Assembly: GCA_017502135.1 (NCBI GenBank)
Contig: JAFVVP010000001.1
Coordinates: 544-64,543 of the forward strand
Direction: 5' to 3'
DNA from: Clostridia bacterium
GTDB lineage: Bacteria; Bacillota; Clostridia; Oscillospirales; CAG-272
DNA: 64,000 nt
The position numbers and the translations under genes were made by a program. Of the stretch, positions 1-64,000 are shown piece after piece (positions within the stretch are counted from its first letter, which is position 1; every line of letters begins with the position of its first letter). A model generated the notes under the pieces. The model ran no database searches. It was given only the letters and a program-made list of their open reading frames with translations, and was not told the origin of the DNA.

Positions 1-823
1 GCGGAGCAACGGGCGCACCCTTTACGGTGTAGGTAGCAGTTGCTGTTGTAGTGCTGCCGGTAAATTTATTGTCTCCGCTGAACAGCGAAAAACCGGCCTC
101 AGGGAGAACAATGTTTTCAGCAGGCACTGCTACCTTGGTATAAACAGAAATGCCGTTCGGGTTATCGTTGCCGTTGAAATCAACGGAGGCGGTATCTTTG
201 TTCAGAGCAATACCCGCCGTTTTAGCCGTAAACGTGCCGCCGTTAACGGTCAAATCAGCGTCGTACATAACGAGAGCGTAGGTGCCACCGATAAACGTAC
301 CGTCGTTAATCGTAAGAGCACCGAAACCTCCCTTATTGTTCTGCTCGATCGCATAGGTGGGACCCTCAAACGTACCACCGTTAATCGTAAGGTTTATGGT
401 GGAACCATTTTGTAAATACAGCGGAGCGTTGTTCTTTGCAGCACTCACGCAGGAAGCGCGCTCACTGCCGGTGTAAGTGTCCGTAATGATAAACGTGTTA
501 CCGGAGGTGCCTCTTACTCTGAAAGCAATGCTTCCAGAACCCGTAACATCATAACCGTTAAGGTCAAGAGTTATGTCGGAGCCCGCGCACTTCACGTTGG
601 TAGAAGCGATAGTAATGTCCTTCTGCAACTGAATGTAAGTCGCGGTGGTGCTGGCCTCGGCAGCAGTAAGCGCTTCCGCGAACGTGCCTTCTCTGCCTTC
701 GCCGCCAAGATCGTCAACGGACGCACCCCATTTCGCTTCGGGGATGTCAGCCGCCGACACTGCGAACGGTACGATAGACAGTACCATCACAAGTGCAACG
801 ACGAGAGTAATAATTCTTTTCAT
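1..823 (-). CDS. Secreted cell-surface repeat protein, N-terminal part (gene continues past the left edge)
   Basis: ATG at 823-821 is preceded by GGAGGA. Hand translation gives MKRIITLVVALVMVLSIVPFAVSAAD (signal peptide), then G/T/N-rich TINGGTF / TVNGGTF repeats like the beta-helix modules of the 2207-aa protein at 45259. The frame stays open to base 1. It is absent from the ORF track because it is truncated. Confidence 0.6.
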   Translation of the reverse strand, partial: MKRIITLVVALVMVLSIVPFAVSAADIPEAKWGASVDDLGGEGREGTFAEALTAAEASTTATYIQLQKDITIASTNVKCAGSDITLDLNGYDVTGSGSIAFRVRGTSGNTFIITDTYTGSERASCVSAAKNNAPLYLQNGSTINLTINGGTFEGPTYAIEQNNKGGFGALTINDGTFIGGTYALVMYDADLTVNGGTFTAKTAGIALNKDTASVDFNGNDNPNGISVYTKVAVPAENIVLPEAGFSLFSGDNKFTGSTTTATATYTVKGAPVAP

Positions 824-1154
824 TGTGAGTATCCTCCAAAAAATAAATTACAAAATTCTTGCAGTTTTACCGCTTCCGTTTTCCCAGGGATAACCTCGCG
901 CTCGCTTTCAGGAATATGTATAAATCCATCATTATTATACAGGTAATACGCGAAAGGAAAACCGGCATAGGGTAACATGCTACATACATTATAGCATTCA
1001 AGTCATATTATGGCAAGGGTTTTTAAAAAAAATTTGCCGGAAACCTGTCAAAAAATACGGATAAAATTTTGTCAAGGTGAACTAAAAGGATTGTATTTCG
1101 TAAAAAAGTCGACACACCAGGTTCAAAATCTTCGAAAACAAAGGGGAAATCAAA

Positions 1155-1193
1155 GCAAAAAGGAGTTGTTGCATTCATAAAAGCAACAACTCC
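1155..1193 (-). terminator. Rho-independent terminator (hairpin GGAGTTGTTGC-N10-GCAACAACTCC plus U-run on the minus strand)
   Basis: Perfect 11-bp stem at 1162-1172 / 1183-1193, with an A-run at 1157-1161 on the plus strand. The same 32-nt hairpin recurs inverted at 35434-35465. Confidence 0.6.
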
Positions 1194-1235
1194 ACTTAGC
1201 CGGTGGCAGGGCCTTTTTCGTCGGATTAAAGCGGT

Positions 1236-1478
1236 TTACAGAGTCCAGCTGAAGACGCCGTATCCTTCGGGTTCGATTTTGCAAAGGAGTTTTCTCATGC
1301 CGTTTTCGCTCGTCTCCGACACGATCTCGATACCCTCACCGTCGGCGAACGCCGGTGCTTTCTCGGGCAGGCAGTATTCATCCTCGGGTACGGAGAGAGT
1401 AATCTCAGCCGTCTTTGCGCTCGCGTTCACGGCGAACATACGGCGGTTTTTGGCCTGATCCTCCCACGTGCCTGCCAC
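1236..1478 (-). CDS. 80-aa ORF, possibly a C-terminal remnant of a larger (glycosidase-like beta-sandwich?) protein
   Basis: The ORF is squeezed between two terminators. An in-frame stop lies 8 codons upstream of the ATG. The ending EPEGYGVFSWTL resembles C-terminal domains of glycoside hydrolases. No clear RBS. Confidence 0.3.
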   Translation of the reverse strand: MAGTWEDQAKNRRMFAVNASAKTAEITLSVPEDEYCLPEKAPAFADGEGIEIVSETSENGMRKLLCKIEPEGYGVFSWTL

Positions 1479-1534
1479 GAAAGCACCACGATCTGCTGTT
1501 ACGAATCGGTCGCAAACGGACTGTTCTGACGAAA

Positions 1535-1577
1535 ATAAAAAAAGTCCTCCCGAATGTCGGGAGGACTTTCATTTTTT
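1535..1577. terminator. Bidirectional rho-independent terminator
   Basis: Stem AAAGTCCTCCCG / CGGGAGGACTTT (1541-1569), flanked by an A-run and a T-run, immediately after the stop of the 1580-2701 gene. Confidence 0.7.
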
Positions 1578-1579
1578 AT

Positions 1580-2701
1580 TTAATAGTTCTGGTTGAACAT
1601 ATTGCTTTCGCCGGGCTTGAAATCACCGAAGTATTCCTTCGGATCCATGCCGACGAATTCAGCAAAGCGGATCATCTCAACGACAGTATTCTCGTTTACG
1701 GGAACGCCGTTCTGTTTTCTGTCTTCGGTTGCGATGATCTCTTTCTCGCCGTGGGTGTAGATGCGATCGTGACCGTCGGCAAGCGGGCTCTCACGCAGCT
1801 CGCGCAGATACGTGGAGAGATGCTCTTTGATTGCCGCAGCATCGCCGAAGATAGCGGGATTGATCGCGGCAAAGAAGTGGCAAATGCCGCTTCTGCCCTT
1901 CATGCAGTAATTGGAGGTAGTTCCAAGGCTGATGATGGAGGAGAAGATCTCGCAGAGCATGCCGTATCCGTAGCCCTTATGGCTTCCGCTCTGTTCCTCC
2001 GAGCCGCCGAGAGGCATAATGCCGCCGCCGTTCTTTGCAACGATGTTAGAAAGAACGTCCGCCGCGTCGTTTGAGGGATGGCCGTTTTTATCAAGTGCCC
2101 AGCCATCCGGAAGAGGCTTGCTCATCTTATTGTACATTTCCAGCTTACCGCGGGTAACAACGGTGGTGGAAGCGTCAAAGAAGAACGGATAGGGATCTGC
2201 GGGCATGGAGATAGCAAGGGGGTTGGAACCGATCATGGCAAGGCGGCCGAAGGTGGGAACCATGATAGCCTCGCTGTTCGTGCCGGAGAAGCCCATAAGT
2301 CCCGCGTCGCATGCCATTTTTGCATAGTATCCGGCGATACCGTAGTGGTTGGAGTTGCGAACGGAAACAATACCGATACCGGTGTTTTTTGCTTTTTCGA
2401 TAGCCATCTCCATAGCCTTGCGGCCAACTACCTGACCCATAGCGTCGTTTGCGTCAACGACTGCGCTGACAGGGGTCTCGAAAACCGTTTCGGGCTTAGC
2501 GTCAACCTTGATGATGCCCTTTTCAATGCCCTTGTGGTAACGAACGAGTCTTTGCATACCGTGGCTCTCAATGCCGTAAAGGTCGGCAAGGAGAAGAACG
2601 TCGGTGATAGTGCGGCACTCGTCGTCATTGAACCCGATCTTCTTGAACGCCGTCATACAAAAGCGGTCCAGAAGATCAACCGGAAACTTAACATAACCCA
2701 T
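1580..2701 (-). CDS. Ldh2-family (malate / L-lactate / ureidoglycolate-type) NAD(P)-dependent dehydrogenase
   Basis: The 373-aa ORF shows family hallmarks: GIESHGMQRLVRY, SNHYGIAGYY, GSNPLAISMP and HKGYGYGM. Confidence 0.85.
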   Translation of the reverse strand: MGYVKFPVDLLDRFCMTAFKKIGFNDDECRTITDVLLLADLYGIESHGMQRLVRYHKGIEKGIIKVDAKPETVFETPVSAVVDANDAMGQVVGRKAMEMAIEKAKNTGIGIVSVRNSNHYGIAGYYAKMACDAGLMGFSGTNSEAIMVPTFGRLAMIGSNPLAISMPADPYPFFFDASTTVVTRGKLEMYNKMSKPLPDGWALDKNGHPSNDAADVLSNIVAKNGGGIMPLGGSEEQSGSHKGYGYGMLCEIFSSIISLGTTSNYCMKGRSGICHFFAAINPAIFGDAAAIKEHLSTYLRELRESPLADGHDRIYTHGEKEIIATEDRKQNGVPVNENTVVEMIRFAEFVGMDPKEYFGDFKPGESNMFNQNY

Positions 2702-2869
2702 AAAAGAACCTCTCTTTATGTAAAAATATCAAGACAAACTTATTTTACCACAGACAGAACGAAATTTCAAGTAAAACCGAAAAAACAGCCTGCATATAAA
2801 GTTATACGTAAAAGTCAAGCAGTAAGCGGAGATCTGTCCGCGTTACATTTTTGAAACCCGAAGCGGTTG

Positions 2870-4894
2870 TCAGGATGCGGATTTCAGATAGTGCTCGGAG
2901 AGAAATTCGTTTCTCTTTCGGAGCCAGTTTTTGAGATATTCGATCTCGCCGTCGTACGTTCCGTCAACGGGCTTGTGTTCGTACAGGCTGTATGCTTTCA
3001 CCGTGCTCCAGACGGTGTTGTTGCGGTCGATCTCCGCCCGGTGCTCGGAGAGAAGCGCGTCGATTCTGCTCTCTCCCAGTTCGTTATCCTCATACAGATT
3101 CACGATCACCGGCTGAAGTGCAGTATAAAGATCGGAAACGAGCGTTTTGAATTCTTCATATTCGAAGAGATAGCGGTTAAAGAGGCTCACGCAGTAAATC
3201 CCCTCGTAGGAAAGGCCCGTCGTGTCGGCGTTGTTGTACGCTTTGTAATAGGAGGACGAGCAGTTGCCCGAACTCAGATCGAAATCCCAAACGGGGCCCT
3301 CGTACAGTTTCCCGCCCTTCACGTAGAAGCGGGTGCTGCTCACGGAATAATCTACGTTTTTGAACAGTTCCTGGACGATGTAGCTTCGAGCGAAGGACTC
3401 AACGTCTATACACTCGGTTACCTTATCGTAGTCGCCTGAGAGAAGGGCGTCTTCCACGCTCGTCATGAACGTGCTGAGCCATGCGCGCTGTTCAGCGGTC
3501 GGCTCCTCGGGATCATTGTAGCCGAGAATGATGCCCGTCTTGGAAAGCGTCAGGGAGACGGGGTTGGAGTAGCCGGCACGGGGCTCAAGTTCGAGGAGAA
3601 ATTCGTTGTTGTCCGTGTCAATATCGACCTGCGTTTTGCTCACGTCCACCGGTTCGCAGATCTGATAGAGGCCGGCATACGCACCGTTCACGTATACCTC
3701 GGCGAACGCGGAATCTGAGACGTAGTTCACACCCGCATTCTCGGCGAACGTGAATGCCAGTGTATTGCGGATCTGCGTTTTGTCGTACAGATTGGCAAGG
3801 AGACTCCACTTTTTGCCCTTGCCGAGACCGAGCAGTTCGATTTTTGAGGAGAACTTTATATTGTACGGCTTTTTCTCACCGCTTGCGGTCGAGTTGCCGC
3901 GGATCTTGATCGTTGATTCCGAATCGTAAATATCGTTGTACACGCCGGTGGGATCATACACGGTAACGGCACAGGTAACGTACGCGGTGCGGGTGATCTC
4001 CTCTTCGGTCGTTATGTAGACCTGCGGGAGAAGGGAGAGGGAGGCGGGGACTCCCGAAAGTCCTTCCGGTATGACGGAGATCCGTCCGTCGCCGAACGGG
4101 TTTTCGTACGTCTCGCCGATCTTGCCGGCGAGCGTGTCGGTTACGTAACGGATGACCGCTTCGCGGTTCGTTTGGGGGGCTTCGGGGGGGATCATTTCGC
4201 CTTTCAAAACATCTTTGATCTCTGCGGGAAGCGCTTCGCTGAATGTTACCGTGTACACGGCTTCGGGATCGAGTGGGACTTCGCCTACCGTAACGCCCGA
4301 AACGCGGCGCTCACCGATAAAGCCGATAAAAGCACCTGCCTCGTCCGTCTCGGCGGCGGGCGTTTTGTTTTTGTCAAGGGTGAGCGAGATGCCGCTCAGA
4401 TGCAGAAAATCGGGCGCGGCTTCGTCGGACAGCGGAAGATGGGCGATCTCGAGGGCATTGAGGAGTGCTCCGCCGCTTGCGCGGACGGTAACGAGTGCCG
4501 CTTCTGTCGGCAAAACGGTTTCTACGGCGAGAAGCGTAATTTCCCCTTGGGGGATGCCGGCGGCGATCTCACTCGCCGACACGAGAGCGATGTTGGCATC
4601 TGCGGCAGTTCGGTACGCATCCGCTATGAAATCCCCGAGATTCGTCTCGGTTTTTGCGATAATCGGCGTCTTCGTCTTCGGATCGCTTACGACGAGATCG
4701 TACTCGGTCTGTCCAATCACGGTCATGGGATCGGGCGGCGGCGGAGGGAGCGCTTCTTCGGTTTCGTCAGTTTCCTCGGTGGAAACGTTCGCATCGGTCA
4801 CGGGATCGCCCGAGATGACCGGCTCCGTCTCACAGCCCGACAGAATGAGGCACGCACAAAGGCACGCGCACAGTATAAAAAGCAGTTTTTTCAA
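2870..4894 (-). CDS. Lipoprotein with a 5'-nucleotidase-C-like N-terminal region and a CotH kinase-family domain
   Basis: Lipobox LILSGC after MKKLLFILCACL. CotH-type block IKIRGNSTASGEKKPYNIKF...KKWSLLANLYDKTQIRNTLAF...VYVNGAYAGLY. Confidence 0.8.
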   Translation of the reverse strand: MKKLLFILCACLCACLILSGCETEPVISGDPVTDANVSTEETDETEEALPPPPPDPMTVIGQTEYDLVVSDPKTKTPIIAKTETNLGDFIADAYRTAADANIALVSASEIAAGIPQGEITLLAVETVLPTEAALVTVRASGGALLNALEIAHLPLSDEAAPDFLHLSGISLTLDKNKTPAAETDEAGAFIGFIGERRVSGVTVGEVPLDPEAVYTVTFSEALPAEIKDVLKGEMIPPEAPQTNREAVIRYVTDTLAGKIGETYENPFGDGRISVIPEGLSGVPASLSLLPQVYITTEEEITRTAYVTCAVTVYDPTGVYNDIYDSESTIKIRGNSTASGEKKPYNIKFSSKIELLGLGKGKKWSLLANLYDKTQIRNTLAFTFAENAGVNYVSDSAFAEVYVNGAYAGLYQICEPVDVSKTQVDIDTDNNEFLLELEPRAGYSNPVSLTLSKTGIILGYNDPEEPTAEQRAWLSTFMTSVEDALLSGDYDKVTECIDVESFARSYIVQELFKNVDYSVSSTRFYVKGGKLYEGPVWDFDLSSGNCSSSYYKAYNNADTTGLSYEGIYCVSLFNRYLFEYEEFKTLVSDLYTALQPVIVNLYEDNELGESRIDALLSEHRAEIDRNNTVWSTVKAYSLYEHKPVDGTYDGEIEYLKNWLRKRNEFLSEHYLKSAS

Positions 4895-5034
4895 AGGAGA
4901 ACCTCCGACTATGTTAGTATCCTTCAGATAGAATCATTGTACACTTTTTGCCCTGTGTTGTCAATATATCCGGAGATGCAAAAGAGCGGTACCGCCCTGT
5001 GCAGTATCGCTCTTTATACGGATTAACGTTAGTG

Positions 5035-5889
5035 TTAGTTTGCGGGATACAGCTTTTCTATTACGGCACGGTAACGCCTTGCCGCATCTCTCATGCCGTC
5101 CTGCAGTATCTCCTCACGGGATTTCTGATCGTAGGTATATTCTTCCCGGTCCATAAGGGAATAGTCGCAAAAACAGTGCATCTCCTGCGGAGAGAAGAGA
5201 ATAGTGTAATTGCGGGTTTGACGCTGTTCGTAGGTCCAGCGATCGGAAACGAAGGATTTCACAAAATCTGTCTGCTGCAGAATTACCTCGCGATTGCGCC
5301 ATACCTCATCAATGGAGAGGAATTTTCCTTCGTCATCGAGATAAAACATACCGGCTCGGGGATCGAGGTATGCCCAACGATCTTCGAAATAGATCTCGCA
5401 TACGATATGTCCTGCCATATGCATAACGATTCGTCCGGGGAATCCTGCGATTTCTGAAAGGGATACCATAAGCCGACCGAGGCATTCGCAGAGATTTTCG
5501 CCTTTTTCAATCAGCTGCTCCTCCGTACCGCCGTAGACGAGGTTGTACGGCAGGGCGTTGTTGGGATCATTTTTGTAGAGATCCCGACAGAATGACATAA
5601 GTGCGAGAACCTTTTCCCGATCGGTTTTTGCGTCCTTCGTTGCGTCTTCTACGTATTTTTCCAAAATGGGACGGGTGCCGCGGACATAGCGAACCTTTTC
5701 CGGCTTCGTGCCGTAGAGATATTCTCTCGTTTCGTCGCACAGAAGGATTTGTTTTTTGAGTCGCTGCCATTCCACGTTATCACCGTAGTTTATTTTCAGC
5801 TGGTCCCAGTTTGCCCGATACAACTCTTGTTTGTTTTCGTCCGTGAGGATGTCGGGAATGTTTTTACCCATATAATCGTGTATGTTCAT
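5035..5889 (-). CDS. Transglutaminase-like cysteine-protease-fold protein
   Basis: 284-aa ORF with a Cys-His-Asp arrangement: GENLCECLGRL, MAGHIVCEIY and WAYLDPRAG. Confidence 0.6.
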   Translation of the reverse strand: MNIHDYMGKNIPDILTDENKQELYRANWDQLKINYGDNVEWQRLKKQILLCDETREYLYGTKPEKVRYVRGTRPILEKYVEDATKDAKTDREKVLALMSFCRDLYKNDPNNALPYNLVYGGTEEQLIEKGENLCECLGRLMVSLSEIAGFPGRIVMHMAGHIVCEIYFEDRWAYLDPRAGMFYLDDEGKFLSIDEVWRNREVILQQTDFVKSFVSDRWTYEQRQTRNYTILFSPQEMHCFCDYSLMDREEYTYDQKSREEILQDGMRDAARRYRAVIEKLYPAN

Positions 5890-5907
5890 AGAAAAGTCCT
5901 TTTCTGA

Positions 5908-7515
5908 TTACTTCGGCTGAATAACAAGTGCCAGATCGCCCACGTTAAGCGGACGTTTTGTCAAGCCGCCTTCGGCGATATGATAGGTGAGCGTTATAGT
6001 GTTCTTGCCGCATTTCAGGTAAGACGGGGGAATGTCGATCTCATTTTTGCAGATGTCCCACCACCGGTCGATGCGTGCCAAATGCAGACGGTTGTAGCCC
6101 TTGATAGTGCCACTACTCGCGGGGAGGATCGGCTCGTCATCCGGAGACCAGTAAAGTTCCTTTTCGGTCAGCGTGATCTCGTGCCCATTTACGGAGAGGG
6201 TAACCGTTTCCAGTGCGGTAAGTCCTCTGGCGTGGATTACAAACGTGGCTTTCTCGATATTTTCGGGGTCGTCGCCGATCATAACGGAATGGGTGAAGGG
6301 GTTATCCTCCTTCGTCAGCTCGGCCGGGAGTTTGTTCAGATAGTCAAAAAAGTATTCCTTTTCCGCATGGGGAAGGAAATCCGCGTTCGCAATGGTGTCG
6401 AGCAGGGGATGCCAGATTTGCTCTCCCTTTTTTTTCATAGTGCCGGAAGAGGTGGCAAGTACCACCGCATTAGCTCCCGCCTGGATGCCGGCGAGCGCCC
6501 GCGCGTAATGTCGACGGGGCAGCACGGGGCGATCTTTGACGCCGCTGAGACCGGAACGAATGTCATTGGGATTGGGGTCGGTGGTGATTCGAGCGCAGGG
6601 AATGCGGATATGTGTGGCAACGCGGCAATTCGTGCCTTCGCATTCTTTGAGGAATTCCTCCACAGGAACACCGAACGTCAGATTGGGACGGAGATAGGAG
6701 GGTACGATCCAATCGATAAGCCCTTCCTTGACCCAGTCGCGCCACGCCATATAGAGCCGTTCTTGTGCATCCGGCTCCACGCGGACGGCGAGATCAATAT
6801 ATACGCCGCGCTTTTCGCCTTCTTCGTTCAGCACCTGACGAGCACTGCGGATGAAATCTGTCATATAGTGTCCGTCAGCCTTGGGATCAAAGAAGAAGGG
6901 GGGGTACACGCAGAAATCGAGCTCAATGCCGTCAATGTCGTGTTCGGCTACCTCGCGGATGATGGCAAGCTTGAAATCCCGTACTTCTTTGTGCTTGTAA
7001 TCAAGGAACGGATAGTTGGCGGGGGTACCGTCCGGTTTCGGAATGCGGTATTCGGGGTGTTCTTTGTTGAACTTGCCTACGAAGATGGCGTAGGTGAAAT
7101 TATCCTCGCTTACGGGTCCGTATTCGTGATTCATTTCAAAGCGTGCCCACGGAATGACGCCTATCTCGCGGCACTTCTTTGCCATAAGGTTAAGACCGTC
7201 CGAGCCGGTGTCAATACATTTTTGAATCCAATCCCGTGCAGCCAAATCACCCGGACGGCAGATTCTTTGAGCGAGCGGGGAGGCATCACGCATAAACACG
7301 TCGCCAACCTTCGTATCGTAGGCGAAAACGCTGCCGGGGCCAATGCCGATAAGCTTTACTTTTACGTCGGGATAATCTCTAAGGTATCCCACGTTGCGTT
7401 CAAGAAATTCCTCAATGGAGGCGGTGGCGGCATCACGACCGCAGTACTGAGAAAATCCGTCATCTCGAAGAATCAGAAACGGTTCGTTTTCGGGAAGGGT
7501 ATTTCTTTTCATCAT
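5908..7515 (-). CDS. Putative glycoside-hydrolase-like TIM-barrel protein (function uncertain)
   Basis: Long ORF 5908-7605. The likely start is MMKRNT at 7515, which has an upstream GAAAGG. IDGIELDF and alternating beta/alpha character suggest a GH-like (GHL10-type) barrel. C-terminal beta-rich domain. Confidence 0.6.
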   Translation of the reverse strand: MMKRNTLPENEPFLILRDDGFSQYCGRDAATASIEEFLERNVGYLRDYPDVKVKLIGIGPGSVFAYDTKVGDVFMRDASPLAQRICRPGDLAARDWIQKCIDTGSDGLNLMAKKCREIGVIPWARFEMNHEYGPVSEDNFTYAIFVGKFNKEHPEYRIPKPDGTPANYPFLDYKHKEVRDFKLAIIREVAEHDIDGIELDFCVYPPFFFDPKADGHYMTDFIRSARQVLNEEGEKRGVYIDLAVRVEPDAQERLYMAWRDWVKEGLIDWIVPSYLRPNLTFGVPVEEFLKECEGTNCRVATHIRIPCARITTDPNPNDIRSGLSGVKDRPVLPRRHYARALAGIQAGANAVVLATSSGTMKKKGEQIWHPLLDTIANADFLPHAEKEYFFDYLNKLPAELTKEDNPFTHSVMIGDDPENIEKATFVIHARGLTALETVTLSVNGHEITLTEKELYWSPDDEPILPASSGTIKGYNRLHLARIDRWWDICKNEIDIPPSYLKCGKNTITLTYHIAEGGLTKRPLNVGDLALVIQPK

Positions 7516-7680
7516 GGAATTGCCTTTCTTTTTGGAGAAGAATTTTTCAAAGGATATGTAAATCTCCGCTGAGGTCATTATACCACGTGCTTTCGTGTGA
7601 TTCAATAGGTAAGGGGAAAAAAGTACGGACTATGGTCATTGTTTTCAGATCTACAGCGGAAGTACATACCTTTGAAAATG

Positions 7681-7719
7681 AAAAAAAGACCACCACTTGA
7701 TTTTCCTCAAATGGTGGCC
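7681..7719 (-). terminator. Orphan rho-independent terminator directly downstream (minus sense) of a 12-nt tmRNA 3'-end remnant
   Basis: CCACCAcTTGA-ttttcc-TCAAaTGGTGG stem, followed on the minus strand by a 7-U run (plus-strand A-run 7681-7687). No minus-strand gene ends here. Confidence 0.55.
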
Positions 7720-7724
7720 TGGAA

Positions 7725-7736
7725 TGGTGGAGGCGA
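7725..7736. repeat. Putative att core (left copy): TGGTGGAGGCGA, identical to the 3' terminal 12 nt of ssrA at 25845-25856
   Basis: Exact 12-bp direct repeat in the same orientation, followed by an orphan terminator in the position expected for a displaced tmRNA 3' end. Confidence 0.5.
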
Positions 7737-8010
7737 ACCTCGGTCAAAAAAGGTTGATAATCTGGGGAATTTGCTCACGAATCTGCAGCGTACGGAAGTG
7801 GTTGTGCCGAATACGACGTACAAGGTGTTCGTGATCGGACGGCGGGTACTCAACTACTGCGGCGGGTTTGGCGTGGAGGAGTAAAACTATCAAAATCTAA
7901 TAATCAAAACTACGGCAGTTTAGGTTTGAAAGCCCTACAATCTGCCGTGGTTTTTGCTTTTACGACGCAGTGAATGTACCGTATAATTCCGCATATTATT
8001 CCTCAAATCA

Positions 8011-8039
8011 TTGACATCGTGCCGATAATGTGCTATAAT
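8011..8039 (+). promoter_or_regulatory. Consensus sigma-70-type promoter for the fic / R-M array
   Basis: TTGACA (8011-8016), 17-nt spacer, TATAAT (8034-8039), about 75 nt upstream of the fic ATG. Confidence 0.6.
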
Positions 8040-8047
8040 TATACTGA

Positions 8048-8089
8048 TATATTATAATTATTTTCACTTATATTATAATTATTTTCACT
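8048..8089. repeat. Perfect 2 x 21-bp tandem direct repeat (TATATTATAATTATTTTCACT) between promoter and fic
   Basis: 8048-8068 equals 8069-8089 exactly. The position suggests an operator. Confidence 0.8.
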
Positions 8090-8114
8090 CTTACAGACGA
8101 AGAGGTGCAGATAT

Positions 8115-8987
8115 ATGGCAATGAGAACACATGAAGCAGCTGAAAAATGGGGCATCACCGCGCGACGAGTACGTGTGCTTTGCGTAAATGGTCAGATCGA
8201 CGGTGCATGGCGCGAGGGCAAGATCTGGTACATCCCCGACAACGCTCCCAAGCCTGCTGACGGGCGAATCCGCAGTAAAGAAACGCTGATTGTGCAGATT
8301 GAAAGAAAAAAGGCGGAGCTGGATACTCGCCGTCCGCTGACCGAAGGCGAAGTCGCCCGGTTCAACGAAGATTTTATGATCGAGTACACCTACAACTCCA
8401 ACGCAATTGAGGGGAACACGCTCACTCTTCGCGAAACAGATATGGTGCTGAAGGGCTTGACCATTGATCAGAAACCGCTGAAGGATCACATGGAAGCGGT
8501 CGGCCACAAGGATGCCTTCTACTTTATCTGCGACCTCGTGAAGGATAATATTCCCCTCTCCGAGTCGGTCATCAAGCAGATTCACACGCTTGTGTTGGCG
8601 GATAAGCCGATGGATCGCGGTGTTTATCGCCGTGTCCCCGTTCGCATCATGGGCGCGAAGAACGAGCCTGTGCAGCCGTATATGATCGAGCCGAGGATGT
8701 ATGAGCTGATGCAGAAATACGCGGCGGACGAGCGAAATATCGTAGAGAAGCTCGCGGATTTGCACGTCGAATTTGAATCGATCCATCCGTTCATCGACGG
8801 CAACGGCAGAACCGGACGGCTGATAGTGAATCTGGAACTGATGAAAGCCGGCTATCCGCCGATTGATGTTAAGTTTACTGATCGGATGCGGTATTATGAG
8901 GCATTTGAGGATCGCGATGAAATGGCGCGGTTGTTTGGGGAGTATCTCAGTAAACGGTTGGATCAGTATTTGGAAGTACTTAAGTAA
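8115..8987 (+). CDS. fic: Fic-family protein with an N-terminal HTH (excisionase/MerR-like) domain
   Basis: Fic motif HPFIDGNGRTGRL. Upstream inhibitory-type motif SNAIEGN. N-terminal WGITARRVRVLCVNGQIDGA HTH. Confidence 0.9.
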   Translation: MAMRTHEAAEKWGITARRVRVLCVNGQIDGAWREGKIWYIPDNAPKPADGRIRSKETLIVQIERKKAELDTRRPLTEGEVARFNEDFMIEYTYNSNAIEGNTLTLRETDMVLKGLTIDQKPLKDHMEAVGHKDAFYFICDLVKDNIPLSESVIKQIHTLVLADKPMDRGVYRRVPVRIMGAKNEPVQPYMIEPRMYELMQKYAADERNIVEKLADLHVEFESIHPFIDGNGRTGRLIVNLELMKAGYPPIDVKFTDRMRYYEAFEDRDEMARLFGEYLSKRLDQYLEVLK

Positions 8988-9000
8988 AGGGGATAAAAAT

Positions 9001-9801
9001 ATGAAATTTGATTTTTCAACACCAATGACAATATATGAATTGTTAGCAATAATATTGGCAGCATTAGCACTTGTAATTCCGTTTTTTAAGTGGATATACG
9101 ATAAGTATATTCGAAAGCTTAAATTTAATTTTCTTGCTTCTGGAAAGTTATCAGTGTTTTTCAATAAAAGCGGAGCCTATGTTTCTCTTGGCGGTGTTTA
9201 TGAAGCAAAGAACAAAACTGCTGCAGTAAAAAACATATCCGCAAAAATTAAAAGGACTTCTGACAAGGCGATATTATCGTTGAGATGGTCTACCTTCCAA
9301 TCTCCGGTGTTTAGACAAATTGCAGGAAATTACGAAACATCATTTGAAACAGCTCATCCTTTCAAAGTTGAGGCAGACACATTAACTCCTGTATTTGTCG
9401 AATTTGAAAATGCAGAACAAAATTCTGGCGAAATAATAAATTCGATTATTAATCCCTTACATAAAAAAGCTAATAGTGATATGAATACTCTAAACATCTC
9501 TGTGCAGGCATATGACCCATCCTACAGAGCGAGCACGGAGTATAAAAACGCCTTAATTGCAATGAATGACATATTCTTTTGGAAGCCGGGGGACTATACC
9601 ATCAAATTGATTACAGAGTATAACAATTCCACATTTTCATGTTATGGTGAATTCAGTTTGACGAAAGAAGACTCAGAAAAATTGCGCGCTAATATTGAAG
9701 AATTATTTGTTGAGCCTCTTGCTAATAAAATCAACTGCAGAATAACCGTTAACACGGTATCAAAAGAGTTTAAACTTGATAATCAATCACGCAAGGAATA
9801 A
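9001..9801 (+). CDS. Hypothetical membrane-anchored protein (one N-terminal TM helix, beta-rich C-terminal domain)
   Basis: ATG at 9001 follows AAAGGGGA. LLAIILAALALVIPFF is a TM segment. AT-rich. Lies 13 nt after the fic stop and 3 nt before the next ATG. Confidence 0.7.
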   Translation: MKFDFSTPMTIYELLAIILAALALVIPFFKWIYDKYIRKLKFNFLASGKLSVFFNKSGAYVSLGGVYEAKNKTAAVKNISAKIKRTSDKAILSLRWSTFQSPVFRQIAGNYETSFETAHPFKVEADTLTPVFVEFENAEQNSGEIINSIINPLHKKANSDMNTLNISVQAYDPSYRASTEYKNALIAMNDIFFWKPGDYTIKLITEYNNSTFSCYGEFSLTKEDSEKLRANIEELFVEPLANKINCRITVNTVSKEFKLDNQSRKE

Positions 9802-9804
9802 TAT

Positions 9805-10716
9805 ATGTCAGATATATGGTCATTATTAAAAAACGCGAACGATGCATTAAAACCGAATTTTCTATGTGTCCCACCATATCGTTGCGTTAATGGTGAATAC
9901 CTCAATGAGATTAACGAATCCATTTCCGCTGGAAAAGATGCATCGTTGAAAGTTCGTGGCAGCATTAACCTTCCGTGGCAAAGAGCCTATCAGTTTGAAT
10001 ATCGCTATAAGAAATGCAAAATCTTTGAACCATTTATGCCTGCAATAGAGTATGCAACTTACGATGCAATGGAAGGAAATTGGATATGCGCATATTTAAG
10101 TTTTCTTGCTGTTGTGGAAGCAGTATTGCGAAAATGGGCAGATGAACAATCCCTTACATTCGAAAGAATGAAAGGAATTGCCGCGGCATTAGTGAAGCAT
10201 ATGCAGTCACAAAAATATTTTCCCGATGAACGCATTGCTATAACAGATGGATATATCGATTATCTTCAATATATCCTTTGCGAAGTTCTTTACGAAGGGT
10301 TCGACGGATACAAACTCAAGTCCTTTTCAGATATATTCAATCGAAATCTATCCTTGCACAAACTCGAAGGTGTCATGGATATTTCCGAAGGGCTGTCCAA
10401 TGTAACCCGTATCATGTTAGTGTTAGATATCATCGCAGAATTATACTTCATGCAAAATCCGGAAGAATATTGGACAACCACTTTTCACGCAGATCCTGAA
10501 AATAATCCCGATTTTCAATTGCGTTGGAAATTATACATAAAACATTCCATGTTGGCTATCGGTCCAAACGACAGACTAATTATTCAAAATGCGCTGTTAA
10601 ATTATGTTGATGATGATATCAAAAAGGCGACAACTGCAAAATTAGATTTGGAAATCAAATTATTATCCGGCAAATTTTTCACAGGAGAAAACCACTATGG
10701 CAAAGAAAAAAGTTGA
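9805..10716 (+). CDS. Hypothetical alpha-helical protein with an RNxxxH (HEPN-type Rx4H) motif
   Basis: 303-aa ORF with RNLSLH at residues 180-185 (nt 10342-10359). Overlaps the hsdM start by 20 nt. No other family recognised. Confidence 0.7.
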   Translation: MSDIWSLLKNANDALKPNFLCVPPYRCVNGEYLNEINESISAGKDASLKVRGSINLPWQRAYQFEYRYKKCKIFEPFMPAIEYATYDAMEGNWICAYLSFLAVVEAVLRKWADEQSLTFERMKGIAAALVKHMQSQKYFPDERIAITDGYIDYLQYILCEVLYEGFDGYKLKSFSDIFNRNLSLHKLEGVMDISEGLSNVTRIMLVLDIIAELYFMQNPEEYWTTTFHADPENNPDFQLRWKLYIKHSMLAIGPNDRLIIQNALLNYVDDDIKKATTAKLDLEIKLLSGKFFTGENHYGKEKS

Positions 10717-12301
10717 AGAAAAAATAAATCTTGATTCGATACTGTTCAAGTGTCGTGATATACTGCGTGCGGCGCGCAATTCGGGCTCGTTTTTTGAAAA
10801 GCGCGATATGATGCTGACGCTCGTGTTCTTGCGCTTCATTGGCGAGAAATTTGAGGACGGCGTTGAAAAGCTCCGTCAGGATCTTATTGCCCAGGGACTC
10901 GATCCCGATGATGAGGAAATCTTCGCGGCGTTCTTTGATGACGCTACCTTCACGGACGGTACGTATAACCTTCCCGTAGAAGCTCGCTGGTCTACCATCA
11001 TCAATACCCCTGCGCCCGGACTCAACGTTGCTCTTGACACTGCCCTTCACAGCATTGCTACGAGCAGTAAACAGCTCAAAGGATGCTTTGTCGAGGGTAC
11101 TTTCACTACGCGAAATCTCGCCGCTAACGACATCAAAAAGATCGTAGACGAAGTCAATAAGATCAGCCACAAGGCGTTTGGCGAGGAAAAAGACCTCATC
11201 GGACGTGTATACGAATACTTCCTCAAGGAATTTGCCGTAAACGCGACCAAAGAGGAAGGTGAGTTCTATACCCCTCACGATGCCGTGCAGTTGATCGCCG
11301 CTATGATCGAGCCTTTTGACGGTACACTCTATGACCCTTGTTGCGGTTCGGGAGGTATGTTCATTCAGAGTACCGACCTTATCCGTGAAAAGCGCGGTGA
11401 TATCAGCCGTATCAATATTTACGGTCAGGAGAAAGAGCCTGCAACCTATCGCCTTGCAAAAATGAACCTCGCTTTGCGCGGTATCAGCCACAATCTGGGT
11501 GACGAGGCTGACTCTACCTTTACCCACGACCTTCACAAAGGTCTCTACTTCGATTACATCATGGCGAACCCGCCCTTTAACCTCAAGGGATGGTACGATG
11601 AAAATCTCAAAAATGACTCCCGTTGGGCAGATTACGTAACCCCTCCCGAAAGCAACGCCAACTATGCCTGGATCCTTCATATGCTCTCTCACTTGAAAGC
11701 AACCAAGGGTGTAGCAGGCTTCCTTCTTGCCAACGGTGCGCTCGGTGACAGCGATACTTTGGAAATTCGTAAAAAGCTCATTCAGAATGACAAGGTAGAA
11801 GCTATTATCATTCTCCCTCGTGAGCTCTTTATTACCACCGATATCAGCGTTACACTTTGGATTTTGAATCAGAACAAGAAGGGCGGCGAATACCACGGCA
11901 GAACTCTGCGCAGCCGCGAGAATGAAATTCTCTTTATGGATCTTCGTACTTGGACAGAAAACCCCGTTAAGAACGAGGGTAAAAAGAAAATATTCTTGAG
12001 CGATGAACAGATTCAGAGAGCCGCAGACATCTACCATACTTGGCAAAACGAAGGAACGGATGGAACAAATTATGCTGTGCCCGAACTGTATCGTAGTGTA
12101 AGCAAGGAGATTATTGAAGGACAGGGCTGGAGCCTTGTTCCCAGTAAGTATATTGAGTTTATCGACCACGACTTGGATATTGATTTCAATGCTGAAATGA
12201 GCCGTATTCAGGCAGAAATGCGCGATGTTCTCGCACAGGAAAAGCAGTCTCAAAAGATGCTTGAGGATGCTTTTAGGGGGATTGGATATGGCATTAACTA
12301 A
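10697..12301 (+). CDS. hsdM: Type I restriction-modification system, DNA methyltransferase subunit M
   Basis: HsdM N-terminal domain, AdoMet motif DPCCGSGGM, and catalytic NPPF (IMANPPFNLKGW). Confidence 0.95.
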   Translation: MAKKKVEEKINLDSILFKCRDILRAARNSGSFFEKRDMMLTLVFLRFIGEKFEDGVEKLRQDLIAQGLDPDDEEIFAAFFDDATFTDGTYNLPVEARWSTIINTPAPGLNVALDTALHSIATSSKQLKGCFVEGTFTTRNLAANDIKKIVDEVNKISHKAFGEEKDLIGRVYEYFLKEFAVNATKEEGEFYTPHDAVQLIAAMIEPFDGTLYDPCCGSGGMFIQSTDLIREKRGDISRINIYGQEKEPATYRLAKMNLALRGISHNLGDEADSTFTHDLHKGLYFDYIMANPPFNLKGWYDENLKNDSRWADYVTPPESNANYAWILHMLSHLKATKGVAGFLLANGALGDSDTLEIRKKLIQNDKVEAIIILPRELFITTDISVTLWILNQNKKGGEYHGRTLRSRENEILFMDLRTWTENPVKNEGKKKIFLSDEQIQRAADIYHTWQNEGTDGTNYAVPELYRSVSKEIIEGQGWSLVPSKYIEFIDHDLDIDFNAEMSRIQAEMRDVLAQEKQSQKMLEDAFRGIGYGIN

Positions 12302-13385
12302 ATATAAACTTGGCGAGTTAATCAAACAACGCAGAGAGAAATACGACGGTTTAGAAGAGCTTCCTATAAAAGGTGTTGCTCGAGAAGGATTTATCTCACC
12401 TAAGCAGGACGGAGCGGATCTTTCTATCTATAACGTATATTATTTGAATGATTTTGTATTTAATCCCGCAAGAATGGAATTGAATTCTATCGCCCTAAAT
12501 ACGTTTTGGGATAAAGCCATTTGTTCTTCTCTGTATGAAATCTTTTATATCACTCGTACAGATTTGCTGCTTCCTGAATATCTGAATCTATATATAAAAA
12601 GAGATGAATTTGCACGCAAGTGCTGGTTTGAGGCTGTTGGCTCAGCTCGTAACTATTTCAGGGTAGCAGATTTATCAGAATTTGACATCGAACTTCCTGA
12701 CCTTCCCACTCAGCAGAAATATGTTGATATCTACAAAGCAATGGTTGCCAATCAGCAGAGCTACGAGCGTGGATTGAAAGATTTGAAGCTTGTTTGTGAC
12801 GCATACATCGAGAATATAAGTGCAGATGAATATAAATCGATTGGATTATTTATTAAGAGGAATCAAAATAAAAATCAAGAAAAAGTCTTTAACAAAACAC
12901 AGGTTAAAGGATTTAACAATGAAGGTGAGTTTATCAAGCCTATGCGACTGTTTTCAGGAGATATCTCGACATTCAAAGTAATTAAGAAAAACGATTTTGT
13001 TTACAATTCTCGAATAAATAGTACCATAAAAAAATTAAGCGTAGCTCTAAACGAAGGTGATGATTTAATTGTAAGTCCGGCTTATGAATCCTTTTACATA
13101 TGTGATACCGATAAATTAGATCCGTACTACCTATATATGTTGTTGCAAAGAGAACAATTTGCGAAGAAAGTTTTATTCCACTCATTTGGTAGTTCTACGT
13201 TAGTGTTTGGATTTGATAATTTGGGAGAGGTGGAGATTCCGATACCAGATATTCAAATTCAAAGAGCTATTGCAAACATATACAGAACTTATAAAGAACG
13301 AAAAGCTATCAACGAAAAGTTGAAAGCTCAAATTAAAGACATTTGCCCGATACTGATTCAGGGATCATTGGAGGAAGGAAAATAA
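12288..13385 (+). CDS. hsdS: Type I restriction-modification system, specificity subunit S (two TRDs)
   Basis: ATG at 12288 after AGGGGG, overlapping the hsdM end by 14 nt. Two target-recognition halves are separated by conserved helical spacers (QQKYVDIYKAM.. / IQRAIANIYRTY..). Confidence 0.85.
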   Translation: MALTKYKLGELIKQRREKYDGLEELPIKGVAREGFISPKQDGADLSIYNVYYLNDFVFNPARMELNSIALNTFWDKAICSSLYEIFYITRTDLLLPEYLNLYIKRDEFARKCWFEAVGSARNYFRVADLSEFDIELPDLPTQQKYVDIYKAMVANQQSYERGLKDLKLVCDAYIENISADEYKSIGLFIKRNQNKNQEKVFNKTQVKGFNNEGEFIKPMRLFSGDISTFKVIKKNDFVYNSRINSTIKKLSVALNEGDDLIVSPAYESFYICDTDKLDPYYLYMLLQREQFAKKVLFHSFGSSTLVFGFDNLGEVEIPIPDIQIQRAIANIYRTYKERKAINEKLKAQIKDICPILIQGSLEEGK

Positions 13386-13387
13386 TA

Positions 13388-14596
13388 GTGGCATTTAGAT
13401 TAAACATCGATAATATTCTTGAAACCAATATACGAGAATTAAATTCACATGAAATCACAAGTTTTGAATACGAGGATTTGTATAGCGATATAAGCAACGA
13501 GAAGTTGAAAACCGTTTTCACGTGGCTTCATGGCGGATACATGAGTCTTTTCAGAACAATGAACGAAAGACTTCCCACTAATGGATATGGTGCGCACTTT
13601 TGGGCAGAGCCGAGTAGGGAGTTGATTTTTATTATTGAACTTACCATATCTCTCCAAGGCTCTTTGAAAAAGACCGAGTGGGCTTTTTCGATAGACGAAT
13701 ATTACGATGATTTAATTAGGCAATGCCGAGAGTTTTTATCCAATAGTGGCGGTAGCACCCTGCCACCTAATATGAATAAAATAACACTTTGCTACGTAGA
13801 ACCTATTTTCAATCTTACAGAATCAATGGTTGTTAGCGGTGAGAGTCATTCTTTTGTTTCGAATTTAAAACCTATTGGAAATGGCTCTTACGCCAATGTG
13901 TTCCGATATACTGATGAATTTTACCACAGAGATTTCGTGCTTAAAAGAGCGAAAAACGATTTGAACGAAAAAGAGCTTCAACGGTTCAAACGAGAATTTG
14001 AGGAAATGCAATCTCTTCATTCCCCATACATAGTGGAAGTGTACTCGTACAACGAGGCAAGGCACGAATATATAATGGAATTGATGGATTACACTTTGGA
14101 AAATTACATCAAAATTCATAATCAATCCATGACCGTACAGGAACGCAGAAATATAATAATGCAGCTTCTACGTGCTTACGGATATTTATATTCCAAAAAT
14201 ATTTATCATCGCGATATCAGTCCCCAAAATGTGCTTATAAAGCAATATGACGATACCTTGGTGGTCAAACTCTCCGATTTTGGTCTTGTCAAAATAGTGG
14301 ATAGTGATTTAACATCGGAAAACACAGAGATAAAAGGTTCTCTAAATGATCCAGCATTAAAAACAGAGGGATTTGAAAACTATGGTTTGATACACGAACT
14401 GTATGCCATAACGTTACTATTCACATACGTGATGACTGGAAAGACAAACTGGGCAAAAATTAACGATTCTATTATCAAGCCTTTTATGAATAAAGGCACA
14501 AACCCCGATAAATCAAAAAGATTTCAAACGTTGGAGGAACTTGGCGATGCCGTTAAAGCATGTTTGATATCGCTTGAAAGACTACAGCAGTTTTGA
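13388..14596 (+). CDS. Hanks-type Ser/Thr protein kinase with an unknown ~170-aa N-terminal domain, embedded between hsdS and hsdR
   Basis: GTG at 13388 follows GGAGGAAGG (alternative ATG at 13343). Kinase motifs present: G-loop IGNGSYANVF, VLKRAK, YHRDISPQNVL (HRD at 14207-14215) and DFG (14276-14284). Confidence 0.85.
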   Translation: MAFRLNIDNILETNIRELNSHEITSFEYEDLYSDISNEKLKTVFTWLHGGYMSLFRTMNERLPTNGYGAHFWAEPSRELIFIIELTISLQGSLKKTEWAFSIDEYYDDLIRQCREFLSNSGGSTLPPNMNKITLCYVEPIFNLTESMVVSGESHSFVSNLKPIGNGSYANVFRYTDEFYHRDFVLKRAKNDLNEKELQRFKREFEEMQSLHSPYIVEVYSYNEARHEYIMELMDYTLENYIKIHNQSMTVQERRNIIMQLLRAYGYLYSKNIYHRDISPQNVLIKQYDDTLVVKLSDFGLVKIVDSDLTSENTEIKGSLNDPALKTEGFENYGLIHELYAITLLFTYVMTGKTNWAKINDSIIKPFMNKGTNPDKSKRFQTLEELGDAVKACLISLERLQQF

Positions 14597-14610
14597 AACT
14601 GGAGGTAAAA

Positions 14611-17600
14611 ATGGCAAACTTACAAAACTACAACGGACGCTATTGCGAATCTCAATTTGAATATGCGTTCCTCTCATTTTTAGAGGCAGAGGGATGGCAT
14701 TATCTGCACGGCAATAGCATTCCGCGTGAAAATAAAACTGCAGTTTTGTATGCGGATGATATGGAGCAGTTTTTGAGCAAGACCAATACGGATCTGACTG
14801 CCGACGAAATCCATCAGATCATGGACAAGGTGCGCCTTGTCGGTGCGGAGAGTGAGTTCTCCACACTTCATACGGTGTACGGATGGATGGTTGACGGCGT
14901 GCAGTTTGTTCCTCAAAGTGGACTTGCCCGTATGGTTGCGCTCATTGACTTTGAGCATCCCGAAAACAATATCTTCCGTGCAGTAAACCAGTTTACCGTC
15001 GAGTATATCAACAACGGGCAGAAGGAGAACCGCCGTCCCGATATTCTTCTGTATGTCAACGGTATGCCTCTGTGTATTATTGAACTCAAGAACCCTGCCG
15101 ACGCCAACGCAACGATTTTTGATGCCTACGAGCAGATCACCATTCGTTATTGGCGCGATATCCCTCATCTTCTGCATTACTGCCCCTTGGCATGTATTTC
15201 CGATGGTGTGAAAACTCGCCTCGGTACTGTCCACACACCCTACGAGCATTTCTATGCTTGGCGTCGTGTCAACGATGGGGACAAGGTATCCACGCTTCCT
15301 TTTGATGAACTCGAAACCATGATTAAGGGCGTATATGCCCCGGCAAGATTCCTTGAGATCTTCCGTGACTATATTTATTTTCAAGACCGCGAATACGACA
15401 GCGATGAGAAAGAAATCGTCTGCCGTTATCCGCAGTTCTTTGCTGCACGTTTGCTCAAGCAAAGTATCGTAAAATCGGTTATCGAAAAGAGCGGAAAAGG
15501 CGGTACATATTTCGGTGCGACCGGATGTGGTAAAACATACACCATGGCGTTCCTTGCTCGTCAGCTCGCGTTGCGTTGTACCGATGTTCCCGAAATCGGT
15601 TCGCCTACGATTGTAATGATCGTTGACCGTGAGGAACTGCAAAAGCAGGGTGCAAAGCTGTTCACCAAGAGTAAGGAATTCTTAAACCTCGGTGAAGTAA
15701 GCATCGTTCCCACCCGTAAAAAGCTCCGTGAGGAACTCGGCGCACGTGAAAGCGGCGGATTCTATATCTGTACCATTCAGAAGTTCTGCGACCGCGAAGA
15801 TGATAAAATCGGTCTGATCAATGACCGTGCCAATATTATTTGCTTCTCGGATGAAGCCCACAGAACACAGCTTGAGCATGCAAAGACGCTCAAGTTCAGC
15901 AAGGACACCGACGAAAATATGAAAGCTATGGTGTCCAAGCCTTATGCAAAGGTGCTCAAAGAGGCACTGCCCAACGCTACGTTCGTTGGATTTACCGGTA
16001 CGCCCATTTCCGAAACCTATCAGACCTTCGGTGACGAAATTGACCGCTATACCATGGATCAGGCTGTGGCAGATGGATTGACCGTATCTATCAAATACCA
16101 TCCCCGTATTGCCAAAGTCCTGCTCGATCAGGAAAAGGCAAAGGAAATCGAGGCATACTATAAGAAATGCTTTGATGATGGTGCTACCGAAGAAGACGTT
16201 GAAGCAAGTAAGAAAGCAATGAGCTCAATGGAAGTTATCCTTGGCGAGCCTTCTCGTTTGGAACGTTTAGCAGTAGATATCCATGATCACTATGTATCTG
16301 CTTGCGCCAAAGATCCCGACAGAGTGCAAAAAGCAATGGTCGTGTGCTCTTCGAGACCGATTGCATACGCACTTTTAAAGAAATTCCAAGAGAAATATCC
16401 CGAATGGTTCGTGGAAAAAAAGACTCCCGACGGAGTGAAAGTATCCGACGAGGAATTGAACAAGCTGAAGCCCATGCCATTTATGGCAATGGTTGCGAGT
16501 GTGGGCAAAAACGATGAGCCGGATATGTATAACTATCTCGGCGGTGTTAAAAACGGTTGTCGTTCCGAGGATCTTGATGCCGCATTTAAGCAAGACAATT
16601 CCAACTTCCATATCGTAATCGTTGTGGATATGTGGATCACCGGCTTTGACGTTCCTTCTCTGACCTATATGTATAACGATAAGCCTTTGAAGAAGCATCT
16701 GTTGATTCAGACCATAAGCCGTGTCAACAGAAAGTATCCTGGCAAGGATTACGGTTTCATCGTTGACTATATCGGTATTCGCGATAATATGCGTGAGGCT
16801 ATAAAGCAGTACGGTGGCGGCACCTCCATTGCTCCTTCTGCCGATGACGTGGAGCAGGCTACCGAGGTGTTTAGAGAACACATGGACGTTCTCAAGGATC
16901 TGTTTAAGGGGTATGACCTTACGCCATTCCTTGATCCCGAAGGAGATCCCGCTCTGCGTTATAGACTCTTAGCGAAAGCAGCCGAGTACGTATTTATCTC
17001 TACACAGGAATTGAACACGCAGAATAACGACGGCAAGAGTGTTCAGAAGGTATCCTTTAAGACATATTTTCTGAAGACTGTTAAGAGAATGCGTACCGCA
17101 TATGATATTTGTCAGCCCTCGGGTGAACTCGGAGAGGAAGAATCTGCCCTTGCACAGTGCTTTATGGCAATCGCAGGATTTGTCCGTAAGATGAGCGGCA
17201 CAAGCGAGGTGGATGCTGATACTATGAATCGCCACGTTGCGAAGATGGTTGAGGAAGCATTGAAGTATAACGAGGTTGAAAGCGTATTGGAAGACGGCGA
17301 GCAGGAAGATATTTTCAGCCCCGAATATTTCGAGAAGTTGTCTGACGTTAAAATGCCTGCCTCCAAGCTTGAAATCCTTGTAAAAATGCTTCGCAAGCAG
17401 ATCAAGGAATACAGCAAGACAAATCAGATGGCAGCGAAGAAATTCCAAGAGATGCTTGAAGAAACTATTAAGCTGTATCACGAAAGAAGAAAGCACCTCA
17501 CCGCAGAAGAAGCAGGAGAGGCGCAGGAGCACGCTACCGAGGATATTATCAGAAACGCTACCGAACAGGCACTTCGTATTTTGAAGGATATGAATGCCGA

Positions 17601-17940
17601 TCGTGAGAGCTTCCGAAAGATAGGTCTCACGTTTGAGGAAAAGGCATTCTACGATATTTTGATGGCGCTCCGAGATGAATACAACTTTGAGTACGGCACG
17701 GACAAAAAGGTGGATGGTATCGTTATTAACGATAAATGCAAATCCCTCGCTAAAAAGATCAAAGAGATTATCGATACCAAATCTTCCTTTGCAGATTGGC
17801 TCAACAATCAGATCGTCCGTGACCAGCTCAAATTTGATATCAAGGTTTGCTTGGTAAAGAATGGTTATCCTCCGCAGTATAGCCCCGAGGTGTTCCGTAA
17901 AGTTATGGAGCAGGTCGAGAATTTCGAGGAAAATAATTGA
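14611..17940 (+). CDS. hsdR: Type I restriction enzyme, R subunit (helicase/endonuclease)
   Basis: ATG at 14611 after GGAGG. HsdR_N nuclease region, Walker A GATGCGKTYTM, DEAH box FSDEAHRTQ, and a long C-terminal helical domain. Confidence 0.95.
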   Translation: MANLQNYNGRYCESQFEYAFLSFLEAEGWHYLHGNSIPRENKTAVLYADDMEQFLSKTNTDLTADEIHQIMDKVRLVGAESEFSTLHTVYGWMVDGVQFVPQSGLARMVALIDFEHPENNIFRAVNQFTVEYINNGQKENRRPDILLYVNGMPLCIIELKNPADANATIFDAYEQITIRYWRDIPHLLHYCPLACISDGVKTRLGTVHTPYEHFYAWRRVNDGDKVSTLPFDELETMIKGVYAPARFLEIFRDYIYFQDREYDSDEKEIVCRYPQFFAARLLKQSIVKSVIEKSGKGGTYFGATGCGKTYTMAFLARQLALRCTDVPEIGSPTIVMIVDREELQKQGAKLFTKSKEFLNLGEVSIVPTRKKLREELGARESGGFYICTIQKFCDREDDKIGLINDRANIICFSDEAHRTQLEHAKTLKFSKDTDENMKAMVSKPYAKVLKEALPNATFVGFTGTPISETYQTFGDEIDRYTMDQAVADGLTVSIKYHPRIAKVLLDQEKAKEIEAYYKKCFDDGATEEDVEASKKAMSSMEVILGEPSRLERLAVDIHDHYVSACAKDPDRVQKAMVVCSSRPIAYALLKKFQEKYPEWFVEKKTPDGVKVSDEELNKLKPMPFMAMVASVGKNDEPDMYNYLGGVKNGCRSEDLDAAFKQDNSNFHIVIVVDMWITGFDVPSLTYMYNDKPLKKHLLIQTISRVNRKYPGKDYGFIVDYIGIRDNMREAIKQYGGGTSIAPSADDVEQATEVFREHMDVLKDLFKGYDLTPFLDPEGDPALRYRLLAKAAEYVFISTQELNTQNNDGKSVQKVSFKTYFLKTVKRMRTAYDICQPSGELGEEESALAQCFMAIAGFVRKMSGTSEVDADTMNRHVAKMVEEALKYNEVESVLEDGEQEDIFSPEYFEKLSDVKMPASKLEILVKMLRKQIKEYSKTNQMAAKKFQEMLEETIKLYHERRKHLTAEEAGEAQEHATEDIIRNATEQALRILKDMNADRESFRKIGLTFEEKAFYDILMALRDEYNFEYGTDKKVDGIVINDKCKSLAKKIKEIIDTKSSFADWLNNQIVRDQLKFDIKVCLVKNGYPPQYSPEVFRKVMEQVENFEENN

Positions 17941-17951
17941 GAGGAGAAGCT

Positions 17952-19046
17952 ATGACAGAAAAAGGAGTCATTTATATTCTTACAAACCCGTCTTTCCCTC
18001 AATATGTAAAGATCGGCTATGCTGACAATGTGGAATCGCGGTTGAAACAACTGAATAATAGCGAGTGCATTCCTTTTGCTTTCCGTATTTATGCTACATA
18101 CGAAGTTGAGGAAAGACTGACGGATCTGAAGCTCCATGCGCTGATTGACCAGCTCAATCCGAATCTGCGTTCTATCGACGAAGTGGACGGCAAAAAGCGT
18201 GTTCGTGAGTTCTATGCGATGTCGAAGGAACAGGCGTATTCTATCCTTGAAACGATTGCTATTCTCGGCGGGCGCAAGGACAGGCTTCATCTGTATGAGC
18301 CGACCACGGAGGAGAAAAAGAGCGAGAATTTGGCACAGGAGATTGAGGAAGAACACATTGAGCGTCTTTCTCCGTTTGCCTTCTCCAAGTGCAAAATCCC
18401 TGTTGGTGCAACGATTACGTTTATTCATCAGGGCAACGCTAACTCTGGCGCACAATGTACTGTAGTGGATGATAAAACGGTTGACTATCAGGGGCGCAGA
18501 TTATCCCTTTCCGCCCTCGCAACCGAGCTTACAGGAAGCAAATGGGGCGTTGCCGGACCTCGATATTTCAAGTATAACGGCGTATGGCTTAACGAGCTCC
18601 GTGCCAAGGAAGAAGGTTGGAAGGTAACCTCGCGTCTTGATGATGTGTGGATTATTCCTTGCAACCCGAAATATTACGATATAGTCGCTGCGTTTGACCA
18701 CCTCGATGTAATCGAATGGAGTCAATCTACCAACACAACCGTGGGAGATACGGTTTACATATACGTTGGAGAGAAATACAAGTCGATTATGTTCAAATGC
18801 GAGGTTGTTGGTGCGGATCTGTATGGCAATCGTTCCACCGATGACCATCCGTATTATAAGGAACTGGAAAAAGATCCCGACGCTCGATATATGAAGTTGA
18901 AATTGGTCGAGAAATACCCCACCGGTCAGTATCCGCTGAAGGAACTTAAAGAAAATGGACTCACAAGTGTTCAGGGGCGAAGCAAGGCAACCGTGCAGCT
19001 GATGAAGTATTTGGAAAAACAACATTGGAGAAGTGATCTTTATTGA
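17952..19046 (+). CDS. GIY-YIG (T5orf172-type) nuclease domain fused to a C-terminal PUA-like (EVE/ASCH-type) domain
   Basis: N-terminus GVIYILTNPSFPQYVKIGYADNVESRLKQLN. C-terminus WIIPCNPKYYDIV...VGDTVYIYVG. ATG lies 11 nt after the hsdR stop, with a GAGGAG RBS. Confidence 0.75.
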   Translation: MTEKGVIYILTNPSFPQYVKIGYADNVESRLKQLNNSECIPFAFRIYATYEVEERLTDLKLHALIDQLNPNLRSIDEVDGKKRVREFYAMSKEQAYSILETIAILGGRKDRLHLYEPTTEEKKSENLAQEIEEEHIERLSPFAFSKCKIPVGATITFIHQGNANSGAQCTVVDDKTVDYQGRRLSLSALATELTGSKWGVAGPRYFKYNGVWLNELRAKEEGWKVTSRLDDVWIIPCNPKYYDIVAAFDHLDVIEWSQSTNTTVGDTVYIYVGEKYKSIMFKCEVVGADLYGNRSTDDHPYYKELEKDPDARYMKLKLVEKYPTGQYPLKELKENGLTSVQGRSKATVQLMKYLEKQHWRSDLY

Positions 19047-19076
19047 TTTTTAAAATTAATAAAACGAGGCTAATTA

Positions 19077-19937
19077 ATGATTCGCATAATAGAAAAATTT
19101 GAAGATAAGACCCCATCAAACATTGTTTTTGAAACCATAACGCTTTCTTCCGGTGATTCAATAAAGGTGTATACAATTGAAACAGTGCATGATCTAACCC
19201 AATTCATTGGTTATGGAAAGTATATGAATTGTCAAAATCATAATGTTTATTTGCGTGGGCAAACTTCATTGTATAATGGAAAACTAATACCTTCACTTTA
19301 TCGGGAGAAAACAAGTGTCAAAAGCATAACAGAAAATTATAATTTCAGGATGAACAAATTCAAAAGCAGCGTAAAATCATTTCACCAATACGAAAGAAAC
19401 GTTTTAGAACCACTTCTTCAGCATTATGGAATAAAAACGCCTTATATAGATTTGGTTGATAATGTATGGGTCGCGCTTTGGTTTGCATTACATCAAGCGA
19501 AATCTACAATAGTTAATTCACATGAATACATATATTACCATGATAGCAAAGAAAAATATGCATATATATTATTAATAGCTAGTGATGCTAGAGAAGTAAC
19601 AGAATATAAGGGCGTATATAAAGGTGATAAAACAACACTAGTGGATTTAAGAAATGCAACTCCTTCATACTTTTTAAGACCACATGCTCAACATGCATTT
19701 ATGCTTAGAAAGACAACTCCTTTTCCTGAAGACTATAGTGATTTGATTGTAGGAATAGCAAAAATACCTACGGCAATCGGATTCAAGTGGTTGGGAACAA
19801 ATGATTTTTTAACAGTGAATAGCCTTTTCCCGGCCATATATTTTGATTCTGGCTATGAAGTTTTAATGAAAAATTTTCCTGAAGAAAATGCAGGGATAGT
19901 AAAACAATATGGCTCAATACAAGTAATCACTGATTAG
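19077..19937 (+). CDS. FRG-domain protein
   Basis: YLRGQTSLYNGKLIPSLYR and LLQHYGIKTPYIDLVDNVWVALWFA match FRG hallmarks. AT-rich. Confidence 0.7.
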   Translation: MIRIIEKFEDKTPSNIVFETITLSSGDSIKVYTIETVHDLTQFIGYGKYMNCQNHNVYLRGQTSLYNGKLIPSLYREKTSVKSITENYNFRMNKFKSSVKSFHQYERNVLEPLLQHYGIKTPYIDLVDNVWVALWFALHQAKSTIVNSHEYIYYHDSKEKYAYILLIASDAREVTEYKGVYKGDKTTLVDLRNATPSYFLRPHAQHAFMLRKTTPFPEDYSDLIVGIAKIPTAIGFKWLGTNDFLTVNSLFPAIYFDSGYEVLMKNFPEENAGIVKQYGSIQVITD

Positions 19938-20025
19938 ACAGAGCGTATCATTTTTTCACCTATATGATTAATGTTTTGTTCTAAACAAGATGATTATCAT
20001 TGAATGAAAAAGCGGAGTGCTTGTG

Positions 20026-20466
20026 ATGACAAAACAAGATTTTCTTGAATATTGTCTCACCACCTACAGCACCACCCCCGACTATCCATTCGATGAAGAT
20101 TTCGAAATCGCCGTGCTCCGTCACAAGGACAACCACAAATGGTATGCCATCGTGATGCGCGTATCTCGCCGGAAGTTCGGCATCGATAGCGATGAAGTAA
20201 TCGATGTAGTCAACTTGAAGCTGCCGCTGGAGATGTTCGGCTCGTTCGGCGCGGTGAACGGTGTCTATTCGGCGTATCACATAAACAAGGTTCATTGGAT
20301 ATCGATGCTGCTTCCCGATGCGGCGGATGATTTGGTGGAGTTTCTTGTGAATGCGAGCTACGAGGCGACAAAGGACAAAAAGAAAAGCCGGAAAACGGCT
20401 GAATCATCCGTAATCGTTATCAAAAACTTAACACGATTCACGCTGGACTTCCTACATACTCTGTGA
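20026..20466 (+). CDS. MmcQ/YjbR-family DNA-binding protein
   Basis: TTPDYPFDEDFEIAVLRHKDNHKWYAIVM ... YHINKVHWISM is typical of the family. The alternative GTG start at 20017 is less likely. Confidence 0.75.
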   Translation: MTKQDFLEYCLTTYSTTPDYPFDEDFEIAVLRHKDNHKWYAIVMRVSRRKFGIDSDEVIDVVNLKLPLEMFGSFGAVNGVYSAYHINKVHWISMLLPDAADDLVEFLVNASYEATKDKKKSRKTAESSVIVIKNLTRFTLDFLHTL

Positions 20467-20596
20467 TATACTGTGTGCTACCACAAAAAGGAGGCACACA
20501 ATATGCGAAAATCATACACAATTCCATACCAAAAGAGCGGCTCTGCTGCGGTATTCACCGTGCGGAGCCGCTCTTGCTTTATGAAGGAGGCAGAGC

Positions 20597-20875
20597 ATGA
20601 ACATACTTGAAGATCTGTGGTTCGGCAACATCTCGCCGTGGGAGCGACCGTTCAAGAAAGACAGCGCATACGCACAACTGCTGGCTTTGGTGATTCGACA
20701 TCAGGATGATCTGCTCGGTCGGCTGAACGACGAGGAAAAGGAAATCTTCGAAAAATTCTCCGAATGCTCCACCGAGATGCACGATCTGACCGAGCGTGAA
20801 GCATTCGTGAAAGGCTTTACAATCGGTGCGCAGATTATCATTGAGGTAATGAGCAACACAAGCGAAGAAGAATAA
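20597..20875 (+). CDS. Small conserved hypothetical protein of Clostridia mobile elements
   Basis: 92-aa ORF with RBS GAAGGAGG 6 nt upstream. Sequence MNILEDLWFGNISPWERP..., followed by a terminator-like hairpin at 20888-20925. Confidence 0.6.
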   Translation: MNILEDLWFGNISPWERPFKKDSAYAQLLALVIRHQDDLLGRLNDEEKEIFEKFSECSTEMHDLTEREAFVKGFTIGAQIIIEVMSNTSEEE

Positions 20876-21149
20876 CACAAAGAACACCGCCTGTAACCGC
20901 AACAAACGGCACACGGGCGGTGTTTTGCGTTCCTGCGAGCATCCCCCGCAGAACGTATAAAACAAAGCGAACAACGAGCGAATTTACGCCCCTGTGTGCC
21001 TGAATTTATCAGAAGGACGAGCAGCAATTCTCGTTTTTTCATTTTAGATGAGTTCAAAGTAGGTTCGTATTTTCCACCGTCAACAGTTCGAGTCGGGTCA
21101 ACTACAGCCACTTCGATTTTTATATAAAAATTTTATTCTAAATCGGTTA

Positions 21150-21701
21150 AAAAGGGTGGTCAAAAGCATGAAAAAAACTATAAAGGTGAGGCGGTAATAA
21201 TTTTTTTTAGAAAATGCTATAAAAATATGCTCCAGAGCGTCCCAAAAATCTATAAAGGTAGGAGGTTAATAATAATTTTCGTTCAACTGAAAAAATCCAC
21301 CTCTCAAACGGCAGAAAAAATGTATAAAGATAAGGGCACATATTTTTTTTCTTGCAAAATGCAAAAAAAGACTTCTCAAAGTGCTTTAAAAAACTATAAA
21401 GATAGAGGTGAAAAATTATTTTTCTGAAAAACAGAAAAACATGCTTCAAAAAGCACGAAAAATGTATTAAGGTGAGGGAACAAAAAATTTCACAGTAAAA
21501 CGCAAAATAGACTTCTCAAAATGCTCAAAAAAGCTGTTAAGTAGAGGGTATAAAAAATTTACTGTACGGCCCAAAACAGACCTCTCAAAACGCTTCAAAA
21601 AAGCTGTTAAGTGAGGGGACAAATGTTTTTCTGTAAATATTCTGTGAATCCCCTCAAAATCACCCTGTAAAACTCCCTAAAAAAAGCTGTTAAGTAGAGG
21701 G
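21150..21701. repeat. Array of about 8 imperfect direct repeats with ~70-bp period (iteron-like), upstream of the RepA-like ATPase gene
   Basis: The conserved core (A)6 GCTGTTAAGT(A)GAGGG / CTATAAAGGTGAGG starts at 21178, 21250, 21321, 21394, 21463, 21533, 21603 and 21685. The last three units also share CTCTCAAAAyGCTyCAAAAAA. Confidence 0.8.
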
Positions 21702-21801
21702 ATTCATTTTCAACGCCAACGAAGGAGGTGGTTGCTATGATTTAAGCCATAAGCGTTTCAAAAACAGTCCGTAAAAAACAAATGACGAAAAGGAGAAGCA
21801 A

Positions 21802-22782
21802 ATGACAGCAGAAATGAAACTCAAAAGAATGTCCGAAATTGAATTGCAGGAGGTGGAGTGGCTCTGGTATCCGTATATCCCGTTCGGGAAGATCACGATC
21901 ATACAGGGTGATCCCGGAGAAGGCAAGACCACACTCGGACTGCGGCTTGCGGCGGCATGCTCCAACGGCAGCGGATTCCCAGGCATGGAAGAACGTGAAC
22001 CGATCAGCGTGATCTATCAAACAGCAGAGGATGGACTCGGAGACACGGTCAAGCCGCGTCTGATAGAAGCGGAAGCGAATGAAAACCTCATCTTCAATAT
22101 CAGCGAGGATACCGATGTGCTGACGCTGAAAGACGAGCGAATCGCGGAGGCGATACGGACAACCGGTGCGAAGCTAATGATTTTCGATCCCATCCAGGGT
22201 TACGTCGGTGAGGATACCGACATCAACCGCGCAAACGAAATACGAACGGTGATGCGAGGCATTGCAAACGTGGCGGAGAAGTCCGGATGTGCGATTGTCT
22301 TCGTCGGACATCTCAACAAGATGAAGGGCACGAACAGCGCATACCGCGGACTCGGCACAATTGATTTCCGTGCATCGGCACGCAGTGTTTTGCTTGTCGG
22401 CAGACTTCGCAAGTTCCCGAATGTGCGCGTGATCGTGCATGATAAATCTTCTCTTGCTCCCGAAGGAAAATCGATGGCGTTCAATCTAGGAAACGATGAG
22501 GGCTTCCATTGGATCGAAGGTTACGACAGCATCACCGCCGACGAACTTCTCTGCGGCGGAACGAACGAAACGAAGACCGACGCGGCGGAAGATCTGATTC
22601 GGGATATGCTTTCTTCAGGCGATTACGTTCCGTCCGAGAGGATCTACGAAAGAGCGAAGGAGAAAGACATCTCACCTCGTACCGTCACCGAAGCAAAAGC
22701 GAAGATCAAAGGGATCACCACAAAGAAGATCGGGAAGGCATGGCACTGGGCTATTTTAGAGAATGCCGACTGCACGGAATGA
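21802..22782 (+). CDS. RecA-fold AAA_25 / RepA-like ATPase of mobile elements
   Basis: Walker A GDPGEGKTT, Walker B KLMIFDP, and the typical N-terminal WLWYPYIPFGKITIIQG. Confidence 0.8.
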   Translation: MTAEMKLKRMSEIELQEVEWLWYPYIPFGKITIIQGDPGEGKTTLGLRLAAACSNGSGFPGMEEREPISVIYQTAEDGLGDTVKPRLIEAEANENLIFNISEDTDVLTLKDERIAEAIRTTGAKLMIFDPIQGYVGEDTDINRANEIRTVMRGIANVAEKSGCAIVFVGHLNKMKGTNSAYRGLGTIDFRASARSVLLVGRLRKFPNVRVIVHDKSSLAPEGKSMAFNLGNDEGFHWIEGYDSITADELLCGGTNETKTDAAEDLIRDMLSSGDYVPSERIYERAKEKDISPRTVTEAKAKIKGITTKKIGKAWHWAILENADCTE

Positions 22783-22860
22783 AGAAGGTAACAATGCAGT
22801 GTGTCTCTGCCGTGAAACGAAGATACCGTATAGTGTCTCTTGCATTGTTGCGTTATTCCT

Positions 22861-22882
22861 TACGGGACGGTTCCGTCCCGTA
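22861..22882. promoter_or_regulatory. Candidate oriT hairpin (TACGGGACGG-tt-CCGTCCCGTA)
   Basis: Perfect 10-bp inverted repeat in the 200-nt gap upstream of mobC-mobA. A second 9-bp inverted repeat, AACAATGCA...TGCATTGTT, lies at about 22790-22848. Confidence 0.4.
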
Positions 22883-22981
22883 TTGGCAAGTTTCGCCTTT
22901 GACAGTCATGCACTCCTTCGGGAGTACTGCAGCCAAGGCAAATGGGCTAAGCCCAAACCCCTACTTAGAAAGAGAGGACAG

Positions 22982-23302
22982 ATGAAAGAAAAACAAAATC
23001 GCACCGAGAAGGTGACCATCCGACTCACGCCGGACGAGCTGGAACGACTGCGCGAGCTCTCTTATGGGAGCTATCGGTTAATGGCGGACTACTGCCGCGA
23101 CTGTATTTTCGGACGTGAGATCTCCGTAATCCCTGGCTTTGATGAAGCGGCAAATCAGCTTCGGCGCATCGGTACGAATCTCAATCAGCTCACAAGGCTC
23201 GCGAACCTGCGTGAAATTTCGGTAGTCGATCTCACGGAAACCAAGGCGGAGATTGCAAAAATCTATGGTATTCTCCGTGCCGTATCGAAGGGAGGACGAT
23301 GA
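22982..23302 (+). CDS. mobC: MobC-family relaxosome accessory protein
   Basis: ATG at 22982 after AGAGAGGA. VTIRLTPDELERLRELS ... NQLRRIGTNLNQLTRLAN. Confidence 0.85.
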   Translation: MKEKQNRTEKVTIRLTPDELERLRELSYGSYRLMADYCRDCIFGREISVIPGFDEAANQLRRIGTNLNQLTRLANLREISVVDLTETKAEIAKIYGILRAVSKGGR

Positions 23303-24280
23303 ATGGCAATCGTAAAAATGATACCGTCGTCGAGTCCGCTCGGCAATATTTTCAACTATGTTCAAAACAAAGAGAAGACAGAGCCACATCTCATCAGCGG
23401 TAAGGACTGCATGACGGAGAGCGCTCAGGCAGAGTTTGAGATCGTGAAGTCCCGTTTCAACAAGACCGGAGGGCGGAATTACTATCACGTCATCCAATCC
23501 TTTGCACCCGAAGATGACCTCACCCCGGAGGAAGCGCACGACATCGGCATGGAGCTTGCAAGCTTTTTTAACAGTTTTCAGGTGCTCGTTGTCACGCATA
23601 CCGACCGCGGACATCTGCACAATCACCTCGTTGTAAACTCCGTCTCCCACGCGGACGGAAAGAAGCTGCACACCTCGCAGGACGATCTGATGCGGATGAA
23701 ATCTTACTCCAACAAGCTTTGCGCACGGCGTGGACTGTCCACCACCGAAGAAAAAAGCAGTTGGTATCGTCGTGGTGAATGGAAGACAGAACTCATGCGC
23801 GTGGCGCTGCGAGCAATGTTTCTGTCTGAAACGCGGGAGGACTTTATCGAATTTATGGAGAAGCACGGCTATGGTGTGAAGTGGAATCCCGATTATAAAT
23901 ATATAACCTTCTCCACGCCCGAGGGCAAGCGCGTGCGTGACAACAAGCTCTTCGATGAGCGGCTACTTAAAGGCAACCTTGAACTATACTTCGCCATGGG
24001 CGGATGCGGCTCGGTGCTGGGACCGGACTATTGGAACTATCAAACGCCGGCGCACAATGAAAATGCCAAGGAAACGGTCACAACCGGACTGCTGAATCTC
24101 ATTGCTGACCTGCTCTGCCAGGAAGAAGACGGTGGCTATACACCGCGACCACTCACCGAGATGGACAAATGGGAGAAAGAACGGCTCGAAAAGATTCTCG
24201 GCAAGCGGATTTCAAATGAAGCGTACTTATACTACTGCACGAAGGAAGACTACGAACAGTCGGCGGGACTGTCCATGTGA
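23303..24280 (+). CDS. mobA: MobA/VirD2-family relaxase (possibly C-terminally truncated)
   Basis: Relaxase motifs HVIQSFAPED and HTDRGHLHNHLVVNSV. The start abuts the mobC stop. The ORF ends exactly at an abrupt switch to AT-rich DNA. Confidence 0.85.
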   Translation: MAIVKMIPSSSPLGNIFNYVQNKEKTEPHLISGKDCMTESAQAEFEIVKSRFNKTGGRNYYHVIQSFAPEDDLTPEEAHDIGMELASFFNSFQVLVVTHTDRGHLHNHLVVNSVSHADGKKLHTSQDDLMRMKSYSNKLCARRGLSTTEEKSSWYRRGEWKTELMRVALRAMFLSETREDFIEFMEKHGYGVKWNPDYKYITFSTPEGKRVRDNKLFDERLLKGNLELYFAMGGCGSVLGPDYWNYQTPAHNENAKETVTTGLLNLIADLLCQEEDGGYTPRPLTEMDKWEKERLEKILGKRISNEAYLYYCTKEDYEQSAGLSM

Positions 24281-24282
24281 GT

Positions 24283-24899
24283 TGCTAAACTATGTAAATT
24301 ACGATGATTTGAAATCACAAGAAAAGTTCTCTAATGCTTTAAATAGTATGGAAACAGAGAAAATTATTCAGGTCTTGAAGACATTGAATGAACATCAGAA
24401 GAAAAAGAGGGGTGTTAGCAATCAGCAAGTATGTTGTTTGTCTTGTGTTGATAGAAATAATAACCATTTCTTGCAAACTGTTTGTGTTGGCAGAATATGG
24501 GCAAGTCATATTGAAAAATCACTTTTACCACATTTTACAGAAGATACTGTGTTGATTACAGACAGCCATAGGGCATATAAGACAGTAGCAAATAAGCACA
24601 AGATACCATTAAAGCAAATTCCAAGTGGAAAGCATACAAGTGGTGGATATAGTCTTGGTCATATCAATGGCTACCACCACAATATTAGTGATTTTATGTA
24701 TTTGTATCATGGTGTATCTTCAAAGTTTCTTGACTATTACTTGGCTCTGTTCTATTGGGTTGAGAAGAACAAGCACAAGCCTTATATTGAACAAGCCTAT
24801 GATATTATCACTCTGTTATCCAATCAGGCTAAGAAGATACCACTTAACAAGTTCAAAAATAAGCCTATATCCTTTGACTTAAAAGGTATGTTAAGTTAA
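24283..24899 (+). pseudogene. IS1595-family (ISXO2-like DDE) transposase, 5'-truncated fragment
   Basis: The C-terminal DDE region LITDSHRAYK ... GHINGYHHNISDFMY ... YLALFYWVEKNKHK is present. The N-terminal zinc-ribbon part is missing. The track ORF 24102-24899 reads in from the relaxase 3' end only by chance. Confidence 0.65.
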
Positions 24900-24988
24900 C
24901 AATTTTGTTAATTTTATCTCTATAACGTGACAAATGAGTAAAAGTATGCTATAATTCAGTTAGACAAATAAGAATTTGGAGGTATAAA

Positions 24989-25669
24989 ATGGATAGACCT
25001 ATTACAACATTGTTTATGCTAATGTCTGTTGATGGAAAAATCAGCACTGGTGCTACTGATGAATTAGATGTGGATAAAGATTTCCCTAAAATCGCAGGGG
25101 TTAATGAGGGTTTACATCAATATTATGAAATTGAGCAGACAACAGATTTATGGTCGCTCAATTCCGGTCGTGTTCAAGCAAAAGTTGGTGTCAATACAAA
25201 AGAGATGCCAAATAAAACACCTGTCTCTTTTGTAGTAATTGATAATACACATTTGAACGAAAATGGTGTGCATTATTTTTGTTCCTTATCAAAAGAATTT
25301 GTATTGGTAACAACAAATGAAAATCATCCAGCATTTAATGTGAATGCAAGCAATCTGCATATCATTCTTCAAAACGAATTGTCGATAAAGGATGCACTTA
25401 TAAAACTCAAATCAGAATACGGTTGTGATAAAGTGACGATACAAACCGGCGGCACATTAAATGGACTTTTTCTTCGTGAAAAGTTGTTAGATTATGTGGA
25501 TATTGTTGTTGCCCCTGTCTTAATAGGTGGCAAAGATACATCGACACTTATCGATGGTCAATCCCTGATGTCCGAAAGTGAATTGCACCATCTGGGTGTG
25601 CTGAAATTACAAGAATGTATAGTTTTGGAGAACTCATACTTACGATTACGTTACAAAGTAATGTGTTGA
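24989..25669 (+). CDS. RibD C-terminal-domain / dihydrofolate-reductase-like reductase
   Basis: MLMSVDGKISTG ... VTIQTGGTLNGLFLREKLLDYVDIVVAPVLIGGKD. AT-rich. Terminator hairpin at 25714-25737. Confidence 0.75.
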   Translation: MDRPITTLFMLMSVDGKISTGATDELDVDKDFPKIAGVNEGLHQYYEIEQTTDLWSLNSGRVQAKVGVNTKEMPNKTPVSFVVIDNTHLNENGVHYFCSLSKEFVLVTTNENHPAFNVNASNLHIILQNELSIKDALIKLKSEYGCDKVTIQTGGTLNGLFLREKLLDYVDIVVAPVLIGGKDTSTLIDGQSLMSESELHHLGVLKLQECIVLENSYLRLRYKVMC

Positions 25670-25810
25670 CAAATTCCAATTTGTTGAACTGAATAACATA
25701 TATTCCCTGATATGAGCAAGGTATATCGACCTTGCTCCTTTTGTTGGGTATTCATAAAAAATGAATAAAAAGGTCATTTATGCATATCAATACTTATCTA
25801 ATACAGAGAC

Positions 25811-25840
25811 AAACAAAAAAAGAGCCCAAAGGCTCTTTTG
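25811..25840 (-). terminator. Rho-independent terminator of ssrA
   Basis: AAAGAGCC-caaa-GGCTCTTT stem with a U-run on the minus strand, 4 nt after the CCA end. Confidence 0.75.
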
Positions 25841-25844
25841 TTTT

Positions 25845-26208
25845 TGGTGGAGGCGAGGGGAATCGAACCCCTGTCCGAAAACCTCTTGACGCAACTTTCT
25901 CCGGGTGCAGAGAATCTACTGAATTTCCCAAAAGCACCGCCGATTCTCAGGCTGTGATTCCGGTAGCTTTTTAATGCATGACCGTTACAAAAGCGAAATC
26001 ACGGTTCACGTTCGCTGCTGATTTGACGCCCGGACAGAGCCGCAGCCCTCTCTGTGCGGACGAAGGCGGCTAAAAGCCGCGAGCCGCTTAGGCGGCTACG
26101 AGTTCGCTGTTGTTAGCGTTTAATTTAAGTTAGGGATGATTTAAGAGGTTCCCAAACCTCTACCCGCTTATCACGCCTCAAAATCCCCGTCGAAACCTTT
26201 ACGCCCCC
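25845..26208 (-). ncRNA. ssrA: tmRNA (SsrA)
   Basis: On the minus strand the 5' end is GGGGGCGTAAAGGTTTCGACGGGG. The 3' end is tRNA-Ala-like: GGGGTTCGATTCCCCTCGCCTCCACCA. The tag reading frame ...GCT AAC AAC AGC GAA CTC GTA GCC GCC TAA (..ANNSELVAA*) lies at 26117-26088. It is directly downstream of smpB. Confidence 0.9.
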
Positions 26209-26266
26209 ATATAAATATATTTTTGCGATTGCATAAAATTGTGCTGATTTTGACAAACGTAAAAAT

Positions 26267-26743
26267 TCAATCCGCGTTCCGTGAACGGGATTTGGCGTAC
26301 CGTTCGATGTCGCGATTTGCCTGTCGTTTTGCTTCGGTGTCTCGCTTGTCGTAGAGTTTTTTACCGCGGCACAGACCGACCTCGACCTTTACGTTCGAGC
26401 CCTTGAAGTAGAGAGAGAGGGGAATGAGCGTATATCCCTCGCGGCCGACGAGCCCGTGCAGTTTCATGATCTCGCGGCGGTGCATGAGGAGTTTTCTGTC
26501 CCTCTCCGGTTCCCGATTGAAAACGTTTCCTTTTTCATAGGGGGAGATGTGTGCCCCCGTGAGGAACAACTCTCCCTCGCGAACCTCGCAGTAAGAATCC
26601 TTCAGATTCACTTGACCGGCTCTGAGGCTTTTGACCTCCGTGCCAAAGAGAGCGATGCCGGCTTCGTAGGTTTCGTCCACAAAATATTCATGACGCGCTT
26701 TTCTGTTTACGGAGATGATTTTGTGTCCCGTCTCTTTTGCCAT
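26267..26743 (-). CDS. smpB: SsrA-binding protein SmpB
   Basis: [26 protein letters not shown] is canonical SmpB. Confidence 0.95.
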
Positions 26744-26852
26744 AATCGTACCTCCTTTTCACTTACTGCGGGTATTATTATACCCTATTTTTTCGCAGAT
26801 AGCAAGAGCCGCTTCGGAGTGTTTACAAAAAGTACACCTTTGTCGGATGCTT

Positions 26853-27488
26853 TTACACCGCACCGCCGAATTTTTCGAGCAGCTCGTCCTCCGTCATGGT
26901 ACGGATGCGGAGCGTTTTGAGGTGGCGTGCGCCGCACACAGCGAGTACGTAATCGGCGCCAACGTGCCCGCTCAAATACGGGCGCAGGGCGTGATCACAT
27001 ACGTCCGGCAGCTTTACGCCGGTGAAAAAGCCGGTTCCGTTTCGTTTCAGGATCGCCTCTTTCGCCGTCCATATGCGGTAGAAGTCGAGTACTGGATCGC
27101 GGCTTTCGCGAAGGATCTCCCTTTCGGCTTTCGAGAAATAATGCTTCGCGATATTGAGATTCACGGAGCGGCGGTATTCGATATCCACACCGACCGGCAC
27201 ATTGCCGGCGGTGTAAGCGATATAGTGAGAGGTGTGGGAAACGGAGAAATGCTTTCCGGATGGCACGAGGAGATGCGGTTTTCCGTACTCACCGTACGTG
27301 ACGGAGATCTCGCCGCCGCCGGCCGCCTCGTGTCGGATGAGCAGCTCCGTGAGGAGAGAATCAATCCGTGCGCTCTCTTTGCGGTAGCGCTCCGTTTTCG
27401 CCCGTCTTTCCGGTGTGAGGAGTGGAAGATACTTTTCATAGTACGACCACGGGCGGTCTCCGTTCGTTCTGAGTACGGTTACGTTCAT
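26853..27488 (-). CDS. Sfp-type 4'-phosphopantetheinyl transferase
   Basis: GKPHLL..HFSVSHTSHY, VGVDIE and WTAKEAILK. Confidence 0.85.
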   Translation of the reverse strand: MNVTVLRTNGDRPWSYYEKYLPLLTPERRAKTERYRKESARIDSLLTELLIRHEAAGGGEISVTYGEYGKPHLLVPSGKHFSVSHTSHYIAYTAGNVPVGVDIEYRRSVNLNIAKHYFSKAEREILRESRDPVLDFYRIWTAKEAILKRNGTGFFTGVKLPDVCDHALRPYLSGHVGADYVLAVCGARHLKTLRIRTMTEDELLEKFGGAV

Positions 27489-27705
27489 ACATACCTCCGA
27501 CTGTTTTTTACGAATATATTATACCACAAAATTATCGGTTACGCAACATGTTTGGCAAAAAATGGATATTGATTGTGAATTTTTTGTGCTTTTCTTGTAT
27601 CTATTGCATTCAAAGGGGGATTGTGGTACAATAAAATGAGATTCGATTCGGTATAGTATTTCCAAAACAGAGCTTCCGAGGCAATCAAAACATGAAAGAA
27701 CAAAA

Positions 27706-28050
27706 ATGTCAGAGAAAACGAAACAAACGTGCAAAAAAATAATACAGTTTATTCTGAATCCCCGGCTGCTTCTTTGTGTGGGATTTGCGTGGCTGATCAC
27801 AAACGGCTGGTCGTACATCTTACTTTCGATAGGTACGTATTTCCGGATTGAGTGGATGATCGCTGTGGCAAGCGCTTATCTGGCGTTTTTGTGGCTGCCG
27901 ATTTCACCTGAGAAAATTGCAACTGCGGCGATTGCCATAGCACTTTTGCGTTTTTTGTTTCCGCAGGATAAAAAAACGCTTGCTGTTTTATCGGAAATGC
28001 TGAAAAAAGCTAAAAACTCACTTAAAAATCTACGCAAAAGAAAACAATAA
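27706..28050 (+). CDS. Small hypothetical membrane protein
   Basis: 114-aa ORF with three hydrophobic segments and a basic tail. Confidence 0.5.
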   Translation: MSEKTKQTCKKIIQFILNPRLLLCVGFAWLITNGWSYILLSIGTYFRIEWMIAVASAYLAFLWLPISPEKIATAAIAIALLRFLFPQDKKTLAVLSEMLKKAKNSLKNLRKRKQ

Positions 28051-28092
28051 TCAAAAAGCCGAGACGGAGAGACGGCAGGGAGGGGGAGACGG

Positions 28093-28392
28093 ATGGACAC
28101 GAAAGAATTCGTCCGCATCTGCTCGCGGATCTCGTTGCTCACGCAGCTTGGCTTGTCCGTCGTTACGCCGCCGATCCTTCTGACGCTTCTCGCACTCTTT
28201 CTGCAAAGACGTTTCGGCGTGGGTGACTGGGTGCTTCTCGTCGCGATCCTCACCGGTGTTTTTTCCGGCATCATGAGCGTGTTTTCCTTCGTGCGGCGGG
28301 AGAACGCCCGTGAAGTGAAAAGGCTTACGAAAGCAGGGACCGAAAGCGCACCCGACGGAACAAACGACGAAAAGGAGACGGATGACCGATGA
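28093..28392 (+). CDS. atpZ: AtpZ/AtpI-family small membrane protein
   Basis: Two TM helices (LLTQLGLSVVTPPILLTLL, WVLLVAILTGVFSGIM). First gene of the atp operon. Confidence 0.7.
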   Translation: MDTKEFVRICSRISLLTQLGLSVVTPPILLTLLALFLQRRFGVGDWVLLVAILTGVFSGIMSVFSFVRRENAREVKRLTKAGTESAPDGTNDEKETDDR

Positions 28393-28964
28393 AAAAGCCA
28401 GCACTTGATCCCGTTGTAAAAAAAGAAGTCTGCTTTATGGCGGCGGCATCGCTCGTATGCGCTTTGCTTTTGCAGATCGGATTCGTTCTTTTCCGCCGCT
28501 TTGACTATACGGTGGCGCTCGGCGGAGTGATCGGCTGGTCTTTGACCGTTCTGAATTTTTTCCTGATGAGCCTGGGCGTTCAGCGTGCAGTTGAGGATCC
28601 CGAGCGCGCACAGCTTCGGATGAAAGCGTCCTACACGCGCCGCTCTATGCTTTTGCTTGCCGTGATGATCGTTTCCTTCGTGGTCGATCAGATTCACTGG
28701 CTGCCGGTGGTGGCATCCGTGTTCTATCCGCCCGTCGTGATTTTCGTCCGGCAGTTTTGGGTAAAATACGTTTTAAAAGAAACAGGGGATGAGCCTCTCC
28801 CCGAAAAATGTGAATCTGCCGGTATCGCGGACGATGAGGACGAGGACGGCGAGGAAGACGAGTTTGAAAAAATGATCGGCCGCTTCGCCGGCAAAATCGA
28901 TACGGATTATTTGAAAAATACGAAAGCGGACTCAAAAGAAACGTCCGGAGAAAAGGAGGAATGA
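28389..28964 (+). CDS. atpI: ATP synthase protein I-like membrane protein
   Basis: ATGA overlap with atpZ. Four hydrophobic helices and an acidic tail. Position is upstream of atpB. Confidence 0.65.
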   Translation: MKKPALDPVVKKEVCFMAAASLVCALLLQIGFVLFRRFDYTVALGGVIGWSLTVLNFFLMSLGVQRAVEDPERAQLRMKASYTRRSMLLLAVMIVSFVVDQIHWLPVVASVFYPPVVIFVRQFWVKYVLKETGDEPLPEKCESAGIADDEDEDGEEDEFEKMIGRFAGKIDTDYLKNTKADSKETSGEKEE

Positions 28965-28967
28965 TGC

Positions 28968-29711
28968 GTGGATATCAGCATAAACGGTGCGAGAGTCTAT
29001 TTTGAGATTCCCGTGTTCGGCGGGATTCCCGTAACGGCAACGCAGGTGAATTCCATACTGGTCATTCTTCTGATCACGTCGCTCTGTATATGGCTCACGC
29101 ACGATCTCAAGGTGCGCCCCACCACGAAGCGGCAGATCGTGGCGGAATGGCTCGTGGAGAAGGTTACGGGACTCGTGGATTCGAACATGGGCGTGCAGTT
29201 CCGCTCGTTCGTGCCGCTGGTAGCGGCGATCCTTTCGCTGTCTGCCTGCTCGTCGCTTTTGGCGCTTCTCGGCATGTACGCGCCGACGGCGGATCTCAAT
29301 ACGGTGCTCGGCTGGGCGCTTTTGGTGTTTGCACTGATTACTTACTACAAGATCAAAACGAACGGATTCGGCGGGTATCTCAAAAGCTTTACGACACCGA
29401 TCGTCGTGTTCACGCCGTTCAACATTCTCGGTGAGATCTCGACCCCCGTTTCGATGGCGTTCCGTCATTTCGGAAACGTGGTATCGGGATCGGTCATCTC
29501 GGCGCTCGTGTACGCGGCGCTTGCGGCACTGTCCAATTTGGTGTTCGGATGGCTGCCGGGTCTTCTCGGTAAGATCCCCTTTTTGCAGGTGGGTATTCCG
29601 GCAGTGCTGTCCGTCTATTTCGACGTGTTCTCGTCCTGCATTCAGGCGTTCATTTTCGCTATGCTGACGATGCTGTATATCGCATCGGCGGCCACCCCTG
29701 AGGAAGAATGA
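28968..29711 (+). CDS. atpB: F0F1 ATP synthase subunit a
   Basis: GTG start follows AAAGGAGGA. Contains the conserved FRHFGNV arginine motif. Confidence 0.9.
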   Translation: MDISINGARVYFEIPVFGGIPVTATQVNSILVILLITSLCIWLTHDLKVRPTTKRQIVAEWLVEKVTGLVDSNMGVQFRSFVPLVAAILSLSACSSLLALLGMYAPTADLNTVLGWALLVFALITYYKIKTNGFGGYLKSFTTPIVVFTPFNILGEISTPVSMAFRHFGNVVSGSVISALVYAALAALSNLVFGWLPGLLGKIPFLQVGIPAVLSVYFDVFSSCIQAFIFAMLTMLYIASAATPEEE

Positions 29712-29769
29712 TCCCGACGGATCTTTCGATAAATTCCCGAAAATATTCAAACATACAAAGGAGAAATGA

Positions 29770-30057
<288 letters not shown>

Positions 30058-30113
30058 TCCCAAAACGGAAAATCGCCGTATAAACGGCATGGAAGATTTG
30101 CAGGAGAATAGGA

Positions 30114-30611
30114 ATGAACAGAGAATATCTTGAACTGATATCGCTGGACGTGTGGCATATTGCCGCCGCCATTCTCAATCTTCTCATCCTCGTTTGGATT
30201 ATGAAAAAGTTCCTTATAGGACCGGTACAGAAGATTCTCGCCGAGCGGCAGAGTCAGGTGGACACGCTGTATTCCAATGCAGAGACGGCGAAGAATGCCG
30301 CCGAAGCGGACCGCGCCGTCTATGAGGAAAAAATGGCAAACGCGGACAAAGAGGCCGAAGAAGTGGTTCGGCGTGCGACCGTGCGCGCGGATAAGATCAG
30401 CGATGAGATTCTGGCAGAGGCGAACCGGAAGGCCGCCGAAAAACTGAGAAAAGCGGACGCCGATATCGAACAGGAAAAGAAAAAGGCGATCAATGAGATC
30501 AAGGACGAAATCTCCGGCATGTCTATGGATATTGCCGAGGCGGTCGTCTGCCGCGAGATCAAGGCGTCCGATCACGAGAAACTGATCGACACCTTTATCG
30601 ATAGTCTGTGA
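30114..30611 (+). CDS. atpF: F0F1 ATP synthase subunit b
   Basis: N-terminal TM helix followed by a long charged coiled coil. Operon position. Confidence 0.9.
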   Translation: MNREYLELISLDVWHIAAAILNLLILVWIMKKFLIGPVQKILAERQSQVDTLYSNAETAKNAAEADRAVYEEKMANADKEAEEVVRRATVRADKISDEILAEANRKAAEKLRKADADIEQEKKKAINEIKDEISGMSMDIAEAVVCREIKASDHEKLIDTFIDSL

Positions 30612-30618
30612 GGCCTGT

Positions 30619-31158
30619 ATGAGCGACGTTGTAAAAGAATACAGCCGCGCCCTTGTCAGCCTTGCGGTGGACGAGGGAATCGCGGACTCGATGCTCTACG
30701 AGACGCGTACGGTCAGAAGGGCTTTTTCGGAGAATCCGGGTTACGGACGTCTTTTGTCCGATCCCCAGATCCCCAAGGAGGAGAGATCGGCGCTCCTTTC
30801 AGAGGCTTTATCCGGTGCGTGCCATCCGTATCTTGTGAACTATCTCAGAATGGTTGCCGAGCGCGGATACGCGCGTCATATTCCCACGCTTATGGCAGAG
30901 TATGAACGTCTGTACTGCGAACAGTACGGGATCGTGACTGCCTTGGCGGTCAGTGCCGTCCCCCTTACCGAGGAGCAGAAGCGGCGTCTTACGGACAAGG
31001 TTTCCGAGATCACGGGCAGGCTCGTTTCCCTTCGCTGTGAGGTCGACCCCTCACTTATCGGCGGGGTGCGCCTGACCGTGCAGAATACCCTTTTTGAGGG
31101 AAGCGTGCGCGCAAAGCTTGACCAGCTCAGAGGTACGCTCAAATCACTTACCGTCTGA
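30619..31158 (+). CDS. atpH: F0F1 ATP synthase subunit delta
   Basis: OSCP-like 179-aa protein. Operon position. Confidence 0.9.
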
Positions 31159-31193
31159 GACAAAAATTAAAAAATCAGAGAGGACGTAACGTC

Positions 31194-32708
31194 ATGGATC
31201 TTCGTCCCGAAGAGATCAGCAGTATTATCAAACAGCAGATCAAAAATTATGAAAACAAAACGAGCGACTCCGAGACCGGTACGGTTATCACCGTAGGTGA
31301 CGGTATCGCCACTGCGTTCGGTCTTGAAAACTGTATGGCAAACGAGCTCCTTACCTTTGAGCGTGGGGAGTACGGAATGGCCATGAACCTCGAAGAAAGC
31401 ACCGTTTCCATCGTGCTTTTGACCAACTCCGACAGTATACGGGAGGGCACCCGCGTGCATCGCACGGGGCGCGTTGTTTCCGTGCCCGTGGGTGAGCAGC
31501 TTCTCGGGCGCATCGTCGATGCACTCGGCAATCCGATTGACGGAAAAGGCCCGCACGGCTGTACCGAAAGCCGTCCGATCGAGAGAGAGGCACCCGGTAT
31601 TATCAAAAGAAAAAGCGTCAGCGTGCCGCTGCAGACCGGTATCAAGGCTATCGACGCGATGGTGCCGATCGGCCGCGGACAGCGTGAACTGATCATCGGC
31701 GATCGCCAGACCGGTAAGACGACCGTCGCGATTGATACGATTTTGAACCAGCGGGACACGGGCGTGATCTGCGTGTACGTGGCGATCGGTCAGAAAAACT
31801 CCACCGTGGCACAGCTGGCGGAAACGCTCCGCGCGGCAGGGGCTGACGCCTACACGATCATCGTATCCGCGTCCGCTTCCGAGATGGCGCCGCTTCAGTA
31901 CATCGCGCCGTACGCCGGATGCGCTATGGCGGAATATTTCATGGAGCAGGGAAAAGATGTTTTGATTGTGTACGACGATCTCACAAAGCACGCCGTCGCA
32001 TACCGTGCTCTCTCCCTTCTCATTCGCCGTCCCCCGGGACGCGAGGCATACCCCGGCGACGTATTCTATCTCCACAGCCGTCTTCTCGAACGCGCGGCGC
32101 GCGTCTCGCCTGAGTATGGCGGCGGTTCCATTACCGCTTTGCCGATCATCGAGACGCAGGCGGGCGACGTTTCGGCGTACATCCCGACGAACGTGATTTC
32201 GATCACCGACGGACAGATCTATCTGGAATCGGAACTGTTCCACGCCGGTGTTATCCCTGCGGTCAATCCCGGCATCTCGGTCTCCCGCGTAGGCGGATCG
32301 GCACAGGTAAAGGCGATGAAGAAGATCGCCGGCCGTCTGAAACTGATCTACTCGCAGTACCGCGAACTGCAGGCGTTCTCCCAGTTCGGCTCCGATTTGG
32401 ATGCCGATACCAAGGCACGCCTGGCCCAGGGTGAGAGAATCGTTGAGATCTTAAAGCAGGACAAGAGCGCGCCTGTGCCCGTGGAATATCAGGTCGCCGT
32501 CATCTACGCGGCGATCGGCGGACTTCTCGATAACGTCCCCGTATCTGCCGTGCGCGAGTATGAAAAGGGATTGAGAGAATACCTTCGCACCCGCGAGTAC
32601 GAGCTGATGAGCCGCATCCGCGAGAGCGGCAATCTTACTGACGAGGATAACAAGCTTCTCGGGGAAGCGCTTGCCGCTTATACGGCATCCTTCCTCGGAG
32701 ATCGCTGA
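31194..32708 (+). CDS. atpA: F0F1 ATP synthase subunit alpha
   Basis: Walker A GDRQTGKT. Conserved alpha-subunit sequence throughout. Confidence 0.97.
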
Positions 32709-32718
32709 CGGTAGCGCT

Positions 32719-33549
32719 ATGGGAGCAAACACGAAAGCGCTGAAAGCGCGCATCCGAAGCGTGGATTCGACCATGCATATCACGAAGGCGATGGAACTGG
32801 TGGCGTCTTCCAAAATGAAGCGCGCTCGCTCCAGGATGGAGGGTAGCCGATTTTACCGTACCGTTCTCGCGGAAGCCTTCGCAGATCTTGCCGCATCGGA
32901 CAGCATCTACGCAAAAGCCCGCCCCGATCTGCCCGTGCTCTATATCGTTATCGCCGGCGATCGCGGACTTGCGGGCGGCTACAATACGAATATATTCAAA
33001 ACCGTGATGCAGTCCGTCACGGAGAGAGATATTGTCTTACCCGTAGGACGGCGTGCCGCCGATTATTTTGCCCGCCGCGGCTTTGTCCCGTTTGACGGAA
33101 AAACGTATTCCGCGGACACGATCACGTCCTCGGAATGTGTTCGTCTGGCGTGCGAGATCAAGGACCGTTACGACCGCGGAGAATTCGGCGCGGTGTACGC
33201 AGTGTCCACGGAGTTCGTCTCTATGCTCTCGCAGAAGGCGGGCATACAGAAACTGCTCCCGCTTGAGAAAAAGGGCGGGGAAGAAACGGTTTCATCCGTT
33301 GCCACGCTGTACGAGCCGGACGCCGAGACGGTGCTCGCCGCTATCATTCCCGAGTATATAGCGGGCACGCTGTACGGCGCGGCCGCTGAATCGTTTGCAT
33401 CCGAGCTTGCCGCGCGGAGATCCGCTATGGATACCGCTACGAAGAACGCCTCCGAGATGATCGATACCTTGAGCCTCCGCTACAACCGCGCTCGTCAGAG
33501 CGCGATCACGCAGGAGATCACGGAGATCGTCGCCGGCGCGCAGATGTAA
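32719..33549 (+). CDS. atpG: F0F1 ATP synthase subunit gamma
   Basis: Start MGANTKALKARIRSV..TMHITKAMELVASSKM (in-frame ATG at 32719 within track ORF 32671). C-terminal ITQEITEIVAGA. Confidence 0.93.
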   Translation: MGANTKALKARIRSVDSTMHITKAMELVASSKMKRARSRMEGSRFYRTVLAEAFADLAASDSIYAKARPDLPVLYIVIAGDRGLAGGYNTNIFKTVMQSVTERDIVLPVGRRAADYFARRGFVPFDGKTYSADTITSSECVRLACEIKDRYDRGEFGAVYAVSTEFVSMLSQKAGIQKLLPLEKKGGEETVSSVATLYEPDAETVLAAIIPEYIAGTLYGAAAESFASELAARRSAMDTATKNASEMIDTLSLRYNRARQSAITQEITEIVAGAQM

Positions 33550-33606
33550 CCGTGCCTGTAAAACGCACATCTTTTGCAAAAAACGAAGCAAAAGGAGAAA
33601 TTTTGA

Positions 33607-35013
<1,407 letters not shown>

Positions 35014-35028
35014 GGACGGGCAGGCGTT

Positions 35029-35289
35029 ATGAAAACGTTTCATCTTGAAATCGCCGCACCGGACGGGCTTCGGTACGACGGAGATGCCGTTCAGCTGTCC
35101 GTCCGCGGGACGGAGGGAGAACTGGCGATCCTTTTCGGGCATATCCCGCTCGTTACGGCGCTCAAAGCGGGCGAATGCCGCGTCTACGTGGGCGATGCGG
35201 TCCGCCGCGCCAAGTACTCCGGCGGCATCCTCACGGTAACGAAGGAAACCGTCCGCATGCTCAGTGCGGAGTTTCGGTGGCTTGAGTGA
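35029..35289 (+). CDS. atpC: F0F1 ATP synthase subunit epsilon, short form (beta-sandwich only, 86 aa)
   Basis: An epsilon N-terminal-domain-like sequence in the last position of the operon. No C-terminal helical hairpin. Confidence 0.8.
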   Translation: MKTFHLEIAAPDGLRYDGDAVQLSVRGTEGELAILFGHIPLVTALKAGECRVYVGDAVRRAKYSGGILTVTKETVRMLSAEFRWLE

Positions 35290-35379
35290 GGGAAAGCGGG
35301 GCACCGCCCTCTCGCGCTTTCCTCAAACCTTTTCCCGAAAAGTTTTGAGAACCCAAAAACTTTTATAAAAGTGTAAAAG

Positions 35380-35409
35380 GGGGCTGTCGCGTGTATGGGC
35401 GACAGCCCC
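35380..35409. repeat. REP-like hairpin GGGGCTGTCGC-N8-GCGACAGCCCC (copy 1)
   Basis: Perfect 11-bp stem. The same stem with a different loop occurs at 37935-37964. Confidence 0.8.
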
Positions 35410-35433
35410 AAATATTTGAAATTCCAATGGAAA

Positions 35434-35471
35434 GGAGTTGTTGCTTTTATGAATGCAACAACTCCTTTTTT
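35434..35471 (+). terminator. atp operon terminator (same 32-nt hairpin as at 1162-1193, opposite orientation)
   Basis: GGAGTTGTTGC-ttttatgaat-GCAACAACTCC followed by TTTTTT. Confidence 0.75.
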
Positions 35472-35544
35472 GTCTGAAAACACTTCCATTCCCGCGAAAA
35501 ATGTGATACAATAGGTTTCGGTAAACGTCCCTCGGAGGTGTTTT

Positions 35545-36432
35545 ATGCGCACGCTCAGAAAATATTTTCTTGAATTTTTGTATGTTTTTCTCATAGTATT
35601 CGCCGTATATGCCGTTCCCATGTTGCTTCTTCTTTCGGGGGAGGGGAATGTCGGAGAGGCATACTATATCGCTGTTGTGCCTATATTTGTAATGATAAAC
35701 GTCGCATGGTACACGATCGCACAGCGCGGCGGGTATATTTTTTCCGTTGCGGCGGCTATGATCGCTCTTCTCGGACAAGGATTGTTTTTCTTTAGGAATG
35801 CGTCAAATCCCGCCGAGGCAGAACCTGGTTTTCGCCTGGTCCTCGGCGTAATTGCAGCGCTTCTCGAGGGCGGCGGCGCTGTTATCGTTTGTGTTCTGAC
35901 GGCGTTTGTGAACGCCTGCCGTGCCTGGAATCGTGATCGGAAAAAGCGACTGCAAAAGACCGCAGACAACAATGCCATAGAGCGCATTACGAGTTTTACG
36001 ATTGATCACGACAAGCTTACGCCGGGCATCTATATCTCCCGTGTGGACGGGGACGTGACGACCTACGATCTCCGTACGCGCACGCCGAACGGCGGTGCGT
36101 ATATGGATACCCGTACCGCCCACTCCGTGGAGCATATGTTTGCGACTTACGTGCGCAACAGCGATCTGTCCGATCGGGTGATCTATTTCGGGCCCATGGG
36201 CTGCCGTACCGGCTTTTATCTGCTTGTCCGTGACGTGGCACCCAAGGACATTCTCGCCTTGGTGAAGGATACGCTCGAAAAGATCCTCGCCCACGAGGGA
36301 GAGGTTTTCGGCGCATCCCGTAAAGAATGCGGTAATTATCTGGATCTCGAACTCGCCGATGCAAAACGCGAGTGTGAGGCGTATCTTGCCGTTCTCAATG
36401 AAAAAGAAGAATGGAGTTTTTCTTATGAATAA
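35545..36432 (+). CDS. luxS: S-ribosylhomocysteine lyase (LuxS) fused in frame to a ~135-aa N-terminal four-TM domain
   Basis: Strong RBS GGAGGTG before the ATG at 35545. The LuxS domain runs from about nt 35980 (ITSFTIDHDKL, HSVEH, GCRTGFY). There is no ATG/GTG/TTG at the usual LuxS start. Confidence 0.8.
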   Translation: MRTLRKYFLEFLYVFLIVFAVYAVPMLLLLSGEGNVGEAYYIAVVPIFVMINVAWYTIAQRGGYIFSVAAAMIALLGQGLFFFRNASNPAEAEPGFRLVLGVIAALLEGGGAVIVCVLTAFVNACRAWNRDRKKRLQKTADNNAIERITSFTIDHDKLTPGIYISRVDGDVTTYDLRTRTPNGGAYMDTRTAHSVEHMFATYVRNSDLSDRVIYFGPMGCRTGFYLLVRDVAPKDILALVKDTLEKILAHEGEVFGASRKECGNYLDLELADAKRECEAYLAVLNEKEEWSFSYE

Positions 36433-37126
36433 ACAGCCGATCGGCGTTATCGGTGCTATGAAGGTGGAGATTGATACCCTCATAGCCGATCTTACAAGTC
36501 CTAAAACGGAAACGGTGGGAGGTCTTACGTTTACCTCGGGCGAGCTGTCGGGCGTGCCGGTGGTGCTTTCCGTATCGGGCGTCGGTAAGGTGTGCGCCGC
36601 CATGGCGGCACAGACGATGATCCTCCGATACGGCGTTCGCGCCGTTATTAATACCGGCGTGGCGGGCACGCTCACGGATGCCCTCTCCATCGGCGATATC
36701 GCCGTGGCGGACAGCGTCGTCCAGCACGATATGGACACCTCCGCGGTAGGAGATCCCGTCGGGCTTATCTCCGGGCTGAATATCGTGTACATGAAGGCGG
36801 ACGGGTCTCTCTCGACACGGATCGCCGACATTATAAAAGAGCAGGGCGTCAATACCGTCTCGGGCGTGATCGCATCGGGTGACGTGTTCGTTGCCGATTC
36901 CGAGAAGAAAGCATACATCCGCGATACGTTCGGTGCCGTGGCTTGTGAGATGGAAGGCGGCGCGATCGGGCAGGTATGCGCGATGAACGGCATTCCGTTT
37001 GCCGTGATCCGTGCGATCTCCGACGGCGGAAACGAGGACGCTGTCATGGATTTCCCCACTTTTGTAAAAATTGCCGCCCAAAAATCCGCTGACGCGGTGC
37101 GGGCGCTTATGGAAACGGAAAAATAA
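36425..37126 (+). CDS. mtnN: 5'-methylthioadenosine / S-adenosylhomocysteine nucleosidase
   Basis: IGVIGAMKVEI..., SGVGKV.AA, CEMEGGAIGQVC. Overlaps the luxS stop. Confidence 0.9.
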   Translation: MNKQPIGVIGAMKVEIDTLIADLTSPKTETVGGLTFTSGELSGVPVVLSVSGVGKVCAAMAAQTMILRYGVRAVINTGVAGTLTDALSIGDIAVADSVVQHDMDTSAVGDPVGLISGLNIVYMKADGSLSTRIADIIKEQGVNTVSGVIASGDVFVADSEKKAYIRDTFGAVACEMEGGAIGQVCAMNGIPFAVIRAISDGGNEDAVMDFPTFVKIAAQKSADAVRALMETEK

Positions 37127-37135
37127 GGAGAACTG

Positions 37136-37921
37136 ATGAAAAACTTGGAGGCAATAAGAAACAAAGACAATTTTATCTGTGATATGGACGGTGTTATCTA
37201 TCACGGAAATCTTTTGATCCCGCACGTAAAAGAGTTCATTGAATGGCTCAATGACAATCATAAGAATTATCTGTTCCTCACGAACGGATCGGGCCGCTCG
37301 CCGAAGGAGCTTGCGCAGAAGCTCGAGCGAATGGGCCTTACGGTAGGTGAAGAGCATTTCTATACGAGTGCGCAGGCGACCGCTTCGTTCCTTAAGAGCC
37401 AGTGCCCCGGCGGCTCTGCGTACGTGATCGGAGACGCGGGTCTCGTGTGCGCACTCTACGAGGCAGGCTTCAGCATGAACGACGTGAATCCCGATTACGT
37501 CGTATTCGGAGGTACGAAGTTCATCAACTATGAGCAGATCGAGAAGGCATCCCGTCTCGTTATGAACGGTGCCAAACTGATCGGTACGAACAGCGACCTC
37601 GTTGATCCGTCCGAGAACGGCATCATCCCTGCCTGCCGTGCGCTCATCGCACCGATCGAGCTGACGACGGGCAAAAAAGCGTATTACGTCGGTAAACCGA
37701 ATCCGCTTATGATGCGTCATGCGCTCAAAGAACTGAACTGCCATCGCGCAGACGCCGTTCTGATCGGCGACCGGATGGATACGGACATCATCGCCGGCAT
37801 CGAGACGGAGATTGATACCGTTCTCGTTCTCTCCGGTGTTACGACCATGGAGGATCTCACAAAATTCGCCTACCGCCCGAAATATATCCTCAATGACGTG
37901 GGCGATATCGTAAACGCGTGA
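37136..37921 (+). CDS. HAD-IIA family (NagD-like) phosphatase
   Basis: DMDGVIYHG, LFLTNGS, GKPNP, IGDRMDTDI. Confidence 0.85.
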   Translation: MKNLEAIRNKDNFICDMDGVIYHGNLLIPHVKEFIEWLNDNHKNYLFLTNGSGRSPKELAQKLERMGLTVGEEHFYTSAQATASFLKSQCPGGSAYVIGDAGLVCALYEAGFSMNDVNPDYVVFGGTKFINYEQIEKASRLVMNGAKLIGTNSDLVDPSENGIIPACRALIAPIELTTGKKAYYVGKPNPLMMRHALKELNCHRADAVLIGDRMDTDIIAGIETEIDTVLVLSGVTTMEDLTKFAYRPKYILNDVGDIVNA

Positions 37922-37934
37922 TTATATAGGAAAC

Positions 37935-37964
37935 GGGGCTGTCGCATTTCGATGCGACAGCCCC
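37935..37964. repeat. REP-like hairpin GGGGCTGTCGC-N8-GCGACAGCCCC (copy 2), between convergent genes
   Basis: Perfect 11-bp stem identical to the one at 35380-35409. Confidence 0.8.
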
Positions 37965-37982
37965 AAGTTTATAAGGCGCGGT

Positions 37983-39527
37983 TTATTCCACCTGCGTGTA
38001 GTAATTCATAGGATCTACATAATCATTATTTATAACAAGGGAAAAATGCAAATGGGGGCCGGTGGCGTTCCCTGTATAGCCAAGATCGGCGATGCGGTCG
38101 CCCTGTTTCACCGTGTCACCGGCAAAAGCGTAAAGGCGTTCCAAATGGCGGTATTCCGCGATCACTCCGCCGCAGTCCAGCACCATGTAGTTCCCTTTCA
38201 TATAGTCATAAGATGCTTGCAGTACCTTGCCGTCTGCCACTGCCAGGATCGGTGTGTCCTGGGCAGCAGCGATGTCAATGCCGTCGTGATCGGAGACGAG
38301 CCAGACAATGTCCGGTGCATCCCCTTTGTTTTCCGGGATACGGGACAGATAGTAAAAGGGCGGTGCTTCGTTTACCCTTTCCGGAGTGCACATTACTTCA
38401 CCAAAAGGTCTGGTAATTTCCCACGTGCTGTCTGCGGGCAACGGGAAGATCAGTGAGATCTGCGGGGGTGTTTGCGGAGTTTCTTCTGCGGGAAATATAG
38501 GGGAGAGGGACGAATCGGCTGTGTCCGGCAGGAGAATGGCGGCATCCGATGCCGGGAGGGCAGATGGATTGCCACCGCCGGAGAGATTCATCGGAGCGGC
38601 GGCAAACACAGCAGTTACCGCCAGGCACAGCACCGCGGCGAGTATCATCAGAAGGAGGGAGGTCTTTTTCGGTCGAATCATACGAAGAATCCTTTCTTTT
38701 GTGGTGTTTCGTGATTTTCCTGCGAACGGCTTGCCTGCCATGCCGGCGGCGGTGGGCATAAACATGTGCAGATCGGCAAGATCCAGCAGAACACCGGCGT
38801 ACCGTGCCCGAGCGGCGGTATCACTGCCGATAACACGCAGAACAACTTCGTCACAGGCGAATTCCAGATCGCGGCAGGCGAGAACATACATGCCCCACAC
38901 CAGCGGATTGAACCAGTGAAGGGCGAGCACGGCGGCGAACAGCCATTTTACAGGAATATCGCTGCGGCGGATGTGTGCGTTTTCATGCACGAGAATACAC
39001 CGGAGCGTCTCCGGTGCGTACTTGTTAGGCATCTGCCCAAGGCAGATTACCGGCCGGAATATGCCCACGGCACAGGGGATCCGCACGTGCGGAGAGATGC
39101 GGACGCGTTGTCCTAAGTGGGTGATTTCCGCCGCGCTTCGCATACGAAGACAAAACCGCAGATGGGGAATGAGAAATAAAGCACTCATCAGAAGTACGCC
39201 GAGCAGCCAAATGACGAAGATCCACGCGAACGGTGCTTCGGCGGAAGAGGCAGCGGGTGTTTCTGTCAGCGGGATTACGGCGTACCATGCCCCGGTGTTG
39301 CCATAACCGATAGTATCTGATGCGGCACCGCCCAGTGCAAAAATACTGACAGGGGAGGGGATCTCGGCAAAAATCAGAAGGCGTACCGCTGCCAGAATCC
39401 AGATCGCACGATAAAATGCGGCTGGAAGCCGCCGGGCACACAGTGCCCGCAGGATCATACAGAAGAGAATGAGCACAGAAGCGCTTACTGTGACGGAAAA
39501 GAGTATCGTCATACCGTTCCCCCTCAT
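37983..39527 (-). CDS. BlaR1-like M56 membrane metalloprotease fused to a C-terminal M23 (LytM-type) peptidase domain
   Basis: M56 motif HENAHIRRSD. C-terminal HDGIDIAA ... GYTGNATGPHLHFSL (M23). ATGA overlap with upstream blaI. Confidence 0.85.
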   Translation of the reverse strand: MRGNGMTILFSVTVSASVLILFCMILRALCARRLPAAFYRAIWILAAVRLLIFAEIPSPVSIFALGGAASDTIGYGNTGAWYAVIPLTETPAASSAEAPFAWIFVIWLLGVLLMSALFLIPHLRFCLRMRSAAEITHLGQRVRISPHVRIPCAVGIFRPVICLGQMPNKYAPETLRCILVHENAHIRRSDIPVKWLFAAVLALHWFNPLVWGMYVLACRDLEFACDEVVLRVIGSDTAARARYAGVLLDLADLHMFMPTAAGMAGKPFAGKSRNTTKERILRMIRPKKTSLLLMILAAVLCLAVTAVFAAAPMNLSGGGNPSALPASDAAILLPDTADSSLSPIFPAEETPQTPPQISLIFPLPADSTWEITRPFGEVMCTPERVNEAPPFYYLSRIPENKGDAPDIVWLVSDHDGIDIAAAQDTPILAVADGKVLQASYDYMKGNYMVLDCGGVIAEYRHLERLYAFAGDTVKQGDRIADLGYTGNATGPHLHFSLVINNDYVDPMNYYTQVE

Positions 39528-39883
39528 TTCATCTCATTGATCATGCGGCGTAATTCCCTTATTTCTTCCGGTGATAAAGTGCCGTATTCCAAAATAGATG
39601 CGATAAGGCGATCGGTCTTTCCTCCGAAAAGACGGTCAATTAAATCTACAGTTTCTTTTTGTCGGATCTCTTTTTTAGAGATTGCGGCTGTGCAGATAAA
39701 GCCCGGCTCCGTGCGGGTGATCGCCCCTTTTTCGATGCATTTTTTAATAACCGTATAGGTTGTGGTTTTGCTCCAACCTATCGTTTCGGAGAGTACATCA
39801 GCGATCCGCTTTGCAGAAACGCTCCCTTGCTCCCATACTACATTCATGACATGCAACTCCGAAGGGAACAGTTTTTCGTTCAT
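39524..39883 (-). CDS. BlaI/MecI/CopY-family transcriptional repressor
   Basis: ELHVMNVVWEQGSVSAKRIADVL...WSKTTTYTVIKKCIEKG winged helix. Confidence 0.9.
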   Translation of the reverse strand: MNEKLFPSELHVMNVVWEQGSVSAKRIADVLSETIGWSKTTTYTVIKKCIEKGAITRTEPGFICTAAISKKEIRQKETVDLIDRLFGGKTDRLIASILEYGTLSPEEIRELRRMINEMK

Positions 39884-39904
39884 GTTTTTCTTCCTTTCAC
39901 GTTG

Positions 39905-39957
39905 TTCTACTGGAATAGAATGCCTGTTTTTTTGCTATTCTACCACAATAGAATGGC
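39905..39957. promoter_or_regulatory. Two TTCTA-N6-TAGAA dyads upstream of the blaI-like gene (candidate operators)
   Basis: TTCTActggaaTAGAA (39905-39920) and gcTATTCTAccacaaTAGAATgg (39934-39957), 22-74 nt upstream of the ATG at 39883. Confidence 0.45.
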
Positions 39958-40117
39958 GATGTCAATAGATTTTGTGCAAAAACAAAAAATTTAAAGATTT
40001 TTTCTCAGTGTAAAAGCAAATCGCGGAAATCTCTTGCGAAGTTTCGTTTTGTGTGTTATACTACTTAATGTATCATCGGAAATTCTGACTACGGTAGTTT
40101 GAAAGGTTGTTCAAAAC

Positions 40118-41344
40118 ATGAAAGAAATTGCAGTAATCGGCTTTGGCGTGGTAGGCGGCGGCGTCGTGTCTCTCGTTGACGAGAACCAAGAGCGCATCGC
40201 GCAGACGGCCGGAGATGCCGTGCACGTAAAATATATTCTCGATCTGAGAGATTTCCCCGATTCCCCCTACGCCGATCGCGTGATCCACGACGTGGACACG
40301 ATCATGAACGATCCGGAGATTGCCCTCGTCGTTGAGACGATGGGCGGTGTGCATCCGGCGCTCGAGTTTTCCACGGCTGCGCTTAAAGCGGGCAAGCACG
40401 TCATCACTTCCAATAAGGAGCTCGTGGCGAAGCACGGAGCGGAACTCATGCGTCTGGCAGACGAAAACGGTGTCGCCTATCTCTATGAGGCAAGCGTGGG
40501 CGGCGGTATTCCGCTGATCCGTTCCATCCGTACGAGCCTTGCCACCGACCGCGTGGATGCGATAAACGGTATTTTGAACGGTACGACGAACTACATCCTG
40601 ACCCGTATGCGCGACGGCGGTATCTCTTTCGATGAGGCACTCGCCGAAGCACAAGAACTCGGATATGCGGAAAAGGATCCATCCGCCGATATTCACGGCT
40701 TTGACGCACAGCGGAAGATCATGATTCTCGCCGCCGTCGCGACCGGCTATATCGCAGATGAAAACGACGTGTATGCCGAAACGATGTCAAAACTCACCAC
40801 CGCCGATATGGATGCGGCAAAGCGCCTCGGCGGTGCCGTGCGCCTCATTGGTTCGTTCAAGCGCGAGGCAGACGGCGTATCCGTCTTCGTATGCCCGCGT
40901 ATTGTGCCCGGAAAGAATCCGCTGGCACACGTGGATGACGTGTATAACGCGGCGTCCGTGGCGGCGGCTCTCACGGGAGATGTGATGTACTACGGCCGCG
41001 GTGCCGGTCGGTATCCGACCGCAGGAGCGGTTATCTCCGACGTGGCAGCTGCGCTGAACGGCTCGTACCGTACGGAATCGGTTAGAACGTGGGAGAACTC
41101 TCCCGCCGGATTTGTCAAAAAGTTCGCCGACAGCAAAAACCGTATGTACGTCCGCGTGAGCGGTGCATCCGTACAGGAGGTCATGGATGCTGCGCATCTC
41201 GTGTTCGGTGACGTTGCGGCTGTGCCCGGCACGCCCGCAGGGGTTTCGGAGTTCGTAACTTCTCTCATGACGGAGCGCCAGCTCAGTGAGGGCCTTTCCT
41301 CTCTGCCCGGCAAGGTGGAGTCGGCACTTCGTATACTTGATTGA
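40118..41344 (+). CDS. hom: Homoserine dehydrogenase
   Basis: IGFGVVGGGV NAD motif, ITSNKELVA, EASVGGGIPLI. Confidence 0.92.
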   Translation: MKEIAVIGFGVVGGGVVSLVDENQERIAQTAGDAVHVKYILDLRDFPDSPYADRVIHDVDTIMNDPEIALVVETMGGVHPALEFSTAALKAGKHVITSNKELVAKHGAELMRLADENGVAYLYEASVGGGIPLIRSIRTSLATDRVDAINGILNGTTNYILTRMRDGGISFDEALAEAQELGYAEKDPSADIHGFDAQRKIMILAAVATGYIADENDVYAETMSKLTTADMDAAKRLGGAVRLIGSFKREADGVSVFVCPRIVPGKNPLAHVDDVYNAASVAAALTGDVMYYGRGAGRYPTAGAVISDVAAALNGSYRTESVRTWENSPAGFVKKFADSKNRMYVRVSGASVQEVMDAAHLVFGDVAAVPGTPAGVSEFVTSLMTERQLSEGLSSLPGKVESALRILD

Positions 41345-41348
41345 AATA

Positions 41349-41388
41349 AAAAACGGTGGGAAAACCCCTGTGCCGATAAGACAGTAAT
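41349..41388. repeat. Left ~40-bp imperfect inverted repeat flanking the serine-recombinase element
   Basis: AAAAACGGTGGG-aaaaCCCCTGtgccga-TAAGACAGTAAT. Its reverse-complement partner is at 55040-55080 (outer 12 nt and inner 12 nt identical, central CCCTG shared). Confidence 0.75.
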
Positions 41389-41523
41389 CCGAAAAAACGA
41401 AATTTTTTACGGCATCTGTCTGACAGGGTTGGAAGCAAACAACACAAAAAGCACGATGTCGAGTCGAGAGACTTTGCATCGTGCTTTTTCCATCTCACCA
41501 ACTAATAACACGGAGGTACTATC

Positions 41524-41880
41524 ATGAATAACAATCTTACTTACACCCGCTGCGGCGATTATGAAATCCCGAACCTGACCTTATCCGAAACAGAAAATAA
41601 GCCTTTAGGCAAATACGGCAGAATGCGGAAGAAATATCTGCAGGAGCACAGGCCGGTACTGTGGAACAGCATGATCCTATCGGAGAAGCTGTATCCGCAT
41701 CTGAGGGAGATCGACGAAGCGGCGAATGCTCGGCTGGAGCAGATAATGCCCGAACTGATGAAGCGCAGCGGCGTGACGGAAAGTCTGAAAGCCAGCGATC
41801 CGATGAAGTGGACGGGACTGATGAATACTCTGAAAGCACAAGCAGAGGAAATTATTTTTGACGAACTGATTTATAACTGA
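41524..41880 (+). CDS. tnpV: Transposon-encoded TnpV-like protein
   Basis: LTYTRCGDYEIPNLTL...KPLGKYGRMRKKYLQEHRPVLWNSMILSEKLYPHLREIDE matches the TnpV family pattern. Confidence 0.8.
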   Translation: MNNNLTYTRCGDYEIPNLTLSETENKPLGKYGRMRKKYLQEHRPVLWNSMILSEKLYPHLREIDEAANARLEQIMPELMKRSGVTESLKASDPMKWTGLMNTLKAQAEEIIFDELIYN

Positions 41881-42021
41881 CGCATCGGCGGCGTATGGAA
41901 TTATCCATGCGCCGCTGTTCTATTTCAAAAGCAGTCACTGATTTGATGACACCTTTACTAAAAAAACAAATTCCAAACAGGTCATTGTGAAATCCGTGAA
42001 ATACTTCGCTGCAGGACAAAT

Positions 42022-42270
42022 TCATTTCACCATTCCGTGCTTCTCTGAACGATGAACGCAGTATGCGGAACAGTGTGCCTTTGCACGGAACGGCGAAAGG
42101 TCATACAAAATAGTAAAGTCCAATATACCCACTTTCGACCAGTACATCATCGGAGATATTTCTATCGGTTGCAGCGCCGTTTCAAAGATTATTCCGAATT
42201 CCGGTAGCTGCTTCCAAAATTCAACAGCATCGTCACGCGACGCCAAGTCAAACTGATATGACAACATCAA
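42022..42270 (-). CDS. Hypothetical 82-aa protein
   Basis: Only an isolated ORF in a 690-nt gap. No recognisable motif. Confidence 0.3.
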   Translation of the reverse strand: MMLSYQFDLASRDDAVEFWKQLPEFGIIFETALQPIEISPMMYWSKVGILDFTILYDLSPFRAKAHCSAYCVHRSEKHGMVK

Positions 42271-42504
42271 TTCTGGGTGTCAGAACAGGAGCATATGCCC
42301 CTATTTTGAAAGGCAAAATCTTTTTGCCATAGGAGAACACACGGATACTGCTTTATCTTTATTCAAGAAACATACGCTCCTAATGCAAAAAAAGTTACAA
42401 ATGAGTTTGCTCACCCTGATTGTAAATCCAGCTTCAATATGATAAAATTATTATGTAGAATTGTGCCCATTTTTATGAGAAACTTTTTTACAAATGGATA
42501 TCCC

Positions 42505-42531
42505 TTTGTTGGTTATGAAATAACCAACAAA
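42505..42531. promoter_or_regulatory. Perfect 12-bp palindrome TTTGTTGGTTAT-gaa-ATAACCAACAAA upstream of the response-regulator gene
   Basis: Lies 40 nt upstream of the ATG at 42572. No U-run, so it is more likely an operator than a terminator. Confidence 0.4.
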
Positions 42532-42571
42532 GACCCTTAACTACACATCATGCGGAAGGGAGGCGCGGCTC

Positions 42572-43315
42572 ATGATCAACATCGCAATTTGCGATGACGA
42601 GTTGTTATGGCTTGAAAGTACAGAGCAATTACTAAGAGAATACAGTGAGAGCACCGGTATCCCGATGAAGATACATACGTTTCTCTCTGCTTACGATATC
42701 ATAGAATATGTTGATGACAACGAGGATTTTGACCTTTATATTCTCGATGTGGTCATGCCGGAAAAGACCGGGATTCAGGTCGGAACATGGCTTCGCGAAG
42801 CAGACAAGCGGGGCTTGATCATCTACCTTACTACCTCAAAGGATTTCGCTCTGGACGCCTACGCCGTTCAGCCCTTCCACTATCTGCTCAAGCCTGTTGA
42901 ACGCGAAAGTCTTTTTGCGGTACTGGACAAGGCTGCGGCCATATTGACAGAGCGTGTCAATAAAGCAATCTGTGTCAAGAGCAAGAACGGCTCCTTGCGA
43001 ATCATGTTTGATGACATTGTGTATGTCGAGTATGTTGACCGTTGCAGCAATTTCCACTTAAAGAGCGGCGACATCGTTACCTCTACGCAGCAGCGCGTCT
43101 CTTTTGCCGACAGTATGCAGCCGCTTCTCAGTGATGAGAGATTTTTCCGCTGCGGAGCGAGCTTTGTTCTGAATCTGTATTACATATCGGCTGTTGATAA
43201 GGACGCCGTACACTTTCGCCATGTTCCCAATACTTTGTATTTGCCAAAAAACGCAAGCAGTGCTTTGACCTCTGCATGGTTTGATTATTGGATGGAGAGA
43301 GGAAACAACGTATGA
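42572..43315 (+). CDS. LytTR-family (AgrA/LytR-type) response regulator
   Basis: Receiver domain (DDE..., DLYILDVVMP) plus a C-terminal LytTR domain (ICVKSKNGSLRI..DDIVYVEY). Confidence 0.9.
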   Translation: MINIAICDDELLWLESTEQLLREYSESTGIPMKIHTFLSAYDIIEYVDDNEDFDLYILDVVMPEKTGIQVGTWLREADKRGLIIYLTTSKDFALDAYAVQPFHYLLKPVERESLFAVLDKAAAILTERVNKAICVKSKNGSLRIMFDDIVYVEYVDRCSNFHLKSGDIVTSTQQRVSFADSMQPLLSDERFFRCGASFVLNLYYISAVDKDAVHFRHVPNTLYLPKNASSALTSAWFDYWMERGNNV

Positions 43316-44595
43316 GTGAGATATTAAGACTGACCTCGGCGGCGTGGTCACTGTTTCATATTCTGATATTGTTCATGTTCTTTTACTCGCCGCGGTTTTC
43401 AAGAAAAAAGACTACGATTATTACCTGTGCCACAATGGTGCCGCTTGTGATCGTCAACGCATTGCTGCTGGTGCTGTTGGAACGGGCTGTCTACGGAAAG
43501 CTGATCTTATTATTGCTGGTCATTCCAAGCTTTGCGTTTTTCTTCTTCCTTGCAAAGCACCGGGATTTTCGTTTCGTGTTTACATTCTGCCTTGTGGATA
43601 CCATATCCGCAGAGTTGATTATCATTTCCATGCTCCTCAATCAGTACATAACTCCCGAAAGCAACATCGTAATGTTTGCTATCCGCATTTTGGGATTTCC
43701 TTTGGTGGAATACTTTGTCGTTAAAAAACTGCGTAAGCCGTATTTTGAAATTCAGAACAGTGTAAAGAAAGGATGGGGCACCTTTTCCCTTGTGTCGGTG
43801 ATATTCTATGTTCTGATTCTTGTGATGACTGCTTTCCCGACGGTAATAACCGAGCGTCCCAACGATATGCCCATTATGCTGATCTTCATGCTCCTGATGC
43901 CACTGATGTATCTGAATATTTTCCAGATACTCCATCATCAGAACAGGCTGAATACCGTTGAACGTGAGCAGGAATTGTGGCAGATACAGTCCTCGCATAT
44001 GCAGAAGCAGATCGCATCTATGGCCGAAGCGGATAAGCGGGTGAGCTGTGAACGACATGACATCCGACACCGGCTGCAGATCATCGATGTTATGCTGCAG
44101 AAAGGTGAGATAAAAGAAGCGAGAGAATTTATCAGCTCCACCCATGAAACACTGCAGGCTCCGACAGGGCTTGTCTACTGCAAGAATCCGGTTCTGGATG
44201 CTGTTTTCAGTTTCTATTTCAAACAGGCGCAGGATAAAGACATTCGTATCGAATCCACGCTGTCGATCTCCGAGGAACTTCCTGCAGACCCGTCGGAGCT
44301 GTCCATCGTCATAGCCAATGCGCTTGAGAATGCGATCCATGCCTGCGAGAAACTGCCGCAGGAAAAACGCGTGATCTCCTGCCGCTGCATTGAAAAGCCC
44401 CAGTTTATGCTGCAGATCAGAAATCCCTTCGATGGCGAGGTCAGGCTCGATGCGGAGGGCTTCCCCGTGACCGATGCCAAAGGCCACGGAATCGGGATTC
44501 GCTCCATTCGCTCCTTCTGCGAGAGGAACCATGCACAGGCTGAATTCAAGATCGAGGACAAGATGTTTGCCCTGCGTATTTTGATACAGAAATAA
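43312..44595 (+). CDS. AgrC-like multi-TM GHKL sensor histidine kinase
   Basis: ATGA overlap with the RR stop. About 6 TM helices. H-box ERHDIRHRL, N-box NALENAIHA, G-box GHGIGIRSI. Confidence 0.88.
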   Translation: MSEILRLTSAAWSLFHILILFMFFYSPRFSRKKTTIITCATMVPLVIVNALLLVLLERAVYGKLILLLLVIPSFAFFFFLAKHRDFRFVFTFCLVDTISAELIIISMLLNQYITPESNIVMFAIRILGFPLVEYFVVKKLRKPYFEIQNSVKKGWGTFSLVSVIFYVLILVMTAFPTVITERPNDMPIMLIFMLLMPLMYLNIFQILHHQNRLNTVEREQELWQIQSSHMQKQIASMAEADKRVSCERHDIRHRLQIIDVMLQKGEIKEAREFISSTHETLQAPTGLVYCKNPVLDAVFSFYFKQAQDKDIRIESTLSISEELPADPSELSIVIANALENAIHACEKLPQEKRVISCRCIEKPQFMLQIRNPFDGEVRLDAEGFPVTDAKGHGIGIRSIRSFCERNHAQAEFKIEDKMFALRILIQK

Positions 44596-44602
44596 TTGTT
44601 TT

Positions 44603-44630
44603 TCGGCTCCCGAAAGGGAGCCGATTTTTT
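44603..44630 (+). terminator. Terminator of the TCS operon
   Basis: TCGGCTCCC-gaaa-GGGAGCCGA followed by TTTTTT. Confidence 0.8.
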
Positions 44631-44662
44631 GTTCAGAGCCTCAAATTCTCTGTGCAGATAAA

Positions 44663-44727
44663 AAATATGTGAAAAAAAGGGCGAAATATGTGAATTGCAA
44701 AGTTCGGAGAGATTTTCGGAGTATAAT
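44663..44727 (+). promoter_or_regulatory. LytTR-type direct-repeat box plus -10 element
   Basis: AAATATGTGAA at 44663-44673 and 44684-44694 (exact, 21-bp period). TTGCAA at 44695-44700, TATAAT at 44722-44727. Confidence 0.6.
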
Positions 44728-44778
44728 TTCTGTAAGGAAAAGCCTGTTTATTATCAAGACTGCGAGAGGAGGATGTGT

Positions 44779-45009
44779 ATGCTCGGACGCGAGATCATCC
44801 GCAGGCTGGAGCACAGCGAAGAATTCAGTGAACCGCACACAGGACAAAATGTCTGGCCGCGCCAATGGTGTCCGGCCTTTGCAGAAAGGCGCAGCACCAT
44901 CCCGTTTGTACCAAAATGCTGGTTTTGCCGATGCGCCTACTTCGGTCTTGAAAACAAAACCGCCCTTGAGGTTGGCATCTGTCGATACCCGGAGGTGCAG
45001 ACCCGATGA
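44779..45009 (+). CDS. Small Cys-rich protein (76 aa)
   Basis: RBS GAGAGGAGG lies 6 nt before the ATG at 44779. Motifs WCP, KCWFCRC and GICRY. ATGA overlap with the next ORF. Confidence 0.5.
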   Translation: MLGREIIRRLEHSEEFSEPHTGQNVWPRQWCPAFAERRSTIPFVPKCWFCRCAYFGLENKTALEVGICRYPEVQTR

Positions 45010-45221
45010 AATATCAGAAACTGAAAAAGGAAGCCTTTCATTCCATGTGCCGACAATGTATCAATGAGCAATATGGTCTGCAGCTGAAAACCCGGGACTG
45101 CTATTACCTGCCTTATCAGGAACTGTGCAGCTGCTGCGGAAACATCAGAAACATTGTGGCCGATATTAGCCGCCATAGCCGGTGGCGATTGTTCTTTGCC
45201 CGGCAAAAAAAGAAACCGTAA
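45006..45221 (+). CDS. Small Cys-rich protein (71 aa)
   Basis: CRQC ... C ... CSCC pattern and a basic tail. Translationally coupled to the previous ORF. Confidence 0.5.
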   Translation: MKYQKLKKEAFHSMCRQCINEQYGLQLKTRDCYYLPYQELCSCCGNIRNIVADISRHSRWRLFFARQKKKP

Positions 45222-45258
45222 ATCATAGCAATCTGCTTTACCATAGGAGGAACACAAA

Positions 45259-48200
45259 ATGAAGAAACGGATTTTGAGCATTATTTTGAGTATCGTGATG
45301 CTCGTCGGCCTGCTGCCGACAACGGCGCTGGCGCTGCCTTCCCACAGCCACTGTGTCTGCGGCGGCAGCGTGACAGTGGGCGGTCATACTCACGAAAACA
45401 TCACTTCATGGGTGGCGTGGGACGGCACAGATGCAGATGCAAACACTGCCGACATCCAGCTGCCCGGCACCAATGTGTATTTAACCAATAACGTGTCACT
45501 TAACGATGATATTGCGATCACCGGTGCGGTAAACTTCTGCTTGAACGGGTACAAGATAGAGAGCAGTGCTTCTGTTTTCTCACTCGTCAACGGCGCAGCG
45601 CTGAGTATCTGCGATTGTTCGGCGAACAAGACCGGTGAACTCTCAGGGGTTGTATATTTATATTCTTCCTCTACCGTCAACCTTTACAGCGGCACGATCA
45701 CTTCCACCAGCTATGGCATTCATAGCAATGGTAATAATTCCATTGTAAACGTCTACGACGGTGTGATTACTGCCGCTAATAACGGCATCTACAACTACGG
45801 AAAAAATTCCGTCAATATTTATGGCGGCACAATTACCACAACCGGCAGCTCTCTCGACGCTGTATGTAACACAGACGGTACTGTAACCGTCAGCGGCGGC
45901 ACGATAAATGCCGGAAACGAAGGCATCTGCAATTACACGGGCACAGTTACCATCTCCGCCGGCAGCATCAGCGGCCAATATGGTATCAACAACAACCAAG
46001 GCACCGTTACCATTTCAGACGTGGCCACTGTCAGCGGAACCACCAGCGGCATCTTGAATAGTAAAACCCTCATTGTCAGCGGCGGTACCGTCAGCGGTGG
46101 CAGCTATGGCATCCAGAACTACAGCGTTTATAACAACGCAGATAAAATTGGCACCGTTGAGCTCAGCGGTGCGCCCGTGATCACCGGCACGATGGCGGAC
46201 ATCTATCTTGTAAACAACAAGGTTATCAACATCAGCGGTGCTCTCACTTACGGGGCTGCCAATGCCATCAGCGTAAAAATGGATTCCGTGGGCACCTTCA
46301 CCACCGGCTGGACAACCAAGATGGGCGATGCAGCTTACAGTAGCTATTTCACCTCCGCGATGGGCAGCTACACCGTTCAGAAGAACAACAGCGGCGAACT
46401 GAAGCTGGCGAAGCCTCCCGCCACCATCCCCGTCACCGGCGTGGAGCTGAGCGAGAGCAGCCTTATCCTTGACGTGGGCGACAGCGAAACTCTTACCGCT
46501 ACCGTCAGCCCCAATAACGCCACCAACAAGGCTGTGACTTGGGGTTCCAATAATGAATCTGTGGCGACAGTTGCAAACGGCGTTGTCACCGCAGTAAGCG
46601 AAGGCACGGCTACCATCACCGTCACCACTGCCGACGGCAGCTTCACCGCCACCTGCACTGTGAAGGTAGTGCCCGTACACGAGCATCACAACTGCGGTGT
46701 GGCGAACTGCACCAACGCTACCCATAACCACAGCGAAGTAAACGAGTGGATCAAGCTGACGAAGGAAAATATCGGTAGTTATGTGACAAAGTCCAGCTCC
46801 TCATATATACTCACCCCCGGCAGCTACTATCTGGGTGAGGATATTACCCTCTCGGATGTTGCCAATGACTGCACATTCATTTATATGAATGCCAGCGGAA
46901 CATACAATGTCTGCCTGAATGGCAATACAATTACCGGCTCCGGAAGCGCCCAGGTGTTTAGAGCGAATGACACCAATGCGGTTTTGAGCATCTGCGACTG
47001 CAGCGAGCCTTCCACCGGCAAGATCACCGGAGGAAAAAACGGCGGCGTGTATATTGATGACGGCACTGTGAACCTCTACGGCGGCAGCATCACCGGCAAC
47101 ACCGTTTATCAACAAGGAGCCGGTGTGTATGTGTCCTCCGGCACCTTTAACATGTACGGCGGAAGCATTTCCAACAACACCTTTACATCTAGCAGCGATC
47201 GCAAAGGCGGCGGTGTGTATGTGTCCTCCGGCACCTTTAATATGTACGGCGGTACAATTTCCGACCATGTATCCTCCAATGGCGGCGGTGTGTATGTGGC
47301 CTCCGGCACCTTCAATATGTCCGGTACTGCCGCAATCTCCGGCAACAGCGCTTCCAGTCAGGGCGGCGGTGTGTATGTGTATTCCGGCACCTTCACCATG
47401 ACCGGCGGCAAGATCACCGGCAACAACGCCAATAATAATAGCGGCGGTGTGCATAACCGGGGCGGCACGTTCAATGTGTCCGGCAGCCCTGTTGTCACGG
47501 ATAATACGGTTGGCACGGCTGAAAACAATATTTACTGCGCTAATGACATCACTATCATCGGCGCGCTGACCGCGGACGCACAGATCGGCGTAAATTATTC
47601 CTCCGAAAGGATATTTACCTCCGGTTGGACCGCTGCAATGGGCGAGTCCGAAACCGATTATGAAAAGTATTTCACCAGCGACAACTCCGGTTTTGAAATC
47701 GTTAAGAACGACAGCGGTGAACTGGAACTGAAGAAGCCTACCATTCCTGTCACCGACGTGGTGCTGGATAAGAGCAGCATCACCCTGGATGTGAACGGAA
47801 CTGCAGAACTTGCAGCAACCGTCCTTCCCGATGATGCCACGGATAAGACCGTGAGCTGGACTTCCTCTGATCCAACCGTGGCGAAGGTGGAAAACGGCAA
47901 GGTAACTGCCAAAAAGCCGGGTACGGCTACCATCACGGTCACGACCAATGACGGCAGCTTCACCGATACCTGCACCGTGACGGTCAATAAGATCGCCATC
48001 ACCGGTACGATTGTTGTCACCACAGTGACCGAGCCCAAGGTTGGAGAAACCTATTCCCCCAATGTTAACGTTTCTACAGACCTCACAACAGGTTATTATT
48101 CGATGTCTGCAAGCGACTTTTCTCCTTCCGCATCGAGTGATCCGGTCAAGGCTGGCACGGCCTATACACTGAGTGTTACTTTCCAACCGTCTAGTGGATA

Positions 48201-51200
48201 TTTCTTTGGTGAGAACATTCAAGCAACCTTCAATGGTGAAGCCGTAGAGATTACCCGCTTGGATATAGGCGGAACGATCTATCTTCAGATCGAGCACACC
48301 TATTCCTTCCCTGCCGCCGTGCCCAACAGCGTTGATATCCTCCGGAACGGAGCTCCTGCTGACACGGCATCCATCCTCCTGCCCGGCATCAATGAGAATG
48401 CTGCCACGATGGACTTTACCGCAAAGACTCTTGACCAGTACGGCCAGGAAATGACCGGTCAGACAGTCGCGTGGAGCATCACCGGCACCGACACCACCGG
48501 CATTTCTGTAACGGGCGGCGTGCTCACCGTCACCAAAGATGCCGCAGTGGGCAACTACACCCTCACCGCGACCTGCGATGGCAAGTCCGACAGCATTACG
48601 ATAAAGGTTGAAAAGGCGGAATCCGTCCTGACTACTGTTAAAATCTTCGATGGTGGTGGTGCGGGCAATGAGATCACAACGATTGACCGCACAATTCCTA
48701 ATGTGGGAAGCACACTTTACATCAACTCGGCAGCCAAAGGCTACGATCAGTACGGTGAACTAATGATCGGGCTGACGTTCACCTGGAGCAATACCAATAC
48801 AGACTCTGAGATAAGTCTTGTTGATGGCCATGTGACAATTGGCTCCGGTGCGCATGAAGGAAACTTTACTTACACAGCCTCCTGCAACGGCAAGAGCGCA
48901 ACGGTCACAGTGAACCTTACGAAAAAAATATACACCGTAACCTACACAGACAATGTTGCGAATGAAACTGTATTTGCTGATGTGTCTGAAACAGTACAGT
49001 CCGGTGGAACAGCACCGGCCTACCCCAATGGCACACCTTCAAGAACCGGCTATACCTTTGACGGTTGGTATACCAGCACGGATGGCGGCGCGACACTTTC
49101 TGCTTCGGCGTATGATTTTGATACTCCCGTGACCGGCAATCTGACGCTGTATGCAAAATGGACGCGTCAGGTATATACCATCAAGTTCGTGGACGAAGAT
49201 GGCACAGAGCTGCAGAGCAGCGAGGTTGCCTATGGTGAAACTCCCGTTTACAACGGTTCAACCCCCACCAAGGCCGCAACGGCTCAGTACACCTACACTT
49301 TCGCAGGCTGGACGCCTGAAATCGCTGCTGTCACCGGCGAAGCCACCTACACGGCCACCTACACCAGTACTGTCAACAAGTACACCATCAAGTTTGTAGA
49401 CGAAGATGGCACAGAGCTGCAGAGCGGCGAGGTTGCCTATGGTGAAACTCCCGTTTACAACGGTTCAACCCCCACCAAGGCCGCAACGGCTCAGTACACC
49501 TACACTTTCGCAGGCTGGACGCCTGAAATCGCTGCTGTTACCGGCGAAGCCACCTACACGGCCACCTACACCAGTACTGTCAACGAGTACACCGTCATCT
49601 TTGCAGATTGGAACGGTACGGAGCTTGACCGTCAGACAGTAGCCTACGGAAACGCAGCAACGACTCCCACTGCCCCCACCCGTACCGGCCATACCTTTAC
49701 CGGATGGGATAAGGCATTCGACGAGATTGTTGCGGATCTGACCGTTACGGCGCAGTACCGCATCAATCAGTACACCATCACATTTGATACCAATGGCGGT
49801 TCTGCTGTTGATTCCATCACGCAGGATTACAACACGGATGTTACAGCTCCTGCCGATCCCACCAAGATAGGATACGACTTTGGCGGCTGGCTGAAAGACG
49901 GAGATGACTTCACGTTTAACAGCTACAAGATGGGCGCAGAGAACTTTACGCTTATCGCAAAGTGGAATCCTGCCAATGGAACTGCCTACATGGTGAATCA
50001 TCATTTCCAGAATGTTGAAAACGATGAATACACCGTAGAACCCGAAACCAAACACGGCTATACCGACTCCGATACTGCGGCAGAATCCAAGTCCATTACC
50101 GGTTTTACCGCAGGCGTAGTCACCCAAAAGAAAATCGCTCCCGATGGTACTACTGTCATTGATATCTATTACACGCGCAACGTCCACACCCTGACCTTCA
50201 AGCCCGAAAACGGCGAGGAAAATATTGTTTCCGAGGTAAAATTCGGCGCAGCGATCACTACACCCGACGCTCCTGCAAAGACAGGATATACTTTCAAGGG
50301 TTGGGGTGAGGTTGCAGCAACAATGCCCGATGCAGATGTGACATATACTGCAGGCTGGACAATCAATCAGTACACCATCACGTTCAATTCCAACGGCGGT
50401 TCTGCTGTACCGGAGATCACGCAGGACTACAACACTGCTGTTGTGCAGCCTGAAAATCCCACCAAGACCGGATATGACTTCGGCGGTTGGTATGAAGATG
50501 CAGAGCTGACTACAGCGTATGTATTCAGCACCATGCCTGCAGAAAATATCACCGTATATGCCAAGTGGAATCCCGCAAACGGTATTGCCTACACGGTGAA
50601 GCACTACCATGAGGACGTTTCCGGCGATGGCTATACTCTGTATGAAACTGAAACTCTGCGCGGCACCACCAATGCACAGACCGCAGCAGAAGCAAAGAAT
50701 TATCCCGGCTTCACCGCACAGACGTTTGAGCAGACCACCATTCTCCCCGACGGCAGCGCAGTTGTGGAAATCAAGTATGACCGGAATATCTACTCGGTCA
50801 CACTTGTTACCAACGGCGGTACTGTCCGTGATGGCGATATTACCGAGTACACCTACGGTGTCGGCGCAAAACTCCCCACCGATGTCACAAGAAGCGGATA
50901 CCGGTTCGGCGGTTGGTATGATAACGAAGCCTGCAAGGGTACTCCTGTAACTGAGATCACAGCAACGGACATTGGCGACAAGACGTTCTATGCAAAGTGG
51001 GAGTACATCTACATCCCGATCATCACGCCTACCTATGATGTGGAGATCGCAGATGACATCACCGGCGGCGACGTGAGTGCAAGCAAGAAGCTGGCGTACA
51101 GAGGCGACACGATCACGATCACAGTTGTGCCCGATGCCGGTTACGAGCTTACAAAGTTGACCGTAACAGACAGCCGCGGCAATGCGGTTTCCGTGACCAA

Positions 51201-51882
51201 GGTAACCGACATCAAGTACACATTCAAGATGCCCGGTTATGATGTTGAGATCGACGCAGTGTTTGCAAAGATCGATACTACTTGCCCGCGCGACTGGACT
51301 TGCCCGATGTACGGCTACACTGATTTGGATAGAACGCTGTGGTATCACGATGGCATCCACTACTGCATTGAGCACGGTTTGATGGTTGGCACTGGCACGA
51401 ATATCTTTGAGCCGAATATCGCAACAAGCCGTGCCATGATCGTCACGATCCTATGGCGTCTGGAGGGCAGCCCCGTTGTGAACTACGCAATGGACTTTGA
51501 GGATGTTGCAGCCGGTCAGTGGTACACCGAAGCCATCCGCTGGGCAGCAAGCGAGAAGATCGTGGAAGGCTACGGCAACGGCAAGTTCGGTGCGAATGAC
51601 GCCATCACCCGTGAGCAGATGGTGACCATCATGTGGCGCTACGCCAAGTACAAGGGCTACGACGTTTCCGTTGGTGAGAACACCAACATTCTCTCCTACG
51701 ACGATGCCTTCGATGTGGCTGACTGGGCAATCCCCGCTATGCAGTGGGCTTGCGGCGAAAGTCTGGTTCAGGGCATTGCCGATGGCAGTAAGATGAACCT
51801 TGCTCCCCAGGGCAATGCAACCCGCGCACAGGCCGCAGCCATCCTGCAACGCTTCATCGAAAATGTCGTGAACGGGAAATAA
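45259..51882 (+). CDS. Giant (2207-aa) SLH-anchored cell-surface protein: two beta-helix modules, Big_2 domains, Listeria-Bacteroides-type repeats and three SLH domains
   Basis: Signal peptide MKKRILSIILSIVMLVGLLPTTALA. Big_2 blocks (VTGVELSESSL..TATVSP.NATNKAVTWGS). Many TGYTFDGWY...LYAKW repeats. C-terminal SLH (FEDVAAGQWYTEAIRWAA.., ITREQMVTIMWRY). Confidence 0.95.
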   Translation: MKKRILSIILSIVMLVGLLPTTALALPSHSHCVCGGSVTVGGHTHENITSWVAWDGTDADANTADIQLPGTNVYLTNNVSLNDDIAITGAVNFCLNGYKIESSASVFSLVNGAALSICDCSANKTGELSGVVYLYSSSTVNLYSGTITSTSYGIHSNGNNSIVNVYDGVITAANNGIYNYGKNSVNIYGGTITTTGSSLDAVCNTDGTVTVSGGTINAGNEGICNYTGTVTISAGSISGQYGINNNQGTVTISDVATVSGTTSGILNSKTLIVSGGTVSGGSYGIQNYSVYNNADKIGTVELSGAPVITGTMADIYLVNNKVINISGALTYGAANAISVKMDSVGTFTTGWTTKMGDAAYSSYFTSAMGSYTVQKNNSGELKLAKPPATIPVTGVELSESSLILDVGDSETLTATVSPNNATNKAVTWGSNNESVATVANGVVTAVSEGTATITVTTADGSFTATCTVKVVPVHEHHNCGVANCTNATHNHSEVNEWIKLTKENIGSYVTKSSSSYILTPGSYYLGEDITLSDVANDCTFIYMNASGTYNVCLNGNTITGSGSAQVFRANDTNAVLSICDCSEPSTGKITGGKNGGVYIDDGTVNLYGGSITGNTVYQQGAGVYVSSGTFNMYGGSISNNTFTSSSDRKGGGVYVSSGTFNMYGGTISDHVSSNGGGVYVASGTFNMSGTAAISGNSASSQGGGVYVYSGTFTMTGGKITGNNANNNSGGVHNRGGTFNVSGSPVVTDNTVGTAENNIYCANDITIIGALTADAQIGVNYSSERIFTSGWTAAMGESETDYEKYFTSDNSGFEIVKNDSGELELKKPTIPVTDVVLDKSSITLDVNGTAELAATVLPDDATDKTVSWTSSDPTVAKVENGKVTAKKPGTATITVTTNDGSFTDTCTVTVNKIAITGTIVVTTVTEPKVGETYSPNVNVSTDLTTGYYSMSASDFSPSASSDPVKAGTAYTLSVTFQPSSGYFFGENIQATFNGEAVEITRLDIGGTIYLQIEHTYSFPAAVPNSVDILRNGAPADTASILLPGINENAATMDFTAKTLDQYGQEMTGQTVAWSITGTDTTGISVTGGVLTVTKDAAVGNYTLTATCDGKSDSITIKVEKAESVLTTVKIFDGGGAGNEITTIDRTIPNVGSTLYINSAAKGYDQYGELMIGLTFTWSNTNTDSEISLVDGHVTIGSGAHEGNFTYTASCNGKSATVTVNLTKKIYTVTYTDNVANETVFADVSETVQSGGTAPAYPNGTPSRTGYTFDGWYTSTDGGATLSASAYDFDTPVTGNLTLYAKWTRQVYTIKFVDEDGTELQSSEVAYGETPVYNGSTPTKAATAQYTYTFAGWTPEIAAVTGEATYTATYTSTVNKYTIKFVDEDGTELQSGEVAYGETPVYNGSTPTKAATAQYTYTFAGWTPEIAAVTGEATYTATYTSTVNEYTVIFADWNGTELDRQTVAYGNAATTPTAPTRTGHTFTGWDKAFDEIVADLTVTAQYRINQYTITFDTNGGSAVDSITQDYNTDVTAPADPTKIGYDFGGWLKDGDDFTFNSYKMGAENFTLIAKWNPANGTAYMVNHHFQNVENDEYTVEPETKHGYTDSDTAAESKSITGFTAGVVTQKKIAPDGTTVIDIYYTRNVHTLTFKPENGEENIVSEVKFGAAITTPDAPAKTGYTFKGWGEVAATMPDADVTYTAGWTINQYTITFNSNGGSAVPEITQDYNTAVVQPENPTKTGYDFGGWYEDAELTTAYVFSTMPAENITVYAKWNPANGIAYTVKHYHEDVSGDGYTLYETETLRGTTNAQTAAEAKNYPGFTAQTFEQTTILPDGSAVVEIKYDRNIYSVTLVTNGGTVRDGDITEYTYGVGAKLPTDVTRSGYRFGGWYDNEACKGTPVTEITATDIGDKTFYAKWEYIYIPIITPTYDVEIADDITGGDVSASKKLAYRGDTITITVVPDAGYELTKLTVTDSRGNAVSVTKVTDIKYTFKMPGYDVEIDAVFAKIDTTCPRDWTCPMYGYTDLDRTLWYHDGIHYCIEHGLMVGTGTNIFEPNIATSRAMIVTILWRLEGSPVVNYAMDFEDVAAGQWYTEAIRWAASEKIVEGYGNGKFGANDAITREQMVTIMWRYAKYKGYDVSVGENTNILSYDDAFDVADWAIPAMQWACGESLVQGIADGSKMNLAPQGNATRAQAAAILQRFIENVVNGK
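49174..49587 (+). repeat. Near-identical 2 x 207-bp tandem duplication inside the giant gene
   Basis: 49174-49380 versus 49381-49587 differ at only a handful of bases. They encode YTIKFVDEDGTELQS(S/G)EVAYGETPVYNGSTPTKAATAQYTYTFAGWTPEIAAVTGEATYTATYTSTVN twice. Confidence 0.9.
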
Positions 51883-51897
51883 CGCATAATTCCAAAA

Positions 51898-51927
51898 GGC
51901 ACAGACGGAGAAGATTCCGTCTGTGCC
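51898..51927 (+). terminator. Terminator of the giant surface-protein gene
   Basis: GGCACAGACGG-agaagatt-CCGTCTGTGCC followed by TTTCC. Confidence 0.7.
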
Positions 51928-52440
51928 TTTCCTCGTAAATATCAAAAAGCGCCGGAACGGTGCGCAGCCATATTTCCACGCAATCAGATTCATTGATTGC
52001 GGAGAAATTGTTAAAGAGTTTGGGATGTTGCTGGGCAAGGAAAACGGAGTTTTCGCCTGTGTGTATATACACAGGCATTGCTTGCGGGTATTGTAAAATG
52101 GCCGCAAGCGCATCGAGGCGCCCCGATGCATTGCTTGCCAAGTATGAAATCTATATTTTCGTACTTCGGCAAGCTGCATATTTCTCCCAAAATGGATAAA
52201 GGTGGGCAAGCACTTCTGTGCCTTGCCCACCTTGTCTGCCACATAGCGAAACTGCCGGGCGCTGCGGGTGGCGGCGAAGCCGTTCATCTTGACCATTAAC
52301 TGTGTCCGGCAGATTTGCTACTCACTTTCGGTTATGCGCTTAAATTGTAAATTCCTTTTGAATTATGTAAATTTGCCGTTGAGTAATTGAGACTGTTATG
52401 ATATAATAATACCAGCAGAAATGAAAAGAGGTGTACCGTA

Positions 52441-52827
52441 TTGGAATCGGAATTTGAAGTTATGAGAAAGAGAATACGGGAGCTTCGCGAGACTGCCGGT
52501 CTTTCTCAAAACAGACTTGGCAAGCTTGCAGGAATACAGCAGGCCAGCATCAATCGCTATGAACACGGACAGGCTGTTCCGTCACCAAAAGCGCTCCTGT
52601 GGTATGCGGAATACTTCGATGTTTCGCTGGATTACCTTTTCGGCAGAACAGACAGCCCTCACGGTATTCGGTATCCGTACAAACGAGATCATAAACCCGT
52701 TGATGAGAAAACACAGAAAGTCGTTGACCTGTGTTTTGACGAAAACTCTCCCGTCCGCGAAAAGCTGAAAGAAGCACTTGTGGGAATATTGGGAGATGCC
52801 ATGTGGGAGGAAAATGAACATGAGTGA
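52441..52827 (+). CDS. XRE-family HTH transcriptional regulator
   Basis: LRETAGLSQNRLGKLAGIQQASINRYEHG. TTG at 52441 has RBS GAGGTG 7 nt upstream (alternative ATG at 52462). Confidence 0.8.
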   Translation: MESEFEVMRKRIRELRETAGLSQNRLGKLAGIQQASINRYEHGQAVPSPKALLWYAEYFDVSLDYLFGRTDSPHGIRYPYKRDHKPVDEKTQKVVDLCFDENSPVREKLKEALVGILGDAMWEENEHE

Positions 52828-53113
52828 TCAGAAACGAAATGAAGGAATGAAGGAAGAATTAGAAAACACCCACGCTGACGATCTGGAAGAAACTGAAGAA
52901 GTCATCGTGTTCACCAAGGAAGAATTTGAAGCACTCATGGCAGAAGAAGGTATCGACGAAGAGGAAGAAGATGCAGAAGAAATTCCTGTGTTCGCTTTCA
53001 CCAATTCCGATCCGTATGCCAAGATGGAGCCCCGTCCCGATGACGCACCCAAGCGCGATGTTTCCTTTGATGAAAAGGGTAACATCGTAGTCAAAAACCC
53101 GTCAGCCTTCTGA
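52820..53113 (+). CDS. Acidic hypothetical protein, ending at a TGA that is in frame with the downstream TnpW-like segment
   Basis: RBS GGGAGG. Very acidic (EEGIDEEEEDAEE). The frame continues after the TGA at 53111-53113. Confidence 0.55.
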   Translation: MSDQKRNEGMKEELENTHADDLEETEEVIVFTKEEFEALMAEEGIDEEEEDAEEIPVFAFTNSDPYAKMEPRPDDAPKRDVSFDEKGNIVVKNPSAF

Positions 53114-53269
53114 CTCCCCGAAATTAAAATCGTGGATGAGGTCGGCGGCACGGAATACACCGTAACCGGCAGCTATGAGGGAACAGAAACCCTCAATAAA
53201 AAGCTCAAACGCATTATGGAGCATAACGCTGCCAACGACAATTCCGATATCACGGAGGATAGCGAATGA
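53114..53269 (+). CDS. TnpW-like segment (no own ATG; possible GTG at 53132), same frame as the preceding ORF
   Basis: LPEIKIVDEVGGTEYTVTGSYEGTETLNKKLKRIM resembles small transposon TnpW-type proteins. The stop overlaps the recombinase ATG (ATGA). Confidence 0.35.
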   Translation, partial: LPEIKIVDEVGGTEYTVTGSYEGTETLNKKLKRIMEHNAANDNSDITEDSE

Positions 53270-55008
53270 AAGACGAATCCTCTTTTGATATAGATAACAA
53301 AACCAACCCTGTTCAGACAGTTGCCCCTACCAACAAGGAGGAAAACGAAATGTTAGGAGCAACAGACAAAATCACAGCACTTTATTGCAGACTGTCCGTA
53401 GAGGACACGAAAGACGACAAGAAAAAAGGCAATGAAGATCCGTCGGATTCCATTCAGCATCAACAACTCATGTTAATGCAGTATGCCAAATCCAATCGCT
53501 TCCCGAATCCCACGGTTTTCATCGATGACGGCTTCTCCGGAGTAACCTATGACCGTCCCGGCTTTCAGAAAATGATGGCTGAGATTGAAGCGGGCAATGT
53601 GAGTACAGTCATTACGAAAGACTTATCCCGCCTTGGTCGTAACTCAGCACTGACGGGACTGTACATCAACTACACATTCCCGCAGTACGGTGTTCGGTAT
53701 ATCGCCGTCAACGATCACTTCGACACCATCAATCCCAACAGCACCGACAGCGATATGGCAGGTATCCGCAACTGGTTCAATGAGTTTTTTGCAAAGGATA
53801 CCAGCCGAAAAATCCGCGCGGTCAACAAGGCAAAGGGCGAACGTGGAGAACGGCTGACCGTGAATGTTCCCTATGGGTACAAAAGCGATCCCGATGATAA
53901 AACCAAGTGGATCATTGATGAAGAAGCGGCAGGCGTAGTCAAAAGAATCTTCTCCCTCTGTATGGAGGGCAAAGGACCAAGCCAGATCGCCGCACTGCTT
54001 GAAAAGGAAAAGGTACTGAACCCTACCGCATACAAACAGCGTGAGGGCAGAAAGACACCGCATCAGACACCGGAGAACGAGTACCGCTGGCATGAAAGTA
54101 CCGTTGCTTACATTCTCGAATATATGGAGTACACCGGGTGTACGGTCAATTTCAAAACCTACACCAACTCCATTTGGGACAAGAAGCAGCGTGAGACACC
54201 GGTGGAGAACCGCAAGGTCTTCTACAACACCCATCCGGCAATCATTTCTCTGGAGGTATTCGATAAGGTGCAGGAAATCCGACAGCAGCGGCATCGCAGA
54301 ACGGCAACAGGAAAGAGCAGTATGTTCTCCGGCGTGGTATTCTGTGACGACTGCAAGCAGAAACTCTACTACTCCACCACCGGCTACTTTGAGAAACGGC
54401 AGGACTTCTTCATCTGCTCCACCCATCGGGTGAACAAGGATAAGTGCAGCGGGCACTATATCCGTGAAGTTGTACTGGAACGCGAGGTCTGGAAACACGT
54501 ACAGGAAGTGATCTCGGTGGTCACCCGGTATGAAGCCTATTTCCGTTCTGAGATGGAACAGAAACTCCGGTTACAGAGCGAGGAAAAGCTGCGGGTAGCA
54601 AAGAAGCGAATGGCACAGGCTGAGAAGCGTATCGGAGAACTTGATCGGTTGTTCCTCCGCAGTTATGGGGACAATGTATCGGGCAAGATCGATGATGAAC
54701 GCTTTGCCATGATGAACCGAAACTACACGGAAGAACAGAAAAAACTCAAAGAAGAAGTCATCAGTCTGCATCAGGAAATTGAAGAACAGGAACGCAAGGC
54801 AGAAGATTTGGAACAGTTTATCCAGAGGGTAAAGAGAAACAGTGAGCTGACTGAACTCACGCCCTATGCGCTGCATGAACTTGTCAAGGCAGTCTATGTA
54901 GAAGCGCCAGATAAGTCCAGCGGCAAGAGAAAGCAGAAGATTCACATCTGCTATGATCTTGTAGGATTTATCCCCGTGGATATTCTCGCAAAAGCAGAAC
55001 AGGCATGA
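53266..55008 (+). CDS. Large serine recombinase (TnpX-like; resolvase catalytic domain, recombinase domain, zinc ribbon, coiled coil, DUF4368-like tail)
   Basis: ALYCRLSVEDT (catalytic Ser), VITKDLSRLGRN, CDDCKQKLYY...CSTH zinc ribbon, C-terminal LTELTPYALHELVKAVYVE. RBS GGAGGA. Confidence 0.92.
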   Translation: MKDESSFDIDNKTNPVQTVAPTNKEENEMLGATDKITALYCRLSVEDTKDDKKKGNEDPSDSIQHQQLMLMQYAKSNRFPNPTVFIDDGFSGVTYDRPGFQKMMAEIEAGNVSTVITKDLSRLGRNSALTGLYINYTFPQYGVRYIAVNDHFDTINPNSTDSDMAGIRNWFNEFFAKDTSRKIRAVNKAKGERGERLTVNVPYGYKSDPDDKTKWIIDEEAAGVVKRIFSLCMEGKGPSQIAALLEKEKVLNPTAYKQREGRKTPHQTPENEYRWHESTVAYILEYMEYTGCTVNFKTYTNSIWDKKQRETPVENRKVFYNTHPAIISLEVFDKVQEIRQQRHRRTATGKSSMFSGVVFCDDCKQKLYYSTTGYFEKRQDFFICSTHRVNKDKCSGHYIREVVLEREVWKHVQEVISVVTRYEAYFRSEMEQKLRLQSEEKLRVAKKRMAQAEKRIGELDRLFLRSYGDNVSGKIDDERFAMMNRNYTEEQKKLKEEVISLHQEIEEQERKAEDLEQFIQRVKRNSELTELTPYALHELVKAVYVEAPDKSSGKRKQKIHICYDLVGFIPVDILAKAEQA

Positions 55009-55026
55009 CCGTAATCATGCCTGTTC
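54997..55026. other. Perfect 12-bp hairpin GAACAGGCATGA-ccgtaa-TCATGCCTGTTC spanning the recombinase stop codon
   Basis: Exact inverted repeat about 15 nt inside the right end of the element. Confidence 0.7.
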
Positions 55027-55039
55027 TATCAAAATTCAT

Positions 55040-55080
55040 ATTACTGTCTTACCAGCAGGGAGCAAAAACCCACCGTTTTT
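55040..55080. repeat. Right ~41-bp imperfect inverted repeat flanking the serine-recombinase element
   Basis: ATTACTGTCTTA-ccagCAGGGagcaaaaa-CCCACCGTTTTT is the reverse-complement partner of 41349-41388. Confidence 0.75.
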
Positions 55081-55085
55081 ATTTC

Positions 55086-55937
55086 TTATTTCACCCGGGG
55101 ACAGCCGGAGAGTGCCGCGCCGATCACCGGCCCGAACTGGGAACGCTCGGGAATGAGGAAGTTCATATCGAACATCTTGTTGAGCGAGTCGAAAACCTCC
55201 GGCGCGTGTTCCACGCTCGTCAGGTTGCCGGTCAGAACGATATCGCGGATGCCGTGATTGCGCGCGGCGAATATCGCCACCATACCGATCGTTTCGAACA
55301 CCAGATTGATGATGCCGAGCGCGATGTCCGATTTTGTCGTGATGTCGCTCACGTTGGCAAAGTTGGAGGCGGTCATCGTATCGGAGAAGCCGGGCACGAT
55401 ATCCACCTTCGTCAGATCGCTGATCTTTAGATCCACGCGGCCGAGATCGCCCTCGCGTGCGAGCTCTTCGATGTGGCGGATGTCATCCATGCCGAGCATC
55501 TTTTTGGATAGACCCATGAGCGTACCGCCGCCCACACCCGTGCCGCCGAGGTACTGCGGCTCTTCGCCGCGGCGGGCGTGCACCAGTGCCGTTCCCGTGC
55601 CGAGGCTTGCGACGATCGCGCGTTCAAGGCCGGAGAGATACAGACCGCCAAGGCCGATGCACCGGAATTCCGGCATCACCTCACAGGGCAGGGAGTAGAT
55701 CGGACGCTGTATGTAGGACGAGCCTACGCCCGTGATCATTACTTTTTCGATATCGGTGAGCGAAAGGCCGTTCAAATCGGTGAACTTGCCGAACGCACCG
55801 TAGATAGACGTAATGGGGTCCGTCGCACGCACGAACAAAGGCTCAATCAGGCGGCGGTCGCCGTCCGTAATGTCAAATCCGCCGATTTTGGTGGTGCTGC
55901 CGCCGACGTCAATGCCGACGATAACGCGCTTACTCAT
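55086..55937 (-). CDS. coaW: Type II pantothenate kinase
   Basis: VGIDVGGSTTKI, SLGTGTAL, GGTGVGGGTLMGL and DLKISDL resemble Staphylococcus-type CoaW. Confidence 0.8.
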   Translation of the reverse strand: MSKRVIVGIDVGGSTTKIGGFDITDGDRRLIEPLFVRATDPITSIYGAFGKFTDLNGLSLTDIEKVMITGVGSSYIQRPIYSLPCEVMPEFRCIGLGGLYLSGLERAIVASLGTGTALVHARRGEEPQYLGGTGVGGGTLMGLSKKMLGMDDIRHIEELAREGDLGRVDLKISDLTKVDIVPGFSDTMTASNFANVSDITTKSDIALGIINLVFETIGMVAIFAARNHGIRDIVLTGNLTSVEHAPEVFDSLNKMFDMNFLIPERSQFGPVIGAALSGCPRVK

Positions 55938-56131
55938 GAGAAACCTCCCGAGGGTTCAGTTTGACGTTTGTTTTCCCTATTATAGCACAACTCGCGGGGG
56001 AAAGCAACCTGTTTATAAAACCTTCGGCGGTTGGGCGTGACTTAAAGGAAAAGGTTGAAAATTTTTTGCTTTTGTGGTATACTCTGTAAAACGCACTTTT
56101 TGAACGCGAGAGCGATTCTTGGGAGGAACGT

Positions 56132-56965
56132 ATGGATGCGAACAGGCAGATTTTAGCGGGGAAAAAACTTTTTATTTTCGATATGGACGGCACGGTCTAC
56201 CTCGGGGGAATCCCGTTTGATTTCGCGATCCGTTTCATCAAAAATCTGCGGGCGAACGGACAGCGCGTTCTGTTCTTCACGAACAACGCCTCCCACTCAA
56301 AGGAGTTCTATTATGAAAAGCTCACCCGCCTCGGCTTTGCGCCCATGGAGGGCGAGATTATGACTTCGGGCGACGTTACCGCCGCTTTTCTCACGCGCAA
56401 TCGGGCGGGAAAATCGGTGTATCTTCTCGGGACGGGAGAGCTTTGGGACGAGTTCACGCTTGCCGGCGTTCCCATGATCTCGGACAGAGAGGGAAAACTT
56501 GTTGACAAGGGTGCTAAAGCGGATATCGTCGTTACGAGCTTTGATACTACTCTCACGTATGAAAAACTGACGCTTGCCTGCGATTTCATACGGGGCGGCG
56601 CGGAGTATCTTTCCACTCACCCCGATTACAACTGCCCTACGGAGACCGGATTTATCCCCGACAGCGGTGCGATCGCCGCCGCCGTTACCGCATCCACGGG
56701 CGCGGTGCCTACCTATTTCGGCAAGCCCTATCCGGAGACTGCCCGGATGATCTCGGAGATCACGGGCGTGGAGCGCTCGGATATGTGCATCTTCGGCGAT
56801 CGGCTGTATACGGATATCGCTACGGGCAAAAAACACGGCATTACCGCAGTATTGGTTCTCACGGGTGAGAGCACTCTTTGTGACGTCGATGCGGCAGCGG
56901 AGGATATGCGTCCCGATATGATTTTCGAGAGCCTCGGCGAGGTCGACGAGCTTCTTTTCGGCTGA
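56132..56965 (+). CDS. HAD-IIA family (NagD-like) phosphatase, second paralog
   Basis: FDMDGTVYLG, LFFTNNAS, GKPYP, FGDRLYTDI. Confidence 0.85.
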   Translation: MDANRQILAGKKLFIFDMDGTVYLGGIPFDFAIRFIKNLRANGQRVLFFTNNASHSKEFYYEKLTRLGFAPMEGEIMTSGDVTAAFLTRNRAGKSVYLLGTGELWDEFTLAGVPMISDREGKLVDKGAKADIVVTSFDTTLTYEKLTLACDFIRGGAEYLSTHPDYNCPTETGFIPDSGAIAAAVTASTGAVPTYFGKPYPETARMISEITGVERSDMCIFGDRLYTDIATGKKHGITAVLVLTGESTLCDVDAAAEDMRPDMIFESLGEVDELLFG

Positions 56966-56967
56966 TC

Positions 56968-58173
56968 TTACGGGAGAATATCGGAAACGGTGAGCGTACA
57001 TTTGCCGCCGCTCACAATGTCGGCGATGGCGATCGCCGCGAGCGCGCCTGCGCGCTTAGCCTCGGTGAGCGTGTTGCCGCACGAGCCCACCTCAAGAAGA
57101 AGCGATCCCTTCGTGTACTGCTGATTGAATCCCGCTCCGCGCAGATTTACGGTGCGGGCAAACCGATCTGCACGTCCCATAAGATTCTCTTGAATCTTGA
57201 GAGCAAAACTGAGATTTTTCGTCCAATCGGGGTGATTCGCCCCTTTGAAATCCGTCCCGACAACGGTCATGAACTGTGCGGTGTCTTTGCCGTTAACCGT
57301 TGTAATGGGGCGGATTTTCGTCATGTCTGTACGGATTATGGAATCGCGGTGTACGTCAAGCACGATCTGTATGGAGGGGTACTCCTTTATGTATTCGCGG
57401 ATCGCTGCCGCCGCGCGGCTGTACGAATCGCGGTACGAGTCTTTGTCGAACATTTCCGTTACGTGGATGACGGGGATACCGGCACGCTCGAATGTTTCTG
57501 CCATGACCGCGCCCACCGCTACGATGTTTTGTGAAACGTCGTCCGAGCGGAACGAATCCGACGTGGTGTACGTATCCGCCCCCTCGGGGGAGAATGCCTC
57601 CGTGCCGTGCGTGTGAAGGATGAGGACGTAAGGTTCGTCGGGACCGTATTTTTTCATATGCTCAGTGAGATCGGGAAAGGGAAGGGCGGATGACAGAAGT
57701 GCCTCGGTGTCAGGCTCGTACGTCGTTTCGTTCAGAAGTGCGTGGAGATCTTTGCCGCCGATGTCTGCCGCCTGTATCGGATACCGTACCGTCTGTACAT
57801 TTTCGTTCGTTTCACCGTCCGCACTCTCTGACGGAGGGATTGTATCCGACTCGTCGGGAACGTCGGTTGAGGGGAAGCGCTGGGGCGGGTTTTCTTTTTG
57901 CGCGGTTATTGTTCCGAGCCCGAAGAGAGCGAAATTCCCAAGGCGGAGGACGATCCCCTCCATGCTCGTCCGCTGGGCGTACGTTGCTGTGTTGATCCCG
58001 CCGATCGCCGCCGAAAACACGCAGAAAAACGCGCACGCAAAAGAAAGGATCCGATGCCGGATCGGTGTTCCCTTCCTCTTTGCGGGCGGCGTGTAGAGGA
58101 CGAGTCGGCGCTCCGTTTCGTTGATCGGACCGCGGTACGGTTTTTCCGTGTTGCCGAGATGTGTTTTCGTCAT
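56968..58173 (-). CDS. spoIIP: Stage II sporulation protein P
   Basis: N-terminal TM segment, YVLILHTHGTEAF, VLDVHRDS, and amidase-like C-terminal half. Adjacent to gpr. Confidence 0.85.
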   Translation of the reverse strand: MTKTHLGNTEKPYRGPINETERRLVLYTPPAKRKGTPIRHRILSFACAFFCVFSAAIGGINTATYAQRTSMEGIVLRLGNFALFGLGTITAQKENPPQRFPSTDVPDESDTIPPSESADGETNENVQTVRYPIQAADIGGKDLHALLNETTYEPDTEALLSSALPFPDLTEHMKKYGPDEPYVLILHTHGTEAFSPEGADTYTTSDSFRSDDVSQNIVAVGAVMAETFERAGIPVIHVTEMFDKDSYRDSYSRAAAAIREYIKEYPSIQIVLDVHRDSIIRTDMTKIRPITTVNGKDTAQFMTVVGTDFKGANHPDWTKNLSFALKIQENLMGRADRFARTVNLRGAGFNQQYTKGSLLLEVGSCGNTLTEAKRAGALAAIAIADIVSGGKCTLTVSDILP

Positions 58174-58237
58174 GCCGTGCTCCTTTTTCGCTCCTGTTTT
58201 TGATCCATATATATGCGAAAACGGACGGGAGTATGCG

Positions 58238-59122
58238 CTACGTCAGCGCCGGTGTGAGGACGCGGTTGATTGCCGCCGCCAGAAGGGCGGACGAGGCGTC
58301 GGCGATCAGATCGCTCTCGCGCGGAGAAACGATATAACTGCGTCCTTCCTCCAGTACGCGGACGAGCTCGTCCGAGGGGGAATCAATATCGGCTTTTCTG
58401 AGCGCATCAAAGACGAGCGTGGCGGAATCGACCGCCGTCGGCACGCCGATCGCGATGACGGGAACGCCTGCGTTTTCTTTCGTGACGGCGGTGCGCCGTA
58501 TACCGATGCCCGATCCCGGGCGGATCCCCGTGTCCGTAATCTGCACAGTAGTGCCGAGCCGCACCGTTGATCGTGCCGCCAATGCGTCCACGGCGATGAT
58601 CGCATTGGCTTTTACCGCTTTTGCCGTGTCTCTGATGATCGCCGCGGCTTCTATGCCCGTCTGCCCGACGACGCCGGGTGCGATCGCGGAGACACGGGCG
58701 CATCCGAGGAGCGACGGCAAAGAATCCGTGTCCGCGGCGTGATTCGTTACCGTGACTCGATCAACCGTTCGGGGGCCGATCGAATCCGACGTAATAAAAC
58801 GGTTGCCGAGCCCCGCGACGAGAACGGCAGTGTGTGTTCCCGGTGCTTCGCCCGTGGATTCTGTGAGAAAGTCAAAGAGCAGTGCGGCTATCGCCTCGGC
58901 GGCGCGTGCCGATTCTTTTTTATCCATCAGCCAGATCTTATCGAGATGGAGCGTTGCGTATCTGCCGGCGGGGCGTCCGGAGGCGCTCTCCCCCTCGCCG
59001 GGCGAGACGATCGCTTCTTCGGCTTCGATGCCGGCGTATCTTTTCTTTTTCAGCCGTACGCCTTTTTGGGAGGCGTTATCGGGCATCTCACAGGCAAGAT
59101 CGGTTCTTTCGTATCCGTTCAT
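58238..59122 (-). CDS. gpr: GPR germination protease (spore endopeptidase)
   Basis: ERTDLACEM N-terminus, VAGLGN..ITSD.IGP, and IIAVDALAARS. Confidence 0.88.
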   Translation of the reverse strand: MNGYERTDLACEMPDNASQKGVRLKKKRYAGIEAEEAIVSPGEGESASGRPAGRYATLHLDKIWLMDKKESARAAEAIAALLFDFLTESTGEAPGTHTAVLVAGLGNRFITSDSIGPRTVDRVTVTNHAADTDSLPSLLGCARVSAIAPGVVGQTGIEAAAIIRDTAKAVKANAIIAVDALAARSTVRLGTTVQITDTGIRPGSGIGIRRTAVTKENAGVPVIAIGVPTAVDSATLVFDALRKADIDSPSDELVRVLEEGRSYIVSPRESDLIADASSALLAAAINRVLTPALT

Positions 59123-59421
59123 TTTTCTACCTCGTTCGGACGGTGGATTTCTTTTTCATTATCTCTGCTTTTTCTGCCGATATGCATAAAGAAAGGAAAG
59201 ATCCCGACGGCAAGTATCGCACCGGTGGGAAAAGGCGTGGATTTCTGTTAAATTTGCCAAAAAAAACGCCTCAATATTGTGCATCTGTCCGAAAGTTTTG
59301 TACGGATTGCAATAGGTTGTTGATTATCTCTTGTAAAGGTGCTATAATATAACGAGTAATCGGCATTTTTATGTTTGCCGCGAAGTATCGCATAAAACCA
59401 CGAGGAGGATATATCCATACC

Positions 59422-61146
59422 ATGAAAAGAGTTTTATCCCTGATGATCTGCGCCGTTATGCTTCTGGGCGCTCTGGCCGGCTGTACCACGATCGAAGAAG
59501 GCACCAAGGGCATGATCATCGATGTCTATATGACCCGCGAAATGGTTGATTTCGACCCGGCGCTTCATTTTAATGATGACGCAATGGTTCAGGTGTTCGA
59601 CCTCATCTTCGAAGGCCTCACTGATCTTGACGAGAACGGTAAGTGGAAAAAGGCCCTCATGAAGGAGTACGAGCTTCTCGGCAATGATGACGATGGCTGG
59701 TACATGCTCATCACGCTCAAAAATACCAAGTGGACGGACGGACGTACCGTACAGGCCGCCGACTTCGTTTACGCGTGGAAGCGCATTCTGAACGCTACGT
59801 TCAAAAGCGAAGCCGCAGCACTTCTTTACGATATCACGAATGCACGCGACGTGAAGATGGGCGACGTTTCCATTGATGACGTCGGCATCTCTGCCGTTGA
59901 CGTATACGTCCTTCAGGTGAACTTCGATAAGAAACCGGATGTAGATCGGTTCTTCACCGCTGTGTCTTCTCCCGCACTCGTTCCGCTCCGCGAGGATATT
60001 GTGGAGCGCGACGCACATTGGGCAAAGCAGGCTTCCGGTATTGTAACGAACGGCCCGTTCGCGATCAAGAGCCTCACCAAGGGCGAGGTGATGCGTCTCG
60101 AACGCTCCGGTTACTACTATCTGGACGATGAGAAGAACGAGGCTCTTGACAAGTACGTAATCCCGTACCGCCTCGTAACGAATTATTCTTACGGTGACGC
60201 CGCAGCACAGCTTGAGAAATTTGAGGCAGGCGAACTCTTCTACCTCGACGAGATTCCGCTCGCTTTTCGCGAACAGTATAAGAACGAAGCCGTTATCACC
60301 GATGAGTTGGCAACGCACACTTATTATTTCAACACGAACAACAAGCTTTTCTCCGACGCTCGCGTCCGCCGCGCGCTGTCCATGGCGATCGACAGAAACG
60401 AGATCGTGAAGATCGTTACATACGCGAAGGCCGCAACCGGTCTTATTCCGTATAACGCATTCGAAACGTCTGTCGGCACGTCCTTCCGTGAAATCGGCGG
60501 CGACGTGATTGCCGCTGCCGCTGACGTGGCGGGTGCCAAGGCACTTCTCGGCGAGGCCGGTGTAAAGGGCGGATCCTTCACTATCACCGTTCGCAACGAT
60601 GAGGCAGATCTTGCCGTTGCCGCTTACGTAAAGGGTGTCTGGGAATCTCTCGGCTTTAAGGTTACCGTCGAGGAGGTTGCTCCCGCAAAGATAAAGGGCA
60701 CCGATAAGAATATTTACAGCGAAGCTATTACAGAGCGTTATCAGTCCGGTGATTTTGACGTGATCGCGCTGGATCTGCAGATGCTGGCTCCCGACGCGTT
60801 CGTGGCTCTCGCTCCCTTTGCCGCTGAATTCTCCGGTAACGGTGTGAATATGGATTCCTCCACGTACGACGTATACGGCCACGCTACCGGCTACAAGAAC
60901 GACGCATACGACGCACTCATCGAGAAGGCATATGCCGCAGCGAATGCCGCTGACCGCGCTGCTGCTCTCCACGAGGCAGAAACTATGCTCATGGCTGATA
61001 TGCCCGTTATGCCGCTCATCTTCCTTCAGGATGCGTTCCTTATTCACGACGATCTGTCCGGATACGGTTCCTCCTACTACGCAAGCCGCGAATTCAAGCA
61101 GATGAAACTGAAGAACTACACCGCGTATCTTCCCGAGGAAGACTGA
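59422..61146 (+). CDS. ABC-transporter family-5 (peptide/nickel, OppA-like) substrate-binding lipoprotein, orphan
   Basis: In-frame ATG at 59422 after GAGGAGGA. Lipobox LAGCTT. Family-5 SBP length and motifs. No adjacent permease genes. Confidence 0.85.
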   Translation: MKRVLSLMICAVMLLGALAGCTTIEEGTKGMIIDVYMTREMVDFDPALHFNDDAMVQVFDLIFEGLTDLDENGKWKKALMKEYELLGNDDDGWYMLITLKNTKWTDGRTVQAADFVYAWKRILNATFKSEAAALLYDITNARDVKMGDVSIDDVGISAVDVYVLQVNFDKKPDVDRFFTAVSSPALVPLREDIVERDAHWAKQASGIVTNGPFAIKSLTKGEVMRLERSGYYYLDDEKNEALDKYVIPYRLVTNYSYGDAAAQLEKFEAGELFYLDEIPLAFREQYKNEAVITDELATHTYYFNTNNKLFSDARVRRALSMAIDRNEIVKIVTYAKAATGLIPYNAFETSVGTSFREIGGDVIAAAADVAGAKALLGEAGVKGGSFTITVRNDEADLAVAAYVKGVWESLGFKVTVEEVAPAKIKGTDKNIYSEAITERYQSGDFDVIALDLQMLAPDAFVALAPFAAEFSGNGVNMDSSTYDVYGHATGYKNDAYDALIEKAYAAANAADRAAALHEAETMLMADMPVMPLIFLQDAFLIHDDLSGYGSSYYASREFKQMKLKNYTAYLPEED

Positions 61147-61250
61147 TCGGTTCTCTTACACTTAACAATTAAACCACCGCGTGTTTTCAATCGGGAGGTA
61201 GAAATACCTCCCGGTTTTTGCCCTCGATGCCTTTGGAAAGGAGAATGTCT

Positions 61251-61826
61251 ATGCCTGCTCCCTTGCGCGATAAAAACGAAATTAAAATATTTATTCTGTT
61301 TTTGCTCGATAAAATCGGGTATCCGCTCGATTACAATACGATCGGCTCGATCGTCGTACAGGATGGGATCGTCCGCTTTTTTGATTTCGCGGATTGCTTT
61401 TTTCAGCTCCTTGATGCCGGTCATATCGCCCGCGCGAGCGAGGATGTCGCACAACTCCATTTATCCGAGGATGCTGACGGGGAAGAACAGTTTGAGATCA
61501 CGGATACCGGCCGCGAGGTCGCGCACGTGCTCGGCGAGAACCTCATGATCACCGTGCGCGAGCAAGGTGAGCGCAGTGCACTCAGACACCTTTCCTTGAA
61601 AAGGCTCGGCGCGGCGGTCGATCAGAACTATGATTCTTTGGGCGAAGGCTTTATGTATCACTGTTCGATCAAGGACAAAGACGGAAAGGTTCTCGGTGTG
61701 GATCTCCGCGTGGATGACCGCCGCCGGCTTGAGCGGATCACGAAGAATTTTGCGGACAGACCGGAGATCATTTACCGCGGAATACTGGCGCTTCTCACGG
61801 GAGACGTGAATTACATTTTTGAATAA
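61251..61826 (+). CDS. DUF4364-family protein
   Basis: KNEIKIFILFLLDKIGYPLDYNTIGSIV is typical of the family. ATG at 61251 lies 7 nt after AAGGAG. Confidence 0.7.
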   Translation: MPAPLRDKNEIKIFILFLLDKIGYPLDYNTIGSIVVQDGIVRFFDFADCFFQLLDAGHIARASEDVAQLHLSEDADGEEQFEITDTGREVAHVLGENLMITVREQGERSALRHLSLKRLGAAVDQNYDSLGEGFMYHCSIKDKDGKVLGVDLRVDDRRRLERITKNFADRPEIIYRGILALLTGDVNYIFE

Positions 61827-61923
61827 AAATGAAAAAGAATGTTGAAAAAGTGAAAATTTCTCCGAAAAATTCCCATTCTATCGCCCAAAATATATACAAA
61901 ATGAAAAAACTTTTCGTTAACTA

Positions 61924-61951
61924 TTGACAAATTTGTGATTTATGATATAAT
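61924..61951 (+). promoter_or_regulatory. Sigma-70-type promoter with extended -10
   Basis: TTGACA (61924-61929), 16-nt spacer containing TG, TATAAT (61946-61951). Confidence 0.55.
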
Positions 61952-61988
61952 GTATTCATAAATCTGTAAAGATTTAAGGTGGGCGTTT

Positions 61989-62561
61989 TTGACTAAAGAA
62001 ATCCACGACCTCCTCACGGCTGTGGCGTGCGGAGACGAAAATGCTTTCAGCAGTCTTACCGAACAGTACGCCCCGCTCATTCGTTCGATGAGCGAGCGGT
62101 TTATTGATTCCTTTAAAGATACGGCGGACATTTCCGCGATTTCCGTGCAGGATTTGGAGCAGGAAGCTCGTTTGGCGCTGTATCGCGCCGCGGCATCGTA
62201 CGATGCACGGCAGAGTGATGTTACGTTCGGTTTGTATGCGAAAATATGTATCCGCAATTCCCTTATCTCCCTTTTGCGGAAATCCGCATCGGCGGCGCGT
62301 TCGAAAAGCAAAAGCGAATCAAACGCCGCGCGCGGCGGGGTAGGAGATCCGCTCTCGGAGCTTGTATCCCAAACGGAGGCTGCGGCTTTGACCGCACGCA
62401 TTCGAAGTGCCCTTTCGCCTTACGAAAATTCCATATTTGAGCAGTATACCAGCGGCAGGTCCGTGAAATGCATCTCTGGAAACGTTGGAAAGACGGAAAA
62501 ATCCGTCAGCAACGCATTGTACCGGATTCGCGTTAAGATTAAAGGCTTGCTTTCTAACTGA
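61989..62561 (+). CDS. Sigma-70-family RNA polymerase sigma factor (group 3/4, SigH-like context)
   Basis: TTG start after AAGGTGGG. Region 2 (FSSLTEQYAPLIRSM, EARLALYRAA) and region 4 HTH (SVSNALYRIRVKIK). Confidence 0.8.
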   Translation: MTKEIHDLLTAVACGDENAFSSLTEQYAPLIRSMSERFIDSFKDTADISAISVQDLEQEARLALYRAAASYDARQSDVTFGLYAKICIRNSLISLLRKSASAARSKSKSESNAARGGVGDPLSELVSQTEAAALTARIRSALSPYENSIFEQYTSGRSVKCISGNVGKTEKSVSNALYRIRVKIKGLLSN

Positions 62562-62711
62562 CTCCCCCGATATTAGTGTGCCCGATCTTCGTGCGCATTT
62601 CAATATGTAAGCCCGAATAGCTTAATGCAAGAGCGTTGTAATCCAAAGGTGACGGTTGAACTCCGTCGAGGGCAAAAATTTTATCCTTTTATTTTAAGCG
62701 AGGTTTTAAAC

Positions 62712-62990
62712 ATGTACCAGGACAAGACACTGACGTGCAAAGAGTGCGGCAACGAATTTGTATTCACCGCAGGTGAGCAGGAATTCTACGCAGAGAAGGG
62801 CTTTCAGAACGAGCCCCAGCGCTGCAAGAATTGCCGCGACGCTCGTAAGAACGCCAGCAAGGCGCAGAGAGAGATGTTCACCACTGTTTGCGCAAGATGC
62901 GGTAAGGAAGCAAAAGTTCCTTTCCAGCCCAGCAATGACAGACCGGTTTACTGCAGCGAGTGCTTTGCAGCAATTAAGGAGCAGCAGTAA
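62712..62990 (+). CDS. Zinc-ribbon (zf-trcl-type) small protein
   Basis: CKECGNEFVFTAGEQEFYAEKGFQNEPQRCKNCR plus a second CxxC...CxxC. Confidence 0.75.
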   Translation: MYQDKTLTCKECGNEFVFTAGEQEFYAEKGFQNEPQRCKNCRDARKNASKAQREMFTTVCARCGKEAKVPFQPSNDRPVYCSECFAAIKEQQ

Positions 62991-63225
62991 TTTTTCTGCT
63001 GTTCTTTAAGAACCATTGTCACGGTGTATTGAAGGAGATGCGAATGATCGCATCTCCTTTTTCCGTTTTCAGGGGTAAACGAGGCAAGAATTTCTCGTTT
63101 TGGAGACAATTTTCGGCATAAAAAAATAAAATGGTATATACAAATCGGAAAAGATATGTTATAATAGTCAGAGAATGTATCCTTATGCCTAAATCGGAAA
63201 GGACCGGCGTCAGCCGGGTGAAAAA

Positions 63226-64000
63226 ATGGCTTATAATTCCGAAAAAGGCCGCGCGGGCGGCTATTCGAAAAAAACGTATGATAAACGCGGCGGAGCCCGA
63301 TTCGGAAACGACCGTCGGGGATCGAGACCAACGGGTGAGACAGGGAAGGAAACGGTCCTGCCCGAGAACATCGTCTGCGGCCGAAATTCCGTCAGAGAGC
63401 TCCTCAAATCTGAGCGGTCGATAGACAAAATCTTCGTCCGTGCCGGCGACAGAGAAGGATCTATCACCGTCATCGTGGCGGAGGCAATCCGTCTCGGCGT
63501 TCCGGTGATCGAGGTTGATTCGCAGAAGCTCGATAATATGACGATGGGCGCGCATCATCAGGGCGTCGTTGCCATGGCGGCGGAAAAACAGTACGTTACC
63601 GTCGAGGAAATCGTAAATATCGCGCGCGAGCGCGGAGAAAAACCGCTCATCGTGATCGCGGACGGTATCGAGGACCCACACAATCTGGGTGCCATGATCC
63701 GCTGTGCCGAGTGTGCCGGTGCGCACGGTATTATTCTGCCCAAGCGCCGCGCGGTCGGACTGACCCCTGTCGTAACGAACGCATCCGCGGGTGCTCTTGA
63801 GCATATGGCGATCGCCAAAGTGCAGAACATTGCGGCTACTATCGAAGAACTCAAAGAGATGGGGCTGTGGATTTTCACCGCCGAGGCGGGTGGTGCGCCG
63901 TACTACGAAACGGACTGGAACGTCGGTGCCGCTGTCGTCTTCGGCAGTGAAGGCGAGGGCGTCAGCCGGCTCGTACGCGACCGCAGTGATTTTATTGTAT
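63226..64000 (+). CDS. rlmB: 23S rRNA (guanosine-2'-O-)-methyltransferase RlmB (TrmH family), 3' end outside the window
   Basis: Hand translation from the ATG at 63226 gives: basic N-terminal tail, GRNSVRELL, HHQGV, DGIEDPHNLGAMIR, AVVFGSEGEG. The frame is open to 64000. Confidence 0.85.
   Translation, partial: MAYNSEKGRAGGYSKKTYDKRGGARFGNDRRGSRPTGETGKETVLPENIVCGRNSVRELLKSERSIDKIFVRAGDREGSITVIVAEAIRLGVPVIEVDSQKLDNMTMGAHHQGVVAMAAEKQYVTVEEIVNIARERGEKPLIVIADGIEDPHNLGAMIRCAECAGAHGIILPKRRAVGLTPVVTNASAGALEHMAIAKVQNIAATIEELKEMGLWIFTAEAGGAPYYETDWNVGAAVVFGSEGEGVSRLVRDRSDFIV

What the first reader, a model, noticed from the sequence alone, without database searches (positions are those of the whole stretch)
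41349..41388. A ~40-bp imperfect inverted repeat brackets the 13.7-kb serine-recombinase element and looks like a split hom/coaW terminator
**Seen.** The left sequence is AAAAACGGTGGG aaaaCCCCTG tgccga TAAGACAGTAAT (41349-41388). The reverse complement of the right sequence (55040-55080) is AAAAACGGTGGG tttttgctCCCTG ctgg TAAGACAGTAAT. The outer 12 nt and the inner 12 nt are identical and the centre is partly conserved.

The outer arms abut the hom stop (41344) on one side and the coaW stop (55086) on the other. Joined together, they would form an A-run / GGTGGG...CCCACC / T-run bidirectional terminator.

**Established.** Large serine recombinases act on short, imperfectly palindromic attB/attP sites. 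After integration, attL and attR each combine one B-type and one P-type half-site. This predicts exactly that the outer halves will be mutually inverted and the inner halves mutually inverted.

**Inference.** The element (tnpV … tnpX-like) integrated into the loop of the hom/coaW terminator. The crossover lies around 41361-41376 and 55052-55068.
Basis: partly seen in the sequence, partly recalled or inferred. Interest (0 to 1): 0.6.

Follow-up and report, generated by a model that had tools for sequence, protein, structure and literature searches.

The report
Serine-recombinase element splitting a terminator loop
A 13.7-kb mobile element moved by a large serine recombinase sits exactly in the loop of the terminator hairpin shared by the hom and pantothenate-kinase genes; the element is of a known kind, but its relatives land in terminator hairpins almost everywhere, so terminators seem to be their general landing site.

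Summary
The two ~40-nt sequences (41349-41388; 55040-55080) are attL and attR of a 13,703-bp element that ends in a DUF4368-type large serine recombinase (LSR).

A sister species (hom 95% identical) has the uninterrupted site: hom stop, AAAAACGGTGGG-AAAG-CCCACCGTTTTT, coaW stop. The outer 12-mers are therefore the two halves of a bidirectional intrinsic terminator. The inner 12-mers are the ends of a 52-bp pseudo-palindromic attP.

The crossover lies in the loop, most likely at AA 41362-63 / 55065-66.

The pattern holds across the clade:
- 54 of 60 distinct right junctions of LSRs 68-99% identical are followed by a T-run (12.6% of random 25-mers).
- 20 of 22 paired ends show the same dinucleotide at positions 26-27 from both ends, 19 of them rebuilding a clear hairpin.
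- All 21 pairs put in register have the crossover in the apical loop.
- A second empty site confirms this for a 77%-identical element.

This fits the published "multi-targeting" DUF4368 clade (A-rich / TT or AA core / T-rich motif). The element is a new member of a known kind.

No excised form was found. A conserved small gene upstream of the LSR carries a nonsense mutation here.

The parts
40118..41344 (+). hom (homoserine dehydrogenase), left flanking host gene
   Evidence: Pfam Homoserine_dh 4.6e-58 and NAD_binding_3. Orthologues are 71-95% identical in 12 congeners.
41349..41388 (+). attL. B half-site is 41349-41361 (A-run plus 5' stem of the host terminator). The inferred crossover AA is at 41362-41363. 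The P' half-site is 41364-41388 (CCCCTGTGCCGA + TAAGACAGTAAT).
   Evidence: The B half is contiguous with B' in the empty site of G004. The P' arm is conserved in 24 related left ends.
41409..41433 (+). Conserved subterminal motif ACGGCATCTGTCTGACAGGGTTGG. It is an inverted partner of AGACAG in the P' arm and resembles the P-arm outer motif CTGTCTTA. Possibly an accessory binding site.
   Evidence: Present in all 24 left ends found with the regex. It lies in the only left-end DNA conserved between elements, 41365-41433. It pairs with 41379-84 in the fold.
41446..41494 (.). Element-borne hairpin with A-run and T-run. It is the first terminator-like structure that hom transcripts meet after the split host terminator.
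   Evidence: Inverted repeat I2. Strong stem followed by UUUUU in the RNA fold of 41342-41490 (z -7.4 for the whole stretch).
41524..41880 (+). tnpV homologue
   Evidence: Pfam TnpV PF14198 1.6e-42, full length. phrog_24764. It is absent from the one small relative whose ORFs were read (L091), so it may not be universal.
42572..44595 (+). Cargo: LytTR response regulator (42572-43315) and GHKL histidine kinase (43288-44595)
   Evidence: Pfam Response_reg, LytTR, HATPase_c_5. No DNA similarity to the 11 small related elements compared.
45259..51882 (+). Cargo: 2207-aa surface protein (Big_2, six Listeria-Bacteroides repeats, SLH anchor)
   Evidence: Pfam Flg_new 8e-83, Big_2, SLH. No DNA similarity to the 11 small related elements compared.
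52227..52323 (.). About 95 nt of DNA conserved (76-83%) in 10 of the 11 related elements compared. Function unknown; there is no Rfam match.
   Evidence: blastn of 11 related elements against the window element. Rfam negative.
52441..52827 (+). XRE-type HTH regulator
   Evidence: Pfam HTH_3 1.4e-13. NCBIfam RstR-like, below cut-off.
52778..53269 (+). Small acidic protein gene. It overlaps the LSR start (ATGA at 53266-53269) and is interrupted here by TGA at 53111-53113, where 32 of 33 relatives have TGG (Trp).
   Evidence: No Pfam, PHROG or NCBIfam family.
53266..55008 (+). Large serine recombinase, 580 aa, DUF4368 type, with an intact YCRLSVED serine motif
   Evidence: Pfam Resolvase 7e-20, Recombinase 2e-20, Zn_ribbon_recom 1e-12, DUF4368 1e-19. 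Translation. Homologues 68-99% identical at 60 distinct right junctions from 64 loci.
54996..55027 (.). 13-bp perfect hairpin across the LSR stop codon, conserved in all relatives. On the minus strand it is followed by GCUUUUG, so it is the first terminator-like structure met by coaW transcripts.
   Evidence: I23. Conserved sequence. Folds.
55040..55080 (+). attR. The P half-site is 55040-55064 (ATTACTGTCTTA + CCAGCAGGGAGC + A). The inferred crossover AA is at 55065-55066. The B' half-site is 55067-55080 (3' stem plus T-run of the host terminator).
   Evidence: The P arm is conserved in 60 distinct right ends. B' is contiguous with B in G004.
55086..55937 (-). coaW-type (type II) pantothenate kinase, right flanking host gene
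   Evidence: Pfam Fumble. NCBIfam PRK13317 type II pantothenate kinase 9e-69, 231.9 bits against a cut-off of 234.

Best explanation
The two sequences are attL and attR of a 13,703-bp integrative element. The element was inserted by its own DUF4368-type large serine recombinase (53266-55008) into the apical loop of the bidirectional intrinsic terminator shared by the convergent genes hom and coaW.

Shown:
- The outer 12-mers are host DNA, the two stem halves with their A-run and T-run.
- The inner 25 nt on each side are element DNA.
- Joined, the inner parts give a 52-bp pseudo-palindromic attP: ATTACTGTCTTACCAGCAGGGAGC-A-AA-A-CCCCTGTGCCGATAAGACAGTAAT. That is two 25-bp half-sites around a 2-bp crossover, the geometry of characterised LSR attP sites.

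Inferred mechanism:
- LSR dimers bind attP.
- LSR dimers also bind the palindromic terminator. Its half-site is a central dinucleotide, about 8 G/C-rich bp, then a T-run at +10 to +15.
- The two complexes synapse. The enzyme makes 2-nt staggered cuts at the central dinucleotide (AA here, TT in most relatives), rotates the subunits and religates.
- This leaves hybrid attL and attR without a target duplication.

The same behaviour is seen throughout the clade, so terminators in general are the landing sites, not this locus. The element carries inward-facing terminator-like hairpins at both ends (41446-41494; 54996-55027). They probably replace the split host terminator and insulate the element.
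For: Empty site in sister species G004: hom stop, then AATAAAAAACGGTGGGAAAGCCCACCGTTTTTATTTC, then coaW stop. The hairpin terminator is also uninterrupted in G003 and G006.

Domain architecture Resolvase/Recombinase/Zn_ribbon/DUF4368.

Composite repeat: 2 hits in the window against 0 in 100 shuffles.

Related LSRs (61-98% identical in same-family genomes, 68-99% in public assemblies) always carry ATTACTGTYTTA about 30 nt after the stop.

Of 60 distinct right junctions, 54 have a T4+ run within 25 nt of the crossover, against 12.6% of random 25-mers. T frequency is 75-92% at +10 to +15, and +2 to +8 is G/C-rich without sequence conservation.

Of 22 paired ends, 20 show the same dinucleotide at positions 26-27 from both outer ends, and 19 of those rebuild a clear A-run/stem/loop/stem/T-run hairpin.

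Once the mis-paired L139 junction is corrected, 21 pairs can be put in register. All 21 have the crossover in the apical loop. Median fold energy is -18.9 kcal/mol. Seventeen of 21 are at or below -16, against 7.7% of random 46-mers.

Shared junction identity is only 2 nt in 7 pairs.

A second, independent empty site: for the 77%-identical G203 element, congeners G391, G424 and G425 have the intact hairpin AAAAAAAGTGCCGACA-CAA-TGTCGGCACGTTTTTTTT.

LSRs 98-100% identical (window, L086, G003:C83) sit at three different terminators.

Literature: the DUF4368 clade is 'multi-targeting', with a TT core and A/T-rich flanks. Cp36 in human cells prefers an A-rich 5' region, an AA core and a T-rich 3' region (PMC10083194). 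LSR attP half-sites are 25 bp (PMC3783163).
Against: No excised or circular form was seen. The predicted attP joint pattern gave 0 hits in 401 genomes of the family, in IMG/VR and in JGI metagenome contigs.

The exact crossover cannot be read from sequence, because the junctions share AAAACCC. With the clade-wide register the ancestral loop would be AAAAA (5 nt), whereas the sister species has AAAG (4 nt). So one base is unaccounted for.

Exceptions in the clade:
- L089 flanks have A/T runs but no stem.
- L145 differs at the dinucleotide.
- The G021 flanks are not complementary.

The conserved small gene overlapping the LSR start is broken by a nonsense codon in this copy, so present-day mobility is uncertain.

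Enzyme preference and purifying selection for harmless sites are not separated by genome data alone.
Confidence: 0.9

Rival explanations
1. The 40-nt repeats are terminal inverted repeats of a DDE-type transposon, and the shared AAAACCC is a 7-bp target-site duplication.
For: In the window alone AAAACCC is a direct repeat at both junctions (41361-67; 55065-71). The empty site of G004 would be compatible with a 7-bp duplication.
Against: None of the 11 ORFs scanned in or beside the element has a DDE or transposase domain. The only recombinase is an LSR.

The outer 12-mers are host DNA, contiguous in the empty site, not element ends.

In related elements the shared junction identity varies from 2 to 10 nt and is only 2 nt in 7 of 21. 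A fixed duplication would not behave this way.
Confidence: 0.02
2. The LSR is site-specific for this hom/coaW locus, like a classical phage integrase with one attB. The terminator nature of the site is incidental.
For: The outer arms form a well-defined 28-bp palindrome, as many LSR attB sites do.
Against: LSRs 98-100% identical sit next to three different flanks (window, L086, L122).

Sixty distinct right flanks were found for LSRs 68-99% identical, with no conserved stem sequence.

Three congeners with the same hom/coaW terminator are empty, while G003 carries two related elements elsewhere.
Confidence: 0.03
3. The recombinase inserts almost anywhere with a matching central dinucleotide. The excess of terminator loops is produced by selection, because only insertions between convergent genes survive. 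It is not an enzyme preference.
For: Multi-targeting LSRs are described as having relaxed specificity (PMC10083194). Intergenic insertions are the least harmful.
Against: Selection for intergenic sites would not place the crossover inside the 3-6-nt apical loop in 21 of 21 pairs. It would not fix the T-run at +10 to +15 either.

Cp36, a member of the same DUF4368 clade, shows an A-rich / AA / T-rich motif in human cells, where bacterial selection is absent.
Confidence: 0.1

Closest known systems
Multi-targeting DUF4368 clade of large serine recombinases (Durrant et al. 2022, PMC10083194; includes the TndX-like subfamily and Cp36, Pc01, Enc9)
   Same: Same domain set including DUF4368. Near-identical enzymes occur at many different sites. 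The target motif is an A-rich 5' side, a TT or AA core and a T-rich 3' side.
   Different: The paper describes the motif only as A/T-rich with relaxed specificity. The words 'terminator' and 'palindrom' do not occur in it. Here the natural targets are complete bidirectional intrinsic terminators with the crossover in the loop. Identity of this LSR to Cp36 was not measured.
Tn4451/Tn4453 (TnpX) of Clostridium perfringens / C. difficile, and related C. difficile elements such as Tn6104 (PMC3158075)
   Same: A TnpV homologue plus a TnpX-like large serine recombinase placed at an element end. A 2-bp crossover without duplication, and integrative elements of 4-14 kb carrying cargo.
   Different: No Mob/TnpZ relaxase and no resistance gene were found among the scanned ORFs. 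From my own knowledge, Tn4451 uses a GA crossover; here it is AA or TT. tnpV and the recombinase lie at opposite ends. The cargo is a LytTR two-component system and a giant SLH surface protein. Sequence identity to TnpX itself was not measured. The best plasmid-borne DUF4368 proteins are about 43-45% identical.
A118/LI-type serine integrase att-site architecture (Rutherford et al. 2013, PMC3783163)
   Same: Pseudo-palindromic attP with 25-bp half-sites around a central dinucleotide. The AT-rich outer element of attB lies about 4-5 bp closer to the centre than the outer motif of attP (T-run from about +10 against TAAGACAGTAAT from +14).
   Different: The outer motifs of attP (TAAGACAGTAAT) and attB (T-run) are not the same sequence shifted by 5 bp, as they are in LI. 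attB is a class of sites, not one locus.
Other mobile elements that home to intrinsic terminators (for example bacterial class C group II introns; my own knowledge, not checked here)
   Same: They use a ubiquitous, harmless intergenic structure as a landing site.
   Different: The chemistry is entirely different. This is double-strand serine recombination on duplex DNA, not RNA-guided reverse splicing downstream of a hairpin.

Membership tests
Large serine recombinase (serine integrase/transposase) | N-terminal resolvase-type catalytic domain with the serine nucleophile | tested here: met
   Pfam Resolvase PF00239 7.2e-20, residues 38-195. The motif ALYCRLSVED is present in the translation.
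Large serine recombinase (serine integrase/transposase) | C-terminal Recombinase domain plus zinc-ribbon domain | tested here: met
   PF07508 2.2e-20 and PF13408 1.1e-12.
Large serine recombinase (serine integrase/transposase) | Conservative exchange at a 2-bp crossover with no target duplication. attL and attR are hybrids of pseudo-palindromic attP and attB. | tested here: met
   The empty site equals the joined outer arms. Shared junction identity is down to 2 nt in 7 of 21 related pairs. The reconstructed attP has 25+2+25 bp. Cleavage chemistry itself is not testable here.
Large serine recombinase (serine integrase/transposase) | Demonstrated recombination activity or an excised circular form | tested here: inconclusive
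   The attP joint pattern was not found in 401 genomes, IMG/VR or metagenome contigs.
Multi-targeting DUF4368 LSR clade | DUF4368 domain at the C-terminus | tested here: met
   PF14287 9.8e-20, residues 504-569.
Multi-targeting DUF4368 LSR clade | Closely related enzymes integrated at many unrelated sites | tested here: met
   Sixty distinct right flanks for LSRs 68-99% identical. Three different flanks within the 98-100% group.
Multi-targeting DUF4368 LSR clade | Target motif with an A-rich side, a TT/AA core and a T-rich side | tested here: met
   Position table. Core dinucleotides are TT (16 pairs), TA (2), TC (2) and AA (the window pair), as listed. Published motif.
Tn4451/Tn4453 family sensu stricto | tnpV homologue | tested here: met
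   PF14198 1.6e-42.
Tn4451/Tn4453 family sensu stricto | Mobilisation gene (tnpZ/Mob) with an oriT (RSA) site | tested here: not met
   No relaxase or Mob domain in any of the ORFs scanned. An oriT cannot be excluded in the conserved 52227-52323 segment.
Tn4451/Tn4453 family sensu stricto | GA crossover dinucleotide (from my own knowledge of the literature) | tested here: not met
   The crossover here is AA, and TT/TA/TC in relatives.
DDE transposon with terminal inverted repeats | DDE transposase gene and a fixed-length target-site duplication | tested here: not met
   No such domain. Junction identity is variable, 2-10 nt. The outer arms are host DNA.

The most novel reading that the evidence does not exclude
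This clade of DUF4368 serine recombinases, and probably a much wider set down to about 40% identity, has evolved to recognise bidirectional intrinsic terminators as a generic attB. The recognised form would be A-run, G/C-rich stem of any sequence, loop with TT or AA, stem, T-run. This would give the elements a harmless landing pad in any Firmicute genome, with orientation set only by the loop dinucleotide. The elements would compensate for the split terminator with inward-facing terminators of their own. That would explain the published 'A-rich / core / T-rich' motif of multi-targeting LSRs. It would also predict their integration sites from terminator maps.
Probability: 0.7. Interest if true: 0.6.

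Novelty: new member of a known kind. Interest (0 to 1): 0.45.

Why it matters
For this genome the result gives base-precise borders of a 13.7-kb island. The island brought in a LytTR two-component system and a 2207-aa S-layer-anchored surface protein. The result also shows that the island is a recent arrival, absent from three congeners.

More generally, it turns the vaguely described "A/T-rich" target motif of multi-targeting DUF4368 recombinases into a concrete rule that can be tested: they land in the loop of bidirectional terminators.

If that rule holds, three things follow:
- Insertion sites of a very common class of gut-Clostridia mobile elements become predictable.
- It explains how these elements spread across families without disrupting genes.
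- It is useful for people who engineer these enzymes as integration tools.

Tried and rejected
- **attP joint pattern:** CCAGCAGRGRGC-N5-11-TGTGCCGATAAGACAGTAAT gave 0 hits in 401 genomes of the family, in viral contigs and in metagenome contigs.
- **Conspecific empty or filled sites:** the search with ACTTGATTGAAATAAAAAACGGTGGG in metagenome contigs gave 0 hits. The exact ancestral loop (AAAA or AAAAA) therefore stays open.
- **Empty site for the G003:C55/C53 element:** the flank has no homologue in congeners.
- **Rfam:** a search of the whole element gave nothing at E <= 0.1.
- **Literature:** searches for serine recombinases or integrases targeting terminators found no paper describing this.
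- **Simple terminator scan:** it did not call the split arms or the two element-end hairpins. Their terminator role rests on folds and is an inference.
- **Rejected explanations:** the DDE-TIR, single-locus attB and chance-repeat explanations were considered and rejected (see rivals).
- **G021:C36:** its left and right flanks are not complementary. It is a 5.5-kb contig, and I could not decide between misassembly, rearrangement and a non-hairpin target.

Full report
**1. Observation**

Searches show the quoted sequences at the stated coordinates.
- Left: AAAAACGGTGGG-AAAACCCCTGTGCCGA-TAAGACAGTAAT (41349-41388). It starts 5 nt after the hom stop (TGA 41342-44).
- Right: ATTACTGTCTTA-CCAGCAGGGAGCAAAAA-CCCACCGTTTTT (55040-55080). 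It ends 5 nt before the stop of the minus-strand pantothenate-kinase gene (55086-88).

The repeat finder lists both 12-nt arms (I1 and I24). A lone 12-mer inverted repeat is not unusual in 14.5 kb. The composite pattern, however, occurs exactly twice in the window, once per strand, and never in 100 shuffles. The inner 12-mer is unique to the two junctions.

**2. What lies between and beside the repeats**

The flanking genes are:
- hom: Pfam Homoserine_dh;
- a type II pantothenate kinase: Fumble; NCBIfam PRK13317, 231.9 bits against a cut-off of 234.

Between the repeats, in order, lie:
- a TnpV homologue;
- a LytTR response regulator and a GHKL kinase;
- a 2207-aa Big_2 / Listeria-Bacteroides-repeat / SLH surface protein;
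- an XRE regulator;
- a small acidic ORF;
- a 580-aa large serine recombinase (LSR) with Resolvase, Recombinase, Zn_ribbon_recom and DUF4368 domains.

No DDE transposase or relaxase domain was found. G+C is lower at the two ends of the insert (0.43-0.49 against 0.55-0.57 in the flanks).

**3. The empty site**

A search with the 3' end of hom in relatives found G004, of the same genus, 95% identical. There the hom stop is followed by AATAAAAAACGGTGGGAAAGCCCACCGTTTTTATTTC and then the coaW stop.

The two outer 12-mers of the window are therefore contiguous host DNA. Together they form a 6-bp G/C stem extended by A:U pairs, with a 4-nt loop (-18.6 kcal/mol, z -4.0). Preceded by an A-run and followed by a T-run, this is a bidirectional intrinsic terminator for two convergent genes. 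G003 and G006 also have an uninterrupted hairpin terminator at this place.

The only deviation is that the spacer is 37 bp rather than 70-80 bp.

**4. att sites and crossover**

attL and attR share AAAACCC (41361-67; 55065-71), so sequence alone does not fix the cut.

Related elements do. Counting from the outer motif, the dinucleotide at positions 26-27 of attR equals that at positions 27-26 of attL in 20 of the 22 pairs first examined. After the mis-paired L139 junction is corrected, this holds in 21 of 22 pairs: TT 16, TA 2, TC 2, AA in the window. The neighbouring bases often differ.

This gives:
- attP of 25 + 2 + 25 bp: ATTACTGTCTTACCAGCAGGGAGC-A-AA-A-CCCCTGTGCCGATAAGACAGTAAT;
- the crossover at 41362-63 / 55065-66;
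- an element of 13,703 bp.

A 25-bp half-site is what was found for the A118-type integrase (PMC3783163).

One base is unaccounted for. This register predicts an ancestral AAAAA loop, whereas G004 has AAAG. G004 is another species, and G006 has a 5-nt loop. No conspecific empty site could be found.

**5. Relatives**

In 201 genomes of the same family, 61 have an LSR hit at E <= 1e-100. A scan of public genomes gave 64 loci, almost all 68-99% identical. They come from gut Oscillospiraceae, Lachnospiraceae, Erysipelotrichaceae, Christensenellaceae and Anaerovoracaceae MAGs, and from three cultured strains.

All have the same layout after the LSR stop: a conserved hairpin, ATTACTGTYTTA, a 12-nt P arm, then unrelated sequence.

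Across 60 distinct right junctions:
- the P arm is nearly invariant to position 24;
- position 26 is T in 85%;
- positions +2 to +8 after the crossover are G/C-rich without a consensus;
- positions +10 to +15 are T in 75-92%;
- 54 of 60 have a T4+ run within 25 nt, against 12.6% of random 25-mers from the same loci.

For 22 elements both ends were available. In 20 of them the dinucleotide matches at both ends, and 19 of those rebuild a clear A-run/stem/loop/stem/T-run hairpin. With the corrected L139 junction, 21 pairs can be put in register:
- the crossover lies in the apical loop in 21 of 21;
- median fold energy is -18.9 kcal/mol;
- 17 of 21 are at or below -16, against 7.7% of random 46-mers.

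Shared junction identity is only 2 nt in 7 pairs. That fits a 2-bp serine-recombinase crossover and excludes a fixed target duplication.

LSRs 98-100% identical (window; L086, from a sheep-colon MAG; G003:C83) lie at three different terminators.

**6. A second independent empty site**

For the 5.4-kb element of G203 (LSR 77% identical), the congeners G391, G424 and G425 carry the uninterrupted hairpin AAAAAAAGTGCCGACA-CAA-TGTCGGCACGTTTTTTTT, or GGAA as the loop. It sits exactly where G203 has the element.

**7. More distant homologues**

Homologues 40-48% identical show the same layout downstream of the stop: hairpin, ACT..CCTTA-like motif, about 12 G/C-rich nt, then a stem half and a T-run.

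Two cases share an identical element end joined to two different T-run flanks (L042/L043 and L036/L039). The borders were not defined there, so this is suggestive only.

**8. Mechanism**

Shown: the borders, the empty site, the recombinase type and the class of targets.

Inferred: dimers of the LSR bind the pseudo-palindromic attP and the palindromic terminator duplex. They cut with a 2-nt stagger at the loop dinucleotide, rotate and religate. Orientation is fixed by the non-palindromic AA or TT.

The stems differ in sequence, while the A/T runs sit at a fixed distance. The enzyme therefore probably reads the runs and the G/C-rich character rather than a specific stem. Bidirectional terminators are simply the commonest sequences that offer this on both half-sites.

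An intrinsic preference, rather than selection alone, is supported in two ways. The crossover is placed precisely in the loop. In addition, the DUF4368 enzyme Cp36, tested in human cells, prefers an A-rich 5' region, an AA core and a T-rich 3' region (PMC10083194).

**9. Consequence for the host genes (inference)**

After insertion, the hom transcript meets only a weak residual hairpin in attL. The first strong hairpin with a U-run is the element's own, at 41446-41494.

The coaW transcript reads through attR into the 13-bp hairpin over the LSR stop (55027-54996). On that strand the hairpin is followed by GCUUUUG. That hairpin is conserved in all relatives.

The simple consensus scan did not call either hairpin.

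**10. State of this copy**

The LSR is intact and both att sites match the family consensus.

The small acidic ORF that overlaps the LSR start is continuous in 32 of 33 relatives. Here it has TGA in place of the Trp codon (53111-13). It has no known family.

No excised form was detectable, and reads could not be examined. Whether the element can still move is open.

**11. Comparison with what is known**

The element belongs to the TnpX/TndX-like, DUF4368 "multi-targeting" LSR clade (PMC10083194). It resembles Tn4451-type and C. difficile Tn6104-type elements in having TnpV and an end-located LSR with a 2-bp crossover (PMC3158075).

It lacks a Mob gene and a resistance gene, and it uses AA rather than GA.

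Four literature searches found no paper that describes terminators as the natural targets. The key paper does not use the word.

Four earlier follow-ups in this scan reached the same reading for other genomes. I treat them as agreeing leads, not as evidence. The claim was tested here on independent loci.

**12. Verdict**

- The element is a new member of a known kind.
- The clade-wide terminator rule is the part worth following up.

Noticed in passing
window 52778-53269 (stop at 53111-53113): The small acidic ORF that overlaps the LSR start (ATGA at 53266-53269) is continuous in 32 of 33 related elements (…VVKNPSAFWLP…GGTEYTVTGSYEGTETL…). In the window it carries TGA instead of the Trp codon. 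It has no Pfam, PHROG or NCBIfam family. It is strongly conserved next to this LSR type, which makes it a candidate accessory or directionality factor. It is broken here.
   Followed up: partly
window 41409-41433 (with 41379-41384): The subterminal motif ACGGCATCTGTCTGACAGGGTTGG is conserved in all 24 left ends examined. Its CTGTCT is an inverted partner of AGACAG in the P' arm, and it resembles the P-arm outer motif CTGTCTTA. It may be a third recombinase or accessory-protein binding site.
   Followed up: partly
window 52227-52323 and 52003-52029: Two short DNA segments are shared with related elements that carry entirely different cargo. The first is 76-83% identical in 10 of the 11 relatives compared; the second is about 96% identical in 2 of them. 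There is no Rfam match and no convincing ORF. Candidates are an oriT, a promoter/operator, or a remnant of a gene.
   Followed up: partly
window 54996-55027: A perfect 13-bp hairpin spans the LSR stop codon. Its sequence is conserved even in LSR relatives of 61-87% protein identity. It is followed by a U-run only on the antisense strand.
   Followed up: partly
window attP core; L086 and L122 (G003:C83): The window lineage (LSRs 98-100% identical) has AAA at positions 25-27 and an AA crossover. Nearly all other elements have C/T-TT. How an element changes its central dinucleotide from TT to its complement AA is unexplained.
   Followed up: no
L109 positions 3949 and 6306: The same left junction, with an identical 38-nt host flank plus the P' arm, occurs twice, 2357 bp apart, on one contig. 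This is either a tandem partial duplication or an assembly artefact.
   Followed up: no
L082 (G021:C36, a 5.5-kb contig): The left and right flanks of a 4.3-kb related element both have A/T runs, but their stems are not complementary (AAAAAAGCTGCCC / GACGGACTTTTATTTT). Possible causes are a rearrangement between copies, misassembly, or a non-hairpin target.
   Followed up: no
plasmid records CP123681.1, NZ_MG288680.1 and others: An identical-scoring DUF4368 protein, 43% identical to this LSR, sits on large plasmids of Salmonella, Klebsiella, Enterobacter and Citrobacter. A relative of this Firmicute recombinase type has therefore entered Enterobacteriaceae plasmids.
   Followed up: no
G000:C9:65618-67159: The same genome has a second large serine recombinase, 30% identical to this one. 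It was not examined.
   Followed up: no
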